From NCBI GenBank assembly GCA_964658305.1, contig OZ210885.1:5394001-5458000 (forward strand): 64,000 nt of DNA. The letters run 5' to 3'. The notes beneath the pieces are model-generated. The model searched no databases and was not told the DNA's origin. It worked only from the letters and a program-made list of their open reading frames with translations. How positions within the stretch are numbered: position 1 is the stretch's first letter; each line of letters begins with the position of its first letter. The stretch is from Leptogorgia sarmentosa. Its lineage: Eukaryota. Below are positions 1-64,000 of the stretch, one piece after another. A program made the translations under genes and the position numbers.

Positions 1-25438: not shown

Positions 25439-28400
25439 TCACGACACCCGAGAATTCTTGCTGGTTAAATCTAAAGAGATAAAATGTGGGATTTGAACAA
25501 GTATGATAAACAATAACATATTGAATGAAGTCGAGTAGGGTGAGGAATTATTAAGGCAGAGGTTTTTTTTTATCAAACTGAGATAAGATGTTGGCGATAA
25601 CACAAACTGGATCTTGCTGTAGTAACAAGTGCGCATGCTGTAATTTGATTTGCTGTTCTGCTCACTATCTATTCCCCGATACAGGGACGTAGGAACGTTT
25701 TCAGGATGGGGGGGGGGGCGAATCTGACGCACGGCCCTTGTTTCCCCCTGCCCCGGTTCCTACGTCCCTGCCTCGATAAGATAGCCATCGGCAAAACAAA
25801 TGAATTTTTTTAAAGAAAATGTCTTCTGGCCCGCGTTTTGGAATTATTTTGTTCAATATTTCGCATAATGGCGTTTTTGTGTTCTGCGTGACTACAACTA
25901 CCAGCATACGTTTATGAAAATCGTAACGCAAAAGGACTGCAAATGCTCGCAACTCACCATCCATGCTAGGTGGCCTTGTGCCATTTTTATACTGCCCCAT
26001 CATCGCATCAAACATCTGTCCCTGTGCATAGTAAGCAGCATATTCGGGTGGTACGTTCCTTGGCATGCCATTAGCGATCATTGAGCCAGCCATATGATAA
26101 TTGTCACGTTGCACCATCTGCCGCTGCTGCTGTTGTTGCTGTAACAACATCATTTGCTGCCGTTGAAATTCCCCGTGGGAAGGATAGCCCGGGTACATAG
26201 TTCGTGGGTTAAACCCAGTAAGATCCTGGTTCATTACATTCCCCGGGGATCTCATGTTCATTAAAGATGAAATGCCAGTTGGCCGGTTTAGCGTGGACTG
26301 AATTGCTGGTGAAGGTTTTGAGAAAGTAGTATTTCCCATTGATTGAGCTTGAGATTCCGCTGGGCTTGCAAGACCAACCCCAGCCTGCGGGTGTCTAACT
26401 AGTGAAGACGGCAGCTGACTACGGGTATTATTCAGGTCCATGAACTGCGCAGGCGCATCGGCTGCTTGAAGATTCCCTAAATGCTCCGGCCGTCGACCCT
26501 GCGACATTTCCTGCAGTAATGTTGAGAACTTCAACTGCTCGTGATCGGAACGCTTCGTACGTTGGTCGTCATTGGCTATTAAACTAGAAACACTATACGG
26601 GTTGCTACGTTTCTCCCCGACGCGTGGTTGATTCACTTTCGAGGTGAGGTTCATGAAAACTTTACCCTCATCGGATTCGACAGTTACTGGAGGTGTTTTC
26701 GCCCGTCGGTTTTCTATTCCAACTGGACTATTAACGCTCTCCAAGCCACTAGGATTGTGTAATTTTTGCATTGCCGGATTTGGTTGTACGGATGGAAACG
26801 GGTTGGATTCGTTTGGTGGTGCTGGTCTACCTTGGTTCATGACAAATGGAAAGCGGAGATCGTCCTCGCTTGGTTGACCTGTGGAGGCCTTTATTACACC
26901 TGCAAAAATGGCGCAAGAATATTACATTGCTTGTTTGCAATCACGGGACTTTTTGGCCAAATGACGGGCAATTGAGCAACTTGCGCACGACTTTTCTCGG
27001 TATCTAAGTGCTTGTAGCAAGATAAAATGACAACACATCTATCTAAGACTTAAAGTGTCTCTAAATCTAAACATATCCGTAATGGATCGATTTTCACACA
27101 ACTTTCGCCCGTCCATTTATTAAATTTACGTACAACCAATTCAAATCAGTGAGAGTTTACAGGAAAAATTTTAGTTGTCAATTTTTGCTAGGAGCCAAAA
27201 GTTGGATAGAGAGCTTTCAAGCCGTTTCCCACTTGATGATTTTTTTGCCTATATCAAAACATGAATGTGACTGGCTGGTGTTGATGTCATCGGTGTTTGT
27301 CGCCAGCCAATCAAGTTGCTTTTTTCTCAGTTCGAGCGAAAAAACTCTATTTTTTGACAAACTGATGCTGGCACCACGTGACGTAATATATTTCAAAGGA
27401 GGTCAAATCTAAATTGAGACACATACCTGCTTCCTTGTGTGCGCTAACAGGAACACCACTGGTACTGACATTTTTATCATCAATATCATTCGCCAACTTT
27501 TGCGCTCCTTCTTGATTGCTGCCAGCCTGGTTCGTATGAACGGAGTCTTGCTTCTGCTCCAATGAGGTGGCCAGATTTGCAGGGGGCATACCATTAGCCA
27601 TGGCAGTGGGGGGTCTCCAGCCAGCAAGCATTTGCCTGCCACCAGGCATGACCGCGCCTGGATTTTGCCATGGGGTATTAGTTGATGCGAGGGGTTGTCG
27701 GGGATAAGGGTGGCTCATACCTCGATTATCCTGCAGTCGATTGTTCGTCCACATTGAAGTACTGGCTTCACCTGGGAAAATAGAGAAATGTCGTTAGTCA
27801 TATGCTAACCTCAACAAGCAGCAAAAGATTGCGCTCAATGCCCAAGCGATAAGATATGACTTGACGCTAATTCAAAAATTCCATTCTCATTGCATGCCTC
27901 AATTTCATTTTAATAAGACGAAAGTGTTCTGTATGTCACGTTTATTATATGGCTGAGATAAATGCCGCACGCTGATTGGTTGAGTAGCGGTCTGGAAAAA
28001 GTCATCTTGCCCGCTCAGGAAAGTCATCTTGCCCGCTCGTGAAAATATTGTACAAATAAAATTTTTAAGGAAACAAAATCTTATTATGCCGTACCGTGAC
28101 GATGAAACACTCTCCGATTGAATTTTACTGTCCCAGAAAAACACACGACCCAAAATGCTGAGCTTTAAAGTGAAAATAACGGCGAACAAAACAACAGTTC
28201 GAAAACTGTTGCGAACATATTTTTTACAGCACTTAATGGCTTCATTTCGCATCGAACGTTTGTTGTTTATCAGGAAATTTACATTATATTTTTTTATTCA
28301 ATTTTTTCCTTTGTTGTACTTTTGTTTTGTTGTTGTACAGCAGTGAACGGCCAGAAACAGCCATTAAGTATGCCAGTGTATACGGCTGAACGCGACGAAA

Positions 28401-31400
28401 GTGCTATTTATAACACATACCTTTCGTAGCGACAGGTGGTACATCACGTGCCATCCGAGGAGGGACATTTTGGTTAGGAAACTGAGCAGCACTTTGCGGG
28501 TTCATGCGCATTGCTGGATGAGGTAGGCCCATCATGGGGGGAAACATAGGAGCGGCGCCGCGTTGAAAATCATTCATATTAAACCTCGCGAAGGCGGGAT
28601 GGCCTGGGTACATCTGAGGAGGGTAGAACGGTTGACGCATGTACGGCATTCGTTGAAACGCCATGGGATCTTGCATCAAACGCGATACATCACTCGCCAT
28701 CGGGTTCATGCCGAAATGTTGTGCAAACAAGCCAGGATTTTGAAATCGTGGATCAGCCATGTTTTGATTCGAGCGGTGGATGTCTGCGGCTTTTACCAAA
28801 TCTTCCATTCCGTTTGCCTCGTTCGTTTTCTTTTTGTTTAGTTTACGGAGTTCAGATTCCGTGAGCTCCTCTTCGAAGTCATCGTCACTGGATTGATTGT
28901 CGTCATCGGGAAAGTGTTTTTTCATCTGTCGGTCAAAAACACTCTCCAATGTTTGAGCCATTTGAGTATAACCTTTTGGAAAGAAAAACTCGATTGGTTA
29001 ATGTTGTTAAAGATTGTAAAGCAGCGAGTAATATATTGTATGTAATATATGTAATATATTTATATGGACATACTGATCACGACGCTTATGGTATAAAAGC
29101 GACTGTGTGAATTAGAACAAGTCAGATATTATTGGCACTGATGAAGATCCGGGCTTACGGATCGAAAGCTTTGCGATAATAAAATTACGTGGTGTAAACT
29201 ACAAACTTTATAAATATTATCTTCACCATGCAAAAACTCAAAGAATTAATTATATCGGATTCGTTTCACTAATTTATCAAAGATTGACGATAAATTCGGA
29301 AGTTTTAGCTAAATCCGGAAATTTCTTTGGGAACTTGTATCCGAGGAAATGTGAATTTGAAAATTTCAATACGCTCCCTTTTTTACTATTTGTTATTAGT
29401 ATAAATTTTGGAGTGACAAGAACATTTCCTGGATTCTAATTGGTCCGACTTTCAGGCGATTGTCCCCCGCTACGAGGTGATTTAACATTTCTTCAAAATG
29501 GTGGCATACCTAATAGCCGTTATGAACGAAGATAGTGGAACATTTTGGGTGTTATAACACGCAACAAAGGACAAAAAAGACGAAAATTTCAGAAAAGGAC
29601 CTCACTAAGAACCTCAGACTCCCTGATTACAAGCTTATGTTCATGAAGCCGCACGTCGGCGACTAATTGTTGATAAGCATGACAAATTTAACAATTACGT
29701 AGCCCTAGTTTATACGTCACTCGAACTTTCGTCGTGTCAAATGCAATTCAAACAATAGATAATAAGTAAGACACCTCATTATGATTGTATTGTTTCAATT
29801 GCATCTGACGCGACGAAAGTTCGACATAAGAGCGACTGAATTCAAAAATTATGATTCAGGCATTGGGAAATGGCTGATAAACGTATAGGTTAAGGAAATA
29901 TTGCCAAAATCTTACTGCTTGTCTCTCCATTATATTCCAGGCAGTTATTGAACATAAGCTTCACGTCGGAAATAAACTATAAAAAAAACAAAAAAATATT
30001 AGTACTGCAAATTCGATACACCAGTTTAACCATAAATATTCATCACTATCCCTAAATATCCGTATTATGAAGGATGACAGAGCACATATGTACAGCAGTC
30101 GGAAATGAACATAACAACATGGCTCAGCAATCTCTTACTGTATACATGCATGTATACCTCTTTCAATCCTTTGTATTCCTTGGCGTCTATTTTCTTTTCT
30201 ATCGTTGATAAATCCATGGGATTCTACAGAAAATTAACAAACAATTGTTGAATATGGAGTGGTGGACAGCTTCATGTGACAGTGGCCTAACATGATATTT
30301 TGACCACTTCTTGTCATTCACGGCAAGTTAAACATGAAATTTAGTTAAGTAAATGTAAGGAAATGTTTGTTGGCAAGTACTTTTAAGGGGCTGTTAATAT
30401 GATATAGCTTCCCCGGGTTAAATGAAGCGTAAAATGATTTTGAGGTATTGAAATGAGTCATAGTTTATGATTTGAAGAAAATGTTTAATTCCCGATTGCT
30501 TAAGATTTTGTTCTCATGAAATGTCAAACAGTTAAAATGTTGTTGGTCATTAATTTTTGTAAAATATATCTTTTTTATTGATCAGTACCAGAAGTGACCT
30601 AACTTTGGTTGTTTCGTTTCATAAAATGACTCATTTCAATATCTCAAAATCATCGTACGCTTGAATCCCGGGTAAGCGGGACCATATAAACAGCCCATAA
30701 GGCTGTTTTCCACTTGTCGATTTTTTTCACGCGGACAACCAAAAAGAAAATATGATTGGGTGGTGATGTCGTCAGTGTTTGTCGCCAGCCAATAAAGTTG
30801 CTTTTTTCTCTGTTCGCGCGAAAAATTTCGCCTGGTGGAAAACAGGCTTAAGGCCGTTTTCCACTTCAACCGAATCATAACGTAACGTAGCGTATGTCAG
30901 TGTTTCCTGAGCAGTGAAGTAGATATGACTTTGACACAAAAGAAAATGCTCCGTTACGTTACGAATGAAGTGGAAAGCGGCCTTTAAGCCCCTTACAGAC
31001 GAGCAAGTTTTCTATGACAAGTTTTTATGTGACAAGTTTACTTTGCTCGTCTGTACGTCCCATTTTGCCAATTTTTTCTATGACAAGTGCACTTGTTGAA
31101 AAGCTAGCATGCTAGCTTTTGTACGGTCAACAAAGAAAACTTAATTTCAAAGTAAAATTGTTGACTTGTACAGACTGGCAAGAAACTTGTCACATAAAAA
31201 CTTGTCATATAAAAAATGTTGTGCATACACACGTACACTTGGCAAAGTAAACTTGCCACATAAAAACTTGTCATAGAAAACTTGCTCGTCTGTAACGGGC
31301 TTTAGAGAATCGTGAAAGAAAACGACGTTTCACATACCGTGACGATTTCAAAATAATGCGGCGCATAGGATTCTTCAACAGGCTCAAGGAATGGCCAACC

Positions 31401-34400
31401 ATCCTCATGGCTCTTTAAAGCATCGAGAACTACAGTGATCAAAGACAATTTTGAAAGGCACTTTTTTTTTAAGGATATTTTGACGGGACTCTATTAAAGC
31501 ATCGAGAACTACAGTGACCAAAGATATGAAATAATTTTGAAATTAAATAGCACTTTTTTGTAAGGATGTGAAAAGAACAAAATGTCACATTCTTGCATGA
31601 AATTTTAATTTATCAAAAAAATTCCCCAAAATACCCTACTCGACCTCATTCAATAATTGTTGAATATGACCAATTAATGTACATCATAACGTGGTGTATG
31701 CATGTGTCTTCGATATACGACCAAATTACGTCATAATGTCGTATACGTGTTTTGATGATGTCATGACTCTAAATTTGGGCAGCTACCGCTTGGATATGCC
31801 GATTTCACCCACCGTTGTCAACCAATAAGAACTATTGAATTATTTTCAATAAATAATAAAGTGATATTGGACGTTTACCTTTGTACATTCCAGTGAACAT
31901 GTCGACATCACCTTCAAATGCCCTGAAACATTGAATGAACAGCGATAAGCAAACTTCCTTCATGAAAAATACACATGTAAATATTTTGTGTTAAGTTTTA
32001 TGGTCATTTCCTTCTTCGTTGTTACTAGACCTCCTCCCGTATCTCAATGCAGTAGTTCTTATAATCACCATGCAGCAGAGAATGAACATGTAATGTTGAG
32101 ATTTTTTTGGGGCCAAGACGTGTTCATTTGTTACATGCAAATCGCCCTTCTGTGTTTTTGACAGTGTTGTTATACTTACTTGTCTAATTCATCCAGTTTT
32201 TTGTCGTCATCTTCTTCATCGTCGTCATCGTTTTTCTCCAATGACTGTAAGATTTCATCTGAGACATCAGCGCCACTCATGATCAACCATTGTCTTTCCT
32301 CGCGTAACCTTGCTCGCTCTGCCCGTTCTAAACAAACCCATTCAATTGTCATTTATTTACTGATACAGAGGGAAACAGTGAGTTTGGTGTTATTGTGATG
32401 TTACTCTGAGTATATATCCACACCAGGCAGGCTGAAAAATTAGCCTGGCCTTGGTGGGAATCGAACCCGCGACCTTTGGTTCACCACCTGCCCGGTGTGG
32501 ATATAATTATGCTCAGGGTAACATCACAATAACATTCTGCACCTGAGTACATCAACATCATTCATAAACAATCATATTATATCAGAAACTTACAGATATC
32601 AAAGAAACTAGTGAGTTCCGAAATATCATACATTCGAACCGACTTCATTTCGTAGCTCAGTTGGTAGAGCATTGGACTAGTAAACCAAAGGCCGCGGGTT
32701 CGATTCCCACCGAGGCCAGGCTAATTTTTCAGCCAGCCCGATTTGGATAGAGATATATATATCTACCCCTTATCACTTTCTAAAATTCGCAATATTTGCG
32801 ATGGTTTATAACCTACTTAATTCCTTCAATTTGACAATCCGCTCTTTGCTATGATGGTTTAACCTTCCCATTTTGAAGTTGTGAACAGTTTCAAATTTGA
32901 AAGTTACGTAACATATCCATAAACAAATACTATTGTCACCCAAGCGACGCATTTCCCTTCCCACGCTTCGAACGCATGGCATGCATTCTCGTCCCGCGAA
33001 AAATTTAACCCGCGGGATTATTTTGTTGTCCCGCGGGATAGAAATCCCGTCCCGCACGAGACTGTTAACTTTCCCGTGGTCGGTACGTATACTCAAAGTA
33101 ACATCACAATAACATTCTGCATCTGAGTACTGTACGTCATAACATCATTCATGAACATTCAAGTGAGTTTTGTGTTCCCGAGACGCTGTTGTGAAACGAG
33201 GCGAAGCCGAGTCGTATAGACAGGCCCATAGAGAGAGATCATAGAGAGAGATCATAGAGATAGATCATAGAGATAGATCAGTGAACAAACCTCGTTGTCG
33301 TTTCTCAGCCTGTATCTGGCGTTCTTTCTCTTTGGCTTCAGCTTCTTGTTTCTTTATTTCAGCCAGTCTTTCTTTCTCCTGTTGTTTCTCAATCTCAGCT
33401 TGTTTATCTTCCTCTTCCTTCTGCTGTGCTTTGATGGCAATCCTATCCGAAGACCTTCTTGGAGCCATTTCAACCAACATCTTCTTACGAAATGCCTTGT
33501 CCTATAAAACATATTATGTGCCTCATTAATTTCTTATCTTCTATTCGGCTATGCAATTTGGCTAATTGGCAATCACATGACTTCTCATCCAAGTGACGGG
33601 CAATTAAAAGACTTGTACACGATTTTTCTTAGTATCTGAGTGGTTGTAGCAAGATAAACTGATGGTAACACATTCATCAAGACTTAAAATGTCTCTAATT
33701 CTTAAAAAGTCTCTATTGGACCGATTCTCCTAATACTTGCCCATCAACTGAAATTCGAAATTCACGCCATTGGAAACAGCTAACTAGACAAACTTTTCAC
33801 TAAATTTAGCATTTCACAACATTTCGTGAGGAAACTTGGCATTTTACTTATTCTAAAATGTTCTTTCTAGTCACGGTGATGAATTTTGTTCTCCTCACAA
33901 ATGACAAAATTGTCATTGACAAGTGTACTGTTGAGAAACTGGCATGCCAGCTTTTGAACAAGTATACTTGCCAAATTAAATTTGTTAAATAAAATTTGTT
34001 CGTGGAAACGAGCCTTGTGGTTCATGAATTCTGATGGTTTTCGGAAGGGTAGGGAGTCACCTTGACATGCAAGTCAAACTAACCTTTGCCTCCAACATTC
34101 GAGTAATTTCAGCCAAGAAATCGACAGTGAGTGTTTTGTGCAGATTTTTTTCATCCTTATTGTGACTGTTGGAGAATTTTTCCGCCAATTCTTCCCACTC
34201 GTCTTTGGTTGAACAAACAAGCGACCACATTCGCTTACCATCTTCATTGCGTATTTCATCACATTCACTCTCTTCGTCAACACCATTCTCTTCTTGACCA
34301 GTCAAGCTATCAGAATCACTACAATAAAATGCAGGTAGTTAGAAATTTATACAAGGAGAAAATCGCTACGTTGCACACGAGCAAGTCTTCTATACATTAT

Positions 34401-37400
34401 GACAAGTTTTCTACAATATGCCAAGTTTTCTACAATATGCCAAGTTTTCTACAATATGCCAAGTTTTCTACAATATGCCAAGTTTTCTACAATATGCCAA
34501 GTTTTCTACAATATGCCGCCAAGTTTTCTACAATATGCCAAGTTTTCTACAATATGCCAAGTTTTCTACAATATGACAAGTTTTCTACAATATGCCAAGT
34601 TTTCTACAATATGACAAGTTTTATGTGGGAAGATATATTTGCCATCGTGTGTACGTATGTACGTACAACATTTTCATGAAAATTTTTTGGGGGCCATGAT
34701 AACAAAATGCAGTAATGCACAAAATGATGATAGTCCTCAAGTAATCAAGTGTTCAAATTCATTGATAAGTTTTCTTTGTTGACCCAATACAGACAACCAA
34801 AATTGGAAATTTGACAACCTTTTCTGACAAAGGCACTTGTCAAAGTTGGGCATACAGACGCGCAAACGTAACTTGCCATTTGAAGACTTGTCGTAGAACA
34901 CTTGGAAATTTATTAGGAGTATAATCCGAGAAGGACGAAATCTATCACATTCAAGTTTCACGCAATCTATCAACACCGTTGGAACAGACGTTGGAACAGA
35001 CAATTAGTAAAACTGTAGTAATCGTTTCGTCACGAGATGTTTTGTCCAGGTGATCTCGATACACGGAAAAGTACTGGGACTAGCTGTCAAATAGAAATCC
35101 ATTTTCGACCGAAACAACTGAATATCTCTCATAATATACTTTATTTCGATTCCATATTTTTGTCAGAGCTATAGTTCTCATAACCAAACATAATTACAAA
35201 ATTTCAAGTAGTTTCGTACAGAATAACGAAAGATATAATCGTGTGAATATAGCAAAATGGATTTCTATTCGGGCAACCCTTTCTGAGCGCTGATTGGCTG
35301 AAACACGAATACGAGATCATCTGGATTGCATGATGCCCGGAGAAGCATTACCACTTTTCGAAATGTGCTAACGCTTTCCCGCGGATTTTCCTACAAAAGT
35401 GTACAAAATTTGCAAACGTCACTACCTACTAACTATTTTCTTCATTTTACGACATTTTGTACTTAAACTTCACAGTTTTACCAAATGCAGGGTGCTGTTT
35501 CCAGCTGTGCTAATGAAATTTCCTAATTCAAAAGTTTGTCTAACAAGGGAATGGTCCATTGTCCTAGCATTGGAAATAATCTGATGTTTGAGACAAGACA
35601 TACCTGGATGTTGGAGATTCCGATTCAGAGCTTGAGTACTTCTTCATTTTTTTCTTCTTTTTAAATTTCTTTTTCTTTCGCTTCTTTTTCACCAGCTGTT
35701 TCTTCTTCTTGTCATTTGTCTCCTTGTTTGACTCCACGATGAACTCTTTATACAACCTTGTGCCGTAAAAATACCAGTACGTGTTCTTCTCTGCATCACG
35801 ACCCAGTGGTTCGACGCGAAGACTATCTGCCTCCAAACTCTAGTGGTGGGGATAAAGGGAAAATACTTAGCGAAGTGACAATACCCGACTTAGCTAATGG
35901 ACCGATTGCCTGATAGACAAAATGTTTAAAAAAGTTCGAAATAGTACAATTCATAATAACAGCGTTAAAGAGCATCCCAAAGTTAGTAAAATTGCAGAGT
36001 TTGGTTGCGAAATGTTGTAAAATGCGAAAAATATACCCCTGTGAAGTTTGCCAATTTTGTAGATTTTAGTATTACGCACGCAAAACTGATAGCCTTTTCT
36101 CGACAGGGGTATCAATTATACTATACTAAAATATACAAAATTTGCAAACTTTATAGGCTCATATCTTGCACATTTTACAACATTTTGCAACCAAACTCTG
36201 CAATTTTACTAAGTTTGGGATGCTCTTTAACGCTGGTATTATGAATTGTACTATTTCGAACATTTAAATTTTTTTGTCTATTATGCAATCGGTCCATTCA
36301 CAGCACGTTGCATTGTGGTTTTAGTGGTATCTCTGATATTCAATGTCTCAATTATTTATTATTTAGAAAACCTACGGCCAGGGCCCAGTTCTTCAAACCT
36401 AGGTTACCGCTAACCCTGGGTAAAATTTAACGATCAGAAATGAGAAGCGAAAGTTTGCACGAGAGTTCTGTCAACTCTCTTGCGCCAGTCAAACGAGGAT
36501 GAGAATTATTGAACCAGTTCTACTAAAGTTGACGAGAGTAGATAAGAGCGCATGTCAAACGCGAGTGAGTGTTTTTCCTAGCAATTTACGTTGCATTAAA
36601 TCACATTGCAATCACATTGGGTGCTTGTAAAACCAAGATTTCATTTCACTGGTGTTTTCAAAGTTGTGTAGTTGAAACTTTAAAAAGTATATGTTTAAAA
36701 TTAAACCTTAATTTCACTTGGCCCCATGATTCATTAACACAAATTACTAGCTTAAATTAACTGAAAATAATTATTCGAGCCCGGTTAATTCAAACCTAGG
36801 TTGGCGCTTAGGAAGTGAAAGTTTGCACGAGAGTTCTGTTAACTCTCTTGCGGCAGTCAAACGAGGATAAGAGTTGCAGAACCAATTCTATTAAAGTTGA
36901 TGAGTGGATGAGAGCTGGCAGTCAAACGCAAGTGAGTGTTGTTTGTTCATTGACTTTATAAATATAAAGTGCACAATCTGGAATAAGAAGTTAAGGTTAA
37001 CATTCCTAGCAATTTGTGCTGGAATAAATTTTACCCTGATCAATCACATTGGGTCCTTGTAAAACAAAAATTTGATTTCACTGGTGTTTTCAAAGTTGTG
37101 TTGAAACTTTGAAAAGTATGTGTGTGAAATTAAACCTTAAGTAATTTCACTTGGCCCTATTAATTTCATGCAATTATTAACACTATAAATAGATAGTACC
37201 TTTATATGATCAGGAACATCGTCGCAATCAAGTCTCCAGTCACATAAACCATTAAGAATCTCCACTTTCTCTCGAATTGTCAAGTCCCTAAAACATATTC
37301 ACAGTTGTTAAAATTTATTTGCTGCAGGCATATTGTTTAGAAACAACTTCCTAACAGCCACATTTGTAAAATATTTGACACCACTTCACAGTAAAACACA

Positions 37401-39694
37401 TAATGCATTGACTATTCTGACATACTATTGCTCTCTCATGTCTTCTTGGCTACTCTGGTTGGTATAATTGAATACAGAGCTCCCTTAAGGTGTATTCACG
37501 ACCCAACATTTCAACAGTGCAGTCTAGTGTCTTCATCAGGGATGATCTAAAGTTACAACGCAGCTTCTTATATACTCAGGGGATGATGCCATTTGCCAAA
37601 AAGGTCAATAAATAACTGCCACAACAGTATCTCCACCTTGCTGGCAAATGACATCATCTCTTGAGTATATAAGAAGCTGTGTTGTAACTTTAGATCATCC
37701 CTGATGAAGACACTAGACTGGAGTGTTGAAACGTTGGGTCGTGAATACACCTTGAGGGCGCTCTGTATTCAATTATACAAACCAGAGTAACAAGCAAGAC
37801 ACAAGTGATATTATACTTGGATGCCGTGAACAAACTAACAAACTAAACTGCTCTATTGAAATCTTTGTTTACAGACAGATTGACTAATTAAAATTTGTTA
37901 CTGTACATTATTAAAATTTGCCCAAATTGAAAATTCTGAATTCTTGGGCCAGTGGTTGTAAAAAATTATTCAAACAAATTAATTGTAGATAAATATATAA
38001 TGTGATGTTGCAGATTTTTGAATAATTTTTGCAGACTCAGGCACCTAAAAGACTTAACGACTTTTAGTTCAGGTGACAAAATATCACATTGATTATTAAT
38101 CCAGTGATTCATATCTATCTATATTATAGCAAAAGTTGCAAGTGTAAAATACAAGCAGCACAAGGGTTTCACTCACTACCTAAACAATGCAATAATGATA
38201 CTTTCTCCTTCTGAACAATGTGATGGAATAGATTACTTATTGTAAAGACATTTTGTAACTTGGAACACTTACAACTGATCAACTTCCTCACATCGTTCAA
38301 AGGAGAAAATCGCAAGAAAAAATGCCGGTTGTAAACAGGCTTTCAAAGGGGTCAACAAGTTTTAAGCTTTAAAACAATCTACTACAAATGAATTGTATCA
38401 ATAGTATAAACACCCACACCATACTATACAGTATATTGCATTTGAACTGAAATATATGCTACAGAAATAAGATATAAAATACCTAAGCTCAACTAAAAAC
38501 AAATAGTTTAGTTAAACCTACTTGTAACTTGTGCTTTCAAGGGGGTTTTTCCGTTTTAATCCGGGGTCATCATTCCATCGAACTTTCAAAACTTCAGACA
38601 GGTACGGTTCAAAATTGCTCGCACTAAAACAAAACATAACTGAATGTAAATTGCCCCCAATGCTTTTAACTAGAAATAAGGGCATTGAATGAAGCTTTTT
38701 TTAGATTAGATATCGCCACTTGCTCGCAAAAGAGCCGCGAGGATAAATTTAAATCGTATTAAACGTGAAATAATCGCTAGGATTTAAGAAGCCACCTCAA
38801 GCTCAATATATATACTTGACAAATTATTCAAGAGTTTCTTTTATCTGGTTTTCAGTCCTGCTTTTCGTGCAAATTAAAGCGCCGATTTGTGTCTTAAAAC
38901 AATGTATTTTTGTACAGTTACACGAGAAACTAATTCATCGATTGTATTGGGTATACAAACTATGAAATGTCCACAACTAGAAAATAATATTAGCGTTTAT
39001 AGTAATGGACAAATATATATTATAAACAGATGTACAATGACGAAGTGTCGCATCAAATGACCGCAGAATTTTGAGAGGATATACTGCAAAAAACCATTCT
39101 ATGTTCAAGGATGAAATATTATTTCATCTTCGAGATAAATAAAGACGAAAACAACGTACTTTATGTCTGCTTTCTTGCTAAACAATCCTCGCAGAAGTCG
39201 CGCATGAAGATCGGCCAGAAATCGACTTTCTTCTTGACCTCCCGATATCATCAAGGCATCTTCGAGGTCCTGTAGGGAAAAAAGTAAAAAGTCACCAGGA
39301 TTTAATGAATAGAACTTAAAAAAACACCGTAAACTTTGAAATAATCCGTCTGCAGGCGACGGCCAGTCGAAAAATATAGTACACATGACATGACCTTAGT
39401 TCGAATCTATAAAATGCCGGATTAATAACTTGGGAGAAATTGAACAACTGCTCAGATAATACAGCCTTGTAGAACCTTACCTCGATTTCAAAATCGGTCA
39501 GAGCGAAGGCAGATCGGAACAGCGAACAGAAGTGTGCAATACAAGGCACTTCCCACCACGAGCGAATTTCTACAGACAATAAAAACGCACTAATGATTAT
39601 TAAGAAAAAATAATAAGCACGACGAGGAAAAGGGTTAATTATATTATATGGATAAAATCACATTGAACGTAAAAAGTGAAATATTACCGTCCAT
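25439..39694 (-). CDS. CECR2: CECR2-like chromatin-remodelling regulator (DDT, WHIM motifs, bromodomain, long low-complexity C-terminus); multi-exon, last exon tentative
   Basis: Spliced [21 protein letters not shown] (DDT), [66 protein letters not shown] and PRRSSDRI. Bromodomain exons [45 protein letters not shown] lie at ~29-31.4 kb. Large exons at 28420-28972, 27427-27771 and 25958-26900. Confidence 0.88.
25682..25770. mobile_element. 89-bp hAT-type MITE
   Basis: TIR cagggacgtaggaac / gttcctacgtccctg, flanked by ccccgata / cctcgata (8-bp TSD, 1 mismatch). Confidence 0.75.
29135..29174 (+). ncRNA. Minimal type-I hammerhead ribozyme motif (Penelope-like element remnant)
   Basis: GCA-CTGATGA-A-GATCCG(ggctta)CGGATC-GAAA-GC-T-T-TGC: core boxes, 6-bp stem II, palindromic AGCT stem III and 3-bp stem I. 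Confidence 0.55.
30387..31301. mobile_element. Four different PIF/Harbinger-like MITEs stacked end to end in a CECR2 intron
   Basis: TIR pairs gggctgtt/aacagccc (~30387-30696), ctgttttccac/gtggaaaacag (~30700-30848), aggccgttttccacttc/gaagtggaaagcggcct (30851-30983) and agccccttacagacgagcaag/cttgctcgtctgtaacgggct (30987-31301), separated by TAA/TTA. Confidence 0.75.
32400..32745. mobile_element. tRNA-derived SINE-like repeat fragments in inverted orientation
   Basis: gtagctcagttggtagagcattggactagtaaaccaaaggccgcgggttcgattcccaccgaggccaggctaatttttcagcc (A and B boxes, no acceptor stem) has a partial reverse complement at 32430-32480. The related tail agtaacatcac..aacattct..cctgagtac recurs at ~33100 and ~45400. 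Confidence 0.55.
34398..34622. repeat. 19-bp minisatellite (gccaagttttctacaatat), about 11 copies
   Basis: Direct inspection. Confidence 0.95.
35896..36298. mobile_element. Long-TIR MITE in a CECR2 intron
   Basis: aatggaccgattgc...agcgttaaagagcatcccaaa...ttagtaaaattgcagagtttggttgc is mirrored at the right end (...gcaatcggtccatt). Confidence 0.75.
37450..37790. repeat. Inverted pair of Penelope-like terminal repeats, with a hammerhead motif at 37698-37738 (+)
   Basis: Inverted arms of about 145 bp. TCC-CTGATGA-A-GACACT(agactgg)AGTGTT-GAAA-CG-T-T-GGG on the plus strand, with a mutated copy on the minus strand at ~37501-37542. Confidence 0.65.
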
Positions 39695-40007
39695 TTGAGT
39701 CGAGAAACATACAAAACAACAACGAACAATGGCAAAATTGCCGAGAACTCCATTAACATCCGGGTATCGAGCTTCGTCCACTGAACTGAGAAACACTGGA
39801 CTGCTCGGTTATTTGATATGTGTAATGCAGATGCGGATAGCGAAGATGCGGGCAACCGGTATCCAAGAGCCAGTGGCTGCGATTGCAACTTTACAGTTTG
39901 CGCCGGTAACTTTGCATTATAAAGTAAATATATATTCTGTCAATGGAATTAGCTGTCTTTAAGGAATGCCATGACTGTCATAGTTACTGTATTTCTATTA
40001 TATACAT

Positions 40008-40172
40008 ACGGTGCTTTATACATTATATTCAATTTCAGTGCTTTTACATTATATTCGGTGCTTTATACATTATATTCGGTGCTTTATGCTTTATATTCGG
40101 TGCTTTTTACATTATAGTCGGTGCATTTCGCATCATATTCGGTGCCACTTTCTTTATATTCGGTGCTTTCTT
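40008..40172. repeat. 21-bp degenerate tandem repeat (attatattcggtgctttatac)
   Basis: Direct inspection, about 7 units. Confidence 0.8.
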
Positions 40173-41139
40173 CTTCATGTGCAAAAACTTTATCTTCAAT
40201 TTCCTTGTCTTGTACCCAGTCACGGAGTCGGAATAACAAGCTATATCTTCACTCCTACTTGCGGCTTTAATTCGACGGAGTCACGGCCAAAGCTGAGGTA
40301 TTGAATCTTAACACCGAACCCGAAGCACGACCTAATAATAAAACCATTATTTGACATACAGCCATATATATAGAGTTCATTGCATACAAAATTTCACGAG
40401 TATACAAAAATGTAAAATAAAGAATAAACGGTTCGACTTAATAAAGACGAACAAGCCTCAGTAGTCGATCGGAGAAACATGACAAGTAAACATGAAAAGC
40501 TAAAATTTTTGTTTAGTTTGCCTAATTTCAAAATTAATTAAACAAAATTCTCGACGACCACGGTCATTGAGCTATCCGAGACTACTTCATGTCATTATAA
40601 TATAGTTACACAACCTTCAAGAAGGTTTAAATACAATAAATACTGTCTTAGCAATCGCAAGTCTAGATGGCGCAGTAATACAGTTACTGACGTTCCACGT
40701 CATGGTTTGTGGGTTCGAATCTTCCGCTCGCCATTGCATTCGCTAAAGGACAAGGTGCTTTTCACATATGGTCTAGGGCCCGTCAAAGTATAGCCGGCAT
40801 CCTTGGTGCGTTTTGGTTGCCTTAGTAACCTACTGACGATCTACCAGGTGATAACGCTGAGCGGATGGCAGGGACCTTTGACGAAATTCTTTTCGGTTTT
40901 CTTCACCCCCAAATTTTTTTTTTCTTCTTCCTTGGGTATTCTTGCTTCTTAACCCTTTTACAATGTTGGGATGTTGAAAAAAAACGAAGAAAAAATGAAA
41001 ACAAATTTTGCTCGCGATTTACACGGCCCAGGCCCCGTAGGGTGCATTATTCGTATTGGTTTGGGCCAGAGAACTTTTCACTTAAAAACACGTTTTCAAG
41101 ACCTTTATCAAAATTTTAAATTCCTTGGAAAATTGGCAC

Positions 41140-41215
41140 GTCGTGATTGGCTTAGGGCCAAAAGGTAAACAGTGCGCTGATTGGTCAAAAGCGAAATTCG
41201 CCCTTACTATATAGT
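41140..41215 (+). promoter_or_regulatory. Candidate Pol II promoter of the PTP gene (two inverted CCAAT boxes and a TATA-like tatata)
   Basis: gattgg at ~41145 and ~41179, tatatag at ~41208, about 140-200 bp upstream of ATG 41350. Confidence 0.3.
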
Positions 41216-41349
41216 GAGAGCACTCAGTGTAAGTTGAGTGAGACTAACTTCCGCACTATAGGTTCTATGCTTCAAAAATAATTGTTATATGTACTTCGGT
41301 CTGTTTTGTTTGTTCTTACTCAGTTTCTGTTAAAAATCGACCATTAATC

Positions 41350-44300
41350 ATGGGTTCAAGGAGGTGAGTAGTATTTATTTGCGGTATATGAGCAAAAACA
41401 CAATCTTATTTATTTAATTGACTATTTTTATTCCAGATGGTTTCATGCACGGATCACAGGACAAGACGCCGAAACACTTCTTTTAGAGAGAGGATCTGAT
41501 GGCAGCTTTCTCGTGAGACCAAGCCAAAGTAATCCCGGTGATTTTACACTGTCCGTAAGGTAGATGATCCTCCTCGTTTCTGTAGTAAGATACGAGCATT
41601 ATATTGCTCAAGTATAAAGATACCGAAGTGACATAATTATGTAGTTATTATGATAAGCTCCAAGACTTTATTAGTTTATTTAATAACACTGCAGCATATA
41701 CACCTAGATGTTACTCCCTTACCATAGTGTCAATCCAGAGGTGGCAATCATAAGCAAATAATTTTTAGCAACAGTGATGAATTATACAATTCTTAGAGCA
41801 ATATGGACATGACTGAGGCCCCGTCCAACCGTATCCGGATTCGTTAATTGTTATCCGCAAACATTTTGTTGCGGTTACGCTTCGTGTCCACATGCACGTG
41901 TCCGGCGAAAACGCATATATTATACTGTAACCACAAACCCCTGAAAACGGTCTTCGGAGTGGAAATTTTTGAAAACGCAACTAAATAAATCATTGAGAAA
42001 ATAGGTGATGCGCGGCCAGGATTAAACTATATAATGAATAAACAATAAGACAGGAGAAATTACAGGACTAGGAAAACATTAGAATCATGGCACACATCGA
42101 AAACTAAAGACGCGGATAATCGGGAACCAGTCATAAAGTATCTGCTAGGGTGGGCCGGAGTGATTTGAGATGGGCAATGGAAAATATTGAGGCTGTTTGG
42201 ATGTGCTGCTGATTTTTTTTGAAATACCTGGTTCAAAATCCAAAAGTTTGTCTGCTATAATAGAAAAAAATGATTATAAAGACATGTATGCAGCAACCCC
42301 TTACCTTACTACCCTAACTACAGGTACAATGCATCTATATTTTCGAAACATAAAATGTTTCTTCATCTATATTTTCATTATATTTTTCAAACGAATTGTG
42401 GAAATATTAAGCAAATATAAAGCTATGTTAAGGCTAATCCTGCGTTAAAAATGAACCCAGTACTTAATTTAGTTTGTTTATTTCTGCATGTCTGTTTACT
42501 TCAAAACTCCAAAGAAGAAATCTCTCATTGATCCTCACAAGATTTCTGAATAAACGTTACTAAATTAACTGACAAACTGTTGGAGAAATTGCTTTGGGTT
42601 AAATTAATTGGATTTTGAAAAACTGGTCCCATGGCCTTTTTACAAATAAACCGGAGGGGGGAAAAGCCCCTACCCCCTATGTTGGCCACTAGAGTTTGGC
42701 CCCCGTCAAAAGTCCCGTTTTGGCTTAAATTTAGCGAAAATCACGCTACAATTTCAGGAAAGCAAGCCTGCGAAACTCAAAAATCCCCAGACCCGCCTTC
42801 AATGTACATTTTGTTTATCTTTTCTTTATTAATGTATATTTTTTTCCTTCTCGTGCTTACCATTTTCTTATTATTTTGTAAATTTGTAAATCTGTCAAAT
42901 TTGTAGTCCAGTTGTGTGGAAAGTAAATGAATACATCGATACGTACGCAAACAAATTTAAAATTGTTGAATTTTTAACATGAACATTCATAACAAACCAA
43001 ATAGAGAGTACCCCATGGAAGTGCGTTAACGCCTTTTTTATATATCTTGATAGTTAAAGGTGGTGCTTGATAGTGTTGTTGTTGCCTTACAAAAATGGGT
43101 GGGTCACGAAATAAATGCTGTTAGGTTTCATGGGCTCCGAAATTTCTATTGAACATCAAAGGTGGGCCACAAATGACTCCAGCACACCCTAGCAGATACT
43201 TTATGACCGGCTCCTAATTAATTATGTATGCACTTTTATTTCACCCGTTGAAGACTGCAGTCTGGTAGTCGAAAGCTCGTAATAAAAATATTTTTGGTCA
43301 GAGAGCGTCTTATTGTTTATCCATTATAAATAACGCGAACGAGTGAGATATCCTGTTCAACACAAGAAATAAATTTCATATTTCGAGCAATCGTGTAATA
43401 TTCTGTTTATTTTATAAACATTAGTACAAACAAAAGCCAATTCATATAAATAATATATTTTTTAAACTCAAAACAAATGTGTAAGTTATAGTACACAGTA
43501 TAACAATCATTCAGTTACAAATGCCGTCAATGTCTCTTTAAAGGCATATCAAAGTGCAGAAATGTATGTATATAAAACTAGTAAATGAAAAACGAACGGA
43601 AACTGTACAAAGAACATTACAAATTCATAAAGTCGTAGTAAACATAGTCAGATTACGTAGCTAATTGTTCTGACTGTCACCTTGACTGCTGTCGCTACTT
43701 GCCATGTTGATAAAAAATATTTTGACGAAAAACTTTTTGTTTACGTTTTACAACATGTTTTCTAATTGGTCAAACAGATTTCCTACGCGGTTTTTGATTG
43801 GCTTACAAAAATGATATTTTCACACGTAAAAATATCGTATTTTTTACATGTGTTAATAAAATACGATTTTTCTCAATGGCCAAAAACTCTATATGACACT
43901 AATGTTTATAAAATAAATCATATTACTTCCCCATAGACGTGGTGAAGAAGTTACTCACATCAAGATTCAAAACAGTGGTGATTTTTATGACCTTTACGGA
44001 GGAGAGAAGTTTGCTACACTCTCTGAACTGGTCTTGTATTACACTGAAACCAGAGGGCAACTGAAGGAACGAGCTGGTGAAGGTTTTACGTATACTTTCA
44101 AATATCCTTTGAATTCTACCGACCCAACAACAGAAAGGTTTGGGAAATGTGTTTATAGAAAACTTTAAAAAGTCTCTGAATGCAATTTTGTCGTGATTGT
44201 TGTTACTTGTCAGTCGATGATCCTTCCATTTAATACATTAAATCACTGAATGAACATGAAAGCAAAACATAGAAAAAGATTGAAACGTGACACACAGTTC

Positions 44301-47300
44301 TTTGCATTCTTTTTGAGAAATTTTTCGACACGTTCATCTGTCCATCCTGTTGAAAAACCTTCTCCAAAATAACTGTTTTAGAGACTATATATACACTTTA
44401 CAACAATTTTTCCTATTCATCGATAACTGATCACCGAGACTTCAGTATAACTAATTGTTAGACAACGTAATAATTCATTCATGATCATTTCAGATGGTTT
44501 CATGGTCAAATTTCAAGCAACGAAGTGGAGAAAGCTTTGTTAGATAAAGGAAAAAATGGAAGTTTTCTTGTCTCTGAAAGTCTGATCAGACCAGGGCATT
44601 ACACTATTTCTGTTCGGTAGGTTCTAGGACGACAGGTTTCTATGCTGCTGTTTTACTCTGTTCAAGGCCGTCGGAAGCGGGGGTAGGCTGGGGGAGCTTT
44701 AGCCCCCCCAATTATTTTTACATGTACAAAATAAACCAAAACAAAACCAACTCAGACTAGAAAAAATGCGAACCTAATTTAGATTTATTCACGACTCACT
44801 TATTATAATCTTCAGAATTCTAAAAAATCTACTTCCCAAAACGCTGGAAATCGTATTTTCGGTGGTTCTAGATTTCAAAATTTTCTACGGGGGCATACCC
44901 CCTAGCAGCGCTAGACTGCCTTCGGCATTCGCCTAAGTATAATAGTATAGTTTTGCCTCAAAAAGGTGCCACTACAGCCTGTTTCATCCAAGAGGAATCA
45001 TCAGATGGCTGATGATTCCTCTTCGATGAAACAGGCTGTAGTGGCACCTTTTTGAGGCAAAACTATACTATTTGCTCTATCTATATGGTATCGAGCACTC
45101 TTTTGGCAGTATATATATATATATATATAATTATATTGTAGTGAACGGGCTCTCTACGGGCTTTTTACCTCGTTTAGAATCGACGAAAGCGTCACTCATG
45201 TTAAGATTCGTTGCACCAATGGTTATTACGACGTGGGTGGAGGCGAGAAATTCTCAGATCTTAAAGATCTCGTTGAACATTACAAGAAAAGCCCTATGAA
45301 AATGAAATCTGGTGAAATTGTTCAGCTGAAAGTCGTGAGTACAGAGATTTATTTGCGCTTTCTACTCAGCCTGGCCAGTGTGGACGCACAGTCAGAGTAA
45401 CATCACTAAACATTCTTCGCCTGAGTACAATGCAACAACATGAAAAATCATATATTATTATTTATTATTGCTTCGGACTACACTAGATGCTAACAGAGAA
45501 ACGTCAATATATTTTCGGTACTGCAGCCGTTGCAAACGTTCAAACAACGCATAGGTATTAAAAATATCGTCTTCTTTTTACGAACATACAGCCGTACAAC
45601 TCCACAAGAATCATCGCCTCCAGTATTGAGGACAGAGTTAGCGAGCTGTTGAAAGAAAATGGAAACGTCGATGGAAAGGGAGGATTCTGGGAAGAATTTG
45701 AGGTGGGGAGGTTTAATGAACCGTTTTAAGTTGTTCTTCATTGTTAATACCCCTCCGATGTCGAGAGGCGTGGTGTGGCGGGGCATAGGCGTACGAGGGG
45801 GTGGGGCTGGGGGGCTGCAGCCCCCCCCAAATTTTTTGAGAATTCATCTATTCGGGCAAAAATTGTCTTGTCATTCGGGCAGCGACGGTCTGGTGATTAG
45901 ATAAAAATAAAAATTACGCTAGTAACTTTCTCTTTCTCTATAAATCGTAATGAATACATTTAGCTTATAATTGAAATGGCTAGGGACGACCAGTGACGTA
46001 GACAAGGGGGGGGGGGCACGGGGGGGGGGCTCAGCCCCCCAAAAGGCTGAAGGACTGCGCAGTAAAAAGATGAAATCCGGGTAGAAATTAGGGGGGGGAC
46101 GATGACTACCCATGTGACTACCAATCTCAATCCAAACATTTTCACAAATCTCACCCCAGAAACACGCTAAATCGCCATTGATGGACTCCAGATTTCAAAA
46201 TTTTCCCGGGGGAGAATCCCCCCGGACCCCCCTAGATGCCATCGCGCCTTCCGCGTTTGCTTCGCCCCCCCAAAAATGAAGGTCTGGTTACGCCACTGGG
46301 GACGACATATTTCTTTTTATATCAATTTTCAAAGGAAAGCTTTTCATTTATAGTATTCTCAGATTATATAATATTATGATGACGTCACGAAATATATGAC
46401 GTCATGTAATTCGGGCAAATTCAGCCCAGCCCCCCCAAAAAAAATGTGCCCGTACGCCTATGTGGCGGGGGAGGTTCGACTATCGCAGTAGCGCACCGTG
46501 GTCAATGATCAACCTAAGTTAATCTGTCGGTAAACTATTTTCAGTCGGTTTAAGATGCACGTCAAAAAACTTGAACATGTCTGCTGTATTCACGTGAATA
46601 TTTTCATTTGCAGAATTTACAACAGCAAGAATGTAAACATTTTTACAAACGAGAAGAAGGTCGAAAACCCGAAAACAAAGCGAAGAACAGATACAGAAAC
46701 GTTTTGCCTTGTATGTAGCGAGAAAGCTTTTGAATATATTACTTGGAATAACTTAATTCCCATCATAGGGGATCGATGTTATTGTCATTGTTAAGGAAGT
46801 AGGAAGCACACAGTTGGGGTGGGGGCATCTGGTGTAAAGGGAATTTGTCATTGACAAGTCTATACAAAAAAGGACACATTACCCCAAAGGGAAAGAGCAC
46901 TTTCTGAGCGATTTCTAAAATCTTGGCGTCTTTCCGTGTGTTCTTTAGTAGGACCACTTTTTAACATTTTTAGTTGATCATAGTCGCGTGATTCTTGGCG
47001 ATGAGGCGCAAAACGAATCAGGACTGAACTACATCAATGCGAACTATATTGATGTGAGTTGTATTTCTTATGTTAATATATTACCAGTAATTGGAGTAAT
47101 TGGAATCCCGCAAAGTCCCAATTCCATTTTTGACCACTTTGAACCGTGTCTAGCTGTGCAATGTTTTATCAAAGATTAAAACCGTTCCAATTGAAATCAT
47201 TCTTCATTCTAGGGTCTTCTTCAAGGTCACGAGAAACGATATATCGCAACTCAAGGATGCCTTCCCGTCACTGTCGGTGACTTCTGGGCAATGATATGGC

Positions 47301-49605
47301 AAGATAACTCTCGTGTCATTGTCATGACAACCAAGGCAGTGGAAAGAGGACAGGTGAGTCATGGCTGATATTTTTCGCGATGGATGTCTTTATACGTACC
47401 AGAGTCATTTGATTGAGCACTGGCAAATGGTATCACCTATACAGGAACTTGCGCGGCTTGCGCTTAAATGTCTAAACTGAAGTTTCCTCGTTTGACGGAT
47501 TTACTCTTTTCATCCAGTATACGATTTTACCCATCAAGGAACAGTGCTGCTAGTCCTATGTTTGCTCACTTGCAAACCTCGTTCCCAGGGTCTTGATCCT
47601 CGCATCAAGGAACGAGGGTTCGGAATGAGGTTATTGGTTTACTTGTTGATCTATTTATTCACTCTGGCAGACAAAATGTACGCGGTATTGGCCAGACGAT
47701 AAACACATGATGAAAACATTTGGAAAGTACAACGTGATGCTGAAGGAAGAAGAACACACGCCCAATTATGTTTTCAGAGAAATGGAAGTTTGGAAGAATA
47801 CAGATCTAGATGTATACGTGAGTATACATTTGTATGTGCACTTTGGGGAAATTCTGATTTACTTTTTTGATAGTAAGTCAGGATGTTTTTTCGCTACTTG
47901 CACTGGTCATTGCATCTTTTTTTTGTGTATCTCTACAGGAGGTTGCACAACCACGACGTATTTACCAGTTTCACTACACAGGATGGCCCAATTACGGTGT
48001 CCCTGATGATCCCAGCTCAGTCCTCAATACACTCGAGGATGTGAATATCAAGCAAGACCATACTGGAGGCGCTGGGCCCATTGTTGTACATTGCAGGTGG
48101 GGCACTATTGGGATTGGTGGTTTCTGTGAAGGTTATAGTGCAACATAACACAGACACTATCGGTTTACCAACTCAATTTTTTTATGTCGTGTAGTGCTGG
48201 TATTGGGAGAACAGGAACATTTATAGTTATCGATATGTTGCTGCATATTATCAAAGAACAAGGTTAGAATTTTGCTTTTGGGAATTGCGTTTATCTATTT
48301 CTGTTATATGTAAGTCAACATCTGAGTATCAACTAGTGACGCTTTACATAAAGTAAATTTGTCGTGGAAAACGTGCTCATATGTGCGGGGCTTAACTTGT
48401 CAGGAGAACTGCACCATGCACCGTGCAGTTTTGCGTGTTTGTTTGGTAAAAACAATTTTTGTTTTTTTAAAAATTCTTCCAATTCCGTTCAGGGCTGAAC
48501 AGCGAGATCGATATCAAGCAAACTATACTCAATGCTCGAGGACAAAGATCGGGCATGGTGCAAACAGAGGTAGAGCAACTCCTAGCAGCACAATAGTGAC
48601 TTGGAGAACGTCATTCCGTTTATCTAGCATAGATAGTGTGACACTCGGTGAATGAATATCACCTGTAAAATATTGCAACCTGTCGAATGATTTTGTGTTT
48701 TCTTGATTTTCTAGGCTCAGTACAAGTTTATATACAGCGTTCTTCAGCAATACATTTCCGCTGAAATTACTCGGCTGGATCAGACTCGGCCTGTCGACCA
48801 ATCCCAGTTTGAAGTAAGTTGAAGTCTTGGCGAACTATTTTTGCGATAGATATCTTCAACTCTACATTATAATAGATTATGAATCCGTAGATGTGCAACT
48901 CGGGCTATTTCGTGTCCTACGTTTTGTCTTGGATACGTCATAGCCACGCGCGTTTCTGGCAAGTACAAATGCATGATTTAATATAACGGAATTAGTCGGA
49001 AAATGTCAAATAAACGACGATTTTAAGAAAACTTACCGCAAGATTGCCTTCGCAGATATTTATAAAAACAAGTTGTCCTTTATATTTTAAGCAATAAATG
49101 AGCTTATGTTTTTGTCCTGGTCGCTTAAAAAACGGCGAAAGCCATTTTTCCGTTATTGAAAATCGAACAAATGTAGTTGCCAGAAATCCGTGTTGACATG
49201 ACGTAATGCGTAGGACAGCAAAATCGTAGGCAAATATCCCGGGTTGCACATCTATGTATCCTTAATCTATGACATTATGTAGAACACTGAGCTTCAACTT
49301 GCTATCATCGTTTCTATTATTATTGTTTTCATTTCAGCCCCAGATCTATGGTAACCCAAGCTCGCTACATTTTAACGACAAACCGAAACGGCCTATTCCT
49401 GCACCCCGAAATTTCAACAGGTCAGTGAGGTTTACTTGCAAATAAAAAACACTTGAAAATCTCTGCGGAGAAGAGACTTAAGAGTTTCGTGACATGTTCC
49501 ATCTTTTCTAGACCGTCAAGCACTGAGAAAACTGGCGGTTGTTTGCAATCTCCTCAACCTACATGCGCTCCTGCGGTTGTTCCTAGGACAACTAATGGTG
49601 CAAAG
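41350..49605 (+). CDS. PTPN11: SHP2/PTPN11-like SH2-SH2 protein tyrosine phosphatase, divergent paralog; at least 16 exons, reading frame open at a donor at 49605
   Basis: [13 protein letters not shown]...[52 protein letters not shown]...DPTTE|RWFHG...GGFWEEFE|...KNRYRNVLP|...[15 protein letters not shown]...[22 protein letters not shown]...[30 protein letters not shown]. All junctions are GT-AG and phase-compatible. Confidence 0.93.
42123..43214. mobile_element. Non-autonomous TIR element splitting a Penelope-like 3' fragment in PTP intron 2
   Basis: TIR ggaaccagtcataaagtatctgctagggtg / caccctagcagatactttatgaccggctcc. The left flank encodes [13 protein letters not shown] (GIY-YIG tail-like) and the right flank has a decayed TGAAGA...GAAAGCTC motif. 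Confidence 0.6.
44942..45071. repeat. 130-bp near-perfect palindrome containing a hammerhead-like motif (44969-45008, minus)
   Basis: atagtatagttttgcctcaaaaaggtgccactacagcctgtttcatc... is mirrored. The minus strand reads CCAT-CTGATGA-TTCC(tctt)GGAT-GAAA-CAGGCTG-TA-GTGG. Confidence 0.7.
45784..46462. mobile_element. hAT-type MITE with 8-bp TSD, containing a nested second hAT MITE
   Basis: TGGCGGGG|cataggcgtacg ... cgtacgcctatg|TGGCGGGG. Confidence 0.9.
45991..46298. mobile_element. Nested hAT-type MITE with 8-bp TSD
   Basis: GGGACGAC|cagtgacgta ... tacgccactg|GGGACGAC. Confidence 0.88.
48888..49254. mobile_element. MITE in a PTP intron
   Basis: TIR tagatgtgcaactcggg / cccgggttgcacatcta; no clear TSD. 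Confidence 0.6.
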
Positions 49606-50623
49606 GTAATGCTGCTGTTAACGTTCTAAATGCATGACACCGAATGACTTCATCAAATTTTCCAAAAGGTTCCCTATCATCACACGATGTCCCTAAGTGA
49701 AAAAAGCTTAGAAGCCCGGCGTGGAATTTTGTAATTTTTTTAGTGCATGTCCACTCCCACTGTAGCAATTGCAAGAAAATTGAACAAAATTCAAATCCCG
49801 CGCAAACATTGAGTAAATGATTGCCATCATATTTCGCTTGCAGCGAGAGGACAGTCAGTTCTTTGAATATGCAGGTGGTTCGTAAGCTTCAAAAATATAA
49901 AAAATTGCATTACAATTTGGCTAGTGAGGAAAAATACATACCTGGAATGCATGGACAAAATTTAAGATAAAAATATTTAGTCAAAAAGCATGGAAATTTC
50001 AGTTCATGTCCAACTTCGCCAGGCTATATTTACCGACCGTATTTATTTTAGTACATTTGACAGCCAAACTTCGCAATTTTTCTAATTTTGACAACTTTTT
50101 TTGAGGATAGGGCAAGTTGAATCCATTCTTTGTTCTATATAGGGTCTGCCTAAAGATGGCAAAGAACAATACATCGAAATTCAAGAAATATTTGAGACTA
50201 GGGGTCGGTATCATGGTAAGAAATTGTAGGAGAAAGAAGGGTCGATATATTAGTCTATGTTTGTCTTGCCAGAACTACACGGCTGAAACAAAATACAAGT
50301 GAAGGTACTGATCTGGCCTTCTTTGCATCTGTTAAACTGACATGATGTCATTTTACCAAGATCTAAAGTTTTTCAGGGTGCCCCACCCATTTATCCAAAG
50401 CCCAATTGAAAAAATTCCAAACGCCAACCCTGCATGAACCTAGTCGGAACCTCAACAATTTTAACGATATAAACCGTAACCCTGATAGATTCTTTGGTTT
50501 CCTGGCCTGTTCAGTAACTACAGGAACTGGGCCTATCAAATTTTTTTTTAAGTTTTCGTATTTATCATCCGTCATAAGTGCATGATATAAGATAAAATTT
50601 TATTGTACATGCAATATTAATAG

Positions 50624-51836
50624 GAAATCAGCCACTATTGAACACCTCTATCAGCTCACGTGGTCTGCAACCACAACTGACGCCAGATCAGATTACAGTC
50701 CTCTCTACCGACACTCGCTACCTATCCCAAACATTGGTGACAGACTTGGACAACGCCTACAAAATGCAAAGCCAGCCACGGGGCCTGTGCTTGATAATCA
50801 ATAACAAACAATTTGCAGAATCTGCAGAATTAAAGCAGAGAGATGGCTCGGATGCAGATGCTTTAAACCTGCAAAAGCTATTTCTTGCTTTGCATTACAC
50901 TGTGACGGTGCTACACGATACAACAGCAACAGTACTTATGCATAAGATTAACGAGTTTGCGAAAAACCCCGATCACAGTTCACTGGACTCGGTTGTAGTT
51001 TGCATCCTGAGCCACGGAATAGCAGGAAGGATCTATGGTGCAGATGGGGAGCTTATTCCAGTCACAGACATAACATCAGCATTTAATGGGCACAATGCAA
51101 AGCATTTGATTGGTAAACCTAAATTGTTTTTTATCCAGGCCTGTCGAGGAGGCAAGGTAGGGTGAAATATTAACACTACTCATCACAGCAATATGTGCAG
51201 CATTTTAGAGTTTATTATTTTCCTTTGTCCATTCACCAATCACCATGGCAAAAAATTGGCGCATGTACATTTTACCAGAATGCATTGCGGGCTAAGACAT
51301 GAAGCTTTCTAAACTATGATGAGCCCTTCGTAATTTAATATATATAGACTGAAAAAATATTACAAGAAACATAGATAATGGATAAAATTTAGTATGAAAA
51401 TCACTGAATGTCTTCTGTCTGTTCTTCAAAAGTCAGTTGAGCTATTCTTCTCCCTAAGATTGACCATGGTGCAAGCAGAGATGAAGTGGACTTTGGCAAA
51501 GTAACAATTAAAAACACCACTCTAAACGAAGGTGAAGATGAGATTGACTCAGGGGGTAGTCCTGCAGCTTTGGTCCCTGCAGAAGCAGACTTTTTGTTGG
51601 CTTACTCAACTGTCCCAGGTTTTGTTTCATGGAGGAATTCCGAGAAGGGGTCGTGGTTTGTTCAAGCACTGTGTGAGATATTTATGACTTATGCTGGACA
51701 GGAAGACCTCGTCAGCATGCTCATCAGGGTCAATGGAAAAGTTGCACAGGAGTTTCAATCATATAAACAGAAAAAGCAAGTGCCATCTCCTGTTGTTAGA
51801 TTAACTAAAAAAGTCTACTTTTTTCCTGGGCGTTAA
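50624..51836 (+). CDS. Caspase (peptidase C14) catalytic domain in two exons (50624-51156, 51459-51836); no ATG or CARD/DED of its own
   Basis: PRGLCLIINN, RDGSDAD, ILSHG (catalytic His), KPKLFFIQACRG (catalytic Cys), and small subunit ADFLLAYSTVPGFVSWRN..GSWFVQAL...KQVP...LTKKVYF. The first exon starts at a phase-1 acceptor (taatag|ga aat cag) directly after in-frame stops. Confidence 0.93.
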
Positions 51837-52669
51837 CCATAGAAAATTTAATTGGTAAAAGAGCAAGCATTAATGCAACCTCCTTCCCAGGGTCTTGATC
51901 CTCGCTCCCCGCAGAGGAAAGACCCTGGTCGGGGCTGGTCACGTGATACGATGGCCTCAGGGGGTGAGGGGAAAGTCTCGAATTACACTTTTCCACTTGA
52001 AAACGTTACATTTCAATTGCGAAGAGTGAGTATGATTTATGTGTACAATAACTTCAGTGATACGAATACCTTAGAAACATGCTAAAGTAGCTTATTAACA
52101 TTCAAATTTTATACTTAAGAGAACCATCTAACATGAATAAATTTTATTCTACTCAAGAAGAAACGGAGTAATTTGATTTGATATGATCGTGCGCTTCGTC
52201 TCAATATGCTTTATAAATCAATTGTTGCCATGAGTTCAATGTAAATCAATCGTGTTCATTTATTGTTCATCATAGTGCCATAGATTTTCACGCAAAATAT
52301 GTTAATAATGATGTATTATCATTCGAGGAAAAGAGTTTTTAATAAACAGTTAGACTGTGTTTAATACTGAATAGAAACTTCTACCAAGTTCTACCGCATG
52401 CGAATCACTGATGTCAAATGTTACAATGTACTATTGTCATTCATGATCGCTAACAGCATGTAAGTTTACATATTGATCGGCTGTTTCTCTATGATGATGA
52501 AATATATCCAGAAATTAGCCTTCATAGTTCGTGATTAATTGTACGACAAATGTGGTCTGAAACCATTTTTTAGAGAAAGCTTATTTCATGAAAAAAAAAC
52601 ACACCTGATCATATGGGAAATTGATCTCATAGTTACATTTATATTATGAGTTTGATTCGGAGAAAAGTT

Positions 52670-64000: not shown

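What the first reader, a model, noticed from the sequence alone, without database searches (positions are those of the whole stretch)
41350..51836. Candidate SH2-SH2-PTP-caspase fusion gene: a SHP2-like module in place of a caspase prodomain
Seen: the PTP reading frame reaches a good donor (gcaaag|gtaatg, 49605, phase 0) without a stop. A small exon at 50143-50215 (tatag|GGT...CAT G|gtaag; GLPKDGKEQYIEIQEIFETRGRYH) takes phase 0 to phase 1. The caspase exon starts at a phase-1 acceptor (50624) with in-frame stops just upstream and no ATG. An alternative mini-exon at 49844-49874 also bridges phase 0 to 1. Only about 1 kb separates the modules and I see no CARD or DED exons in it. Established: SHP-family phosphatases normally end in a short Tyr/Pro tail, and initiator caspases are activated through adaptor-binding prodomains. 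Inference: one protein could couple phosphotyrosine (ITIM/RTK-type) recruitment to caspase dimerisation. I do not know of a described protein with this architecture.
Basis: partly seen in the sequence, partly recalled or inferred. Interest (0 to 1): 0.92.

Follow-up and report, generated by a model that had tools for sequence, protein, structure and literature searches.

The report
Octocoral SHP2–caspase fusion gene
In a soft-coral-group (octocoral) genome, a duplicated SHP2 phosphatase gene is spliced in frame onto a caspase whose usual CARD recruitment domain is missing, giving a predicted protein that likely lets phosphotyrosine signals recruit and switch on a death protease directly.

Summary
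The fusion is real. Nineteen GT-AG exons (41350-51836, +) give one 918-aa frame, SH2-SH2-PTP-linker-caspase. Contigs of run X4 (type not on record, spliced like RNA) join the last PTP exon to exon 17 and exon 17 to the caspase exon at the predicted sites; that last joint rests on one contig with 28 letters on its short side. DNA contigs span the junction unbroken. Both halves are octocoral duplicates. The caspase is 82% identical to a CARD-caspase from exactly the exon boundary after the CARD, and parent-type SHP2 and caspase sequences are present in X4. N-SH2 and the caspase catalytic residues are intact. The C-SH2 phosphotyrosine Arg and the WPD Asp are lost (kept in 185 and 184 of 189 homologs). 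Most likely it is a phosphotyrosine-docked, proximity-activated caspase with a weakened phosphatase (inferred, about 50%). Against this: an unspliced SHP2-only form also occurs, the copy evolves fast, and no second species or protein was seen. No such architecture was found among 503 retrieved proteins or in six literature searches.

The parts
41350..41363 (+). exon 1, start codon
   Evidence: four ATTGG (reverse CCAAT) boxes lie at 41055-41180
41437..41559 (+). exon 2, N-SH2 with intact FLVR Arg32
43937..44137 (+). exon 3, N-SH2 second half; D61, E69, A72, E76 kept; 2-aa insertion near residue 96
44494..44616 (+). exon 4, C-SH2; FLVR Arg replaced by Ser140, with a cluster of changes 118-152
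45178..45334 (+). exon 5, C-SH2 second half
45592..47817 (+). exons 6-10 (45592-45702, 46614-46710, 46974-47053, 47213-47353, 47671-47817): SH2-PTP linker and PTP first half; L253F, K271R, I273V
47939..48096 (+). exon 11, PTP; WPD loop reads WPN (D416N, H417Y); catalytic Cys450
48195..48813 (+). exons 12-14 (48195-48262, 48493-48569, 48715-48813): P-loop, Q-loop and last PTP helix
   Evidence: exon 14 lies on the X4 358-letter contig
49338..49605 (+). exons 15-16 (49338-49420, 49512-49605): SHP2-derived Pro-rich tail with Tyr536
   Evidence: homologous to the P0148 tail, E 2e-15; spliced in X4
50143..50215 (+). exon 17, linker exon (phase 0 to 1) with Tyr601; no homolog found; read-through of its donor gives an SHP2-only stop at 50229
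50624..51156 (+). exon 18, caspase N-terminal linker and large subunit; His746 and QACRG Cys789
   Evidence: joint 50215>50624 in X4
51459..51836 (+). exon 19, intersubunit linker (Asp804, Asp823), small subunit (SWR Arg852), stop
   Evidence: joint 51156>51459 in X4

Best explanation
A duplicated octocoral SHP2 gene is spliced in frame onto a CARD-less caspase, and the predicted 918-aa protein likely acts as an initiator caspase that docks on phosphotyrosine motifs through its N-SH2 domain and is activated by clustering. Shown: the gene structure, the spliced junctions, the parents and the residue pattern. Inferred steps: (1) N-SH2 binds one pTyr motif on a receptor or adaptor tail; C-SH2 no longer binds pTyr. 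(2) The PTP domain, lacking the general acid, has little activity, so it would not erase the docking site and may hold pTyr substrates instead. (3) Several changes would loosen N-SH2/PTP auto-inhibition, favouring docking. (4) Receptor clustering brings caspase domains together in place of CARD-CARD assembly; they would dimerise, cut the intersubunit linker (Asp823 or Asp804) and cleave substrates, for cell death or local proteolysis. The gene likely arose by exon shuffling at the phase-1 intron after the CARD, with both parent genes kept.
For: One open frame over 19 exons. Caspase homology starts at Gly616 = Gly99 of CARD-caspase P0001, and genomic ORFs P0344, P0397 and P0281 of relatives break at the same place. 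Caspase His746, Cys789, Arg688, Gln787 and Arg852 are present; small-subunit pN/pS is 0.12 against the X4 parent-type contig and dN/dS 0.06 against L001 and L002. Changes specific to this copy: N-SH2 4 of 105, C-SH2 20 of 93, PTP 23 of 276 (Fisher p 1.4e-4 for N vs C). R138Q weakens C-SH2 pTyr binding in human SHP2 (PMC12894930, passages). In the human SHP2 scan (PMC12216643, supplement rows), D425N scores -0.165 in the PTP assay against -0.205 for C459S, and I282V +0.30 and L262F +0.15 in full length against +0.39 for E76K. Under neutral drift of 0.04-0.09 per site, 8-18 stops or splice-site hits were expected and none is present. Two coral CARD-caspases of another clade are weak dimers like human initiators (PMC7586219, abstract and passages).
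Against: No protein, activity or binding partner was tested. RNA-type support comes from one run whose type is not on record, as contigs; the exon 17-18 joint has 28 letters on the short side, under the tool's 31-letter bar. At the listed variant sites in exons 3-13, X4 shows only the parent-type contig, so linkage of this copy's SH2 exons to the caspase is inferred from the genome. An unspliced form at donor 50215 has depth 9.1 against 13.7 spliced. The SHP2 half has a long branch (0.24 vs 0.017 for its sister) and the large subunit has 27.5 non-synonymous differences from L001 against 4 between L001 and L002, which relaxed selection would also give. For exons 17-19 alone, the chance of staying open is 0.007-0.11. 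I looked up only 8 of about 47 substitutions in the human scan, chosen by prior knowledge; R138S, K364Q, E359A and S499G were near neutral or slightly negative. H417Y is natural in 16 of 189 homologs. No second species with the fusion was found.
Confidence: 0.5

Rival explanations
1. A young chimeric duplicate under relaxed selection: transcribed and still open, but without a settled role and possibly decaying.
For: Long branch; loss of near-invariant residues R140, D416, K271, I273; lower X4 depth (about 15) than the parent-type SHP2 contig (124-170), though depth is a poor measure; no relative found.
Against: No stop, frameshift or broken GT/AG where 8-18 were expected; the indels seen keep the frame; changes are uneven, sparing N-SH2 and the small subunit.
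Confidence: 0.2
2. The selected product is a low-activity SHP2 decoy or scaffold that competes with canonical SHP2 for pTyr sites; splicing into the caspase is a by-product of a strong donor in its last exon.
For: X4 contig 50187-50570 reads through the donor to a stop; N-SH2 is conserved while catalysis is predicted to be weak.
Against: The spliced form is the deeper of the two (13.7 vs 9.1). The caspase has no CARD or supported first exon of its own, yet keeps its catalytic residues and a constrained small subunit.
Confidence: 0.13
3. The SHP2 half restrains or targets the caspase rather than activating it: the zymogen is held at pTyr sites and cut by upstream caspases, or it cleaves receptor-complex substrates without cell death.
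For: The first intersubunit site changed from DQVD-S to DEVD-F while the second Asp site is kept. In Acropora caspase-X an N-terminal inactive domain dampens the active caspase (PMC4715348, passages).
Against: The new module sits exactly in the place of the CARD, the dimerising element; about 100 low-complexity residues separate PTP and caspase, which fits a tether better than a clamp (inference).
Confidence: 0.13
4. Two neighbouring genes or an assembly artefact; the caspase has its own start, for example an ATG-bearing frame ending at donor 49874.
For: An open frame with an ATG ends at donor 49874 in the right phase; the key joint is short-sided.
Against: DNA contigs of X1-X3 (one sample) span 49212-50862 unbroken; X4, another sample and study, splices exon 16 to 17 to 18; exon 17 has no in-frame ATG.
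Confidence: 0.04

Closest known systems
SHP2/PTPN11 (corkscrew), octocoral ortholog cluster P0148 with Paramuricea clavata CAB3997213.1 and Dendronephthya gigantea XP_028393987.1
   Same: SH2-SH2-PTP order; 92%, 76% and 87% identity in N-SH2, C-SH2 and PTP; nests in the octocoral SHP2 clade as sister to P0148 (97/94).
   Different: C-SH2 Arg and WPD Asp lost; the tail continues through a new exon into a caspase instead of ending at about 606 aa.
Anthozoan CARD-caspases with QACRG (P0001; Nematostella, Montipora and Porites 'caspase-3-like')
   Same: 82% identity over 307 aligned columns to P0001, with the same exon boundary after the prodomain; groups with octocoral CARD-caspases (SH-aLRT 92-99).
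   Different: CARD replaced by a 615-aa SHP2 module; 5-aa deletion in the intersubunit linker.
Invertebrate caspases with shuffled N-termini: amphioxus TNFR-caspase and LRR-caspase (PMC2575513), bivalve DSRM-caspases (PMC7836458), Acropora caspase-X (PMC4715348); Roc-COR-, GT4- and ankyrin-caspases among my hits
   Same: A non-death-fold module joined to a caspase, proposed as a signalling shortcut.
   Different: None seen carries SH2 or PTP domains; here the input would be tyrosine phosphorylation.
Engineered SH2/PTB-DED chimeric adaptors (Howard et al., seen only as cited in PMC2575513)
   Same: Redirect tyrosine-kinase signalling to caspase activation.
   Different: Synthetic adaptors that recruit a separate caspase; this is a natural single chain with the protease built in and a phosphatase domain between.

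Membership tests
SHP (PTPN11/PTPN6) phosphatases | Tandem SH2 domains followed by a classical PTP domain | tested here: met
SHP (PTPN11/PTPN6) phosphatases | N-SH2 FLVR Arg and auto-inhibitory residues (N58, G60, D61, Y63, E69, A72, E76) | tested here: met
   all match the majority residue of 189 homologs
SHP (PTPN11/PTPN6) phosphatases | C-SH2 FLVR Arg | tested here: not met
   Ser140; Arg in 185 of 189, Ser in none
SHP (PTPN11/PTPN6) phosphatases | P-loop Cys and Arg, Q-loop Gln | tested here: met
   C450, R456, Q497, Q501
SHP (PTPN11/PTPN6) phosphatases | WPD-loop general-acid Asp | tested here: not met
   Asn416; Asp in 184 of 189, 5 gaps
SHP (PTPN11/PTPN6) phosphatases | Ends in a short tail after the PTP domain | tested here: not met
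   the spliced form continues into the caspase; only the read-through form stops
SHP (PTPN11/PTPN6) phosphatases | Phosphatase activity relieved by pTyr ligand | not testable with these tools
   needs an enzyme assay
Caspases (Peptidase C14A) | His-Cys dyad, QACxG and S1 arginines | tested here: met
   H746, C789, R688, Q787, R852
Caspases (Peptidase C14A) | Large and small subunits with Asp sites in the linker | tested here: met
   Pfam 1-129 and 150-233 of 233; Asp804, Asp823
CARD initiator caspases | N-terminal CARD | tested here: not met
   no CARD exon in the window
CARD initiator caspases | Activation by induced dimerisation | not testable with these tools
   inferred from the parent family; PMC7586219 concerns a different coral clade (QACQG)

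The most novel reading that the evidence does not exclude
A natural phosphotyrosine-gated initiator caspase: evolution swapped a CARD for SHP2, then disabled the second SH2 and the phosphatase's general acid, turning a growth-signalling enzyme into a pTyr reader that wires tyrosine-kinase or ITIM-type receptors straight to caspase activation without any death-fold adaptor.
Probability: 0.45. Interest if true: 0.92.

Novelty: new variant of a known kind. Interest (0 to 1): 0.8.

Why it matters
Known initiator caspases are recruited by death folds. A caspase recruited by SH2-phosphotyrosine binding has, in what I could search, only been approached by engineering. A natural single-chain version would show that tyrosine-kinase signalling can be joined directly to cell death or proteolysis by one exon-shuffling step. 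It may bear on cnidarian immunity or allorecognition (speculation). It is also a young chimeric gene with both parent types still present, so its retuning (C-SH2 and WPD loss, N-SH2 kept) can be tested residue by residue against well-mapped human SHP2 variants.

Tried and rejected
No whole genome is held, so copy number, parent loci and synteny could not be examined. No RNA holder was listed on record; X4 was judged RNA-like from its GT..AG joints. The mini-exon 49844-49874 and the route 49605>50377 show no cover or joint in X4; contigs show presence only, so these are not excluded. My translations of these two routes were off by one base and are not used; one search has the right frames. Four protein searches listed no fusion: best 120 of 780, 120 of 938, 120 of 3116 and 150 of 7895; 0 of 285 caspase-domain proteins among 503 retrieved had an SH2 or PTP hit. 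The metagenome scan gave only two CARD-caspase transcript contigs. Earlier scan findings: none. The atlas search on exon 17 did not run because the peptide is too short. No structure or complex was predicted: the product is split over exons, and a p20/p10 pairing would pass by likeness to solved caspases. An assembly chimera was rejected. The caspase tree step failed and was rerun in quick mode.

Full report
Observation. Joining 19 exons between 41350 and 51836 on the + strand, all with GT..AG introns, gives 2757 nt with a single stop at the end: 918 aa, SH2-SH2-PTP-linker-caspase. Pfam confirms the domains on 6 of 6 gene exons submitted. Exon 17 (50143-50215) and exon 18 (from 50624) have in-frame stops directly upstream and no ATG, so neither can start a protein. 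No CARD exon lies in the 64-kb window.

Transcript evidence. Four public runs hold the stretch; none is on record as RNA. X1-X3 (one sample) behave as DNA: single contigs cover 49212-50862 unbroken across the PTP tail and caspase exon. X4 (another sample and study) behaves as RNA. One 358-letter contig at depth 15.9 runs from the last PTP exon through exons 15, 16 and 17 with GT..AG joints. A 268-letter contig at depth 13.7 joins 50215 to 50624, and another joins 51156 to 51459 at 14.4. The lengths equal the model's exon sums, and the two contigs leaving exon 17 start at the same 30 letters, which occur once in the window. Limits: this is one run and contigs only, and the key joint has 28 letters on its short side, below the tool's 31-letter bar. 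A second contig (50187-50570, depth 9.1) reads through donor 50215 and would stop four codons later; it may be pre-mRNA or an SHP2-only isoform. At the listed variant sites in exons 3-13 only a deeper parent-type contig is laid (bin arithmetic). I read this as the assembler removing the rarer of two similar paths (inference), so linkage of this copy's SH2 exons to the caspase rests on the genome, not on reads.

Origin. The closest SHP2 (P0148) clusters with Paramuricea clavata and Dendronephthya gigantea proteins, so the source is likely an octocoral. The SHP2 half is sister to P0148 with a branch of 0.24 against 0.017. The caspase half is 82% identical to CARD-caspase P0001, and the match starts at Gly616 = Gly99, the first codon of exon 18, right after the CARD. 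Genomic ORFs of relatives end (P0344, P0397) or begin (P0281) at that same point. The SHP2 module therefore replaced the CARD exon at an existing phase-1 intron. The deeper X4 contigs carry variants that mostly return this copy's residues to the canonical SHP2 and CARD-caspase states (compared), so both parent types likely persist. Five synonymous differences in about 56 sites in the small subunit suggest a young duplicate. Exons 15-16 are SHP2 tail; exon 17 has no homolog among the proteins retrieved.

Residue pattern. Against five canonical octocoral SHP2 sequences, changes specific to this copy number 4 of 105 in N-SH2, 20 of 93 in C-SH2 and 23 of 276 in the PTP. Among 189 SH2+PTP homologs, position 140 is Arg in 185 (here Ser), 416 is Asp in 184 with 5 gaps (here Asn), 273 is Ile in 188 (here Val) and 253 is Leu in 181 (here Phe); Tyr417 is natural in 16. 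By the alignment of P0148 to human SHP2 chain 4dgp_A (numbered by hand) these are R138, D425, I282, L262 and H426. R138Q severely weakens C-SH2 pTyr binding (PMC12894930, passages). In the deep scan of PMC12216643 (passages and supplement rows), D425N and H426Y score -0.165 and -0.161 in the PTP assay (C459S -0.205, D425A -0.332) and fall in the class that loosens auto-inhibition; I282V and L262F score +0.30 and +0.15 in full length (E76K +0.39). I looked up 8 of about 47 changes, picked by prior knowledge, and four were near neutral or slightly negative, so this is not an enrichment test. That paper's main supplementary PDF was too large to read. N-SH2 pocket and interface residues are all kept. 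The caspase keeps His746, Cys789, Arg688, Gln787 and Arg852, and two linker Asp sites.

Selection. dN/dS against L001 and L002 is 0.19-0.21 for the whole caspase and 0.06 for the small subunit; between L001 and L002 it is 0.09. The large subunit has changed faster (27.5 non-synonymous differences against 4). With neutral drift of 0.04-0.09 per site, 8-18 stops or splice-site hits were expected across the gene and none occurs (P at most 3e-4); for exons 17-19 alone P is 0.007-0.11. The drift range comes from few sites and a partly cut variant table. The frame is under selection, but relaxed selection on C-SH2, PTP and large subunit is not excluded.

Mechanism (inferred). The likeliest reading is a caspase recruited by N-SH2 to pTyr motifs and activated by clustering, with the CARD's role taken over by the SHP2 module. 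The weakened PTP would spare the docking site and could add a second pTyr contact. Two coral CARD-caspases of another clade are weak dimers like human initiators (PMC7586219, abstract and passages), and engineered SH2-DED adaptors redirect kinase signals to apoptosis (cited in PMC2575513, passage only). Rivals are a decaying young chimera (0.2), an SHP2 decoy with by-product splicing (0.13), a restrained or non-apoptotic caspase (0.13) and separate genes (0.04).

Novelty. No fusion appeared among the listed best hits of four protein searches, and 0 of 285 caspase-domain proteins among 503 retrieved had an SH2 or PTP domain. These lists are the top 120-150 of hundreds to thousands, not an architecture census. 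Six literature searches gave no description of this architecture in their listings. 'SH2' and 'phosphatase' do not occur in PMC10959488, PMC7836458 or PMC4715348 (term counts and passages); their supplements were not searched, and the library lacks most subscription journals. Caspases with shuffled N-termini are a known kind in invertebrates, so I file this as a new variant of that kind. If the pTyr-gated mechanism holds, it would be a new way of activating a caspase in nature.

Noticed in passing
window 1-13400: Tandem array of 19 U6 snRNA genes on the - strand, period 724 bp, with the 300-nt reference stretch identical in all 19 copies; it runs off the window start.
   Followed up: partly
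window 53451-54526 (+): Frameshifted remnant with QRICH1-domain and DUF3504 hits, 1.6 kb downstream of the fusion gene; from memory this pairing marks Crypton-type tyrosine-recombinase transposons. No link to the fusion was tested.
   Followed up: partly
window 50377-50409 (+): Behind a good acceptor lies a short frame GAPPIYPKPN*, sharing APPI with the canonical octocoral SHP2 C-terminus (65 of 20000 shuffles of the region gave APPI, a post-hoc test). Possibly a relic of the old SHP2 last exon; no X4 joint uses it.
   Followed up: partly
window 50143-50215, Tyr601; 49338-49420, Tyr536: The linker holds YIEI and YGNP, which from memory resemble an SHP2 N-SH2 ligand and a Grb2-type YxN motif; they could allow self-docking or oligomerisation if phosphorylated.
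   Followed up: no
window 25701-28997 (-): Multi-exon gene for a Pro/Gln/Met-rich protein; two of its ORFs gave no Pfam hit.
   Followed up: no
window 32646-32718, 52670-52738, 55696-56701: Six tRNA-like matches, four clustered at 55.7-56.7 kb.
   Followed up: no
P0342, P0367, P0381, P0391 (search hits, not in the window): Unnamed proteins with Roc-COR-caspase, Bcl-2-Roc-COR-caspase and GT4-glycosyltransferase-caspase architectures.
   Followed up: no
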